From Oikopleura dioica (lineage: Eukaryota > Animalia > Chordata): a stretch of 64,000 nt of DNA. The position numbers and the translations under genes were made by a program. The first letter of the stretch is position 1. Every line of letters starts with the position of its first letter. This document shows positions 1 through 64,000 of this stretch, in pieces. The stretch covers positions 5,394,001 to 5,458,000 of the forward strand of contig OU015566.1 of the NCBI GenBank assembly GCA_907165135.1. Reading direction: 5' to 3'. The notes beneath the pieces are model-generated. The model worked only from the letters and a program-made list of their open reading frames with translations. It had not been told where the DNA came from and did no database searches.

Positions 1-586
1 TGACAGTTATCGTTGTTGTCTCCTAAACATTTGGTGTCACAAAAAATCAGACTAACTAATTTTGAAAACATCCCCGGCAAATTTCGTTGTCGCAGTTGAA
101 ACATCCTTCTTTGCAGTTTTCTCCGCAGGGACAGTTGTCGCGGCAACCTTAGAATTAGTGGAAATTATTCATTCATTTTTATTTACTTTGGAATTCCCTG
201 TCACAGATTGACTGGCAGTACTCCGTTTCGCAGAGAAGACGGCATCTGTTGTACTCGACTCGGCAAACACCTTCGCATTCTGACTGCAAGGCTTTATCAC
301 TTAATAGGAGTTGACACACGAACCTTAAATACTAAACTCACGGGCATTCGTCTTCCTTGATTTCAAAGCTTCTCTCGATATCGTCATTTTTCGAGAATCC
401 CGGTTTGCTGGCCCCAACAGCTTCTGATTCAACATTTTCTTGATACAAATCATTTTTTGAAGAGTAAATAAGTGGTCTTGTGCGAAAAATATCGTTGCCA
501 AGAAAATCCGACCGCTGACGAGCTTTCGAGCTGCAATCGGCGACGAAAACGCCCTCCAAAAAGATAAAAATGCTTGGAAATCTCAT
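1..586 (-). CDS. Secreted Cys-rich domain protein, partial (continues beyond window start)
   Basis: Signal-like MRFPSIFIFLEGVFVA. Spliced exons give CEGVCRVEYNRCRLLCETEYCQSICDREFQ/SCRDNCPCGENCKEGCFNCDNEIC with GT-AG introns. Confidence 0.6.
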
Positions 587-789
587 TTTTGAAGTTGGAA
601 CAATTTGACTGGATGGTTTTTTTTGAAGTACAGGCAAATTACTCAGTAAATATGAAGTTCGTTCCTCAAGTCAGTTTGATATTTGCGATTGGATTCAAAG
701 AATTGTGAATTCAGTAATTAAATTTATTTAGATAAAGTGTTGGAGCGGAAGCTTTGAATCAGTAAATGAACGTTCAGTTACTTTTGTTC

Positions 790-2751
790 ATCAATTAACT
801 TCAGTTCTTGCCTTGAAAATCCTTTAGATTTCAATTCTCTCTGTAACAAACCTTGAAGGATGATCTACCGGAAGATTGGGCAGCGTTAAGAGCTCGAAAG
901 CTCGAGAAAAACTTTTAAATCCGTAAGGGCTTTTGATCTCACTCATAATTTTCTATTTTCGCGGTCGCTTCATTTCATATTTTACGAAAATTAATCAACG
1001 GGACCGTTTCTTTAGCGCGTAAATCGGAATGCAAATAATACTGGACAGAGTCATAAAAGCTGCAACGGCAGTTCCCGAAGCTGGATACTGATAAATTCCA
1101 CTTGGAAGACTGTAACTTGGCTTTTTCACCGAAATAACTTGTGCAAGCAAAACAGCTGAGCAAATTGCAGGCGTAATCCATTTCCAGCAGATTCCGAAAA
1201 ATGACCATGGTCGTCTTCGGGGATCCATTTTGTGGCCGAACATGTCAAAAAGATCGTCGTAGAATTTTTCGACTCCGTAAAGCCAGCCCATTGCGATGCT
1301 CTGGCTGATGACAACAACGAGGACGCAGATTCCAGAGACCGAATATGAGTCGTATAAATTGAAGAGGAAGATTCCACCTGAAATCGGAGTGAAAAAATTT
1401 GTCGTTAAAGGTTTACCTTGATTGATTAGTGGAAGAGCCATCAAGAAAAACAAAACGCAAACAAAGAACACAAAGATGGGTCTTCTATGTTTCTTCTTGT
1501 CAAACCAGCTTTGATGGAAGTCCACGATCATTGACGAAATCGACTCAATAACTGAGCATTCCGAAGCCAAACCAAGAATGATCAACATTCCAAAGAACAA
1601 ACTGAACCAGACGTGGCAATACGGCAGTGCTTTCAAAGCCCTGGGATAGGCGATGAAAGCCAGTCCTGGTCCACTTCGTCCAACTGTCTCCATCGGAATG
1701 CCTGTTTCGTACGACATGTTTCCCAAGACGCTAAAAATTGCGATTCCAGCGAGAAACGAGGCGGAACAATTCAGGAAGCAAAGCCGAGAGGTCCATTTGA
1801 AAATGTTATAATCGTATTTGTTGAAGCTTCCAAGCGTTGTAAGAACTCCAGTGCCGAGGACGTAGCTAAAGATGACTTGGCTGCCGGCAGCAAGCCATAC
1901 TTCTGGATCGACGAGTTTATGGTAAACTGGTTTGAGGTAATATCTTAGGCCGATTGAAGCTCCTGGGAGGGAGACTCCGTTTCCAACGAGGAAGAGGAGC
2001 ATGATCATTGGCATCGTTGCTGAATTATTGAAAGTTGATGGAAGAAATCTTGGAAGAAAATTACCTGTTACATAAGCAGATTTGCCAGTTGACTTGATCC
2101 CCTTGAAAACACAGAAGAAGACAAGAACCCACATAATGACAAGACAGCCGAGAAGCTCTAATCGAAGCCTTCCTACATCTTCAAAACCAGAAGAAATGTT
2201 CAAAGTTCGCTGAAACCAGAATTCTGTTTCGGGCAACTGGGCTGTAGAGTTGCAAGCTTCGGGGATGACGAGGGTTCCGTTTTGATTATATTCCGAAGAA
2301 CAGCAGGGGCTGTTGAAGGAGTTGTCACAGTTTGACCAAGGAGAATTTCCGGTTGCAGAGTGGAGAAAGTAAAAAAGTGCCCACGCGAGAATCACCACGT
2401 AGTAGATAGCGAACCAGCTCGAAAGAATCATCCCAGCAAAGCCAATGCCTTTCGCGATCGGAACAATTTTCCATACTTTTATTCCTCCAAGCGACATGAA
2501 CTGGCCCATTGAAAATTCGAGCAACATTGTCGGCACTGCCACGAGCAGAACAAAGGTAAAATAAGGGACCAGGAATGCACCGCCTCCATATTTATAACAC
2601 AAGTACGGAAATCGCCAAACATTTCCAAGTCCAATGCAACAACCAGCTACCGTCAAGACGAATTCTCTTTGATTCGTCCATTTCTGAAAATTTCACTAAT
2701 ATCTAAACTCGTTCCTGTTCTTACAATTCTTGCTGATGGCTTCGAATCCAT
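790..2751 (-). CDS. SLC6 sodium:neurotransmitter symporter (GABA/taurine/creatine transporter-like)
   Basis: KWTNQREF..GCCIGLGNVWRFPYLCYKYGGGAFLVPY, GKSAYVT, SGPGLAFIAYP motifs and many TM segments. ATG at 2751. Short introns, some in frame. 3' end approximate. Confidence 0.95.
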
Positions 2752-3194
2752 ATTTTCAGAATTTTTTTCTCTTCAGCAAATGGTGAGTGAACTTTTTTGT
2801 TGAAACAATTTATTTATTATTTAACGTAAGCGGAAATTGGCTTTTCAACCTAGATTGCTTGAGGCTTGGGTTTTTTCCTTGATGTCATTGTTGCTGAGTC
2901 TTTCTTCGGAGTCATTTCTTTGAATAGATAATATTCCTGCCACTTGTCTAGGTGGATTTTTTCTAAATGTCATTTGAAAAGCGAAAAGGCTCACTTTAAA
3001 GTTGAAACTAGACTAGACGACAAAATACACTGTACTGTAGTAAAATATTCATGCGTGAATTTTTATTGAGAAAAGTTTTCTTCCGAAGCAGATAGGTCCT
3101 ATCTGATAGGAAATATTATCATGAGAACTTGAATAGCAATAAAGAAATAAAAAACACCAGCGAAACCATTCTTGCCGAACTTGTTGGCTATGGT

Positions 3195-3499
3195 CAATTT
3201 TAGGAGTTAAGAAGATTTGGAGTAAGCTAAAAGGAGCAACTTTATTTTCCGGAGATACTCCAAATTGGAGCAAAATTTCAACGCCGATTTTAAGGGTGTT
3301 GCAGAAATATTTAAGGGTATCTGAATAGCTCAAAAGAAAGTCCGGGCCCGGAGGCGCGTTTTTGCCGGGGTTTGACAGGGCCGGGAGGCCCTTAACACCA
3401 TTAAAATCGGCTTTGAAATTTTGCTCCGATTTGGAGTATCTCCGGAAAATAAAGTTGCTCCTTTAAGCTTACTCCAAATCTTCTTAACTCCAAAAATTG
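3195..3499. mobile_element. Foldback/MITE-like element with ~105 bp imperfect inverted repeats
   Basis: 3195-3300 is the reverse complement of 3394-3499. The GC-rich spacer contains ccgggcccgg. Direct repeat gccgaacttgtt near 3175 and 3506. Confidence 0.75.
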
Positions 3500-3819
3500 T
3501 GTCGAGCCGAACTTGTTTGGGATTTCTTGAAGGCCGAAGATCAGAAGCCTAAATCATCGTAAAACAGAATAAGTAAAATAAACTCACCCTGTTAGGCCGA
3601 GAGCAAGTCTTTTGATTCCAACCAGAATTCCATAAAATTTGAATGGAAAGAGAAATCTGCAGATGACCGGAGATACCGCGAAAGTAGAAATTGCTCGCTT
3701 TCGTATCAGAATTGAATTCACTCTTTGAATACTAGTCTTGCTCTGAAATAAACGTCGCTCTCTTCAAAGTGAACCCTTTATGTTTTCGTTAGGAATAGAA
3801 CAGAAGCTACAGTCCACTT

Positions 3820-3872
3820 TTGCGGTCTACCGCGCACCGTTTAGATAGCCGCGATCATCTTCATAAAAGCAA
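3820..3872 (+). promoter_or_regulatory. Conserved upstream block of connexin copy 1
   Basis: tgcggtctaccgcgca..gtttagatagcc..cataaaagca is shared with 5539-5590, at the same distance from the ATG. Confidence 0.6.
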
Positions 3873-3951
3873 GCATGAATCTGCAACCTTGCATTTTATC
3901 TTGGCAAGAGAGTTTACCACTGAAGCCAATTTTCGCAGGATCATTTTTGAA

Positions 3952-5254
3952 ATGGGGCTGGCGCTTGCAGAAACATTAATTGAATATTCAAACACAGGTT
4001 TTTTATTCAAGCCAGAATGAGTTTTTCCCGCTTACTGTATCGTAGCGATCTTGTACAGTACCCGCCTTGGCATTCTATGGTACGCCCTTACTTGCGGCTT
4101 TCGACTTGGAATGGCGGCTTTGATTGGCCCGGCGATCTGGACTGGCACTGCTGATGATTTCAAATGTGACACGGTTTTATTCGGTTGCGAAAATGCTTGC
4201 TACAATAATTTTATGCCAATTGGACTTGATAAACTTTGGCAAATTCAATTGGAAGGGATTCGAAGGATCGTACTCTTCCTTGATTTTAGCAGAAAAAAAT
4301 TGAATCATTTTAAAGATTGCGACGCTTTTTCCGAGTTTTGTCTTCACGAGCTATATTTATCTTGAAGATGGAAAACGACGATTAGGTACAGTTAGGCTTT
4401 TCGAGTCTAGCTCTCCTGATTTGAAATTTTACAGATGCGAGAAGAAGAAAACTGGAGGAAAAATCGACAAATTTTGGATCAGATCATACAATCGAAGAAT
4501 CTGTTTCTGAAGCGTCGAAGCTCACAAATCGGGAAGTAATGAAGGCGAGAAAAGAAAAACGAAAACTGCGAGTGATGGGGAAGAAGGTGGTTGAGGTGGT
4601 CTGGAGCCAGCAGATTCGATTCGCGTTTTTGGTCCATCTTCTTTGCAGACTCTGCGTTGAAGTGTGCTTCTTTTCGTTTTCGACGCTGATCCAGGTTCCT
4701 TTATTGCCATTATAATGCCATTTTTATCCTCCTAAACATTGAAAATTCAGCTGAATATGAACAACATCGGGCGATACGGAGCCGATCATCAATACGCCTT
4801 TGTCGGACTATTTGATGTACCAGCCACTTACTACTGTCCAGTCAAGGACGTTTACGTCAGACAGTGGTGCAACAAAAACAAGAACATTCTTTGCTTCGTC
4901 AATAAAGTAATTTAACCAAAGGTCCTCCCTTTAAAAAATTCTAGCCAACAGAAAAGAAAATCTCCCTCTTCTACATGACCATCACCTGTCTTCTCTCAAT
5001 TGCTCTTACAGGTACTCTCGAATCTGTACAAAAGACCTTTATCATTGGCTAAAGTGACGGACTTCGTTTCTGCATGCAGCCATTTTTTCCATCGAAAGAT
5101 CCGCTCCATCAAAAATCGTGCCTTGATCGGTCGACACTTTGCCGAAGAACGTTACCGTGCTCCGCTCGCCAGCGCTAGAAGTTCCCTAGCTGTCCCAAAC
5201 GGGTATTTCAGGGAAAGCTTCCACCACGAAATATCGCCGGTAGGAGCTCTTTAG
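3952..5254 (+). CDS. Connexin (gap junction protein), tandem copy 1
   Basis: YSTRLGILW, E1 loop C-x6-C-x3-C (CDTVLFGCENACY), LWQIQL/IATLFPS and E2 ...CFVNK/PTEKK. Multi-exon. Confidence 0.88.
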
Positions 5255-5538
5255 TTTCTGAAAATGTAAAAAAATAAGGTTGATGAAGCACCCGCCATCG
5301 AAAAAGCTGAGAAATTATCGACTGGAACATCGTTTGATAAACTCGACCGAGAACGCAAATGTAGTTTCTGTTGATACGAATAAAAAAGTTATGAATAAAA
5401 TTATGACCATCATACTCCCTAACCCTAACCCTCACCCAAATTGGGCAATTGCCAATTGGCGATCTGGGGAGAGGCATCCCCTCATAATGAACCCTTATTG
5501 TTTTCGCAAGAAATGGAAGAGAATGTTCATTCCTCTTA

Positions 5539-5590
5539 TGCGGTCTACCGCGCACACGTTTAGATAGCCACGGCCTGCTCCATAAAAGCA
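5539..5590 (+). promoter_or_regulatory. Conserved upstream block of connexin copy 2
   Basis: Near-identical to 3820-3872 while the sequence further upstream has diverged. Confidence 0.6.
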
Positions 5591-5669
5591 GGATACACCT
5601 CAATCCTTGCTCTTTTCTCTTGACGAGAGAATATCCTAACGCTGCGAATTTTGATCAGATTCAACTAAA

Positions 5670-7109
5670 ATGGGGCTCGCTCTTGCAGAAACACTGATTG
5701 AATACTCCAATACAGGTTTTCTTTATAAACTTCTCCGCGTGACAATTTTCTAGCACTTTTGTACAGTACCCGTCTTGGCATCCTATGGTACGTCCTAACT
5801 GGTGGCTTTCGTCTAGGAATGGCTGCTTTGATTGGTCCGGCGATCTGGACAGGCTCTTTAGAGGACTTTAAATGTGACACGGTATTATTCGGTTGCCAGA
5901 ATGCTTGCTACAATAATTTTATGCCAATCGGACTGGACAAGCTTTGGCAAATTCAATTGGAAATGATTCAAATTTGTACTCTTCCTTGACTTCCATCACG
6001 TAAAGAATCATTGAAAAGATCGCAACGCTTTTTCCAAGTTTTGTTTTCACGAGCTACATTTATCTTGAGGATGGAAAACGACGATTAGGTACAGTATCGT
6101 CTTTGCATTGATCAATGGAAATTTTGTCAGATGCGAAGAGAAGAAAGCTCGAAGAAAAATCTACGATTTTCGGATCAGATCATACAATCGACGAATCTGT
6201 TTCAGAAGCATCCAAGCTGACGAATCGAGAAGTGATGAAAGCAAGAAAAGAAAAACGAAAACTGCGAGTGATGGGGAAGAAAGTAGTCGAAGTTGTCTGG
6301 AGTCCACAAATCCGATTCGCGTTTTTAGTCCATCTTCTTTGCAGAATCTGCATCGAGCTTTTTTTCTTTTCGTTTTCGATGATGATACAGGTAATTCGGA
6401 ATCTCTATCATAAATTAAAAATTAAGATGAATATGAACAACATTGGCCGATACGGAGCCGCTCATGAATACGCATTTGCTGGCCTCTTTGATGTACCAGC
6501 TACGTACTACTGTCCTGTGAAGGATGTTTACGTTAGACAGTGGTGCAACAAGAATGAAAATATTTTATGCTTTGTCAATAAGGTTTGGTCTCCTGTTCAA
6601 AGGAGCTATTTTGACGCTGCCCTATTTTTTAGCCAACCGAAAAGAAAGTCTCGCTCTTTTACATGACCATTACTTGTCTGCTTTCGATCGGTTTGACAGG
6701 TATATTGTCCGGGACAATTTGTCCCTTATTGAAAAATGAGTGTTTCTGAATTTTAGTGGCGGACTTCATCTCTGCATGCAGTCATTTCTGCCAAAGAAAG
6801 ATTCGTTCTATCAAAAACCAAACCTTGATCGGTCGACACTTTGCCGAAGAACGATATCGTGCGCCTTTCAACAGCGCTAGAAATTCCATCGGTCCACTTT
6901 ATGGCGCGAGAAACTCGATCCATTCTACTAATGGGACTCTGAACGTGAATAACTACAATCCAGATTTATCTACCGTGAGTGTCTCTTTTTCTTATTTTGA
7001 TAAAAAATAACTCAGATTGACGACAACGACGTAAACGAAAAAATGGAGAAATTATCAGCCCTTGGAGTTTCCTTCAATCGGGAGCGTCGACACAGTTTCC
7101 GTTGAATGA
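5670..7109 (+). CDS. Connexin (gap junction protein), tandem copy 2
   Basis: Paralog of copy 1 with largely the same intron positions and a longer C-terminal tail. Confidence 0.88.
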
Positions 7110-7214
7110 ATTTGGATACTGTTTGAAAAAAAAAAGAAATTTTTATTTCAGAGCGATTATTTTGTACAGCTGGGCAGGAGGTAGAAAATATTTACATGAG
7201 CAGAAATTGACTAC

Positions 7215-10200
7215 TTAGAAGATGGAAAAAAGGACGAGAATGACTGTCGAGAGAATTAGGGACGGTAATGTTCCTTTGACACTATCTGGTGTTGGGGCAG
7301 CGACGCGCACGAGCTGGACAATTTCGAGTTCTTCTTCGATGATTGTTGAGTTTTGATGCGATTTGAGAATGACGGAGGAGTTTGTTTCGATTCCGGACTC
7401 GGTGAAATTTTTGAAAAAGGGTGGAAGCTCAACATCCGTTTCACTCTTCTCTGACTCTGTTTCATTAATTGACACGGTCGTTGTTGCAGTTTGAGTTGTT
7501 GACGATGTTGTGATGGATGTAGAAACAGTGGTTGTTGTCGTGAAATCCGTTGTGGTTGTTGTTTGTTCTGTTTCTGAAAGAATTTTTTCCATAAATTTTA
7601 CCTTTTTCTCGGGGCAGTTTTCTTCGTCATCTCCAAGTGCGCATTCTATTTTTGGGTTCAAAGATATTCCCTTGAAAGCCTTTTCTAAAGCTTGCATTTT
7701 ATCAAAGCCAAAAGACCAAGCGATAGCCTCGATAACTCCGGCATAATTTCAACCCTATCCTTTCGTCCCATCGCAGAGCCAGGAGATTGGAATGCATCCC
7801 GCCCGCCCCAAGCAGGAGTACTCGTTTTCTTCGCAGTAATTTTCTGAACAAAAATAATGACGATTCGTTAATTCTAGCGCTGTTCACGTTTAGCCGAGCT
7901 TTTGAGTTCTAAGAGTTTCGAATCTATTCATGTCCTTTTTAGCTTTTGTAATTTTATATTTCGCATTTCCGAGTTCGCGGATTCCGAGCTCGCTCGTCAA
8001 AACAACTCTTTTTCTTAGATCGCAATTAGTGTCAGTAAATCCCTATCGCTTACGAAAACTGTTACCTTGAGTGGTGGTGTCTGGTGGAGCGCTTGTGGTG
8101 GGAGCTGTGGGCCCAGCTGCGTTGGGAAGAGAAGAGTTGCTGGAATTTCCAGTTTTTGACAGGAGACTTCGTCATCTCCGTGAAAGCAATCCTGTTTTTT
8201 TGTTCGAGAAAATTTACCTTGAATGAAAAAGTAAGGGTGTCAACATGCTTTATCAAAAGTTGGGTTCGATAACCTGTGAAAAAACCTGAGTCAGGGTCCT
8301 GAAATAGTTTTGACAAGACCCTGACTCACATTTTCTACACAGGTTATCAAGCCCAGTTTCTGACTATGCTTAGGGCCGACGAGCAAAAATTCAACCCCAA
8401 GAACCCTTTTTGGTAAAGCCTTGAAACTTTGGGACAATATGTATTTGGGCCCAACTAAAAAAATTGTTATTGAAAATTTTTTGGTCTGACCACGTGATCA
8501 CGTGTTACTGACCCTCGAAAACGTTATCATACCAAAAAATTTTCAACTACAAATTTTTAAGATGGGCCAAAATATATATAGTCCCAAAGTTTCGGGCAGT
8601 TACCTGAAGGGGTTTGGGGGTTGATTTTTTGCTCGTTGACCCTAACTATGCTGCATAGTGATACCCTTTTTCCTATACCGAGAAGATTATAACAAAATTT
8701 ATGAAATCTTGAATTTTCTATATTTTTTCGGACCAATTCCTTAACACCATCGCAAATGTACTCTGTGGGAATGCAATTCTTGCCACTTTGACATCTGTAG
8801 AGTCCAAGACCGCACGGCGGCTTATCTAAACACATTTTGTCAAGCTTTTGTTCCATATTCCTTCGCTTCATGATTAGTCCCCCAATTTGTGGAATTGACA
8901 CTCGAAAAGCCAGCCGCAGCGAAAAAACCTAGCGCTAGAATTTTTTTCTTTCCCATGGCGATTAATTTTTATTGATAAAAAATTACTTGCTTATTTTTAA
9001 CTTAATTCTGTATAATAAATTCAAATTCTGGTGCTGTCGAGATTTCTAAAAACGAGGAAAATTGATACTATTTACTCGAATATTCAATTTCCCATGCAAG
9101 AAAAACAAAAAATAATCAAAGCGATGAATGCATGTGAACGCTAAAAACACAGTCATTAGTAAATCTGAGAATTCGGGAAGCTGATTCAAACTTCCTGCAC
9201 GTATTCGCGCCGGAAAGATCTGTCATGTAATGGCGACTCCAGCAGTTGACAGATGAGCCCTGCGCGAGCCGCTAAATCTGCTCCTGATTCTACAAACGGA
9301 TCTGACTATTTTTCTTCGCGGAAAAATTTTAAATGAATTTAAGTCTACAAAAAACCTAATTTTTTCTTTAGAAATTCATTAAAAAAAATTTAAAAAAAAT
9401 CAAATATTTTAGCCGCTTGCGGCTAAAATTATTTTAAAAAAGCCGCAGGCTAAATTTGCGGCTTTTTCATGTGAAATTTAAGCCGCAAGCGGCTAATTTG
9501 TAGGTTTTTGTATTGAAAAAAGCTTTTCTCCACGGAACAAAATTATTGGTGAATTTCCCAAAACAGGTTAAATCCTTCCGAAAACACGTTACCTTCTCGG
9601 AGAATCGGGCATTTCTGAAAGTCCAGATTGAAATCATCTAGCGCGGCTGGAACTGGACTATCTCCCCTGTGCTCGCCCTTGATGCGGATCTAAAACAAAC
9701 ATCTTCAAATTTTCTATCTCAATTTTCAAATATTTTTTCAAAGCGATAAAAGCTTAATCATCAGCTTCCGAAATTGTAACGTTACATGAACTGGCTCGAC
9801 CACTCGCGGGAGTGGAACTGAAACAAGCGACCAATTTTCTAATCCTCGATCGAGCTCGACTTTTTGGGAATAAAGTTCGATGCCGCTGGAATCGATGACT
9901 TGAAGGGAGTCGAGGGAGCCTGGGCGGACTTGAAATGTGAAGCAGTTGTCGGTCGCTGTCGGCCACACGGTGGGAGAGACCAAGGTGAAACTTGTGGAAG
10001 AGGTGTTACTTGGAGACAGATCGAGTTCGGCCACAGCGTAGAAGTTTTCTAAAAATCGAGTCGCTTATTGAGTCACATCAAAACGTGGAAAGGGTAAAAA
10101 GAAGGTTCAAGGATAAAGGTTCTGAGAAAAAATATTAAATTGATTGACGGTTTCTTAAATATATTTAAATATTTTTTAAATGAAATTTCGATTTTTGGTT

Positions 10201-11750
10201 TAAAAATAGAGTTAAATTATTGACTCAATACTTATAAGAGGTTTATTTAGCAAAATATCTCAAGCAAATTTTATTTTTCTATCGTCAGGGGGCTCCTTAA
10301 GTTTTGGAACCGCAAATACAAAGTTTAGTTGAATCATCAATTTGTTGAAAACCCAGTCAATCAAGCAACTCTGTTCATTTCGATTTTTTCCCGAAAACAT
10401 CAATGGCGCGGGTCGTTATTTTGCGGTGGGGAACAAAAAAGTGCTTTGCGGCGGCGATTACGACTGTACGTGTACAGCTAGAACTGATGACTCACCTTCT
10501 TCTGCGCTGATTCCCATCGAAGTCAAGTCCCACCCGAGACATGTTCCTTGTTCAAAATCACAGTTGAAGATTTCTTTTGCCGGTTCTACAGCCATCCAGC
10601 GAAGTGCGAAGCCAGATTTTTCCTCGTTTCCGTCTGATCCGAATTCGATCGTGAATTGGTTGCTTTTTGAAATGATGGGGAAAATTGGCTTGGATCCGCA
10701 GAAGGTGTTTTCTTTTCTTCGTTTGGTTCCTTGGTCGTAAAATGCTAGAAAGGATTTTAAGGGTGTCTAAAGGAAAAGAAGCGATAAGAAAATAAATGAT
10801 ACCGAGAAAGTCAAAATTGCATCCACTCGGATCGGGCTCCAAATCCATCCATTCCATGTCCACCTGAAAAAGTGACGTTTAGGTTTAGCTGCTTTGGTGA
10901 ACAGTTTTTCACTCGGCGTAATGAACAAATCCGCTACAGCGCGGGTACACTCGAGCTTGAAATATTACGGCGCCGAAGTGATTCCAAAACACGTGTGAAA
11001 AACTCGAAAATTGCGGAAATTTAGCTTCAATTTTTTTCATGTCCAAAAAATTTCCTTCGTCAAAATGAAGTTGGATCTCTTACCTCGACAATCATCCCTT
11101 TCGGCACTTCTACAGTCCATTTACAAGCAGAATTCTTCGGATAATTCGCCAACGGGAACCCAGGCGAAGCAACAGTACCATAAACGCCGGCATAATTTCC
11201 GCCGCAGTTTCCGTAAATTTGCGCTGAAAAGAGAATCGATAGCGAAATATTTGTTTGGAAGGTCAGCGACTATCACTAGGACGCGCAAAGGGGGCCATTC
11301 CAAAGGCGACAAGGGAGTGACTGCGCTGACAAGGGACAACTCATTTCCCTACACTTATTGCGCATATCTTCGCCATGTCACAATTTTAAAAGCGGTGTTT
11401 CTAGGGCCACTTTGAGGAGTTCTAGAGTGAGATAGAAAAATGCCTTTCACGTAAAATGAAATTATTTCGTAAAAAATTTTATTTTAAAAAATCAAATTAA
11501 TGAATTTTAAAATTAATATTTAAATTTAAAATTGTTTGTTTTTCCGCCAAAAAAAATATTTTTTTAAATAATTAATTACGGCGGAGAAAGAAATCCAAAT
11601 TCTTTTTTGACTTATAAAAATAAATCAATAATCTTATGAAAATCTTATTGCTAGAATTTTTTTTCCAAAAATTTATCTCTTCAACTTACGTTTGGTAGAA
11701 AGAGCTTCGACGGCATTGAAAAGCGCCCAAAATTTCGTGAAATCTCTCAT
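7215..11750 (-). CDS. CUB-MAM-LDLa(x2)-Thr-rich cell-surface protein with C-terminal hydrophobic (GPI/TM) anchor
   Basis: Signal exon MRDFTKFWALFNAVEA at 11750. CUB: CGGNYAGVYGTVASPGFPLANYPKNSACKW...CNFDF..FCGSK..SDGNEEKSGF. MAM: CDFEQGTCLGW. LDLa: CQSGKNCIPTEYICDGVK/DCFHGDDEVSC and CIPISWLCDGTK/ECALGDDEENC. A 1-nt indel seems needed near 8155. Confidence 0.8.
8261..8356. mobile_element. Small hairpin MITE (cctgagtcaggg...ccctgactca family) in intron
   Basis: Inverted arms tgggttcgataacctgtg..tgagtcagggtc / gaccctgactca..cacaggttatcaagccca. Related copies at 54745, 55346 and 56019. Confidence 0.65.
8371..8644. mobile_element. Foldback/MITE with ~95 bp inverted repeats in intron
   Basis: 8371-8467 is an imperfect reverse complement of 8548-8644. 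Central palindrome cacgtgatcacgtg at ~8491. Confidence 0.7.
9410..9495. repeat. Cluster of short AGCCGC..GCGGCT palindromes in intron
   Basis: tagccgcttgcggcta, agccgcaggct and agccgcaagcggct within AT-rich sequence. Confidence 0.55.
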
Positions 11751-12138
11751 CGAGACGTTAAATTGTATTCTCAGCTTCTTGACGATCGTAAACTTTCACG
11801 ATCGAGGCGCGGCGCGTCACTGCGCCCTCGCGCCAACAGCGCCACCAACTTTGTACTCTTATGAGATTTATCGGAAAAGTGATGCTTTTAGGGGGATTAT
11901 TACAACCAAGGTACTCTTTAATTACTGTAGCTTTCACAGAGGAATACTGTGGTTTTTCGTTATTGTTTTTTGTAAAGAAAAAATATCCAAGATTGTAAAA
12001 AAAGCTTGAAAATCGCTAAAAAGCTTAGTATGCTAAAGAAAAAGCTTCTTCAAGTTGAATTAACATAAAAATATTTTATCTTGAACTTCTAACTCGCTCG
12101 ATAAAAGAAGAAATAGAACGAGCGATAGCTAAAAAGGT

Positions 12139-12640
12139 CAACAGAGCAAGTTGAAGATATGATAATTTATTCGCGAACGAAATTTTTCGACGACATCGGA
12201 AGGAAGCGCCAGTCGCCAAAAGTCGACTTTGAAGTGGTAATCGCCGATTTTGTTCATATTGACACGTGCCAGCCCAGAAGCGGGGAGATCGAACCGTTAT
12301 TTTCAGTATCGTACATTTGGAACTCACCAATGCTATTTATTAGCAAACCTTAAGATTTCATTTTATACCTTTTCTGTGCTGATTTCTATTCTTGAGGAGC
12401 TTATATTTTCACTACCAGCTGGTTAGGCATATTGCATTTGCACATTGATAAGGACCGACCCAATATGGTATTCTGTTGATAAAAATCTCGCTTTTTTGGA
12501 ACTTGTTTACGCAGTATTGATTTCTTGAAGTGAAGCTGTCGGATAGACGAGGTCTGAGCCGGAAGGAAACTGCGAAAGCAAGCTCAGATGAGCTGCGATT
12601 CCCAAAAGAGGCTCAAACGTGGGATGCAAAATCGGCATTT
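12139..12640 (-). CDS. Possible small orphan gene
   Basis: Coding-looking segment NMNKIGDYHFKVDFWRLALPSDVVEKFRSRINYHIFNLLC*. Exon structure unresolved. Confidence 0.25.
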
Positions 12641-12702
12641 TTATTGCGGCAGAAAATTTTCTAATCAAAGGAACTTTTCGAAATGACAGGCTGAAAAGGA
12701 AT

Positions 12703-14947
12703 TCATGGTCGATTGCAAAGACAATCACATTCTTCTTTTGGTCGAAGGACCCATTTGAGTTTCCAGCCAATGTCCTCTGCAATATGATCAGTCTTGAATC
12801 GGATTTTGAGTTTGTCCCCGCAGATTTTTCCAACCCAGCCGCCTTCAGCAATACATGCATCTCCACACATAACTGCTGCACCTGCAGGTCGAGTTGAAGA
12901 GTGATCCATATTCACTGAAATCGTTAAGTTCTAAGTTTTCTCTTGTTTTTACCTTGATCCGCGTTCAAGACGTCAAAAATCTCGAGTCGATCATTTTGGC
13001 AGTTTGCTGAAGCCTCGATTCCGAAAGGCTTTTCCAACAGAACTTCATAGCAGCTGCCTTCAGCTCTGACAGTTTCGAACTCGTAAGTGCAGTTGAAATT
13101 ACTCGGGTAGTCGACTGCGTGTTCTCGCCAAGGGGAGCTTAGCTCGCCCATTGCATTGCCGAATTCATTTTCCTAGGAATAACTAGCTCGATATTTTTGT
13201 TTCTTCACTTACATGAACTTTGACAACGGAATCTGGGCAAGTCGCAGGATAGCAGTTTCCGTCTAACTGGAGATGATCATCTGGGCAAAAGCATGTTCCT
13301 GTTGCTTCAGCGCATTGATATCCATTGAAGCAATCCACATTCGCGCATCGATCAAAAACACAGTTCCCAGAACCATCTAGTGAATACTGAGGGAAACATT
13401 CACAGGTGCCACCATCGCAGTAAGCATTAGCAGAACACATGACTGGTTCTGGGTCAAGTGGGACAGATGATCCACCGCTTTTGATTTGCAGAGAGACGAT
13501 AGCTTTGGACGGTCTGTAGTTGTAAGCGGAGAGGTAGACGAAAGAGTGACCGGAGCCAACATTGTGGTTGATCCAAGTGTTTAAGTTACTAGAAGTCGCG
13601 TTGAACATCTTTTGGTAAGCGGCAGGGCCGGGCTGAGGATTACTTCGATGGTAGAAGAAGGTAAGAGGACCAGAAGCTTTCACGTCGAAGTTGTCTTTTC
13701 CAGTCATTCCAATTTTATAAGTTATTTTTCCAGGCGTACCAGTGCTTCCCCCAATTTGAGTGTCTCCTCCGTTGTTATTCTCAATATTGCCCGTGCAGAT
13801 TTTGCTCAAAAGATTCTTTTTGATTGGCTCGAAATCCCCAAATCCATCAAGCATTTCAACGTGATCAAGGGATGTCGCAATGGCCTCCAATTCATCCTCT
13901 CTTGCTCCAGCAACTCCAATAGCAAACGATTGAATGTTTTTCGAATTTGCTTTGACTCTATCTGCTGCCGCTTTTGTTGCTGCGAATGAGTTACTGGCAC
14001 CATCAGTAATTGTGACCATGAATTTCGCGGATTCTGGTCTGTCAGCTCCGAAATCTAAGAGCGCAGCATCGATTGCATCGGCAGTGTTTGTTCCACCACT
14101 TATTTTAGGCATATTTTGAATTTCATTGATGATATTTTTGTTCTGAAGTCATTCAATGCGAAGTAGAGCGTTGTATCAGATGCGTAACGCCTAATTGCGA
14201 TACGAGTTGTATCACTCCCGATATTGACGGATTTAGCGTAGTCTTCAAGAAATTGTCTTATCAGCTCAAAGTCCGACAAACTGACTGACCCCGACTGATC
14301 GACGACGAAGACAATATCAAGAGCTTTCGTCAAGCATTCACTTTCAGTTATCAGATCGAGTTCATCAGTAGCATCCTTGAAACCGTCGACAGTGTGATGA
14401 GTGATGTTTTCGAAAATCGCACCTTGAGCATCGATGGAGAAAGGAATCGGAAAATAATTAAGATCATCCAGGTGCAGAAATAGCGCAAGCATTGAGTAGG
14501 TCGGAATAGTCAGCTCATCGTACTCAAGCACGTCCCAGTCGACATTGAACGTAGTCGAAACAGCGCTTTTCATGCCAGAATTTTTGGTTGAATTGAATTG
14601 TTGCTCGTCGATTGGCCATATTTGCTGAACGTATTGATGCTCAATGATACCTAGATGATGAATTTTAAAAAGTCGAAAGCAATTGTTAATGACCGAAATT
14701 ACTCTCTGTGTAAGCATAACGAACAAAAAAGTCACGATCTACGTATTTCGGATCCCAAGTTGAGATCTCTGCCCAGACTTTTCCATAAGTCGCTCGAGCC
14801 ACATCTTCACCAGTTGATCCCGGGGTCATTGTAAGATCCTTGACTCCTGAGGAGCATTGTTGTGCCCTAACAAGCAACCCAAAAAGAGTCAGAAGGATCT
14901 AAATTTTGAAATCAAAAAAAGAAGTTGACGTTCTCTTTTACCTTCAT
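12703..14947 (-). CDS. Secreted VWA-EGF-CUB extracellular matrix protein (1-nt frameshift at ~14137)
   Basis: MK/ILLTLFGLLVRA signal. VWA: LDIVFVVDQSGSV...GGTNTADAI...VTITDGAS. EGF-like repeats. CUB: LSSPW..YPSNFNC..CQNDRLEIFD..ICG..FKTD. Confidence 0.88.
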
Positions 14948-15303
14948 GCAGGTGGATTTCCAGTCTTCGAAATCGAGAAAACTCTGAGCATTTCATTCTG
15001 CAATTCCATTTATATTGTCGCAACAACTGTTCATAAAAAATTTTCAATTTATATAAAACCCGGAAACAAGTTACAAAAAGGGAAAGTTGAGTCTCCCTTT
15101 ACCGGCGAAATTGACAACTATCGCCCAAATTTGTATAAATCTGTAAAACTTGATATGCCATTAAATTTGACTTTGTGTGTTCCCACACTCCTATTCTAGG
15201 ACTAATCCTAGGAAAAAAACAAACTTTCGGCCAAATGAAACGAAGTTATTTTGAAATTCGACAAAGAAATATGAGGACAAATTTATTTTCTAGCTCATTT
15301 TAT

Positions 15304-16823
15304 TTATGAATAATATGACCAGTAACCAACATTAAAGACCAAAAACAGTACAGGAATCCAGAGTCTGAATTTTTCATCCAACCACTCTGCATCCGGAACA
15401 GGCGGAAGCTCATCGTAGCGAAACTCAGGAAGCTCAGTTTTCTTCCTCGGGGGTTCTTCGCCGATAATTTCAAATAACCAGTCGTCTGGGTCTTCCTTAA
15501 TTTTTTCGATGAAAAAAAATTTGAAAGATATTTTTCAACCTGAGATTCTTCTTCTTGAATAAGCGCGTCATATTTTTTCCTGGCAATTTCGATTTGTTGC
15601 TCGCGAAATTTATGATCTCGGATGTACACATTCACTTTTGCGTATTCCACCAAACAAATAAACGTCAATATCTAGGGCACATTAATCACGGTATTCCTCC
15701 TTGATTTCAAACCTGGCAGGCAAAGAACCAAACATCAATCGCTTTGATATAAGAAACTTTGGGAAGTGACCCTGAAGTAGCTACTGTATTTACGCCTAAA
15801 TTAGCGAAAACACCGATGCAAATTCGAGCAGGGGAATTTCTCGGGTCAATCCAGTAGCTCATGTAGCTGAGAACAACGCCGAGTAGAGTGGGGATGAAAA
15901 TATTGATGATGTAATAGCCGAGTTGACGAGTGACGACAAATTTTGCTTCGATGCAGCTTTTGTGGTTTCGGAATGCTCCGTTTTCTATAGTTATATCAAT
16001 CTAAAGTTTAGATTTTAAACCAGTCCTGAAAGTCCCACTTTCGTAGTTCTTGTCACATTGCCCAAGTAAAATCCCTTTAGGATCAAAAGAAAAGTCCTTC
16101 ACAAGAGTTATTTTCAGTTTCCCAAAGAAATAACTCTTCAACAAACCCTGAGACCTTCCGAAAGAACAATTTCATTGAATTGAAAAGGCCCGCCTTCTTT
16201 TTTCTCGTCCCACTCAAAGTCGATTTCGCGGTTGGTGACGCTAAAACATTCCAGTTGCATGTAAATTTCTTGCGTATCCATCTAAGTGAGTTTTTGAAAG
16301 AAAGAAAAATAATTTTTTTTCGAAAATTTTTCAAAAACTTTCCGGAAATTTTGTCAGCGACATAGGGCTGGAGAGAACGAGCGTGATCCTCATACTGTAA
16401 ACAACCTCTCCTTCTCGACTTATTCGCACGAGCTTATTTTTGAGAGTTATATCATGGAAGCGAGAGGACTTTTCGTTGTTGAAAAACAAGTCTGGAACCC
16501 AAATTTTGTCCAAATATGTTGCATCTGGCGCTATTGGATCTCCCCTCACATTGTGCCCTAGAACACGGTAGATGTTACGTAATCTTATGAAAAAACTTAC
16601 GAAGTCGTGGGTCAGTCCATCTCTGTCTCAAGAACATATTTATCCGGTAATCCATCGTTTTCGCAGAAATTGAGCCGAAAGAATTGACAAAAATATTAAC
16701 GGCAACTTTGACAGGTTTATTCGTACCATAACCTGGCCGGACTCTCTTATCATAATTCACCAAAAGCTTATCGATAACGGAGGCCGAGAAGCAAGAAAAA
16801 AGATAAAATAAAAGCGCTCTCAT
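15304..16823 (-). CDS. Pentameric ligand-gated anion channel subunit, glycine receptor-like, lacking Cys-loop cysteines
   Basis: [36 protein letters not shown], loop [14 protein letters not shown]2 [23 protein letters not shown]4 [13 protein letters not shown]. Confidence 0.92.
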
Positions 16824-17310
16824 AGTTTCACTGCATACTTCTGAGGAGAATTGCTGCGAATGAGAAATTAATTGGATAATGATTTTTCTATGTCCGCTCA
16901 AATTAATTAGGACCGGTGGTATTGATCCAAAGTGCATAACTATTCTTTCAAGACGGTCACCTTTCCAAAAAAAAAATTAAATTCTGACAATTGAGGAATC
17001 AACAACATTAATGGGGTCAAAACTACCAGCTGCACCGAAAATGACCGTTTTCAATAAGAACCTACTGTAATCTATAATATTGTGATGAAATTTATTTATA
17101 CGGAATTTTTATCAATGTTCAACTGAAAAAGTCGACTCAGATTATTTTTACGAAATTTATTACAGATCTAATCAATATGGAGGAATCACGTGATGAGCCA
17201 AGAATCTTGGCAAGAAGAGCGGCTGTAGCTAAAACATTCATAAGGATCTGACGAGATTTTTTTATCTTGAAAATAAATACTACATGTTACATGTATTTCT
17301 CACTTACTAT

Positions 17311-20300
17311 TTATTCCGGACTGAGAGTAATTGAGTATGCGTGAGGCAGTAGATACCATCTTTCAGTTTGCATGTTGAAATTTTCATTGACTAAAGCTAA
17401 GAACTCGTTGTTGTCTCCGTAATAAACAAAATCTTTGTAGGAGTTAAAGCAATCTTCCATCATTTTGTAAGAAACGTAGAATTCTTTGGAAAGAGGAATT
17501 CTGATTTGCGAGCCGGAATGGTCGAGAAGAGTGGTTTGAAGAATGAATTCGGAGTTTTCGACACGGTCGAGCACCATTTGGTGAAAAAATATGGATCCAT
17601 CGGGATTCAAATAAGCGCCGGTTACAGTCAGGGGACGGGAGAATGTGAAGTTTCCATGAAGGAGGACTTGATAAAAAAACTTAGTAGAAATGTAAAGTAT
17701 CTTTTTATACCTTGCTCAAAGTGGAAGTGTCCTTTCAATTCATCCCGCGGCAAGGCCTTTCTGATGATATCCCATCCACTTACAGTCAAATAGGTTTTGA
17801 ATTCTATTCTTCTAAGAAGTAATTCAATCTCGTTTGTTTGAAAATCTTGTTCTTCTTTTTGCGGATTGAGATTGAGTCCAGCCATACTTCGCGGATAAAC
17901 GACCATTACCAGAATTGTTAATATTTTTTCCAAGGTAAAGAACCTTTCCATTATCTCATCATCAGAGTTCAAGTCGTTTTTTATAGCCCATCTAAGGAGA
18001 ACAGTGACTGAGATAGGAACAGAAAGGTCGCTTTCTTTTTGGTCTAAAACATTCATCATCACATTGTTAAAATCGATATCGATTTGTCTTGTCATTTTTT
18101 GTTTAATATTGGCCATCGCAATTGACTTCGTTAAGTTCGGATCGTCAAGGCTAAAATAAGAAGACGCATTTTTTAAAGATATTATTCGTGACAGCTTTTG
18201 GATATCTTCCTCTGCTGGTGTTTCATTTGAGAGCCATTCTGCATAGCAATCCTAAGAAAAATCTTAAGATTTGAAATATGAATCAATAGAAACCCGAAGC
18301 TCATCTTTGATTTTCTCCTCCTCATCTGGCTTGATTGGATCAAACAGAAGACTCCATGCAGTCTTCCAATCACAGAGAATGAAAACATGCAGCCTCGATT
18401 GAAATCCTCCATTAAATCCACAAAGTTGCCAGTTGCTCGAAAATCCTGCTGACCCAGCGTCTAGAATTGTATCTAGAAAATTTAATTCTAGTGTCATATC
18501 TTACAAAGATGATAAGAGTCCCTGTACTTGCTCCCTCTCCTAGTGTATCCTGTTTCGCGATAACTTTTTCTTCCTGTTCTTTCTTCAACGATACCGAAGT
18601 CAATCAGTTTTGCTTCCCCGTTTTTAAGCAGAACATTTTCGGGTTTCAGATCGTAATGTGTGATGCCAATTTTTCTCAAATACTTTTCTCCTTCCATGAC
18701 TCCAAGTGCTATCTTTTTTCTTTCTTCAAGACTCAAATCTTCTTTTTTGAGCCTGCTTCTTAGATCCGAGTCGCATTTATCCATAATTGTTATCCATCCA
18801 ATACAATCTTCCTGGTGAATATCGCCGGGAAGAAACATTTCGATGTTGCAAATATTTCTTATAACATTCGGATGGAGCGGAATAACATTTTTGGCATTCT
18901 TGTAGTCATTCTCTGCAGGTTTATAGTCTTCAAAATATGGTCAAACTTGGCAAAACTTGTCTCGAAAAATAAAAAATTCGCGACCAAAGAATCAAAGTTT
19001 TACCGTTCAGATCATTGATGTTCGTTGTGAAATTACGATCGACTCCCGTAAAAAGAGCGGAATCAAAAGGTTGTACTCGAATGGCAGTCTCAATTCCATC
19101 AAAATTCGCTTCGAGAACAATTGCTTCTCCACCAACTGAAATGACTTTGGGTTTTAGAAATTCATCAAGAATCCATTCTCCTGTTTCTTCTTTAAGCTCG
19201 TCACGTCTAAGTCGACGACCAGAAAGAGGGGATTCTCTTCCAATATTTTTTCTGAAATTGGGTAAGCTCAAATTTCTCCAAGCTCTTCATATCTTTGTCA
19301 AAGAGCTCTCCATATATCTTTTGATATCCAATGACACCTCTTTCTCTAAATATGACAGATTCCCAGTTGGCAGCATTTTCAGGGTCATTGAAATTCAAGC
19401 GTTCAATGGAGAGTATCAATCTGTCTAAATCATCACGCGAACTCGTTCTCTTCAATTTTGCAACAATTGATTCAAGCGATATCTTCACGTCTACTGGGAA
19501 AACAAGCGCACCAGGGTTCGTATCTCGATCTGTGTCGAGGACTGTTGATGAATTGGGATTGTCTTTGTTTTCTGCTTTTGACAAAGTAATTGAATAAGCA
19601 TAAGGATAGAGATACCATTGATCGGCGATCATGTTCCGCTCTCCATTTATTAACTGGAGTTTTTCCATTTTTGGACCGGTAAAATTAAAGGTTGATTCAT
19701 TTCCTCCTTTATAAATGTCATAATAAGGATTCTTGAGATTGATTCGTATCTGAGAAGGATTTTTGTCGGTAAACTGAGTATTTTGAAGAACGTATTTCCT
19801 TTCGCCTTTCTTTTCTTCCACTTTATCCAAAGTCATTTGGTGATAACAGATATCTCCTTGTGAATTTTTACATAAGCCAATTACTGTTAGAGGTCGGCCA
19901 AACTGGAAATTATTATGAAGAAGCACTGATCAATGATTATTAAAAAAAAAAAGTTTCTTTACCTTCATGCCAGTTCAAGATGCTTTTCCCAATTTTACCA
20001 AGCCTCGCAAGTATTTCCCAGCCACTTTTGTGTAAGTATGTTTCGAGTCTTAGCCTCTCCAAAATCTTGTCGATTTTTGTGTGTTGATAGTATTGTTCTT
20101 CTTTATCGGGGTTATAATTCAGTCCTGCTAAACTTCGAGGATATATTATCATTATCAGACATATAAAAATTCTCTCGACTGTGAAATTTTTCATCTCTTC
20201 ATCATTTACTTTCAAATCGTTTTTGATGGCCCATTTAAGGAGAACACTCACGGAAATAGGGACGCAGAGATTGCTGTCTTTTTGGTTGAGAACATTTTTG

Positions 20301-21907
20301 GTCAGGTTTTCGAAGATTTCGTTCATTTGCTTTGTCAATCTGTGTTTAAGACATGCAAGCGATAGAGATTTCGTTAGATTTTCATCATCAAAGCAGTCGT
20401 GAGTAGACGCATCCGATAACAAAATAGTTTTTGATAGATTTCGAATTTGATGAGAATGAGGAGTCGCATTAGAAAGCCATTCGGCGTTGCATGTCTAAAT
20501 GATTAGTAACAGTTGACGTCAAAATGAAGAATACAGAGTTCATGAATCTACCTTCAAAATCGTTTTAACATGCTTTCTTTTAGTCGGTTCAATTGGATTG
20601 AAAACAAGGCTCCAGGCAGTCTTCCAATCGCTCAAAATCAGAATGAAAAGTTTACTTCTTTCAATTTCGTAGCCCAAGTTGTTTAATCCTAGTTGTATAG
20701 CTCCAGTAAAACCTGCTGACCCGGCATCTAAGAAGACAGCTCAGACAATAGTTTATGAAAAGAATACTCACAAAGATATTTCCAGTTAATGAACTTGCTG
20801 CCTCTTCTTACATAACCCATTTGACGATAGCTTTCTCTTTTTGTTGATTCTTCGACAATGCCATAGTCTATCCATTTTGGTTTCCCATTTTTAAAAAGAA
20901 TATTTTCTGGTTTCTGGTCGAAGTGAAATAGTCCAATCTGTCCTAAATATTCTTCTCCTTCCTTGACACCGATGGCAATTTTTTTCCTTTCTTCCAGGCT
21001 CAAATCTCCTCTCTTTAGTGTTTCTCTCAAATTCGAATCGCACAGCTCCATAATCGTTACCCATCCAATACAGTCAGAAAGGTCTACAATCGAAAATATC
21101 TCGATATTTGCAAAGTTTTTGATGACATTTTCGTGAACAGGAATTACTTTGCTTTCATCGATGTTGTCGTTGTCGGCGATGTAAAAATCTAGACTCAAAT
21201 TTACTTATTCTGTTTTATCTTTCGATGGAAGTAGGGCAGTAACGATCGGTCCTTGTACTACCGGTTTTTTTAGTAAAAAAAGGCGTTCGAATCGAACGTT
21301 CGCGCGGGCTTTTATCACAGAGATTAATACAGTTACCTTTCGAAAGGTGAGTTTTAAAGCTGAGATTTTCCCATTGTTCAAAAAATAAAATTGGATCAAA
21401 AACGTGAACTCGAACTGCAACTTCGAGATCATTTATTTTTGCTTTGAGAACAATTGCTTCTCCTCCAACAGAAATAAATTCTTCTTCCGATTTTTCTCTC
21501 TCCTCGTTGTCTCGCATCTCCCACATTCCCTTTTCCTCTTCTGTCAACATCGAACGCTCAATACGTATTTTGGATGATCTTTCAGGCAATGACTTTTGAT
21601 AAGACTGAAGTAATTCTGTCTGGAGTGGAGTTGCTTTGAATTTTGATCCAGCAATTTCTTCTTCTTTGTCGTCTCTGTCTTTTATAATTCTATAAATTTC
21701 ACCAAAAAATTCTCCATTGATTTCTTTATAAACAACGTGTTTCCATCCAGCATCATCCTCATCATCAAAATCCATTCTCTCAATAGACAAAATCAGTCTA
21801 TCTAAGTCATTTCTACTCGTCTCTCTCTTCAATGTCTTCATAAATGGCTCCAGCCATGTCTCTATACTGTCTCTCGTCAACTCTTCTGGATGTGACGAGA
21901 CTTCCAT
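17311..21907 (-). CDS. Tandem two-unit fusion: [helical domain - protein kinase-like - papain-like protease] x2, second protease inactive
   Basis: Kinase motifs SVGGEAIV, VAVR/TAIR, HFDQKPEN/HYDLKPEN and IDYG/IDFG in each unit. Protease motifs NQKDSNLC..HQM..VLQN (unit 1) versus DQKESDLS..HQM..ILQT (unit 2). ORF 19207-19926 joins unit 1 to unit 2 without a stop. Confidence 0.75.
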
Positions 21908-22234
21908 TTTTTGAAAATCTCATCAAAAGCACTTTTCTCTCGATGGTTTCGAATTAAAACAAATATTTGCCATAAAAAATGTTTCCTTATGACGACAGCG
22001 GCTTCCCCGTTTTGTTCAATCAAAAGAAGTTTTTCATAAGTATAATATTTATTATTGAAGATCGAGTATAATAAAAATGGTGAAACAGCAATTTTTTCAG
22101 AAGTGAACAAAGAACGGAATAATTTTTAAATCATCATAAATTTACAGAAAAAAGAAGTAGCGCAAAAAGAGTTAATACAGCAGTTTTGTAGTTTATCATT
22201 TTTCTAAAGACTTTTAAAAGCATCAGCTCTTGTT

Positions 22235-24807
22235 TTAATTAACCGGAGGCACTCCATAAGGACTGGCTACCGACTGGATTCCAGCTCGTTTGAGGCGCTC
22301 GTTGAATAGTTGCCGCGTAAAGGCGTAGAGCTGGTATTCGTAGCGAAGCGGGCCCGTAGCGAAAAAGTGGCGAGTAGCGTTGTTCATTGGAACAGCGCCA
22401 ACTGTTTTTGTTGCAGCTCGCTTTTCCGCGATTCCTGGAAAGTTTGATGAATTTTGGAGTTTTCCAAACAAATAAGAAAACATTATTGACTTACTGTCAG
22501 AATGATAAACTTCCGTAGCGCCGGTAAAAAATCTCGGGAGCATTTTTTCAAAGAGCTTCAATGTATCGTCGAATTGTTCCAAAACACCAACGGCGAAGAA
22601 ATTGTGTTCAATGTTGTGCATCGCCTTCATCATCGCTTGCTTTGTCACTTCTTCTTTTCCAGAGCGCGAATTGCAGGGAAACGCGTTGCCGCAAAAGAAC
22701 TCGATGTATTTCCAAGTGATTGGGTCCATGCACTGATCGTTTTTCTGCTCGACGCATTGGTCGATTGTCTGAAAGAAAAAAATAAGTTTATGAGAAAATT
22801 ATGTTTAACAAATTTTTAGCGGAAAAAATTAGATCTTATTTGTTTTCGAGCTTCTGAATGAAAACCTAACCGATGCGATTAACCCCTAAATTATTGTTTT
22901 TGGTTGGTAACAACGATTTCATTAGACCTTAATTCAGCACTTACTCTTTGCTTGTCCTCCTCACTTCCATTGAAGCTTCCTCTGTCATCCTCTTTTCTAG
23001 TCCATCCAAATCGCTCGAAATAGTAATGGCTCTGGAACCAATCTGCCGGATCTCGGATGACATTTATATACGTCGGCTGCTGAATGTTGTACTTTTCAAA
23101 ATCCATAGGCAAGTGATGCTTCAGAAGCAGAAACGGCCAAGAAGTGACGTTGTTTTTGACGAAATTGACGAGCGGGCCTTCAGCAGTTAGACCGTCACCT
23201 AGGGCTTTGGTAAGGGTAGATTTTTTGAAAAATGGAGTTTTTTTTTCAACCGGACAAAAATCAGTAGATCAGTAGGTCAACTCCAAACTGTAAAAAGCAA
23301 AGAATAAGATTTCTTTGAAAATTTTGCCACGTGACTCACGTGACTGAGAAACAGGATTTTTCTTTTGACTCAAAAGAGAAGACCCTTTCATCCTCACGAC
23401 AAAGTACCTTCGAGGTTATGCGGGTTCAATTTGCGGTAGTTGAATCTGTTCTTTCGCCCCAACATGATAAGAATGTTGTTCATCGTGGAAGATCCGGCTT
23501 TGGGCAATTTGTTGTGGAAGATAAATTGTTCGTTTGGAATCGGCTAAAATTTTGTATCGGAAATGATCTTTGTTCAAGTTCTTACCCTGTCAAAGTTGGT
23601 TGCAAACTGATATTGACTGAAATCCTTGAGTGGTGGTTTGATAGATTTATCAGCATTTGAAATGTCCGGTAAATTTTCCTGAAACGAGCTTGGTGGCGGT
23701 GTATTTGCCTCTCCCACTGCCGGTGGTCCTCGATTCGGAGGGTCGATCCAGCCAGTTGCTGAGGCTTTCTTTACGACTGCTTCCACGACTGCTGGTTGTG
23801 CCGGTACTTGTTCATACATTGGTGCAGCGTTGTTAACCGGTTGCGCCGCGGCTGGAGCTACAGGCGCTGCCGCTGGAGCTGCAGGAACGGCGGGAGCGGG
23901 CGCTGCGGCCTGCTGAATTTGCTGAGCGGCGACGGGCTGAACTGGGACTGGACGCACTTCCAACTGAATAAGATGACAGTGAGTACTGAGCATTCTAGTA
24001 ATACTTTCCCATGGGAAGGGTTTGCTTACCTGATAGTCTTCGCGAGATGGCAGTGGGTTTGAATCATCTTCTGGTTCATAGCTAGAAATTCTAAGTTTGG
24101 GTTGGTTTTGAGCCGAGAATGGCGACTTTAGCGAAGTCAAACTACGACGGGGAGGGTTAGTAGTGACCTTTTTTCACTTGATTTTTAAGTTTTGAGTCAG
24201 AGATGATGAATTTTTTTGTTTAGCTTGTTTAAAATTTCGAGATAAATAAATTTTCAGGCGTTTGCCCTGAGGGCACGAACACCGGTTTACCGAAATGTCG
24301 CGGCGCGGTGGTACAGATCTGTCACCTCCACCACATCAAACCAAATTAAGCCGATGGAAATGAAAATCAGTAAATTCAACAACGAAATCAATCCGTCTGT
24401 GAATCCTTCCCACAGACAGACCATCTTCTCTTTTGATGGAAAAAAGGGTGGAATGAGGAGTTAGGGGTAATTTTGTTTGTAGCACTGGTTGTCTTGACGT
24501 TTGTCTTACCTGTAGGTATCTTGCAGTTTTGAGTGCTTCGCTCCATCTGAAAAAAAGTCGTTAAAAATTTGTTGCTTTGGATTTTAAGGGTGTCTCTCTA
24601 ACGTTCAAATGCTCCAGGGGCTTCGGTATTTTCATAATCTCTGGTGTCAAAAAACGTCTCTTGAATATCCTCCACGTAGCCGTTAGTGTATGCCGACCAG
24701 ACTAAAGCAGCAGCCAGCAAATTGGCCAAAACGAAAGTCGAGTTGCGCCTGCAAAAACGGCGTATTTGGGTGGGCAAATGGTGAGCCATTGTGCGACGGA
24801 TGCCCAT
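22235..24807 (-). CDS. Uronyl/heparan sulfate 2-O-sulfotransferase-like Golgi type II membrane enzyme
   Basis: 5'-PSB FHNKLPKAGSST, 3'-PB YINVIRDPADWFQSHYYF, FFCG and FFAVGVLEQFDDTLKLFE. N-terminal TM and Pro/Ala stem. Confidence 0.9.
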
Positions 24808-25287
24808 CGCTAGGGCTCAGCGCTGGAGCGGAGCCGCGGTGCACCACCAGGAGAAGTGTGGTGCAAGTTGCAACTCTCGCTGCTTTTTTTATTGCTCCAC
24901 CAAGCGCTCGTAAAGAAAATAAACGAGCACTTCTCTTTTTTTTTCTGATGTTTATTCAGAGTAGACTGATCTTGACTCAAAATCGTCAATAATTCAAAAA
25001 TTAAAAAAATTCTTTAAAAAATTGAAAAAAAACGATCAAGTTTTTTCGCGTTTTTGTGATTTTTTTTTCTCTGATTTGTTAAAAAAGATGAAATGAAAAA
25101 GAAAGTAGTGATAAATGTCAGCGGGGGAGGGAACTCAAAAGCATTCGCCGCCCAAACTGGCCTGGAGGAGGCGCTGGTGGAGGAGGATTACTCTCCAAGT
25201 CCGAGATTAAGTCCTACATGCTGATAACATTCATACGCATGCATCAACACCCCGGCGCAAGAAAAATAAATTACTTTCAAAATTTAC

Positions 25288-25528
25288 CTTGAAGAAACTT
25301 TTTCGAAATTTTTTCGGCTTCCAAAAGCTGAACTGTTCGGATGTAAAAGACAAATGCTACAGATATCATTACTGTAGCGAAACATGTTCGCTTCGATTTG
25401 GGATTGATGAAGAAATTATTTGTTAAAGTTAAAGTTTTATTCTTTAAAATTGATCCCAACCCGTAGAAGAGTCAAAAAGAAGAAGCAAAATGAAGGCCTT
25501 GATGATTTTTTCTTCTTATCAAGTTCAT
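25288..25528 (-). CDS. Candidate alternative first exon (cytoplasmic tail + TM) of the sulfotransferase
   Basis: Hydrophobic CFATVMISVAFVFYI, ending CAA G|GTAAAT (phase 1). Start codon uncertain. Confidence 0.35.
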
Positions 25529-26211
25529 GAAAAATTAGATTTCCTAGTATTTTCTTATTGAAAAAATAAAAATGATATTTTTACACACGAACTCTTTCTT
25601 CTTTTGGGGTTTTTACTTGGCATTTTTGAATATTTTCAAAGTTTGTTTTTTAATGATTTTTTTAATTTTTTTTGGTGAATAAGAATTTATTGATGAAGGT
25701 TTTTCTTTTTTGTCTTCGTAAAAATTCTCTTTTTAATGAAAAAATAATGTTTGAAGAAATCTAGTTTTGGCGCCGTAATGTTCGGAGAGGTGCTCTTCCA
25801 GATGTTTGGCGAAAGATGGCGGTGGCGGTGTCCGACAACTCAAAATCTGCCGTCACGATCTCGAGAGCCCCTGTCTCCTGAGCAACTCCACCAGTTGCCC
25901 GCTTATCTATTCAATTCTAGCCATTTTCGCCGGCTTCAGCTTTTGCCCGCGTGTTTGTTCCACCAATTTTCGACTTTGGTAAAAGAGTAAATTAATGCGG
26001 TCGCCGCTATTTTTTTAACTTTGGTGAGACCCTCAACTTGAGGGGGAAATTCGGCCACGTGAAGGATAAGGGGAGACTTTGGGCGATAAATTTATGATAG
26101 AAATTTTTTTCTCAAGAGGCCGCTTTTTTAGTCTTACTAAAGAGTCAAGAATTCGTCGGAAAAAACAGAGTTTTAAATCAATAAAAATCAAGAATTCGGA
26201 GCAAACTTTTA

Positions 26212-26365
26212 GGCCAATCAGATATCCGCATTCGGCCAGAAGGCCAATCAGATTTTAGAAAAAATTGTCGCGAAAATTCGTCGACAATTTTTTGTCGCAT
26301 TTTTTGTCGACAAATTTTTTGTCGCATTTTTGTCGACAAATTTTTTGTCGCATGTTTGTCGACAA
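26212..26365. repeat. Tandem TTTTTGTCGCA/TTTTGTCGACAAA repeat with paired GGCCAATCAGAT boxes
   Basis: About 4 repeats of a ~24-26 nt unit at 26263-26365. Two ggccaatcagat copies at 26212 and 26242. Confidence 0.7.
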
Positions 26366-26442
26366 GCAGCCCTGTTGAAAGTACTGTCAATCTTTAGGTA
26401 ATTCTGTCACCCTAAAATTTTCTTGAAGTAAGTCTCAGTTAC

Positions 26443-26703
26443 CTGCGATTGGAACAACAATTTCATTATTGATCACGTGTCTCTTCGAAGTTATATCTTC
26501 CAGTTTCTTCGTGTTCTGGTCTTGAATGTCCGTGATGATTTTGCACAGCAGCAAAATGATGATGAGCAGGAGAACTTTCAAAAAATGTCTAAAAGAAAAG
26601 AAAATCTTCGGACAGTACCTTGGCATTTATCAAAAGAGCGTCTAAACCTCCTGAAGAAGCTGCCGAATAGACTCGGTTGTTCCACTTGCTTTGAGCTTCC
26701 CAT
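26443..26703 (-). CDS. Candidate alternative first exons (cytoplasmic tail + TM) of the sulfotransferase
   Basis: MGSSKQVEQPSLFGSFFRRFRRSFDKCQ/[intron]/HFLKVLLLIIILLLCKII...VPIA G|GTAAC (phase 1). No other downstream exons are available. Confidence 0.55.
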
Positions 26704-27277
26704 TGTCCTCGCTTCTTTAAAAAAGTAATTTCTTGTTTTATGTTTTAGCCGGGAAGTGATTAATTTTGACTTACTATGCGTGACTTTTTTAATTTTCGGA
26801 ATTTCAATCTTTCCAGCACTCGTTTTTTTTCGTTTGTTTTCTCTCTTATCAAAAAAGAAAAAATGAAAAATGCTCCGAAAAAGCAAAAAAAGTTGAACTG
26901 AGCCGCCGAGAAGTTAATCCTCTGCCGATTTTGTTTCAGAGATTTTTAACCAAACGAGGATTTTTAGGACAACGGTTCTGAAACCGAATCGCCCGATGCC
27001 GGTGGTAATTCACCGGCAAGACGTAACCCGTGTTATTTTTGTTGCATAAGGTAATTTTTACTTTTTGGAGAAAGTTAATAAGCGAGGTCTATTTATGATT
27101 ATAAGGTGCTCGCTTTTATGGATTGGGGCTGGTCATAAAATTTGATTTTTGTTGATGGGAGACCATGTTATTTTTTCATCGTGACATCAAGAACCAGGAA
27201 ATCATCAGAAGCGTCGCTTATGAAAACCAAACTATGAAGAAGAGTTTCAACTTTGGTCTTTTTCGCTGAGCTGAGCT

Positions 27278-29108
27278 TGTGATATTCTGGCCTGAATCGG
27301 AGTCTAAGAGTAGTTGCCGCTAGTACTCTTGTTTTGGTTAGACTGATTTATTATAAAATTGGAGAGAAGAGGAGCGTAAGGAAACAGCTGACTGTACGAG
27401 ACAGTCAGCTGGGTGCACAGGAAATGAGGCTTGGTTTAGCTATTAATAGGCTTTGATTGACAGGCTGGAACTGCATCTAAGCCGGAATATCTCACCCTAC
27501 CCCCACTAAGGGAAAAGGTGAGCTTGGTCGACAAGCCTCACTGATAGTGAGTCACTATGAGGTAAGTTGAGCACACAAAAAGCACACAAAAGGGATTTTC
27601 TTGTTGAAGTCGTAGATAAGGGATAATCGTAGAAGTTATGTACAGTAGTAAACTATCTTGTTCATTCAGCAAACGTGGGCATTGCACCAGAGGCGGTGAT
27701 TGAATCAGCGACAAGGATGATCTGCAGAGGTTAGTTGGTAAAAAGGTTGTTAGTAGAAAGAGGGCCTTGACAATCAAGGCTGTGTTTAAAATCATGGCTG
27801 AAAATAAAGAAAATACAGTTAATAACATTTGACAACGTAAATGTATATCAAAGGAAAATATAAAGAAAGATGGGAGAGAGAAAGAGAAGAGGGCCTAATT
27901 AGAAGGTTAAGTCTAGTCTGATCTTTTTTCAGGAGAAATGGTCTGGTTTCTTTGAAAACATTGTTGAAAATAGACATAAAAATTAAGAAAATGCCTTTTA
28001 TGTATATAAATATGATAGCCGAAATCGACCATGTAATTGAACTGTGCGAAGCTAGTATATTTTCGAAACCCGTGACCAAATTGCAGAAACTGTTTAACCC
28101 CGCCATTACCAGTGGCTAGTTCCGTGGGTTCCGACATAGCACTTTTGTCGGGCAAGTAGTCAACGCGCACGCCTTTCCCCTCCCCGCAATACAAAATGGT
28201 CAGCAAAAATGAGTTTGAAAATCATACCCTGCGGCGAGTCGATTACAGAGTACTTTCGTGCGCGGCAAGTGTGGTTTGAACATTAGGATTTGGCTAGCTA
28301 CAAGGTCGGAAGCCTCACATTCATATCCAAGGCTAAGCATTTCTTCCTTTTTGTGACCGTTTTCATTCATAGAAGATTTTCATGAAAAAATTTTAATCAC
28401 TCAAAATTTTAATTAATCACTTATTAAAATATACTTAAGGCTCTAAAATTATTTAAATAGTAAAAATCCAAGTGTATAAGATCCTAATTTCTCTCTCTAT
28501 CCATCATTGATAATTGTGCTTAAGATAAAGCGAAAGTAGGAAGAGCAGTAGGCGTCATTGATGGTGCTGAAACGGGAACTTCTACTGACCATTGTGAAGT
28601 TTAGTTGACAGCAATGTGATCGTGAGACGGAACTGGTTGTGCTGAAGAAGTCGTCATTGACGGCGAAGCAAGGGTTGTTTGAGGAGAAGTCAGCATCATT
28701 GCTAGTGATACAGGCGTTGCATTGGCTGCTTCGAGTGGCTGCACCGGCGGTTCTGGAACAAGAGTAGAAATATGACGATTTTGTTGACTGGCTCGATCGT
28801 TGATCGTTTCCTCTATTTTTTAATTCTCTTGGTTGACTGGGTTTCTTCGGGGCGTTTTCTCAAAAAAGTTTTTGTTTTATTCAGTCACCAGTGTGATATT
28901 CTGGCCTGAATCGGAGTCTAAGAGTAGTTGCCGCTAGTACTCTTGTTTTGGTTAGACTGATTTATTATAAAATTGGAGAGAAGAGGAGCGTAAGGAAACA
29001 GCTGACTGTACGAGACAGTCAGCTGGGTGCACAGGAAATGAGGCTTGGTTTAGCTATTAATAGGCTTTGATTGACAGGCTGGAACTGCATCTAAGCCGGA
29101 ATATCTCA
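27278..29108 (-). mobile_element. Non-autonomous LTR retroelement (TRIM-like), 1831 bp, very recent
   Basis: Identical 217-bp LTRs (27278-27494, 28892-29108) bounded by TG...CA. AGCT TSD (27274-27277, 29109-29112). Minus-strand PBS TGGTGAC (28884-28890) and purine tract at 27495-27507. No pol. Confidence 0.93.
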
Positions 29109-29460
29109 AGCTGAGTAGAAATTTCTCTTATTGAGCTGAGCTGGCCTTTTTGAGAAATCATTGACTTGAGCTGAGCTGAGTAGACCTTTTCGAAGGCTAT
29201 TGAGCTGAGCTGAACTAAGCAGACACAATTTTGAAATGAGCTGAGCTGAGTGAGCTGCGCTGAGCAGATTTTTACTGTAGTAAAAGAAGCAAAATTGTGT
29301 GAGCCGAGCTGGTCCTCTCAGAAAATCATTGAATCCAGCTGAGCTGAGCTGACAGTCAGCTGCTGACTAGTCTCAAAATTCATCGAGTAGAGCTGAGCTG
29401 AGCTGAGCAGCGAAAATTCTCTTCTGAAAATTGCTCGCTCAGCTCACTCAGCTCACTATA
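29109..29460. repeat. GAGCT/CTGAG pentamer-rich repeat element, interrupted by the LTR element (left part at 27265-27277)
   Basis: Many tgagctgagctgag blocks. Orientation flips at ~29435 (ctcagctcactcagctc). Confidence 0.75.
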
Positions 29461-29753
29461 TTTGCAAGTCTGTCTGACTGTCAGACTCTGACAGAAGAAA
29501 TTGATGATTTGATGATTATTCCTTTTAGGGAAACAGTTTTTTCTTTCAAAAATTTTAAATACAATCCTGATACTGTGAAACTCTAAATAAAAGAGTCTTT
29601 GCTTGTTTCTGGAAGCAACTGCATTTGGAAATTGCATCAAAGTGAGACGGACAAAGAATAATATCTTCGTAAAGATTTAACTGTCCCTTCAAAACTTGGA
29701 AGTTGGGGGCAGTGCCAGGGCATTTGTCTGTCTTTGTAGAACCAGAGAAGGAA

Positions 29754-32093
29754 ATGAGCTGCGAAGATTGTCTGCCCTGGCAGGATTATGCAGTCTTTGG
29801 CTAAGGGTTTTGATACTAAAGAATAAAGTGTGTTTGAAAATAATCAAGCTCGAAACTCAAAGAAGATGTTTGCTAATTGTGTCGATTTCCGTGGGAATTT
29901 ACTTCTCGTATCAAGAAAGAAATCAGTCTTCGGAAGCTTATCTTTTGGTAAGAGTCTCAAAGTAGAAGATCAAGTGCTCAAGAATTATAAAAATCAAGAA
30001 TAATGACGCGATGAATCCGTATGCCGCTGGTCTTTCTATCTTCGTCTCCCTAATCTCCGCCCTAACTGTAATCGCGATGCCTGTAGAAATCTACGTCTAT
30101 GGAAATGGAATGATCTGGCGACTAGAAACAGGTCAAAAAGATGAACTCTTTTTTGAGTTCAAAAAATAGAGCAATATTTGCGCTCGTGGCAAAATTTTCA
30201 ACTGACAAAACTTTATGACAAAAAAAGTCAATTGAATCTTTTGACCTGAATCGAAGCTGGCGGCATTATTGGTGCGATTATTTTGAACGAAACTTTTGTC
30301 CCATTTCTTCATAAATTGAAGACTTTTTCGATTTTCAGGAAAGTATTTTGAACTGCTCAAAATATACTCTTCCATGTCTTCCAGTCTAAAATGCTCAAAA
30401 AAGTTACATCGAGCAGCGATTTAACCGCTCAAAAGCAGTCATGATCATTTCCCTCGTTCTTGGAATCATTGCCATGATTTTTCACACAATGTGTCTCTGC
30501 TATCTTACTGCTTTGGCGCTCAATACTGTCACTGGAATTTCGGTGCCGATGAGTTTGTTCATGCTCAACGGAGTAGCGCTGTTCTATACGATGCTTGGGG
30601 GAATGAAAGCTGTTATTTGGACGGATGTGCTTCAATCTGGAGTTTTAGGTAAGAAAAAGAAGCTGCAACGAGAAGTTATAATTCTTTCAGTCTTTTCTCT
30701 GGCCGCCGTTTCCTTCAAATTATGGTTCGATCTTGGCTACGAAAAAATTCTAGCAGACGTTGGAGAATCCGGCGGAAACAAACTTGGGGACATCTTCGAT
30801 TGGCGCATTACAACCAGATCTTCCGCAGCTTGGTTTTTCAATGAAATCAATCTGATGGTCTGTCACATTGGCTTTGGACAATATTTTGTTCAAAGATTCG
30901 TTTCTTGCGCGACCCCGAATGACGCGAAAAAGAGCATTTGGGTTGGAGCAAGTGTTTCGCTAATTGTTGGAGGGATTTTTATTCCAATGATTGGGATGGC
31001 GAGTATTTCTTACTTCAAAGGCTGCGACCCAGTCAAGGTAAGATCTTGCTCAATTCTCTCTCCAGCGATTCTAGAGCGGGAAAATCCCGAGAATCGACGC
31101 GATCGTCCCTTATTTGGTGCAGGAAATCTTCAAAGAGATTCCCGGAATGACTGGTGTCTTTATTTCTTCAGCATACAGCGCCACTCTTTCCACAATCTCA
31201 ACCGCTTTGAATTCCGGGGCAACGATTTTTTTCAAGTCTGTGATCGGAAACGTCGAAATCAAGGAAGAGAAACAGATTTTATACATGCGAATTTTTATTA
31301 CCAGTAAGAATGATTAATCCGATGCTTTTTATATTTTTAGTTTTCGGAGTTTGTGTCACGTGTTTGTCGATGCTGTTTATGTGGATGCCCGGAAATATCA
31401 TTTCAATTGCGTTGATGGTTCTTGGCTCATTTCAAGCGCCGTTGACGATGATTTTCTTGCTCGGAATTCTCGTCCCCTCTACAAATGAATACGGAATCAT
31501 AGGTATTTCCCGCAAAAGCTTTCTTTTCTGATCAATATTCAGCTGGGACATTCGCTTCTCAAATTCCACTGGCTCTTCTTTCCTGCCAAAAACTATTCTT
31601 CCACAAACCTGCTTCTTTTCAAAACTTGGTTCATCACACAGCCGATGTTTGTCTCAATGTTTCCTCAGTTACAGTTCTTCTCGATCCTGCCCCAGAAGTG
31701 ATTGAACCGAGCTATCCTTGGTGGCACAGAATATTTTGGGTGTCAAAAGTCGGATGGAATGGTCTCCTCTCTATGGCGATTATGGGCGGCGTTAGTTTTG
31801 TTGTCTCGAAGATTTTCAAGGACGAAAATTCTGAACCCAATCCGGATCTGCAACTTTCTCTCTTTACGTCTCCCAAATGGCCGAACTTTCTGCGGAATGC
31901 GTTTTTACTAGGATTGATTTTCAAAAACCCGATAAGATTTTTTGGGAATCAAGAGTGAAAATCAGATGCAGACTGCCATAAAAATCAAAACTTCAAGAGA
32001 AGCGAAGAACAACCATTGAACGAAAACTCGGACTCGAAACAGATATCTGAAGGAGTCAAATTTTCACTGTCACTTGAAAATAACAAAGCATAG
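29754..32093 (+). CDS. SLC5 sodium/solute symporter (SMVT/SMCT/NIS-like)
   Basis: ISVGIYFSY, AGLSIFVSLISALTVIAMPVEIYVYG, YTMLGGMKAVIWTDVLQ, QYFVQRFVSC, PGMTGVFISSAYSATLSTISTALNS. Start approximate. Confidence 0.93.
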
Positions 32094-32257
32094 CCGAACA
32101 CTAAGAATTGAAAACAATTCAACGCAAAATTTTTTCAGTTCTTATTAATTCGAATTGTTTCACCAGAAACTTCTTCTTTTATTATGAAAGTCGAATTGAA
32201 ACATGCACAGGGATTATTGAGTAAAAAAGAATATCATAATTGTTCGAATTCCGCAAT

Positions 32258-34094
32258 TTAAAGTGCAGATTTGACGCCGCAAGGGTAGACTTTGATGTTC
32301 TTGTGAGACTTGCGAGTTTCGCCCTTGACGTTTTCAATCCACTTCAACTTTGGATCCGTGACATGAGTATTGTTTTCTTCCGAGTACAGCCACACTTTGG
32401 ACTGTTTTGAGTTATCAAAAAAGCTCTTCAAGAGAATAAAACTAATTCTAATGTTTAACTTTTTTGAACTGCTCCTGATCTCCATTTCTCTGAGGGCCGA
32501 CAGCCCATCGACTACCCAGTCGGTAAATGTAGATTTTCTGGTACTCGGGCCGCGTTGTATGTCGAGCGATGTAGAACATGTCGCTCTGAAAATAATAAAG
32601 ATAGAAAATATGATTAAGGAAGTACCGTTGAGCCCATGCATCGGCCCCGAACAAGATCATAGTAGCCAGTGACACCTGCGTTGTGGACATTCTTCCATGG
32701 ATTAATGTTACGATCGCCAATGAAGACCATTTCATCGTCTTCTACATCTTTTTGGAATTGCTACATTCAGGTTAAAAGATCGCTCTTGAGTTAAAAAAAG
32801 AACCTGGAGTCGTTTTCCCTTCCACATGATAGGTCCGTGGTACCAGACTTCATCAGCGGCTCGATGGGGAGTGTAAGCGCCGAGGAGGTTGTCAGAAACG
32901 TTCTTTGGCAAAGGCTTGGAGTCTCCTGCGGGGTTTTCTGGGGTTTCGGCAAAGTATGGGATCTGAAGTTCGGGTTTTTGAATTGAGACAGTTTTTTCTT
33001 ACTCGTTCGTTCGGCTGATCCAATTGGTCGATCTCCACTGATGTTGGAACAATCTGGTCATTATCATCAACTCTGTACCACTGAGTTGATCGATTTACTC
33101 GCTCCTTTGCCATCTTCTTCGTGAACAACCAGCAGTTCTTGTCCCGGTAGTCGGGTCCGATTCGCCATCGTCCGCCGAGATGATAAAGGTAGACGTAAGT
33201 GTTTTCCGAAAGCGGCTCTGGAGTGGGAGCTCGCTTCACTGGTTCTTCAATTACTGGCTCGGGCTCAGGAGAAGGAGTTGGTGGAGGAGGAGTTGGGGTT
33301 CGCACTTTTCCTTCAGGACACCAGGTTCGATCTCGTGGCATTCGGCAACGTCGCATAAGATAATCTAGAAAATAAATATTATTTTTCCTTATATAATTCT
33401 TGATAAATTTATTTCACTTTCTTATATAAGCCTCACCTGGTTCCCCGAATCGGCTTGACTCTCGACGATCCCAGAACCCGATCAATGGCTGTTTCCAGGG
33501 AGAAGAAGCGCTGTGAGAGATACTGTACTCATTCGCGTACTTGTCGGCGTAGTGATGCTTGATCAGAAATCGTCGGAACTCGGTCGGAGTGGTTTCGCCT
33601 CTGACAGATCGGTACTCCCACCAGTTGATGCCATCGTGGCACTCGAGAACTTGGCGGAAAAATTCGTCGAAGGTTGCCGCTTCGCAGTCGCTGAAATGAA
33701 AATGAGCGCTTTTCTTGCCAAAATTTCATGACAAATTGGCCATTCCTCTTTTCATACCTGACCATCCAGCAGTCACACTTGGTCGGATCTGGCCCAACTC
33801 TCCAAGTCTTCTGCTCGCCTTTGTAAACATAGCAGTTGATTCGCTCAAAGTCAAAGTTGTCGTTAGCATCTTCTGGGTAAGAGGACTCCCCATCGACGAG
33901 CCGTTCCGATCTCGAGACGTCCAAAAATCCCGTCATCTTTCTCTATATCTCGCTGTTTTGGCGAAAGAAAGCTATTAACCCAAAGAGTCTCGATTTGGCC
34001 GAAAACCTTGCGATAAACGAGTACCAGTGAGCGATCATTCAAGTCGTAAACGCAGAGGCATTTTCTTTTCACGATTGCTAATAAATTTTGGCAT
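32258..34094 (-). CDS. Orphan protein with three YxY...WxxGP repeat domains
   Basis: YVYKGEQKTWRVGPD, YLYHLGGRWRIGPD and YIYRLGSRWAVGPQ in successive exons, with a Pro-rich linker. Ends approximate. Confidence 0.6.
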
Positions 34095-34481
34095 TCTTCA
34101 ACTACTCATTTTCACGATAAAAAAGATGGAGGAGATATAGAAAAAACCCTTCATTGATAGAAATATGCTGAAAAATGAGATTTCACGATAAAACAGGTTC
34201 TTTTTCGTACTTTTTTTCTGAGCGACGTTGTAAAGTTTACAATGCAAAAGGCAATAAAAAAATTTGTCGGCGGAATCATAAAAGATTTTCTTGACAATAC
34301 GGTTTTAGGAAAAGCGCAGGAATAAACTATGAACGCGAATGTTAAGATTTTTCATTTATTGTCCTAAAATTTGTAATAAAAAGAGGGTAACAGTCAGTTT
34401 TGAGGGAAAGGAATTGATAATGATGACTAAGATGAAAAAAAAAGTTTGTGAAGGAAATCAGAAAGTTGAATGCTGGAACTT

Positions 34482-34709
34482 TTACTGATGAAATTGCATG
34501 CCAGAGCAGCGGGAAATCTTCTGTCGCATGCATTTCTGCATCTTCGACTGTCGGTAGCCCCCGATGCATATCATGTAAATCGTGTCCAAGGCACACTCAT
34601 TGTTGATTCGTTCCTGGAATGCTTTTTGCATCCTCCACTTGTTGGGCATCATTCCGCGTCCAGCAACGAGAGATGCAAGAAAGAGAGTAGCTTTGATGAT
34701 TGAGACCAT
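34482..34709 (-). CDS. Small secreted basic 4-Cys peptide (75 aa)
   Basis: Intronless MVSIIKATLFLASLVAG signal plus a mature region with 4 Cys. TATATAAG at ~34785-34792 upstream. Confidence 0.65.
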   Translation of the reverse strand: MVSIIKATLFLASLVAGRGMMPNKWRMQKAFQERINNECALDTIYMICIGGYRQSKMQKCMRQKISRCSGMQFHQ

Positions 34710-36377
34710 TTTCGATTGTTGTTTTTTGAATGTTGATGCTTTGTTTGAGAAAAACTGCTTGTGGTCGAAGAAAGTAGAAGGCTGCTTATATACCCTACCT
34801 TCTGTACGTTTCCTAATGATGTCGCTAGAAAGCGAGGGCGTCACTATCGTAGATGTCGCTTCAGATACTGAGGCCCTGAGCACAACAGCCAGTATTTTAC
34901 CATATTTAGCATAGCATAGTAGCTCGCCAAAAACAGTGCTTCATAATTATTCCTGTTAATTTCTGTACGAATAAAAAATTATAGAAATTGTCTTGATTGA
35001 TCATTAATTTAATGCAATCACCTTTTCGGTAAACCAGTGAATCAGAATCGAGTCAATTTTAAACAAAGCGACTCAGATCCGAGTTCGGTGCAGCAAACAT
35101 TGAAAATTTTCGCCTATGACGCAGGTGCGCCACCACCGCCACCGAGGACCCGCGGTCTGTCCGATATACCGTGTGTGCATGTCCGACAACTTGTGGAAAC
35201 GATAAGTGACCTTTTGCTCTGAGACAGTGACTTTCCCGCGTCTGAAAAAACGACCACGGAGAGGCAACTAAACGCTGGTTGAAAAAGTACCATTTTTTAT
35301 ATATTTTTTGGAGAGAGAGAGAGAATAAGAAGCAAAAGAATCGAAAGAAGCAGAAGAATAGAGAGAAGGAGTAGCTGAAAAATGAAGCTCTTACCGACAC
35401 TTGCAGGCTTGATGGCCACGGCAAATGCGTCGTTGGATATGACGAATTTGAATATGGCTAATGATGATGGTAAATAGATTGTAGAACGTTGAATTTGATT
35501 GAATAAGAAAATGATGATTGAAGATTCTATAGAAAAGTCCTGATTAACTTTGACTGATGAAAAAATTGTGCTTAGTCAAGTTTAGCTAACGAAGCAATGT
35601 GGAAAGAATTTTTATATAATTTATTATATAATTTTTTTATGTAACACAAATGATGCTGCATAATTGTCCCCAGACCGTCATGCTCGGATTGTTTTATTTC
35701 TATTCACGGTTAAATACGATTCTCATCGAGGCGAAAGAATTTGATTTCAAACTTAGTTATTTTTGACTAAACTCGTCAATCAAATTATAAAGAAATTCGT
35801 ATAGCATTTGGGATGCATATTGATTAATATTAAAATCATCAGAGAAAAACGTCGTAGATAGAGTTTTTTTTGGAAAAACACAAGGTTTAATTTTCGCTAT
35901 ATTTTTGGCTGACCTTTCGTTTTTTGACGACTTCGTGAGAAATGCCCTGAAATTTATACAAAAATAACAAGCTTCAGAGAGGAGCAGCGCTCTGACATTT
36001 GGTACTATTTTGGAAGGCTCTGTTAGACACAAAAAGCATGTAATCTGAAAAGACTAATTAGTTCCCACTTTTTTTAATTGGCTTGTTCTACTGTAAGCTT
36101 ACTCATAGATGTAAGGTTTTTCAGTTCTTTTGATTGAACTATTCTCGTTTTTTTTGCAGCTAGAATTTTACTTTGCTGCGATTCAGCCTTTTTTCAGATA
36201 AAAAATGATAATGGAGAGTAGAACCTTAATTTCATAATTTAAACCGCCCAAAATCATAATTTCATCATTTTTTTAAAAAGAATTATATAAATTGCCGCGT
36301 TCGCAAAATCTTGCACTGCGGTTTTTTGACATTTTTGATTTTCGATCATTATTTCCGCCTCGTCCTCTAACATCGGC

Positions 36378-39300
36378 AATGACCTAATCGGCCAGCTTCA
36401 GCGACCTAATAATGACGAAACCGTTTCTTTTAGCATTCGCCTGGTTAGAGCCGAAAACACGGATCCGACGTGAGGGAGATTTCGACGATGAAGAGGTCAA
36501 GGAGTTTTCCGCGATGAGGGAGCAGCAGTTGTCTGAAGAAGAGGTTTTCCGGAAGCTGAAAGAATTGCTGAAGAAGGAGCTTGAAAAAGACCCGTTTTCT
36601 GGGCAAGTCGCGCTGCTGAAATCGGCGATTAAAAAGAAAAAGAAGAAAGTTGGATACTGGAAAAATAAGTCACCCACGAAGAAACGTAAGTTTTTATGCT
36701 TATTTATATCCTTACGAGCATATCGACCAATAAATTGGTAAAAATTTCTTTCAGGCGAAATTTTCGAGAAAAAAACGCTTTTTGACTCAAAAATTTTCTA
36801 TTATTTTCACCGAAAGGATATTTTCCAACAAATTGGTCAATATGCGCGAAAGGGTTAAAAGCCAATTGAACCTTCCAAATCCTGGAAAGGAAATTTATGT
36901 TTGGAGAAAAAAATGACCGATTTTTAATTTCGACTTTCGATTTCTAAAAATACGGATTAGAAAGTAACGAGGAACTCTCAACTGAAATCGCTCGCGGTCT
37001 GATGAGTAAATTCAAGCTCAAGGAAGTCGATGCCAAGCTCGACGAGGAAGGTTTGTCAATTTTAATTTCAAGCGCTTGAAATTAAATTGTTTGGATCGTT
37101 ATTTTCAATTAACTAATAGTGACCATGATTGATAACGAGTTGATGCAGTTGATTGAGAAAATCAGAAAAGAAAAGGGCGGAAAGGGAATCACTTTCAAAG
37201 GCGACAGGGAAGGAAATGTGCCAAAAGTTAAGGGCTTCAATCGAAGAGTCCTAGGGCGAAAACTGACTGCGGAAGAGCAGAAACAACGTGATTTTCGCAT
37301 GCGATTTTTTTAATCAAAAAAGAGGGAGGGAACAGAATCAAAATTTGATTCTTGAATATTTTTTATCTTTTGGTGTTCTTTCTTTGTTGACTCTTTTTTG
37401 AAGTCTCTTTTTACCATTTTTTCAGGTGAAAAAATCCGAGCCGCGCGACGAAGAAGAAAAGAACTCCGCCGACTTGAACAAATTCGCCGAAAAGAATGGC
37501 GCCTTGCTCATCGAGACCCGGAAACTGGCGATTACGACGAATACGGAGCTTTTCCAGGACTTGCTGAGTTAGAGACTGTCGACAAGAAACAAGCGAGGAA
37601 GGAACGAAGACAGAAGAGGAAGAAAAACTCGGAGAAGAGGAAAAATGCGAAGAAACAGAAAAAGAAGGGGTCGAAAAATGGCGTGGATAGAGGGACTTTC
37701 TCAAGGAAAGAGTTTGAAAAGAGATATTGAAAAAGCTTAAATATTGATAAATCAGATTTTTCTTCAATCAGCTTGAACTTTATCAGAACATTCCAATTTA
37801 CAAGACCAACAACGAAGCCAACAGTTTTGACGACAGTGCCAGTCATCACAACAACGACATCGACAACAACAACAACAACCACCACGACAACAACAACCAC
37901 TACAAGGAGGGTGTACAACTAAATCATTAAATCATTCTGTTAATTCAAATTTCCATCCGTTTCGAGACAAACCTGGCCCCGTCAAACAACCAAAAAGTTC
38001 GGCAGGGAAAGAATCTACAACGCCATGGATTTCTTTGAGAACGAAACCTTCCTTAACGCTACTATAAATAGGTTTGCCCCTTTGTTTTCATCTTTTTTTC
38101 GGTGAATCTAATTTTACCAAAAGTCTTGAATACGCCGAATACCAATTTGCGGTGCTCAACGCTGGTCGAATGGATGATTTTGAAGGCATTCAGACGCTCG
38201 AAAAGTATCAGCTTCTCAAGGTACCAAAATATCTCAAAAACCAGTGTTGACAAAATTCGCTAGCTTATGATGCTGTATTTGCAGCCAAGGGAATTCCAAG
38301 ACTGGAATCGATTCTCTCAATACGGCTGCCATTGCTTCCAATCCTTCGACACTCAATTTTGGAAAGGCAAGGGCGTCCCAAAAGACGAAATTGACAAGTA
38401 CGCGCTCCTTTCCTCCCTTTTTTCACACTTTCAGGACCTGCCGCAAGCTTGGCATGTGCTACCACTGCATCAAGAACGACAATCCGGACGGCAGCTGCGA
38501 CCCGCTGATGCAATACGACTTCATGGGCCTGCAAGATCCAACAACGGGCGAGCGGTTCATCGAGTGCCGTTAGTTTATTTACACTTATGTTTGGCTCAAC
38601 AGGTTTTTAAGTAAACGAGATGGGAAGCTGCCAGCGAAATATTTGCGAATGTGATCGGCAAATGGCCATGAATCTCGCCAAACAGACTGAAACTTTTAAC
38701 ATCAATTACGATCCAATGTAAGTTTAAGACTAAAAAGTCGGGTTTTTCTTTGACACATTCAATATCGGGGTCGACGAGAATTTTTTCAGGGTCGATCGGA
38801 ATTTCGCGTACACACATGGTTTGCCTATGAATCTTTTATTTTTGGAATCTTCAGATCCTGACGAATCTGTTGAGCCCAAAATCACTCGATAAAAATAAGA
38901 TTTAGGGGATGAAATTAAGAAAATTGTAAAAAATGACCATTTTTGGTGTATTTTCGAGAAAATGGTTCTACTCAGACGGGATTTTTGACCGATTTTTTCT
39001 GGCTAAAATTTTTCTACTTTTCGCCGGTTTATTTTTTCAACCCTTTTCTATTCATTTGTATGTGTTGACGTTTTAAGTATGAGTTTCCATCAGTTTATTG
39101 TGTTTAACGTTTTCGAGCAAAGAGCTCTTCTTCAGAACACTAAAAGAGAGACTACTGTAGAAATAATTGGAACAGAAAAGTGGAGTAACCTGTAACCTTG
39201 TAAGGATGGGACTGACTGAAATTTTCTAGGTGTCATAAACTTTGGCAAAAACAGAGCGTCTAGAAGATTTTACGTGCGCCGTAGGGGCGAGAATGACAGG

Positions 39301-40104
39301 GGCACCGGAGCGCGCACGTAAAAGCAAGTAAAATAATTTCCTCCGCACGAGATTTTCGGTACTTCATCGAAATTTGCCTTTTACAGAAAGAAAACGCACT
39401 GAAGCACTTGAAATTAAATTACAGTCCCCAATTTTGAACAAACAAGTCGCTCACAAAGCCGTTCTCTTTGTGTAAAATGACGGGGGCTTTTACGTGCGCG
39501 CTCCGGTGCCCCTGTCATTCTCGCCCCTACGGCGCACGTAAAATCTTCTAGACGCTCTGTTTTTTTTGCCAAAGTTTATGACACCTAGAAAATTTCAGTC
39601 AGTCCCATCCTTACAAGGTTACAGGTTACTCCACTTTTCTGTTCCAATTATTTCTACTCTCTTTAGTGTTCTGAAGAAGAGCTCTTTGCTCGAAAACGTT
39701 AAACACAATAAACTGATGGAAACCTTTTCTATTCATCAGTAAATTCAGAATTTGCCTATCTAATCAGGTTTTCCCACATTTTAGGTCACGGAAATCCCGA
39801 TTCTCGTCGACCCCCTTCTTTAGAATTCCCACCGCGGAGGAGAATACCGGAAAAATAAATTTTCCTTTTTGAAAATGAATTTCCTTCAATTAATCCTAGG
39901 TGGGGCGCTTTCGATTCCTCCACTTCCTGCACGGAAAAAGTGGGAAGTCCGCCGTGGGACCAGTGCTGTGGAAATTACCCTGAAAGGATGCCTTACGCTT
40001 CGACGGGCACGAGAGCTTGCTGTAACGGGAAGACCTTCGAGAAAATCTTCAACCAGTGTTGCAATGATAGAGTCATTTCAAAGGGAAACACTTGTAACGC
40101 TTGA
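36378..40104 (+). CDS. Large secreted protein: Lys/Arg-rich region, Thr-rich linker, catalytically degenerate phospholipase A2-like domain and Cys-rich tail
   Basis: YGCHCF..GKGVPKDEIDK/TCRKLGMCYHC, ..CQRNICECDRQ, and terminal CCGNYPERMPY..CCNGK..CCND. The HD dyad is absent. Start approximate. Confidence 0.7.
39084..39722. mobile_element. Foldback element with ~240 bp near-perfect inverted repeats, in intron
   Basis: 39084-39326 versus 39486-39722 with a ~160 bp spacer. Direct repeat ccttttctattcat at 39042 and 39723. Outer 15-bp IR ggggtcgacgagaat (38767) / attctcgtcgacccc (39800). Confidence 0.88.
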
Positions 40105-41183
40105 GTGGACTGGAAAATTCGAAAGGAATGGTGTTTACAATGTCTATTTTTGTATTTTTATTCAAATTACCCCGCGTCATAATTATACTTGTTATACGTT
40201 TTTATCAGCAATTTAACGCCTCACCTCCTCTACAAAAATACAATTAAAGAAATCGAATTCTGAACACCATAAAAGAAATGAAAACAACATTTCTCCATCC
40301 TCGCATTTTCCAGCTATAGCTACACCTTCCCTTCGTCATGAAATCATTTCCCGAAAGTCCCCGCCAAACAGCCTGCCTGCCCCCAAAAAAATCATGTTCC
40401 GCCGCCAATCTGATGTAAATAACCTCCAGAAAAAAATCTACATTGAAATAAAATTATCCTACCCGATTGGCAGCCGTAAATTTTCAAACGCGGAAATTCA
40501 AAAGTTCCTGGGAGACGAAAATTTACGAGCGAACTGAGAAAATAATCAACGTTGGAGCTTTTTTGAAAGCGATTTCAGTCAAATTAACAACTGTATTTTA
40601 TTGTGAATAAATATCAAAAAACTCCATTGCGCTCTTTGACATAAAGCTCACTTATGCATTAATCGATATTAAAATTCGACTAATTGGCATTCGAAAAAGG
40701 CTTGACCAAGGGGAGTAAAGCAAAAAGGACATAGATATGAAGGTCAACTGTGAATTAAGCGTAAATGTTAGCTCTAATTAATAATTGAGTTCGAAATGTC
40801 GGACGATTAAATTTTCGGAAAGAAAAATGAAAAGCTCGGGCTTTTCGATTATTTTTTTTCGAAAAACATATATATGGTCGCATAAGCTTGAGATCGGTGT
40901 CAAAATCGAGACCTGCTTTATTCATATCCGTAGATATTTTTCTAATATAGCCAGTAACATCCAACCCTGAATAGGTTTCTATAAAAAATATTCTTATTTG
41001 GCGTCTTGACATTGTCTGTTCAAGTTCACCATCAAATTATGAATATGCTGCACTTGTCCATTTCGAAAAGTCAGCATGAGAAACTGCAGCCATCTGTAGC
41101 CGAATAAGTGAACAAAGGCTCTAGTGATTTTCGTTTCCTATAAAATGAAAGACAGAAAAAAAAGTTTCTTTCAAAGATCGAAA

Positions 41184-44100
41184 ATGAAGCTTTTTACGTT
41201 TCTTCTAAGATATTCTCTAGGAACGTTTGAGATTTTACCAGATATTTAAACGATTTCGAACAAGGATCAAAACTTTAAAAAGGCCAATTCTCTTCGTCCG
41301 TTCTTCACGATGACATCTTCTTTGAACCCTGCCAGGCGCGGTTCTTGGAGAACCACGGCTGGGAAATACCAGCAAAGCTGAAGAGTGATGGTATATGCAG
41401 CGTTTCTCCGGATTTTCTAGAGATCGATCTATGGGACGATCATTATGACGCGAGAAACAATAAATATGTCATCCCATTTTATGTCTCGAAGGGATTCGAA
41501 AACTCAACTTACCTTGACGAGTTCGAAAATCTCTTCACGGGCGACTCAGCAATAGCAGAAATTAGAAAACAAGCTCAAGATTTTAATGAGAACACGTGTG
41601 TGAAATTCGTTGAGATTTCCGAGGCTGATCTTTCAAAGTATCCTACTGCTTTTAAAATCGAGGAAAATGCCGATCCTGAATTTCCTTGCGTGGCGTTTTT
41701 GGGAAAACAAGCGAATCAAACCCTGCGAATGCGCCCAGATTGCCCGAAAAAGAACGATGGAACAGGAGTTTTGCATCTTTTCATGCATATTCTTGGCTTT
41801 AATCACGAATCAAGTAGATTTGATAGAGATGATTTTGTTGGGGTCAATCAGAAATTTTCCAAAACAACGGAGTTTTTCAAGATTCCCAAAGAATACGGCG
41901 CTTTATATGATGACTACGATTTCAACTCAATCTTGCATCATCCAGCATACCTCGATCAAGAAGGCTTGCCAAACATTTATGCTCCTCCTCGACCGAGTCA
42001 ACTAGCACCTGTTAATCTTCATGCTCCATTTTCCGCGTCTGATCTTCTCAAAATCAAACTCAGATATCCCTGCTTGGCAACAAGTGAATGCTTGCGAGAC
42101 CCACCGCCATGCGGCATTAGCTCAAACTTGTGTGAAAATACTCCCAGCGGTTTCACCTGCATTTGCGCTGATGGATTTGAGCTGAACAATGGAACCTGTG
42201 AAGACATCAATGAGTGCGTCGATCCAGATTTTAACACGTGTGCAAACCCTGCGGACTGTAGGAATATCCATGGCGGTTTTCGCTGCAGTCGAAAGAAAGT
42301 CGACATCGTTTGGCTAATCGATGGTACTGGCCCATACAAAAAGTACCAAAATGCAGCCAAGAGTGCATTCAAAGAGCAAGTCGAATTTCTCCTTAACCTT
42401 CAAGAAACAGACGAAAAATATGACTCGTTTGAGTTTCGAATGGGAATGACATTTTTTGCGGACAGACGTTTTGCTCAAAATGAGATGATTTCCACAACAA
42501 GAAGAGTTTATCAAGCTGATCTGGCATTAACAGATGTTAATGATTATTCCTTCGATAAGTCATATGATGATGCTTTTTCAAAAATAAACAGTATGTATAA
42601 CGGTGGAGATGATCAAGAAGGTAAATAACTAAATTATGTAGATAATTAGATATGAAGTATTCATAACCTTAAGATCCCCTACTTGGAATAATTTTCACAA
42701 TGACAGACCCCACAATCGGCTGGGCTTCAGACTCAATCAAGCAGGTCCATGTCTTTACCGACGTCGACTATCATTTCGAGGCCCTCTCGTCCGACCACCC
42801 TCCCCTTGAAAAGTGGACGTATCAGCCCTCAACGCTGTATACTTATTACGACAGAGATCTCACGAATGACTTCACTTTTGGCTTCGTGCGAAATTTGAGC
42901 AGCTCGGTTATTGATTATTCATACCGACCAGAAATTGCCATTTCTCAGCTTTATTTCAATGTTGCTGGTAAAAGCACATATTTAAACTTAACTTTTATAT
43001 GCCAAGGAACAAACAACGCGTACAAAAGAGCCTACGATTTTTTTACAAATGGAATTCCGCAAAATTTGGAAAACTGGATGTCTGTTGATCCTACAAGGAC
43101 TAACAAAGATTTCGTGTTCAACCTGGATGCATTTAAACGAAATATATCTGAGCATAATAACCAGAGTTCATTAAATCTGATAGCGATTAAAACCCTTATT
43201 ATCTGATAATTCGATATACTCGATGAAAAAATTTACGTAACTCATTGAAGCATTGCAGATCAATTCGCTCAAATGGAAGAAATCATCGTCGAAGCCGTCG
43301 AGGAATCTCTTGAGATCGACAACTTCATTGATTTTTGTGCGGTGAATCCTGATCAGTGCCACCCAAATGCCTCTTGCGAAAACCACGAAACAACTGTAAA
43401 CTGCACTTGTAATGAAAAATTTGAGGGCGATGGTTTCTACTGCTCACCGATTAATCCTTGCAAAAACAATCCATGTGATGCTGCAACGGAGAAATGCTTA
43501 TTTACCGGTCCCGACGAGTAACATGTTCATTGAATAGTCACAAAAGCAAAGTCTCATTTTAGGTATTCATGCGAGTGCAAATCCGGCTTCAAGAAAGCCG
43601 ATAGGAGCGGATGCGAAGAAACGGGTTTCATAAGAATTCTATTGATATTCTCCATTAATGGACTGAATCAAAAACTCGTTGAAAGACATTGATGAGTGTG
43701 AGATCAGCAATATTTGTCCTCTTGGCAACACATGCGAAAATACTTTCGGAAGCTACAATTGTCACTGCAATCAAACAGGATGGTTTTTAGCTGATGATAT
43801 TTGCGTCCAAGGCTCTATCTGTGATAGTTTCGCGAATATTTGCGGTGACGACATGTATTGCAGTGATATTCAGATTAACGGAACAAGCCGGGACTATGAT
43901 TGCAGGATAATCACGACAACAACTTCCAATACTACAACGACTTCTACTCCAATAACAACAACGTCTACAACAACTACAACGCCTACAACAACTACGACAC
44001 AAACGACAACTTCTACCACAACGACATCGACTACTACTACTACAACAAGCTCCACTAATTCAATGACAACGACCTCAACGACAGCTTCGACAACAACAAC

Positions 44101-44260
44101 TTCCACCATTACGACTACCACAATGAGAACTACACTGTCTTCTGCTACAACCACACCAATAACAACGACGTCAACGAAAGCTTCTGAAACAACAACCAGT
44201 GCTGACATTAAAAACGGAATCGATCTGACTTTACTCCTTATTTTCTCCATCTTTATATAA
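41184..44260 (+). CDS. Astacin-like pseudo-metalloprotease - EGF - vWA - EGF - long Thr-rich stalk - C-terminal anchor, copy 1
   Basis: ENTCVKF, HLFMHILGFNHESSRFDRDD, YDFNSILHH, cbEGF DINEC, vWA DIVWLIDGTG..GGD..VFTD. Confidence 0.88.
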
Positions 44261-44854
44261 TTAATTGCCCGAATCTCAAATCGAAATAACAATCATCTTA
44301 TCTATCTTATGATCATTTCTTAATAAAAAGCGATAATCACAGTATTTGAAAGTTGCCTGGGTATTTGTTTTGCTTTAATCTTTAAAATCCATGTGAACGA
44401 CAACATTTTGAAATGTTTGGATATCTGGATGATTTTCTTTTTACACTCAGCATCCTACCTTAGGAATATTTCAAGTCAAATAATCTTGAAATCTAAATAA
44501 AACTGGCTAACATTGTCTCATATAGGAAAGGCCAGCTGAAGAGTCACTCAACGAACCCATGAGATAACAAACTGACATCAACATTCTCGATGTTGACACT
44601 TTGAATGACCGGCGTTCTCAAGCGTCGAGCACATCCGAATACAGTATGGCAGCATGAAGAGAATATTTTGTTAGCTTAGGACTAAATTCGAAATGCAGTT
44701 ATGCCGTCACAATTCTGCTGCGGCGCAATTTTCCAGCCACATCCGTGCTGCGTCCTTTTTATCAAGGCGCAATAACGCAAGTCAATATATGCTCAAGTGG
44801 TTATCTTTTCCTATAAAATGACAGATGCAACGAAATTCCGCCAAAAGAGGCAAG

Positions 44855-47671
44855 ATGAAACTTTTATCTTCTTTTTTAGGAATTTCGATAGGAAAAGTTT
44901 TAAAGAGATTTTTGTTGCCCAAAAAAGCTTTCTCTTTGAAACTTGAAAAGCCCAATTCCCATCATCTGTACTTCATGACGACATCTACTTTCAATCATGC
45001 CAGGCGAAGTTCTTGGAAAACCACGGCTGGCAAATCCCTTCAACCTTGAAAAGCGATGAAGATTGCAGCGTTTCTCCTGACATCCTCGAAATTGCTCTGT
45101 GGGACGATCACTGGGATCCAAAGTACAAAAAGTACGTGATTCCCTTCTACTTCGCTGAGGGGTTTGAAGAGACGGCCTACTTCGACGAGTTTCAAAATCT
45201 CTTCACAGGGAAATCGGCGATAGCAGAAGTCAGAAAACAGGCGCAAGAATTTAAAGAAAATACATGTGTTGAGTTCCTTGAGATTTCTGAAACAGATCTT
45301 TCCGAATTTCCAACCGCGTTTAAAATCGACGAAATCGCTGATCCCGATTACCCATGCGTCGCTTTCTTGGGCCAGGAAGCGAATCAAACCGTTCACATGC
45401 GACCTGATTGCCCAAAAATGAATGATGGAACTGGAGTTCTTCATTTGTTCATGCACATTCTTGGATTTACTCATGAATCGAGCAGATTCGACAGAGACGA
45501 ACACATTGGCGTGAATCAAAAATTTTCCACGACAACTGAGTTTTCCAAGTTTCCACAAGAATATGGTGCGCTTTACGATGACTACGACTTCAGCTCGATC
45601 ATGCATCACCCGGCGTATCTTGATGAAGAAGGTCTACCGAACGTTCATGTTCCCTCTCGACCAAGTCAACTTGCACCAGTCGAAATGCAGCCTCCATTTT
45701 CCGAGTCCGACCTTCTCAAAATCAGCTTCAAGTATCCCTGCAACTCAAATAGCGAGTGCTTGCAAAATCCACCTCCTTGTGGTCACGGCCTGAATGATTG
45801 CGAAGACACCCCCGATGGATTCAAATGCATCTGCACCGATGGATTCGAGCTCAAAGACGGAGTCTGCGTTGATATCAATGAGTGCGTTGATCCAGAGCTG
45901 AACACTTGTTCCAACCCCGGCGACTGTATCAATACAGAAGGTGGCTTTCGCTGCGACCAGAAGAAGATCGACATCGTTTGGCTCATCGACGGCACTGGTT
46001 CTTACAAAAGCTACCAAGAAGATGCTAAAAAGGCTTTCAAAGATCAAGTCCGATTTCTCCAAAATCTTCAAGCTACAGACGAAAAATATAATGAATTCGA
46101 ATTTCGCATGGGAATGACATTCTTCGCGGACAGATTGTTTACTCAAAATGAGATGACTTCGCCAACAAACAAAGTGTACCAGGCTGGCCTTGCACTCAAG
46201 GATGTCAATGAATATTCTTTCGATAGTGCTTTTGATGCTGCTTTCGCAAAGATCAATGAAATGTACGGTGGTGGAGATGCTCCTGAAGGTCAGAGCAATT
46301 CTAATTTATGTGTTAAAAAAATCTCTTTCAGATCAATTGCTTGGAATCATTTTCACAATGACGGACCCGGAAGTTGAATGGGATGCTGACTCAATCAAGC
46401 AGGTCCATGTTTTCACCGATATTGACTATCACTACGATTCTCTCTCATCTCGACATCCTCCGCTGCGGAAGTGGACAAATCAGCCCTCATCTTTGTATAC
46501 TTTTTACGACAGAGACCTTGCAAACGACTTCACTTTTGGCTTTATCCGTGATCTCGAAATCGCTGGGATCGACTTTTCTTACCGACCCAAAATCGCAATT
46601 GACCAGCTTTACTTCAATGTCGCTGGTAAAAAGAGAAGTCGAAGCATTTTCACTAGATAAAATTTAGGATCCGAGAGCTCAAAGAGAGCTTACGACTACT
46701 TTACAAAGGGAATCTCTGGAACTCTAGAAGAATGGATGCCAGTTGATCCAACAAACGCCCGACAAGACATAGTTTTCAATCCAGATGCTTTCAAGCGAAA
46801 TATTTCTGAGCATGATAATTAGAGTTTCGGAAAATATCGAGCCAATTTTTCATCAAATATTTTTCACACAATGAACTAGTCTTCAAACTCAACACAGCAT
46901 CGAAGATCAATTTGCCGATATGGAGGAAATCATCATCGAAGCTGTTGAGGAATCTCTCGAGATCGACAACTTCGTCGATTTCTGCTCCTTAAGCCCTGAC
47001 CAGTGTCATCCAGACGCAAAGTGCGAGAATCAAGAAACATCACTCAGCTGCACCTGCAATGAAAAATTCGAGGGCGATGGCTTCTATTGCTCCCCGATTA
47101 ATCTTTGCAAAAACGATCCATGCGATGCTGTGTCGGAGAAATGCTTGTTTGCTGGTCCAGCAGAGTAAGAAACGAAAATCAGAACATGTTTTTAATTTCA
47201 GGTACTCGTGTGAATGCAAGTCTGGATTCAAAAAAGCGGAAATTGGGCAGTGCGAAGGAACGAGTTTTCTGTCTTACAATGTTCGTTCGGTAAATTTTCG
47301 TTGAAAAACTCGTTGAAGACATCAATGAATGTGAAAACAGCGATATTTGCCCTCTTGGCAACAGTTGCGAAAATACTGTCGGAAGCTACAAATGTAATTG
47401 TGATCAGCCAGGATGGTTTTTCGTCGAGGATATTTGCGTCCAAGGTTCGATCTGTGATAGTTTCGCGAACATTTGCGGCGATGAGATGGTTTGCAGTGAT
47501 GTTGAGATAAATGGAGAAATTCGGGACTACGAGTGCAAGTCGACAGCGACAACGACGACCGTCACCGAAAATATCGAGACGACAGCGGCGATGGAAACAA
47601 CAACCAGTGCCTATTTGAAAATCTCAATGAACATGATCATTTTCTTTGTATCTTTTATCCTTATGCAATAA
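44855..47671 (+). CDS. Astacin-like pseudo-metalloprotease - EGF - vWA - EGF, copy 2 (short stalk)
   Basis: Tandem paralog with the same exon layout. HLFMHILGFTHESSRFDRDE, YDFSSIMHH. Shared ttcctataaaatga TATA block upstream of both copies. Confidence 0.88.
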
Positions 47672-48022
47672 ATTAACTTGACTTTATTGAGTACAAGGAG
47701 GAGAATCTGACGCACATATTTTGCCCTACTTCAAGCTCTTCAAATTGACGAGGAAGCCCGAATGAATGATTGTCCATGGTGGGAGCATAAAATTGATAAC
47801 AAACTCTCTTAGTCGGTCTAAGTGATAGAGTCAGTAGTCAGACTTATTCAGCCGAGAATCAGTCCGACCAATCAAATCGAATTTCAAAGAGCTGTTCTTA
47901 TTTTTTATATTTTTCTTTATGTAAGGTTTCGAGAGTGAATAATTGATATTATCTGTTCAATAGAGTCTAATGACAATAGTGAACATTTGTAAAATCTGGA
48001 TAATTCAGAGTTTTGAGCAAAA

Positions 48023-50153
48023 ATGACAGAGGAGTTTCGTCGGTCAACTCTTGAGAAGATACGAGATCATCCAAATTCTCAAATTTTGTTCGAACTTATT
48101 TTCAAACGACTGCAACTCGAAGATCTTGCTTTGATAGCGCCGATTGTGTTGGAGAAAACCGATGATGGGTACGCCAGTTTCGATTCTATATCCAGCCCCG
48201 ATTTCTCGAGTTACGCTCTCAATCGTCATTACAAAAGTGATACTATTCTGGCGCTTGTCGGTGAAGAATTTTACAGAGAAAACGAAAGAAAACCTGAAAC
48301 ACTGTCAGAAGTCGCCCAGATCATCCAGAAAAGAATCGATTTGAGAAGCAATAGGAAAATTTTGGAGAAAAAGACCACGATCGAGTTCAGCACGGATAAG
48401 CCGCTCGTCAGATTCTCCCATTCATATGTAAGCAGCGCCTACTTCAGAACTCAAATTAACCAGATTTAGCTTGTTACAAACAATGAATCGAAGCCGAAAG
48501 GATTGGAGTGCGAGAACTCGGAGGATGATTTGCTTTTCTTCAAAATAAACCGAGAAAACACCGCACCGAAGCTAGAACTCGCCCATCCTTGGTTTTTGAC
48601 TAAAGATAATCCTTATTACTTATCAAAAATGATTTCAATGTGGCTTCATCTTCAAACTTCTCAAGGTTGTTTGAAAATCAAGGTCAGTTATAACATATTT
48701 TAGGCATTGAAAGCAATCCGGATGGGAAATGGACTTGGTGCCTCTCTGACAGTAATTTGAAGTTGCTTGACCACAACATTTCTCGACAGCGATCATGGCG
48801 AAATCTCACTGCTAACCTGCAAAGAAATATTCATCCCATTCTAAAGGAGAATCGACACCTGGAAAACAAGGAGAAGAATGAAATGCCCATGACAATCGAT
48901 TTTGTGAATTTTTCCGATGGCGACAGCAAATTGATCTGGGCATTTGATTTTGTCCGCACGGCGCGATATTACCAAGCAAGCCATATCAACATGAGATTTA
49001 TTGATGATGGCTTGTGGCTCCTGATGATCGATGTTTTTGACTCAGAGGGTTACGATAAGATACTCTTTATCAACTTGGAGAAAAAAGAAGTGAAGTCGTA
49101 CAGATTACCGCACCAATTTCTTGTGGCGTCAGCATCCTATGGTTTTTACGAATCTTCTCTTTACTATGTGCGAGAAGTTGGTTATTCATTCAGCGACGGA
49201 GAAAAATACCTTGTATTGGGGTATTTTTACAAGGAAGAACTAGACGATTGGGTTGATCCTGATTGTTTGAAGCATCTTTGTTTCTTTGAACGAGGCGATT
49301 TGACGAAAGAGTCAGTCCTAAAAATCGGAACAAAGGGATTAATTCATATCGTTATGGACCCAACTGAATCACGAGTCTTCACAGTCACAATTGACCAGAT
49401 AAAAGGGGGGGTACTGAATAGCGCCGCCTTGCGCCGCCTTGCGCCGCCTAGCGCCGCCTTGCGCCGCCTTGCGCCGCCCTGCGCCGCCCGGTTCGGTACA
49501 AACCGGGTCACGTCTGACCAAATCCTGACCAAACTTAATGATCGGAACAAGAGCGAGAGTTGGGCCCCGCCAACCCCATGAGTTCTCTAACAGAAAATGC
49601 GCGCGTAAGGGCCTTTGGCCCGTCGCGTGCTTAATAAATTGATGATTTTATGCCAAAATATGGAGATAATTTTGACTCCTGCTAATTACACCCTAAATTA
49701 TACGTTTTCTTTTTTCTGATGGTCAGACTATTCAAATATACCAGAATAAACGATTTGATAAGAAAATAGAAAAAATCATCATTGAAACGCCGAAAATCTT
49801 CGAGAAGAAAAATTTTAAGCAGGACTGGGCGGCGCAGGGCGGCGCAAGGCGGCGCAAGGCGGCGCTAGGCGGCGCAAGGCGGCGCTATTAAGTGACTCCC
49901 GATAAAAGAGCTTCTTCTTGAGGCTGATGAGTGCACGTGCAATTTCGGCTTTAATGTTGACTGGTGGTACGATGTCCCCGCGAAAGCAACTTTGCCATTT
50001 ATCAAACTCGGTAGGCAGATTTTTCCCGCCTAAGAATTTACAAATTTAGATGAACTATGCATCACAAAATACGAAGATTTGTCGGAAAATCTTGACCCTG
50101 AGCAGTCTGATATCGGCTACATGGATGGCAACAAGCTTCATTTCCTCGTCTGA
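48023..50153 (+). CDS. Orphan protein, tandem copy 1, interrupted by MITE at 49406-49900
   Basis: High similarity to 50360-52004. Removing the MITE plus one TSD restores IDQIKELLLEA, matching IDEIKKLLLEA in copy 2. Confidence 0.75.
49406..49900. mobile_element. 495-bp MITE with GG termini, 10-nt subterminal repeats (GCGCCGCCTT)n and 8-bp TSD (Merlin-like)
   Basis: TSD GATAAAAG at 49398-49405 and 49901-49908. TIRs ggggggtactgaatagcgccgcc.. / ..ggcggcgctattaagtgactccc. Absent from the paralog. Confidence 0.92.
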
Positions 50154-50359
50154 ATTGTCGAAAACCAATAGAAACATTCATTCCGTTGAGTTTTACAGGC
50201 GAAGTTTTTTTGCGACTTTATTGCATTAAGATTTAACTGAGCTTTTATTTTATTGTGAAAGAATAAAAAAAAAAGAAAATTTGTGAAAGAAATTCAGAAT
50301 TGATATTTGACAGATTTTGAAAGTGAATATTTGTAAAAAATATATAATTCAGAGTGAAA

Positions 50360-52004
50360 ATGACAGAGGAGTTTCGTCGGTCAACTCTTCAGAAGATACG
50401 AAATCATCCAAATTCTCAAATTTTGTTCGAACTTATTTTCAAGCGATTGCAATTCGAAGATCTCGCCCTGATGGCGCCGATTGTTTTGGAGAAAACCGAC
50501 AATGGGTACGGCACGTTTGATTCTCTATTCAGCCCCGATTTCTCCAGTTACGCTCTCAATCGTCATTACAAAAGTGATGCTATTCTGGCGCTTGTTGGTG
50601 AAGAATTTTACAGAGAAAACGAGAGAAAACCCGAAACACTGTCAGAAGTCGCCCAGATCATCCAGAAAAGAATTGATTTGAGAAACAACAGGAAAAATTT
50701 GGAGAAAAAGACCACGATCAAGTTCAGCACGGATAAGCCGCTCGTCAGATTCTCTCATTCATATGTAAGCAGCAACTACTTGAGAACTTTAATCACCGGA
50801 TTCAGCTTGTTACAAATAATGAATCGAAGCCGAAAGGATTCGAGTGCAAGAACTCGGAGGATGATTTGCTTTTCTTCAAAATAAACCGAGAAAACACCGC
50901 ACCGAAGCTAGAACTCGCCCATCCTTGGTTTTTGACTAAAGATAATCCTTATAACTCATCAGAAATGGTTTCAATGTGGCTTTATCTTCAGACTTCTAAA
51001 GGTTGTTTGAAAATCAAGGTCAGTTATAACATATTTTAGGCATTGAAAGCAATCCGGATGGCAAATGGACTTGGTGCGTCTCTGACAGTAACTTGAAGTT
51101 CCTTGACCACAACATTTCTCGACAACGAACATGGCGAAATCTCACTGCTTACCCACAAAGAAATATTCATCCCATTCTAAAGGAGAATCGACACCTGGAA
51201 GACAAGGAGAAGGATGAAATGCCAATGACAATTAATTTTGTGAATTTTTCCAATGGCGAGAGCAAATTGATCTGGTCATTTGACTTTGTCCGCGCGGGGT
51301 CATATTACCAAGCCAGCCATATAACCACGAGATTCCTCGATGATGGCTTGTGGCTCGTGATGATCGATGTTTACGACGTAGAAGGCAACGATAAGATACT
51401 ATTCTTCAACCTGGAGAAGAAAGAAGTGAAGTCGTACCAATTACCGTACCAATTCATTGTTTCGTCAGCGTTCTATGGTTTCTCCGAGTCATCTCTTTAC
51501 TATCTGAGAGAAGCTGACAATCCATATGGCGGGGAGGATAAATACCTTGTATTTGGATATTTTTACCGAGAAGAGAGGTTAACTGACACCTTTGAAAGAC
51601 ATCCTGATTTGTTGAAGCATCTTTGTTTCTTCGAACGAGGCGAATTGACGAAAAAATCAGGCCTCAAAATTGGAATCAAGGGATTGGTGCATCTCGTTTT
51701 GGACCAATACGACACCGAATCTAAGGTTTTTACGATCAAGATAGACGAGATTAAAAAGCTTCTTCTCGAGGCTGAAACGTTCACATGCGAGCTCAGCTTT
51801 CCTGGTCAATGGTTTCCTGGTGATGTCCCGGCGAAAGCAACTTTGCCACTTATCAAACTTGGTAGGCAGATTTTCCCCGCCTAAGAATTTACAAATTTAG
51901 ATGAACTATGCACCACAAAATACGAAGATTTGTCAGAAAATCTTAACCCTGAGCAATCTGATATCGGCTACATGGATGGCAACAAGCTTCATTTATTCAT
52001 CTGA
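50360..52004 (+). CDS. Orphan protein, tandem copy 2 (uninterrupted)
   Basis: Multi-exon ORF MTEEFRRSTLQKIRNHP...GYMDGNKLHLFI*. No family recognised. Confidence 0.75.
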
Positions 52005-52599
52005 ATTGTCAAAAACCAATAGAAACATTCATTCCGTTTAGTTTTACAGGCGAAGTCTTTTTTGCGACTTCCTTTTATAGGTTTTTTATTTTGAATAAAG
52101 CAACAAAAAATCTTTGGGCATGTGTCTTATTAATAAATATTTATTTTGCACAGTGTAGAATTTTGATTAGGGTTAGGTTTCTTTTGATTTGCGGCATTAC
52201 GAAGATAAGGAAGAAATAAGGAAATGTACAGTAGAAATAGGGTTAATCAGGCGAATGAGCGGTGAAATCGATTTCGATTGAATTCTTCAAGAATGAAATT
52301 GGCTTTGGATAGGATTGAATGGAACAGGTTAGTTGGTGAAATGTTGCACAGATTGACTTTTGAAAGAGGCTTGAACCAGGAGGGCGGGAGGGAAGGATGA
52401 AGTCATGAAGGTCAGCGTAATTGATTCGGCGTAAAGTTTAAAGCTAATCGAGATCGAAAAGTCGATCGGTGGATTTTTTGGAAGAAAAATGTGAATCTAA
52501 GTTTTTATGGCAGAATTTGAGGTGTGTTTTCATAACGGATTTTATGGAATTAAAATTGATCTGAAATCTACGACTTACCAGAATTACAGAAATTCTTAG

Positions 52600-55500
52600 T
52601 TAGTTTTACTTCCAAATTTCCGAAGTAAAATGTTTTTCGATCTGTTCCTGCGTATATTCCCCGCTTTCAGAAGATAGATGCCGCGGCTTCGGAGTTGGTG
52701 GAGGTGCACCTGAAGTAAAAATGAGTAAACTGGCATTCAATACGGTTGTAGTTTCGTTGTGTCTCTGTTAGTTTGAGCCGCTTATAGATTTTAGATATCC
52801 TTTGGTTAGAAAATCCCCTCACAGTAAGAAAATTAAAGAGCAGTTGAGACAGACTCTTTGCTCTTGCTTTTCGACTTTTTCCGTCGCCGCGATTTCGATC
52901 GTTTACTCCTTCGTCTCAAGTGAGAATACAGTTGTATTTCCCAAAACTGCCCCTTCCGCAAGAACTGTTGAGCCAGACCCGTCGGGTTCAAAAACAGGAC
53001 CGAGAGAAGACTTCAAGTCCATCAAAAAAGGATCACCAGAAGCGATCTTTCTCGGCGACTGAGGCGCAGAAATAATTGACGCTCTGCGGCTAAATTTGCT
53101 CCCTTCGCAAGATTTTTCAAAAATCATGAAATCAAGAAAGATTTTTTCAAAGAAAATTTTTGCGTCCTGTCTTTGAAAATACTCGAGAAACTCACATAGA
53201 GACTTTCCTTTCTCTTGATCAATTTTTTGGTTCTCAAAAGAGGATAATTTTCGTCAATCAAAATTAATTTTAGGGAAAATTAAAGACTATCCCTTTTTCG
53301 CTGAAAAGAATGAGATTTCGAGTGTCTGAGTTTCACTTTCTTCTCCCCCTCTGAATCTCCATTTTCCTCACCTTCTGGTCTTTTCGGCTGATTTTCAAAC
53401 TCTTTTATCGACGACGGCTTAGGCGGACGAATCGGTTTAGGCTTGTTTTCCGAAGAGCCGCGGAACATGTTGTCGAGTTGGCTCGTTATTTCATCGGCGA
53501 GGCTGGTATCCCCCACCCGGGATGATTCCGCGGGCTCGGAGGAGGACTGGACAGGATCTTCTTCCATGAGACCGAATCCTGTATAATCGGTTGTGGCACT
53601 GGGCGATTTAATGGGACGGCGTTGGGATGGGACGGGCTGAGCGACGTGGCTTGCAGTGCCGATGAATTCTGGGGGCTTGGTTCTGATTTTCGTTAAAAAT
53701 GGCTCCATGCGAGGTTATTTACCTGGGACGGGCGGATAAATTCGGAGTTGAAGAATGTAAAATTTGTACTTTTCCGGGCGTTGAAGAGGAATTCAGAGGC
53801 GTGGAATGCAGCGAAATTCCATTTGGCGGAGTTGGTGCTGCCTTCTTTCTAGCTTTTGTTGGGCTTGGATCACTTCTCGTCGGGGGGAGGAAGCCATAGT
53901 CGGAATTTTTGACGTTTTCCTTCTTTTGCTTCTGAGTTTGGAGGAAAGCAGCGCGCTCGGAGAAACCGAAATCGAGGTTTTGATTGCGAAGAAGCGGGTA
54001 GTCCTCATCGGGGAAGAAGTACTGCGCTTGTTCGATCAAGCGCTGGACGAAAAGTGTTCCTAGGCCGGAGGTAGTCGTACTGCCGATCAAAGTCGGAGCC
54101 CAACAGATTGCCAGAGCATGAGCTGTCATAAGGTTTTTCTCGTGATTCTCCATGATTTCCCGGCAAAAGCGGCAGAGATACGCCAAGTTGTAACGGTCAA
54201 AAGTGGCCATTTTCGAGATCAGTTCTGAAATCATGACAAATTGTTCCGACTGATCCAGGATTCCTTCTGCGTGTTGAATTGCGCCAGAATCCATGAAATT
54301 GCGAAGAAGAGGATATTCCAGGTCGCGGAAGAATTGCTTGAGAGCAGACGCCAGCGTCTGATTGCAAGGAGAAAATTCATCTAAATCTGCTTCGTTGTAG
54401 CAGGGCGCGTTGAGGGCGGCGATCAATTGCTTGACCTTGGAAATCGCTCCTGGAAGGCGGAAAATGCCTTGTTCATCCAAACCTTCGTTGCCCAACAACA
54501 AATCGACTAGCACTTCAAGAGGCTTGGCAATGGGCGCTTTTTCGGAACAATTCTCGGAAACGGAATGTAATCGGAACTGCGGCTGAAATTGTTTTAATTC
54601 ATCGTCGAGTTGTGGGACGAGTTCTTCCAACGCCGCCGCAGCTGAAGAATTTTTAGTACTGAAATTCTTCAAAATAGAAATTTGATTGAATTGGAAAGAT
54701 GGTGAACTCAAAAAGTTCACTTTCTTTATAAAAAGGCTTGGCAACCTGAGTCAGGGTTCTCAAACGAAGATGATGCTGAAACCCTGACTCAGGCTTTTCC
54801 ACACAGGATGTCGAATAGATCTATTTCATGGAAATGAAATGATTGCTAGTCGCAATTTGGTTCTTACCTTCTTTGTGGAACATATGCATATTATTCACCA
54901 AAATCCTAAAGTAGTCCCCAACCAGCGCCGTTTTCGCATCAAACTCCAGTAACTCAAGCTTCACTTTTTCCGTGGCGTCGTGAAGTTTGGACTCAGCTGC
55001 ATCCGCGTCGCTTTCAAGATTTCGGATTTTCTCAATATGGTCATCTTCCGTCATTTCTGTTTTTCCAAATAAACCCGAGCTCGTCGCTTTTCCAGTTCGT
55101 CTCAGTTTTTCCACTTCGAAAGAAAGCGTTTTTTTTTTTACTTTTCTCATTTACTTACAGCTTGCTTTGGCGTTTTCCACTTTACCGAGGCTTATTTTGT
55201 GATCTGCCTCGAAAGTCGACAGCTTGGACGCAGCTTTCACCAGCTCCGGAATTTCTTTGGAGGAAACTGGATCCAGTTTATCCTTTCGGAAAGATCGGAA
55301 GAAAAAGTTCAAGAGGTCGTCGGGTCTGACCTGTCTGAAATTCTAAGTCAGGGGCCCTGACTCAGGGCCTGTTTCCTGATTTTTAGACGAGCTCAGGGAC
55401 AAGCTCAAGGCACTTTTCTTCCCCAAATTTTAAAGAGGTACAGTACTCAGGTCAGAGTCTAAAGAACGGTATTTTTCGAGCTAAAGAAACTGAATTTTCT

Positions 55501-56548
55501 GATCTTTTCCTGAACAAGATTTCTGCTCCTAATATGGTGACTCTGCTCCAAATGACCAATTTGCTCCATTTTCTTGCCAATCAATCCCATAATTCGGCCA
55601 AAAGTCTGAATCCGACTCATCTGCTTGAAACAGTGCTGGTCGGCTTTGTCGAAGCCCTAAATTACAAAATTGACAATTACAAAACTAAAAACGAAAAACC
55701 TGTCCAAGGCGGCTGTAAAGAGAGTCATCTGAAGATTTATTTTTGGAGAATTTTGAGAGCGACTCGTTCACGGATTTCAAGCCCTCGCGACAGGAAGCCA
55801 CGTCGTCCAGGATTACTGAAAAAAAGCATGAGTAGTTTGGGCGAATAAACAACTAATAATCATTAATTAATCATTTTATGACCCTGATTTAGCGGTCAGC
55901 GTTGTAAAAAGAATCTTCTTCTAGTCTACTCAGCTGGGAAAAATGGACACAAAAAGGACCCCACAAAGATTGTCCATTAGACCGATCCATATGAGCTTTG
56001 TAAGCCTCCAGCCCCTAACCTGAGTAGAAAAACTGGGTCAGGATTCGCAAGATATTCAAAATCTTGACTCAGGTTTTCTACGAAGGTCGCGATTCGCGAA
56101 ATACAGTTTTTAAATTTTGAGATTGCTCTACTGGTTTCACTGTATTTACAAAAATTTTAAATCTACAAATGTTTATTTGTATAAAGAATCTTTTAATCAG
56201 GAATTTCGATTGATAAGACAATGGAAAGATTCTATCTTTGACTTCTAGCGAATAAGAAATCTTGATGGAAAAATTCATTATTGAGAACAGCACCTCTACG
56301 GTACAGGATCTCAATAACGAATGTTTCCATGAAGCCTTCTTATTGGCTAAAAGGTCAAGAATATAAACTTTCACCCGCGTTACAAATCAGATAACCCGAT
56401 GAAAAAATTCGTAATCGAGCGGAACAGTTGTGGATTTAAATTTTTTCTACTTGTTCTTCATTTCTTTGATACCTTTATAATCTCCAAGCGGATGATCCTT
56501 CCCATCAGCAGCAGCTTTCGCCAGGGCTCTTCTTATTCCTCGCTCCAT
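52600..56548 (-). CDS. BAR-domain RhoGAP (SH3BP1/ARHGAP17/ARHGAP44-like)
   Basis: RhoGAP: GLDEQGIFRLPGA, ASALKQFFRDLEYPL, NLMTAHALAICWAPTL. Helical BAR-like N-terminus and Pro-rich tail. 3' end approximate. Confidence 0.88.
54745..54807. mobile_element. cctgagtcaggg/ccctgactcagg hairpin MITE copy in RhoGAP intron
   Basis: Same arms as 8285-8328. Further copies at 55346-55367 and 56019-56073. Confidence 0.6.
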
Positions 56549-56858
56549 TACTTCTTCTTATTTCTTCTGAATTTCTTTTCTTATTTTCTTTCCTTCTTAC
56601 TCTCTCCTCATCAATTTTCTCGTCCTTGAGCTTCTGAGTCTCTCATTGAAAGCAAAAAATAAAGCGCCAGAGTTTTTTTCCTTTTTTTTGTTTTGCGAAA
56701 AAGAGCCGCCTCCGCCTGGTGAATCACGGTAGTAGTATAGTGTGTAGATAGGCCTTTTCCAAGATCCATGTAGGTCCCATTGGTCAGTTCCTACCTACGC
56801 ATTTTCAAATTGCGCGCCCATTTACTGTCTATTTTTAGAACTGCCAAAGATCACAACA

Positions 56859-57394
56859 ATGACGCAAATCATCCAAAATCAATATCGGCCGATTTCTTCT
56901 GCCGAACACGCAGCAACTGAGCAAGACGTCCGATTTCTCTCGCTCCTAATCCCTGTCGCTAGATGCTGCTATACCTCATTTGAGGCAAGTATATAAATCC
57001 GCAATCGGCATCAATTTTCCTTTAAAAAATGAGTAAACGATGTAATATCCGAAACTGGCCGCCAACAACAAAAATTGTCATTAAATCCGAGCAAGAGCTT
57101 TCAGCTTTTGCTGCAATGTTGTGTAGAGACGAGTTAAAATTTAACTGTATTTTGAGGAATTCAGGCTTCGTTCACCCTCCCTTTGGCGGCCAAGCCTGGA
57201 TAACCCAGACCGGTTACGATTTCATTCAAATCTTAGAATACGGTACATGCTCAAACCCGATGTGCAAAGTAAAGACCGACTTCATCCAGACTATGATTCC
57301 GCGCTCTCTTGACGATCTCCGCAATGTCCATAACAATCGTTATCTGTACATTTTCAAAGCGCTACAAGCAACTCCTCAACATCTTTTACCGTAA
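56859..57394 (+). CDS. Orphan protein
   Basis: ATG after leader tgccaaagatcacaacaa. 121-aa ORF at 57029-57394 is followed by AATAAA. Joining of the two parts is uncertain. Confidence 0.5.
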
Positions 57395-57885
57395 TAAATC
57401 AAACACAAAACTACTGTCCTGGTGTATGAGGTAGCTTTATTTGTACCAAATAGGTACATACCAAGTTCAATCACGAAAAATCTGTTTTTATGGTTTCCAA
57501 AAACTTTCCTTTCAAGATGCTCTGCAGTGCTTGCATTTTGCCATCAAAAGAAAACATGTAATACACAGGTAAGCGAGTAAGGTTATTCATTTTATTTCAT
57601 ATAGTTATTATTCTCCCTTACAATCATCGAGATGTGGTTGTCGTTCATCTTGTTTCATTTTAAAAAGTCATTTTTTGTAGTTTTGTGTGCTCTGTGGAGT
57701 TGTGTGTGTGTGCGTTTGTGCGAGAGTTTGAGGAAAATAAAAACTGGAAAGCATCGCAAGCCTACGCTCGTTGCCGATAAGCTTTGATTCACGTCATCTC
57801 CACTCATTTTTCATTGCAATCGATGTTGCCAAAGTTCAAAACAAACACCCTGTACGACTCTTTGATTTGCCAAAGATCACAACAA

Positions 57886-59226
57886 ATGTGCAAAACTCGG
57901 GTTTGAAGGTAAATTCTCTAGAACTCCTGTTTATATCTTATCAAAAAAAGTAAAAAGCTCAGTTTTATTTTAATCAAAGTAAAGGCGAAAGCGTTTAATG
58001 CGATCGAACAATCGTCCACCAACCCCCCGCCGCGCAGGAACACGGGTAAGCTGACGTTCAACAACAGTTAATAACAAAATAGCAATACTCGCGATATTAT
58101 CGCGAATTCCAACTCGAGCAGCAGGCAAATAACAGCCCGCAACAACCAAACGACGCGAACAACCAGCCGCCAGCTAATGCGGCTCCAAATCAACCAGCAA
58201 CTCCAGCTCGTCGACAAGTGGTAGTCGAGCTTATTCCAAACTCGCCTCGTAATCAACTATTTGGCGACGGGTCACCTGGAGAAGGTTTGAAACGCATTTT
58301 TCAACCCCTTTATTAAGTTTTAAGAACAAGCGCCTACGCCAACTAGCCGACGTAGTTTCGGGACTTTTGTCCAAGATTCTCCCGACGTTGCGCCCTCTGA
58401 AAGTGGAATGGAAGGCAACAACGACTTGCTTATGGGACCGTCCGACGATCGTGGCGCACAGTACCAGGCAATGTCTCGGCGTCGGTGGGCCTTTGGAAAT
58501 AGAACCGATGAAGCTCGAAATGGTAAATTAATAAAACAATAAAAAATGAAAACACATTTAGCCATTCGGGATGACGAGCGCGCAAACGCGCACAAACGCA
58601 CCCAGGTAACTCCGTGGATCAAGAAAAAGAACAAAAAAATTGTTCGGTACTACGCGATTGAAGATTCGGATTCGAGCACTCTCCCCGACACTCCGTCGCC
58701 AATTTTCGAGCCAGTGCCCGAAATAAACACCCCCTCGCCACCAAAACGAGCGAGAAGAAATTTGCTGCAAGAATTCAACCAGGTAGTTCCATCAAAAATT
58801 TTGTAAATAATTCTGTGTAAGGGTCGTCCGGCCGAATCAATTGACGCAGCTATCCCCTTTGTCGAGCGGGAATTTGTACCCGGCAAGTATCTGATCCGGG
58901 TTTACGAAGAAGGACCCCCATTCCTCACGGAGAGAATGTGCAGCGATTCCTACACAACTTCAGGCGCCGCTTATTCCGCATTCCCCTTTAACGCGCCCAG
59001 TAAGAAAATGTTTAAAAACCGTTTTTAACTTTTTTAAGTTCGAGGGCACAATATCAACACCTTAGACGATGCGCTGACCATTCTTCGTGGAATGTTTGAG
59101 AAAGACAACGCAGATCTTGCCAAGCTCAAGCAAGAACTAGAGCAAGGAGAGTTCGTCTGCGTTCTTGAGTTCAAAACTCTGATGATTTGCATTGGAAAAG
59201 CGCTCGTTTTTCCCTGCTTTGAGTAA
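57886..59226 (+). CDS. Orphan multi-exon protein, disordered with SP sites and RxL motif
   Basis: Exons with GT..AG boundaries give QQANNSPQQP..., TPSPPKRARRNLLQEF, ...ICIGKALVFPCFE*. Confidence 0.6.
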
Positions 59227-59893
59227 AAAACAACTGAAACCCTTCTTCAACAGAAGTGAATAAAAGATATATTCGTTAAAAAAAATATTCTTTTGTTTTT
59301 ATAAAAAGAAAAGAATCTCGTTTCAATTATTTTTAAATAACGCAAAAAATTCTAAAATGCAGGCCAAAACCGTTATCAAGCAGCCCTTGTCAGGCGATTA
59401 GCAGAGTAATTAGCAGGCAGATTTTATCAAAATGAACTATTGTTTCCGAATTTCAAGCGGATGCGAGAAACCTACGAAATCGTGATAAGTCATCACGCGA
59501 ACTTCAATTCTCGAAAAAGAGCGGCGGGCGTTTTCCCTTTTTTTCGCAATTTGGAGATTTTTCATTTCGAGATTTTTGAAATTGAGAAATGCAACCTGTC
59601 AGATTATTTGGCGCCGGGCTCGATTAAGAGAATTGCCGTTTGAAAGAGAAACTGTGAGAGAATAATAAAATACAGATATCGGCGCGGCCGTTTCACTGTT
59701 ATTTATCAAAATCGGCGCCTCTAAGACGGCCGGTTTTAGGGAGGAGCACATTCTTATCGATTTTGATTTTAGACCCTGAAGAGGGCAGTATCCATCTGAT
59801 GCCAAGCAAGCGCAGCGCTCGGGAAGAAAACCGGTCTCTTGCTTCACTTCACTCTGCTCGAACTAAAAGAGAAGTGTCACCTGCAAGGTAAAA

Positions 59894-60871
59894 ATGTCGC
59901 CTTTTAATGAGGAAAATAACAACTCGTCAAGTATCACGCCCACAATGACTCCCGCGCCTTCTTCTGTGTCCGACTTTGATCGTGAAGCAGGAGACGAAAC
60001 GCTTTTCGATCTTGGCGCTCAGAAAAAAGTTACTCGTGCGCAATTTCGTCAAATGGCCCTTGGCGTTGGTTACACTGTAAGTAAAATAAAAAAGGAACAA
60101 GTTTTTAAAATAAATAAAGCCCGCGCGATCTTGCCCAACCACCCGGGAAATCTGCTACATTGCGATGGGCGTCGGCCTCGGTTTGTTCCTAGTCCTCCTG
60201 GTGACGTGGCTCTTTCCGTTTTTTACTGGCCGACGATGCATCGCAAACAGCGTCAACGTTGAGGAAGCCGAGTCCCGATTCAATCATGTTCAAAGCCCTC
60301 AACTCCCCACCGTTCGCACCCGCCGACGACGCTCTCTCGGTAATTTTTTAAAGTGTAAAAGCAAAGTTTAAAAACCTTATTAGAAACGCTCGACGACGAC
60401 GAGTCCGACGATTTCGATGTGTTGATGCGGGAAGTCGAAGAGCTCCGAACTGCAGCCCGCGAAAATGTTTCAACAACAAGGGACCGCCTTTTGGAGGTCC
60501 TTTCGCGCCAAGACCCACGTAAGTAATAGCGCCACTCGCACATCTTGCGCTAACGCCATTGGCTTAAAATAATATTTAGCGACGTATGCGGAAACTCTTC
60601 GTGGCAGCGGCGATGGGCGCGAAGAGAACGAGACCTTGTTCATGACCGCCCGAGAATATGCAACCTCGTCGACCGAAACCCTCGTTCCCGCCACGACCGC
60701 TCAGCCCGTAGCTGACACTACAATGACGATGTCGGGTAAGAAATGTTTTTTTTTTTTTTGGCCAAAATCAAAAATAAATCTTTAGAGCTTGAGCGAGGCA
60801 GCGGCGAAGGCGGATCTGGTGAGACAAACGAACGGGCTGCCGGTGATGGTGCGGCTGTCGACATTCTCTAA
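59894..60871 (+). CDS. Orphan type II membrane protein with furin site and Ser-Gly motifs
   Basis: TM IAMGVGLGLFLVLLVTWLFPFF, RTRRRR/SL, GSGDG and GSGEGGSGE. Five exons. Confidence 0.65.
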
Positions 60872-61294
60872 AGCTCATTCGGCTCAAGGAAAGCTTTCTT
60901 GAATTGTTGTACCCCTTATTATAAAAAAGTGCATTGATAAATTATTCAACGCATGTAAAAAACGCTTACGCTTTATTTCGCTCGTAAACACAGATAAGTA
61001 AATACCTCCATAAGTTCCATTGTTATTCGCCCAACCCCGCAAATGCAAAATTTGTTTCTTTTATTTATGTGCCACTTACCAAACGTATCACCGCTATTAT
61101 TCCAGAGCTTTACCGACCTTTTTAAAACCTTTCCCCCTTATGGCAACTGTTTCGATTTTTTATACCATTTGCGTTATAGGAGCTACAGATACATTTACAA
61201 AGCTCTTATTTTCCCGTTTTATGCCTTATTATCTGTGCAACCCTAAATTATCCCCGCTTGCATGTCTGTTTATGCCGACAATAAATGTTTAAGA

Positions 61295-62083
61295 ATGAAC
61301 AATCCGTTTGGAAATGTCGATTTGGATACCACCCACGACGAGCTCATAGAAACGATTATTGAAGAGCCGACGGATGAGCCGAGCGCAAGTCGGCGTAGCG
61401 TCGAAAATGAACGGGTAATAATTGCAAGTGCAATTTTGAAATCAAATAGATTATTAGCACATAAATCTAAATAATATGCCGCCCGCTTGACAAAGTCGAT
61501 TAAAAAACCCTATTTAGACCGACGAACAAACGCTGCGTGGCACAAATGCGTCGGGGCAAACACGCGATATTCGCATTCCTCGTCAACGACGGGTAAGTCT
61601 TGAAAACTTGCAGCAATTGAATAATTTTATGTTTAGTTCGAGACTTTGCCAATCAAAGAACCCGCGACCAATTTCAAAGAAAGAGAAAAGCAAACCCACC
61701 TCAAGGGTCTTTCTGATCTGAGTGGCCTCGAGCTGCACAATTTCAATCCGAGAGAACAGCTGGGTGTTTTTGGCGAAAATGTGCCCAGCGCGGCTCTTCG
61801 ACGAAATCTTCGCGGCCGAGCTCCCTACATTGTGGTCGAAACAGTGCGACGGTTTTCTATTCGGGGGTATGTCGGTTCTCTTTCTGGCTGCTTGACTTCA
61901 ACTGATGAAGTGCCAATATGCTTTGTCACAGGAGCGGTGTTGACCGAAATCGCCATTTAACAGAGCGGACTCGATCAACACTGCTAAAGGAAAACTTGAT
62001 CATCGCCGCGCCGTTAACATCCGTCAAGATTACTACCATGACGATGCGATTGACAAGAATCTCGGTCATAATCAGTTTCTCTG
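61295..62083 (+). CDS. Orphan multi-exon protein (possible 1-nt frameshift at ~61957)
   Basis: MNNPFGNVDLD... with GT-AG introns and a long exon 61637-62083. Confidence 0.5.
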
Positions 62084-62171
62084 AACTCGCCTGTGCCCGC
62101 TCAGATTTTCGTTTATTTATTGATTATCTTGGAGCAAGGAAAATTTTTGTTAACGGGTAATTTCTTAAGAC

Positions 62172-62965
62172 ATGACTCCAACAAAGCGCCGAAGCGTTCG
62201 ACGCCCTGTGAGCACCCCTGAGCCGACAAAAACTGGGCTTAAGCTCAGTCGAAAAACCATGGCTTTGACTCCTATCCCGCGAATGTAAGTGTAAAAATTA
62301 TTATGCTAGTAATACCATCAAAATTAAGGCCCCAGCCGTGCTTCAAGAAAACAATGGTGGGACACAAGCGGCGATTTGTCAAGGCATGCCGACGTAACAC
62401 CCAGCAAGCGATTTCAAGCGTTGCGTCAATGGCGACCCATTACGCTGCGCCATTTGTTGCTGGAAGTCGCCGAGCAGGAGGTAATTAAAAACTAGAAGAA
62501 TTCAATTCAATACTGTTCCAGGCAAGCGACGACGAAGCGGTGGCTCTCCTCAACACTCTCCCCCACGCAAAAAGTCCGTTCAGAAGCATCTGAAGAAAGT
62601 GGGCGTTTTGATGAAAGACGCGTTCAACGCCGCCCAAAGTAAGTTCTGTCAAAAAAACTGAATGCCTGTTAAACATGGATCTTTTAGACTTTGCAAATAG
62701 TCCAAAAGCTATTTGCCTTGGAGGGCAGATCGGCGATTACGAAGGTTACGTCTCGCTCAAGCACACTCCCTGCCAGCTTTCCTTTAAAAAGCCGCCCGCA
62801 TTCAAGGCGCCCAAGCTCAACTTCGATGGCACCGTGACATCTCGACGACGCGGTGGCGAGCGTGTCAAGGTTCCCGGCAGCGGAACTCTTATGAAGGCCA
62901 AAAACATCATCGAGCTAGGTAAAGAAAAGTCAAAATGCACACAATTTACGCAGAATTTAGATTAA
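62172..62965 (+). CDS. Orphan basic protein
   Basis: MTPTKRRSVRRP..., GKRRRSGGSPQHSPPRKK, ...GTLMKAKNIIEL. Four GT-AG introns. Confidence 0.55.
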
Positions 62966-63161
62966 AACTCCGCTTCGAATCGCCGCAGCCGGCATTTGTT
63001 TACATCTTTGACGAGCGCTTTTTTCCTGCCAACCATTGTTTTGAACTTTGGCACATCTTTTGTTTTTTACTCCATATTGAAACCTGCTCCTCGCTGCTCG
63101 CCTTTAACGCTGTTTTACGAATAGAGACACAAAAATATTATTTTCATTTGTTTGTTTTTAG

Positions 63162-64000
63162 ATGGCCAGAACAAAAGCCGATCTACTCAAAAAAAGACAG
63201 GAGAGTTCGGCTGATAGAGAGACTAGGCGAAAACAAGGTAGCGTATCGCTGTGTATTTCTCCTGTTAATCGTTCTTCAGCTTTTGAGGCGTACAACAACA
63301 TTGTGCGCGTACAATCCAACGGAATGATGGCGGCGAGAAAGCGAAGTGCGCCCCTCCTTTCATCAGGTAAGAGCTTACATCAAGTTTTTTTTTGTGCTTA
63401 AAAAAAGATTGATCTAGCCTCTTATAGATTCAGAGGCAGAGGGTGATCTCCTCATCGACGAGGCAGCCGCCGGAGAGGAAGTTGCTGGCACAACTGGCCA
63501 AGATGAACCTGCCACGAAACCTGCTGGTAAAGCCTTAGTCGCAGCTAGCCGTACTTTGGAAGGTCTTAAGTCTGTAGAAAAGGACGCGGACGAGAGCGCG
63601 AAAAAGAAAAAAGCCAAGGAGGACAAAATCGACGGCGGGGCAAAAGAAGTGCCAACTTCGAAAAAGAAGAAAAAGAAAATCTCGGCTGGCGAAGAACCTC
63701 CAAAGAAAAAAACCAAGTCGGCAAAAGCTCTTAAGAAGCGGGCAAACGAGACGGAAGACAGTGATGAAGATCAGACCCCGTCAGCGCGTAAAAAGACCAA
63801 ACGAGTTCGCCGAAAAATCGTGCCCAAGTCGTACATTACGCAAATCGAGTGGCAACGAGATATCCAAGATTTCACAAACGACAAAGCCGCTCATATCTCC
63901 GACAGCGTTTACACAAACCATCCAGATTCAGCCAAGACTGTCGTAGTCAAATCTGGCGCTTCCACGGTTTTGCCTCGTAGCGACTTGCCCGAACCGAGCC
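63162..64000 (+). CDS. Orphan Lys-rich nuclear-type protein starting MARTK (histone H3-tail-like), partial
   Basis: MARTKADLLKK...AARKRSAP. Next exon is open from 63428 to the window end with poly-Lys NLS-like tracts. Confidence 0.65.

What the first reader, a model, noticed from the sequence alone, without database searches (positions are those of the whole stretch)
17311..21907. Tandem kinase + papain-like protease fusion with an active/dead protease pair
Seen: two homologous units joined in one frame. ORF 19207-19926 runs from the unit 1 protease into LKRTSSRDDLDRLILSIER, a copy of the N-terminal LKRETSRNDLDRLILSIER. Each unit has a kinase-like domain followed by a domain with papain (clan CA) spacing. 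Unit 1 has Q-x5-C (NQKDSNLC, Cys ~20265), His (~19841) and KYVLQN. Unit 2 has Cys>Ser (~18022) and Asn>Thr. Established: Q19/C25/H159/N175 is the papain catalytic set, and active/pseudo-enzyme pairs are common in immune and cell-death switches. Inference: an undescribed kinase-gated protease, possibly a self-cleaving sensor/effector module.
Basis: partly seen in the sequence, partly recalled or inferred. Interest (0 to 1): 0.82.

Follow-up and report, generated by a model that had tools for sequence, protein, structure and literature searches.

The report
Two-unit kinase plus papain-fold protease gene
This is an intact gene of the planktonic tunicate Oikopleura dioica that joins two copies of an unstudied "kinase-like domain plus papain-type cysteine protease" unit in one protein. 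It belongs to a family of over a hundred genes, and the second protease copy has lost its catalytic cysteine; what the family does is untested.

Summary
On the minus strand, 21907-17311, lies a 9-exon gene with eight GT-AG introns. It has two homologous units, each an N-terminal region, an ePK-fold kinase-like domain and a C-terminal Gln/Cys/His/Asn domain.

In the assembly the shared frame stops at 19209-19207. Illumina contigs of two samples each add one base at two homopolymers (after 19245 and 19227). This gives one uninterrupted ORF of 1372 codons, and the restored residues match the family consensus.

An AlphaFold model of a paralog's C-terminal domain matches only clan CA cysteine peptidases (Z up to 9.6). 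No Pfam or PDB sequence match exists for this domain.

The family has at least 99-133 copies in this genome. It is annotated only as "unnamed protein product [Oikopleura dioica]", and this scan had already found it on other DNA of this genome (s1-342394, s1-534393).

New here: only three loci are two-unit fusions. Each pairs one canonical protease domain with one altered one (S, S or Gln>Glu), against 3 altered among 93 other copies.

"Kinase-gated" and "self-cleaving" are untested, and no locus-specific RNA was found.

The parts
17311..21907 (-). Whole gene: 9 exons and 8 GT-AG introns of 32-148 nt. Exons: 21907-21337, 21188-20772, 20727-20552, 20494-19963, 19925-19004, 18927-18505, 18472-18294, 18251-17711, 17666-17311 (stop included). 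The ORF is 1372 codons once the two read-supported bases are allowed.
   Evidence: frames, splice sites, no internal stop; reads.
21338..21907 (-). Unit 1 exon 1: start ATG, N-terminal region with TSRNDLDRLILSIER (from 21820), glycine-rich loop GGEAIV and beta3 strand VAVRV (from 21466), where Arg replaces the usual Lys.
   Evidence: the family alignment A1 has this Arg invariant.
20772..21188 (-). Unit 1 kinase core exon: catalytic loop HFDQKPEN and DYG (from 20925).
   Evidence: Pfam Pkinase 3.5e-10, 40.1 bits; motif scan.
19963..20494 (-). Unit 1 protease exon A: conserved linker motif FDDENLTKS, then NQKDSNLCVPISV with Gln and Cys (Cys codon 20266-20264), then YPRS and GW motifs.
   Evidence: The paralog model puts this Cys at the first residue of helix 65-81.
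19570..19925 (-). Unit 1 protease exon B part: YHQMTLD (His 19842-19840), KYVLQN (Asn 19782-19780), end motif WYLYPYAYSITLS.
19444..19578 (-). Linker inside exon 5 that stands where single-unit genes have a stop codon, intergenic DNA and a start codon. It has no stop and no Met, and it continues in frame into unit 2's N-terminal region.
   Evidence: Chance of 44 stop-free codons at this composition is about 0.04. The same read-through is seen at L013 and L014.
19227..19246 (-). Two assembly errors: one base is missing after 19245 (A-run on the - strand) and one after 19227 (C-run). They create the false TAG at 19209-19207.
   Evidence: table 4: both insertions are in the single spanning contig of X1 (depth 135.9) and of X2 (depth 30.9). 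The three frames read QFQKK / ILEENP / PLSGRR in turn.
19004..19443 (-). Unit 2 N-terminal region (SSRDDLDRLILSIER from 19443), GGEAIV and TAIRV (from 19133).
18505..18927 (-). Unit 2 kinase core exon: HYDLKPEN and DFG (from 18658).
   Evidence: Pfam Pkinase 3e-14, 53.5 bits.
17711..18251 (-). Unit 2 protease exon A: LDDPNLTKS, then DQKESDLSVPISV with Ser (TCT, 18023-18021) where the family has Cys.
17311..17666 (-). Unit 2 protease exon B: FHQMVLD (His 17583-17581), FILQTT (Thr 17535-17533 in place of Asn), WYLLPHAYSITLSPE, and stop TAA 17313-17311 lying inside an AATAAA (17315-17310).

Best explanation
SHOWN: this is one gene of Oikopleura dioica that encodes a protein of about 1372 residues. 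The protein is made of two tandem copies of the unit that defines a large family seen only in this lineage. Each unit has an N-terminal helical region, an ePK-fold kinase-like domain, a conserved but probably flexible linker (FCLDDPNLTKS-like) and a very divergent papain-fold (clan CA) cysteine-peptidase domain. The kinase-like domain keeps HxD-K-N and D[FY]G, but Arg replaces the beta3 Lys throughout the family. The peptidase set Gln/Cys/His/Asn is almost invariant across the family.

INFERRED ORIGIN: the two-unit gene arose from two tandem paralogs. The upstream stop, the short spacer and the downstream start became an in-frame linker.

INFERRED FUNCTION: family members are intracellular cysteine peptidases, or related thiol hydrolases. 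Their protease domain is coupled in cis to a nucleotide-binding or phosphotransfer module that positions or regulates it. In the two-unit proteins only one protease domain stays catalytically canonical (here unit 1). The other (here unit 2, Cys>Ser plus Asn>Thr) has become a weakened or non-catalytic partner. That partner may be on the way to decay through redundancy, or it may be kept as a binding or regulatory module.
For: Gene structure and single ORF: with the read-supported bases and the consensus match.

Kinase: Pfam Pkinase above cut-off for both units. The paralog model (pTM 0.81) matches many ePKs at Foldseek E about 5e-6. DAPK is the best PDB sequence match.

Protease fold: model pLDDT is above 90 over most of residues 65-287. 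All 50 best VIA matches are clan CA Cys peptidases: xylellain Z 9.6 over 158 aligned residues, Der f 1 9.5, PCAT1 C39 9.2, cathepsin B 9.1. Atlas matches are C1/C39 clusters. Cys is the first residue of a helix, Gln lies 6 residues upstream, His is in a strand and Asn follows 16 residues later.

Constraint on the catalytic set: Q 77/79, C 76/78, H 30/30, N 25/29 in database members; Q/C in 93 of 99 copies in this genome.

Family size and range: at least 133 exon matches in the genome. All named homologs are O. dioica. Only 64 representatives were found among 1.84 billion proteins. Divergent members lie on Tara Oceans contigs.

Fusion is recurrent and paired. Only three loci are fused, with these states: window Q/C + Q/S, L014 Q/C + Q/S, L013 E/C + Q/C. 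That is 3 altered of 6 fused units against 3 of 93 others, Fisher p = 0.0024.
Against: No transcript evidence for this locus. Two oligo-dT RNA runs gave only partial 90-95% reads that belong to a P0077/78-like paralog, and 14 RNA-labelled contig sets held none of its words. These runs may be from another O. dioica lineage.

The structure was modelled on a paralog (P0080, about 45-50% identical), not on the window protein. I could not measure the Cys-His-Asn geometry.

No enzymatic activity is known for any member. Arg at beta3 is a classic kinase-inactivating change, so 'kinase' may be wrong in function.

The three fusions may not be independent events: both Ser codons are TCT and the tree is unresolved. 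The p-value is therefore optimistic.

Which unit is altered differs between loci. That fits plain relaxation of a redundant domain as well as a designed enzyme/pseudoenzyme pair.
Confidence: 0.6

Rival explanations
1. Redundancy decay only. The fusion is a recent read-through accident. One of two redundant protease domains is drifting (C>S, N>T, or Q>E) with no function as a pair, so the 'active/dead' pattern is a by-product and not a mechanism.
For: The altered unit is the second one in two loci and the first in the third. Upstream units have long branches: 1.14, 0.5 and 1.5 or more, against 0.36-0.44 for downstream units. Fusions are rare, 3 loci among about 100-130 units.
Against: Both units keep full-length open frames, all splice sites and nearly all other conserved motifs over 1372 codons. 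The linkers stay stop-free and in frame at three loci. Unit 2, with its two catalytic changes, is otherwise the more conserved unit.
Confidence: 0.3
2. The papain-fold domain is not a protease. It could be another clan-CA-type thiol enzyme, such as a deubiquitinase or Ubl protease, an amidase, or a transglutaminase- or acyltransferase-like enzyme.
For: The matches are to the fold only: Z 9.6 at best, 8-17% identity, Foldseek E only 0.03, and no Pfam or PDB sequence hit. UfSP, ZUFSP and Atg4 are also matched at Z 6-7. The protein has no signal peptide or prodomain of the C1 type.
Against: The best and most numerous matches are C1 and C39 endopeptidases. The Gln-x5-Cys ... His-x16-Asn pattern is that of papain.
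Confidence: 0.2
3. Two separate genes, or a gene plus a pseudogene. The stop at 19209-19207 is real, and unit 2 is silent or is expressed separately, for example after trans-splicing.
For: The assembly as given has the stop. O. dioica uses operons and trans-splicing (my own knowledge). An in-frame Met (DKDMKSLEKF) lies before the unit 2 kinase domain.
Against: Contigs of two DNA runs agree on two extra bases that remove the stop, and the restored residues match the family consensus. Unit 1 then has no stop codon of its own. The only AATAAA next to a stop is at the end of unit 2.
Confidence: 0.08

Closest known systems
Papain family and relatives (MEROPS clan CA: C1 papain/cathepsins/xylellain; C39 bacteriocin-processing peptidases of PCAT transporters)
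   Same: Same fold in the model, with Z 9.0-9.6 and 124-158 aligned residues. The nucleophile sits at the N-terminus of the central helix, Gln lies 6 residues before it, and His is followed by Asn after 16 residues (20 in window unit 1), as in papain's Q19/C25/H159/N175 (papain numbering from my own knowledge).
   Different: No detectable sequence similarity: no Pfam Peptidase_C1 or C39 hit and no PDB hit. There is no signal peptide or C1-type prodomain. The domain is fused behind a kinase-like domain in a cytosolic-looking protein and is restricted to appendicularian-like sequences.
The same kinase plus papain-fold family found earlier by this scan in this genome (notes s1-342394, s1-534393)
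   Same: Same family, same genome, same domain order, and the same conclusion that it is undescribed and has over 100 copies. My own searches agree.
   Different: Those loci are single-unit genes. This one is a two-unit fusion with a Cys>Ser/Asn>Thr second protease domain, and its apparent stop is an assembly error.
Plasmodium SERA proteins (papain-fold, with Ser-type and Cys-type paralogs)
   Same: A papain-fold domain in which some paralogs carry Ser at the nucleophile position. SERA5 is among the structural matches, at Z 8.1 and 7.4.
   Different: SERAs are secreted parasite proteins without a kinase domain. No sequence relationship was seen. The comparison of the Ser variants rests on my own knowledge.
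Tandem kinase / kinase-fusion proteins and other enzyme-pseudoenzyme pairs of immune signalling (own knowledge, not tested here)
   Same: Duplicated catalytic modules are fused in one chain and one copy is degenerate. They belong to large, fast-evolving, lineage-specific families.
   Different: Here the degenerate module is the protease domain, not the kinase. Both kinase-like domains carry the same motifs. No link to immunity has been shown.

Membership tests
Eukaryotic protein kinase superfamily (Pfam PF00069 Pkinase) | Profile match above the curated cut-off | tested here: met
   Unit 1 scores 40.1 bits and unit 2 53.5 bits against a cut-off of 31.7. Only profile positions of about 74-160 of 263 are matched.
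Eukaryotic protein kinase superfamily (Pfam PF00069 Pkinase) | Bilobal kinase fold | tested here: met
   The model of paralog P0080:1-420 has pTM 0.81 and gives at least 500 Foldseek matches to kinases at E <= 0.001. It is not modelled on the window protein itself.
Eukaryotic protein kinase superfamily (Pfam PF00069 Pkinase) | Catalytic loop HxD-x-K-xx-N and DFG | tested here: met
   Unit 1 has HFDQKPEN...DYG and unit 2 has HYDLKPEN...DFG. Of database members matching an HxD...K..N...DxG pattern, 37 have DFG and 1 DYG; that pattern required HxD/K/N, so it does not test their conservation.
Eukaryotic protein kinase superfamily (Pfam PF00069 Pkinase) | Beta3 (VAIK) lysine | tested here: not met
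   The motif is AVRV in unit 1 and AIRV in unit 2. This Arg is invariant in alignment A1 (R154) and is found in 11 of 11 motif matches. The domain is therefore an atypical kinase or a pseudokinase.
Clan CA (papain-like) cysteine peptidases | Papain-like fold | tested here: met
   All top 50 of 48,161 chains are clan CA peptidases, with Z up to 9.6. Atlas matches are C1/C39 clusters at TM about 0.4. Foldseek alone was weak, at E 0.03. The model is of paralog P0080:411-697, with the window exons as alignment rows.
Clan CA (papain-like) cysteine peptidases | Nucleophile Cys at the N-terminus of a helix, with an oxyanion Gln upstream | tested here: met
   Cys65 is the first residue of helix 65-81, and Gln59 lies upstream. 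Window unit 1 has Q and C; unit 2 has Q and S.
Clan CA (papain-like) cysteine peptidases | His and Asn/Asp placed next to the Cys in 3D | tested here: inconclusive
   His198 lies in strand 195-206, and Asn214 follows strand 209-213, 16 residues later. Both are conserved (H 30/30, N 25/29).
Peptidase family C1 (Pfam PF00112) or C39 (PF03412) | Sequence-profile match to the family | tested here: not met
   No Pfam hit for the domain in the window exons or in five paralogs. No PDB hit by phmmer or by the family profile. It is a separate, unclassified family within the fold.
Pseudoenzyme (unit 2 protease domain) | Loss of catalytic residues | tested here: met
   Cys>Ser (TCT, one step from TGT) and Asn>Thr. 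Ser occurs in 4 of 99 copies in this genome and in 2 of 78 database members.
Pseudoenzyme (unit 2 protease domain) | Loss of activity | not testable with these tools
   This needs an enzyme assay. Natural Ser-type papain-fold proteins exist, so Ser alone does not prove inactivity.

The most novel reading that the evidence does not exclude
The two-unit genes are a selected enzyme/pseudoenzyme design. An active papain-fold protease is held in one chain with a decoy or regulatory copy, within a gene family of over 100 members that diversifies fast and serves as an intracellular sensor/effector (immune-like or conflict) system. This would be in a tunicate that lacks much of the usual chordate immune gene set. 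The conserved disordered FCLDDPNLTKS-type linker would serve as an autoprocessing or pseudosubstrate site under control of the kinase-like domain.
Probability: 0.1. Interest if true: 0.85.

Novelty: new variant of a known kind. Interest (0 to 1): 0.6.

Why it matters
A compact 64-Mb animal genome holds more than a hundred copies of a protein design that I could not find described. The design joins an atypical kinase-like domain to a papain-fold protease whose catalytic residues are under clear constraint. This suggests an unexplored signalling or defence protease system in the sister group of vertebrates. The present locus adds a natural experiment. In all three loci where two units are fused, one protease domain stays canonical and the other is altered. 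That gives a direct handle for biochemistry (Cys against Ser domains in one protein). It also offers a test of whether enzyme/pseudoenzyme pairing evolves predictably after domain duplication. There is a practical lesson too: the reference assembly has homopolymer errors that break real genes, so apparent stops in this genome need checking against reads.

Tried and rejected
- Sequence searches of the Cys domain against PDB (single sequence and family profile) found nothing useful. The only row was an unrelated acyl-homoserine-lactone synthase at E 0.089.
- The protein-atlas feature search gave only scores below 0.9.
- Complex prediction with the kinase region against the protease region of paralog P0080 returned 'no answer' (score 0.00). 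This is neither support nor evidence against contact.
- RNA evidence: the two oligo-dT raw-read runs gave only partly fitting reads on the conserved stretch 18776-18811. Their loose ends translate to ELFHKKDLKK and ADEDLRTVLK, which is a P0077/78-like paralog. This shows that the family is transcribed, but not this locus.
- A word-based search with a 795-aa member, meant to find annotated two-unit proteins (length window up to 1391 aa), returned only single-unit proteins of another subfamily. It says nothing about this subfamily.
- Trees of single exons and of three concatenated exons could not decide whether the three fusions share one origin.
- The HMM score comparison of the units is biased for the window because its exons are in the profile. 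I used it only for L013 and L014.
- Three literature searches found no paper on the family.
- I first suspected a nematode and a single A6>A5 error. The genome identity and the reads corrected both.
- An early guess that the upstream neighbour is a sulfotransferase got no Pfam support.
Full report
WHAT THE DNA IS

The window is G000:C4:5394001-5458000 of a 64.3-Mb, 19-contig genome. Earlier notes of this scan call the organism Oikopleura dioica. Every named homolog of the gene is 'unnamed protein product [Oikopleura dioica]', which agrees. The region has about 37% G+C and very short introns.

OBSERVATION

The six-frame view of 21950-17250 on the minus strand shows two sets of homologous coding blocks in the same order.

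- Each set starts with an N-terminal region holding [ST]SR[ND]DLDRLILSIER.
- Next comes a glycine-rich loop GGEAIV followed by A[VI]RV.
- Next comes a kinase core: HFDQKPEN...DYG in unit 1 and HYDLKPEN...DFG in unit 2.
- Next comes an AGSAGF...DWKTAWSL block.
- Next comes a linker with DD[EP]NLTKS.
- Last comes a domain with Q-x5-[CS]VPISV, YPRS, GW, [YF]HQM.LD, [VI]LQ[NT]T and W-Y-L-x-P-x-A-Y-S-I-T-L.

Unit 1 has Cys at 20266-20264, His at 19842-19840 and Asn at 19782-19780. Unit 2 has Ser at 18023-18021, His at 17583-17581 and Thr at 17535-17533.

All eight introns are GT-AG and 32-148 nt long. I joined the exons only inside scripts, to check phases and stops.

ONE FRAME OR TWO?

In the assembly, exon 5 reads from the unit 1 protease through a 44-codon linker with no stop and no Met, into unit 2's N-terminal region. 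It then ends at a TAG (19209-19207), and unit 2 goes on in another frame.

I laid the contigs of two DNA runs on the stretch. X1 is probably the source sample; X2 is another sample of the same study. In each run the single spanning contig carries one extra base after 19245 (A6 becomes A7 on the coding strand) and one after 19227 (C4 becomes C5) (tables 4 and 8).

Around these runs the three frames read, in turn, QFQKK, ILEENP and PLSGRR. Together they match the family consensus FQKKILRxNPSL. With an unknown letter placed at each of the two sites, the gene has 1372 codons and no internal stop. The stop is therefore an assembly homopolymer error, and the two units are one ORF.

The only AATAAA beside a stop codon overlaps the unit 2 stop.

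WHAT THE DOMAINS ARE

Kinase-like domain:
- Both units pass Pfam's Pkinase cut-off.
- A model of paralog P0080:1-420 was built on 33 family rows that included the window exons. It has pTM 0.81 and matches hundreds of protein kinases, with PERK, Stk1, NIK, GCN2 and DAPK at E about 5e-6.
- DAPK is the best PDB match by sequence.
- The catalytic loop and DFG are kept, but the beta3 lysine is Arg in both units and in every family member aligned.

C-terminal domain:
- It has no Pfam, PDB or atlas sequence match.
- A model of P0080:411-697 was built from alignment A2 (35 rows, window exons included). Its pLDDT is above 90 over most of residues 65-287.
- An exhaustive structural comparison with 48,161 chains gave clan CA cysteine peptidases in all 50 top rows: xylellain Z 9.6 (158 aligned residues), Der f 1 9.5, Der p 1 9.4, PCAT1 9.2, cathepsin B 9.1, then staphopain, streptopain, UfSP, Atg4 and ZUFSP.
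- Foldseek alone was weak, at E 0.03, though its hits were also C39 and staphopain.
- The ESM-atlas shape search gave C1 and C39 clusters at TM about 0.4.
- In the model the Cys is the first residue of the long helix 65-81 and Gln lies six residues before it. His198 is in strand 195-206 and Asn214 follows the next strand, 16 residues after His, which is the papain spacing.
- I could not read the model's coordinates, so the triad geometry was not measured.

THE FAMILY

- The Cys exon has at least 133 matches in this genome. Many lie in clusters on C1 (16.1-16.6 Mb) and C2 (11.6-12.7 Mb).
- A HMMER scan of 1.84 billion representative proteins found only 64 relatives.
- Full-length database members are single units of about 690-720 aa.
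- Two divergent members lie on Tara Oceans metagenome contigs.
- The catalytic set is strongly conserved. In database members it is Gln 77/79, Cys 76/78, His 30/30 and Asn 25/29. In this genome 93 of 99 copies have Q/C.
- This constraint argues that the domain is a working thiol enzyme in most members.
- This scan had already met the family on other DNA of this genome (s1-342394, s1-534393). My results agree with those notes.

WHAT IS SPECIAL ABOUT THIS LOCUS

Searching the genome with the exon that spans the junction shows that almost all units end 0-15 codons after AYSITL. Only three places read through into a second unit: the window, C1:16.576-16.580 Mb (L013) and C5:15.523-15.528 Mb (L014). 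In each, a linker of about 25-50 codons replaces the stop, the spacer and the start.

The catalytic states of the three fused genes are as follows.

| Locus | First unit | Second unit |
|---|---|---|
| Window | Q/C/H/N | Q/S/H/T |
| L014 | Q/C/H/N | Q/S/H/N |
| L013 | E/C/H/N | Q/C/H/N |

Every fused gene thus has exactly one canonical and one altered protease domain. That is 3 altered of 6 fused units, against 3 of 93 other copies; two of those three are near-identical copies and one is a fragment. Fisher's exact test gives p = 0.0024.

The test assumes independence, which is not shown. Both Ser codons are TCT, and the trees do not resolve whether the fusions share an origin.

In those trees the upstream units have long branches (1.14, 0.5 and over 1.5). 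The downstream units (0.36-0.44) nest among ordinary single-unit genes. The window's unit 2 is the more conserved unit overall, yet it carries the two catalytic changes.

HOW IT PROBABLY WORKS

Shown: the architecture, the folds, the conservation and the fusion.

Inferred:
- Family members are intracellular cysteine peptidases, or related thiol hydrolases, coupled in cis to an atypical nucleotide-binding or kinase module.
- The strongly conserved but low-confidence stretch FCLDDPNLTKS between the two domains is a candidate linear motif, either a processing site or a pseudosubstrate.
- In two-unit proteins one protease domain does the chemistry. The other is either decaying because it is redundant or is kept as a non-catalytic partner.

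Nothing here tests gating by the kinase, self-cleavage or a sensor role. The complex prediction of the kinase region against the protease region gave no verdict.

EXPRESSION

No run on record as RNA holds the locus. Two oligo-dT raw-read runs gave only partly fitting reads of 90-95% identity on 18776-18811. Their flanks translate to ELFHKKDLKK and ADEDLRTVLK, which is the P0077/78-like paralog. So the family is transcribed, but expression of this gene is open. The runs may also come from another O. dioica lineage.

VERDICT

The papain-like reading is supported at the level of fold and motifs. The 'active/altered pair' is real in sequence and recurs in all three fused genes. The mechanistic part of the interpretation remains conjecture.

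The family is undescribed as far as three literature searches reach, but it is not new to this scan. I rate it a new variant of a known kind: known folds in a new architecture, forming a new clan-CA family. Interest is 0.6.

Noticed in passing
window 19227-19246: The reference assembly lacks one base in each of two homopolymer runs, relative to Illumina contigs of two samples. This creates a false stop in a real gene, and other apparent frameshifts in this genome may be of the same kind.
   Followed up: yes
L054 (G000:C4:3230988-3231491) and L071 (G000:C4:3285804-3286268): Two identical-looking copies of a divergent subfamily carry Ser at the nucleophile position (AQRERFLSVPFSV). They sit in very long open frames (669 and 574 aa), which suggests genes with few or no introns and a recent 55-kb-spaced duplication.
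   Followed up: partly
P0077, P0078, P0080 residues 1-25 (model m4df6d6693c89 helix 2-25): One subfamily starts with a hydrophobic helix (MLEFSILAILATCIAGM...) that looks like a signal anchor. The window's subfamily instead starts with the hydrophilic MEVSSHPEELT. The subfamilies may differ in location.
   Followed up: no
window 20395-20365 and 18152-18122 (FDDENLTKS / LDDPNLTKS); A1 columns around F406-S416: A nearly invariant motif (FCLDDPNLTKS) lies in a stretch modelled with pLDDT below 50 between the kinase and protease domains. Such conservation without predicted structure suggests a linear motif, such as a cleavage site, a docking site or a phosphosite.
   Followed up: no
window 18776-18811 (reads of runs X8, X9): PolyA-selected RNA reads from a paralog (P0077/78-like) map partly here, showing that at least that member of the family is transcribed.
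   Followed up: partly
window 15300-16937, minus strand: The downstream neighbour is a Cys-loop ligand-gated ion channel gene (Neur_chan_LBD, E 4e-15 and 1.7e-13).
   Followed up: partly
P0104 (568 aa): One database protein of the family also carries a fucosyltransferase Pfam hit (PF00852). This may be a merged gene model or another fusion.
   Followed up: no
L017, L018 (Tara Oceans metagenome contigs): Divergent family members (23-29% identity in the protease domain) are encoded as uninterrupted ORFs of 321-449 aa on short marine metagenome contigs. They presumably come from other appendicularians, so the family is wider than the sequenced O. dioica strains.
   Followed up: partly
L095 (G000:C1:16150698-16150892): A short family fragment has Trp at the nucleophile position and diverges right after it (NQKESDLWAQVNI). 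It is probably a broken copy in the C1 cluster.
   Followed up: no
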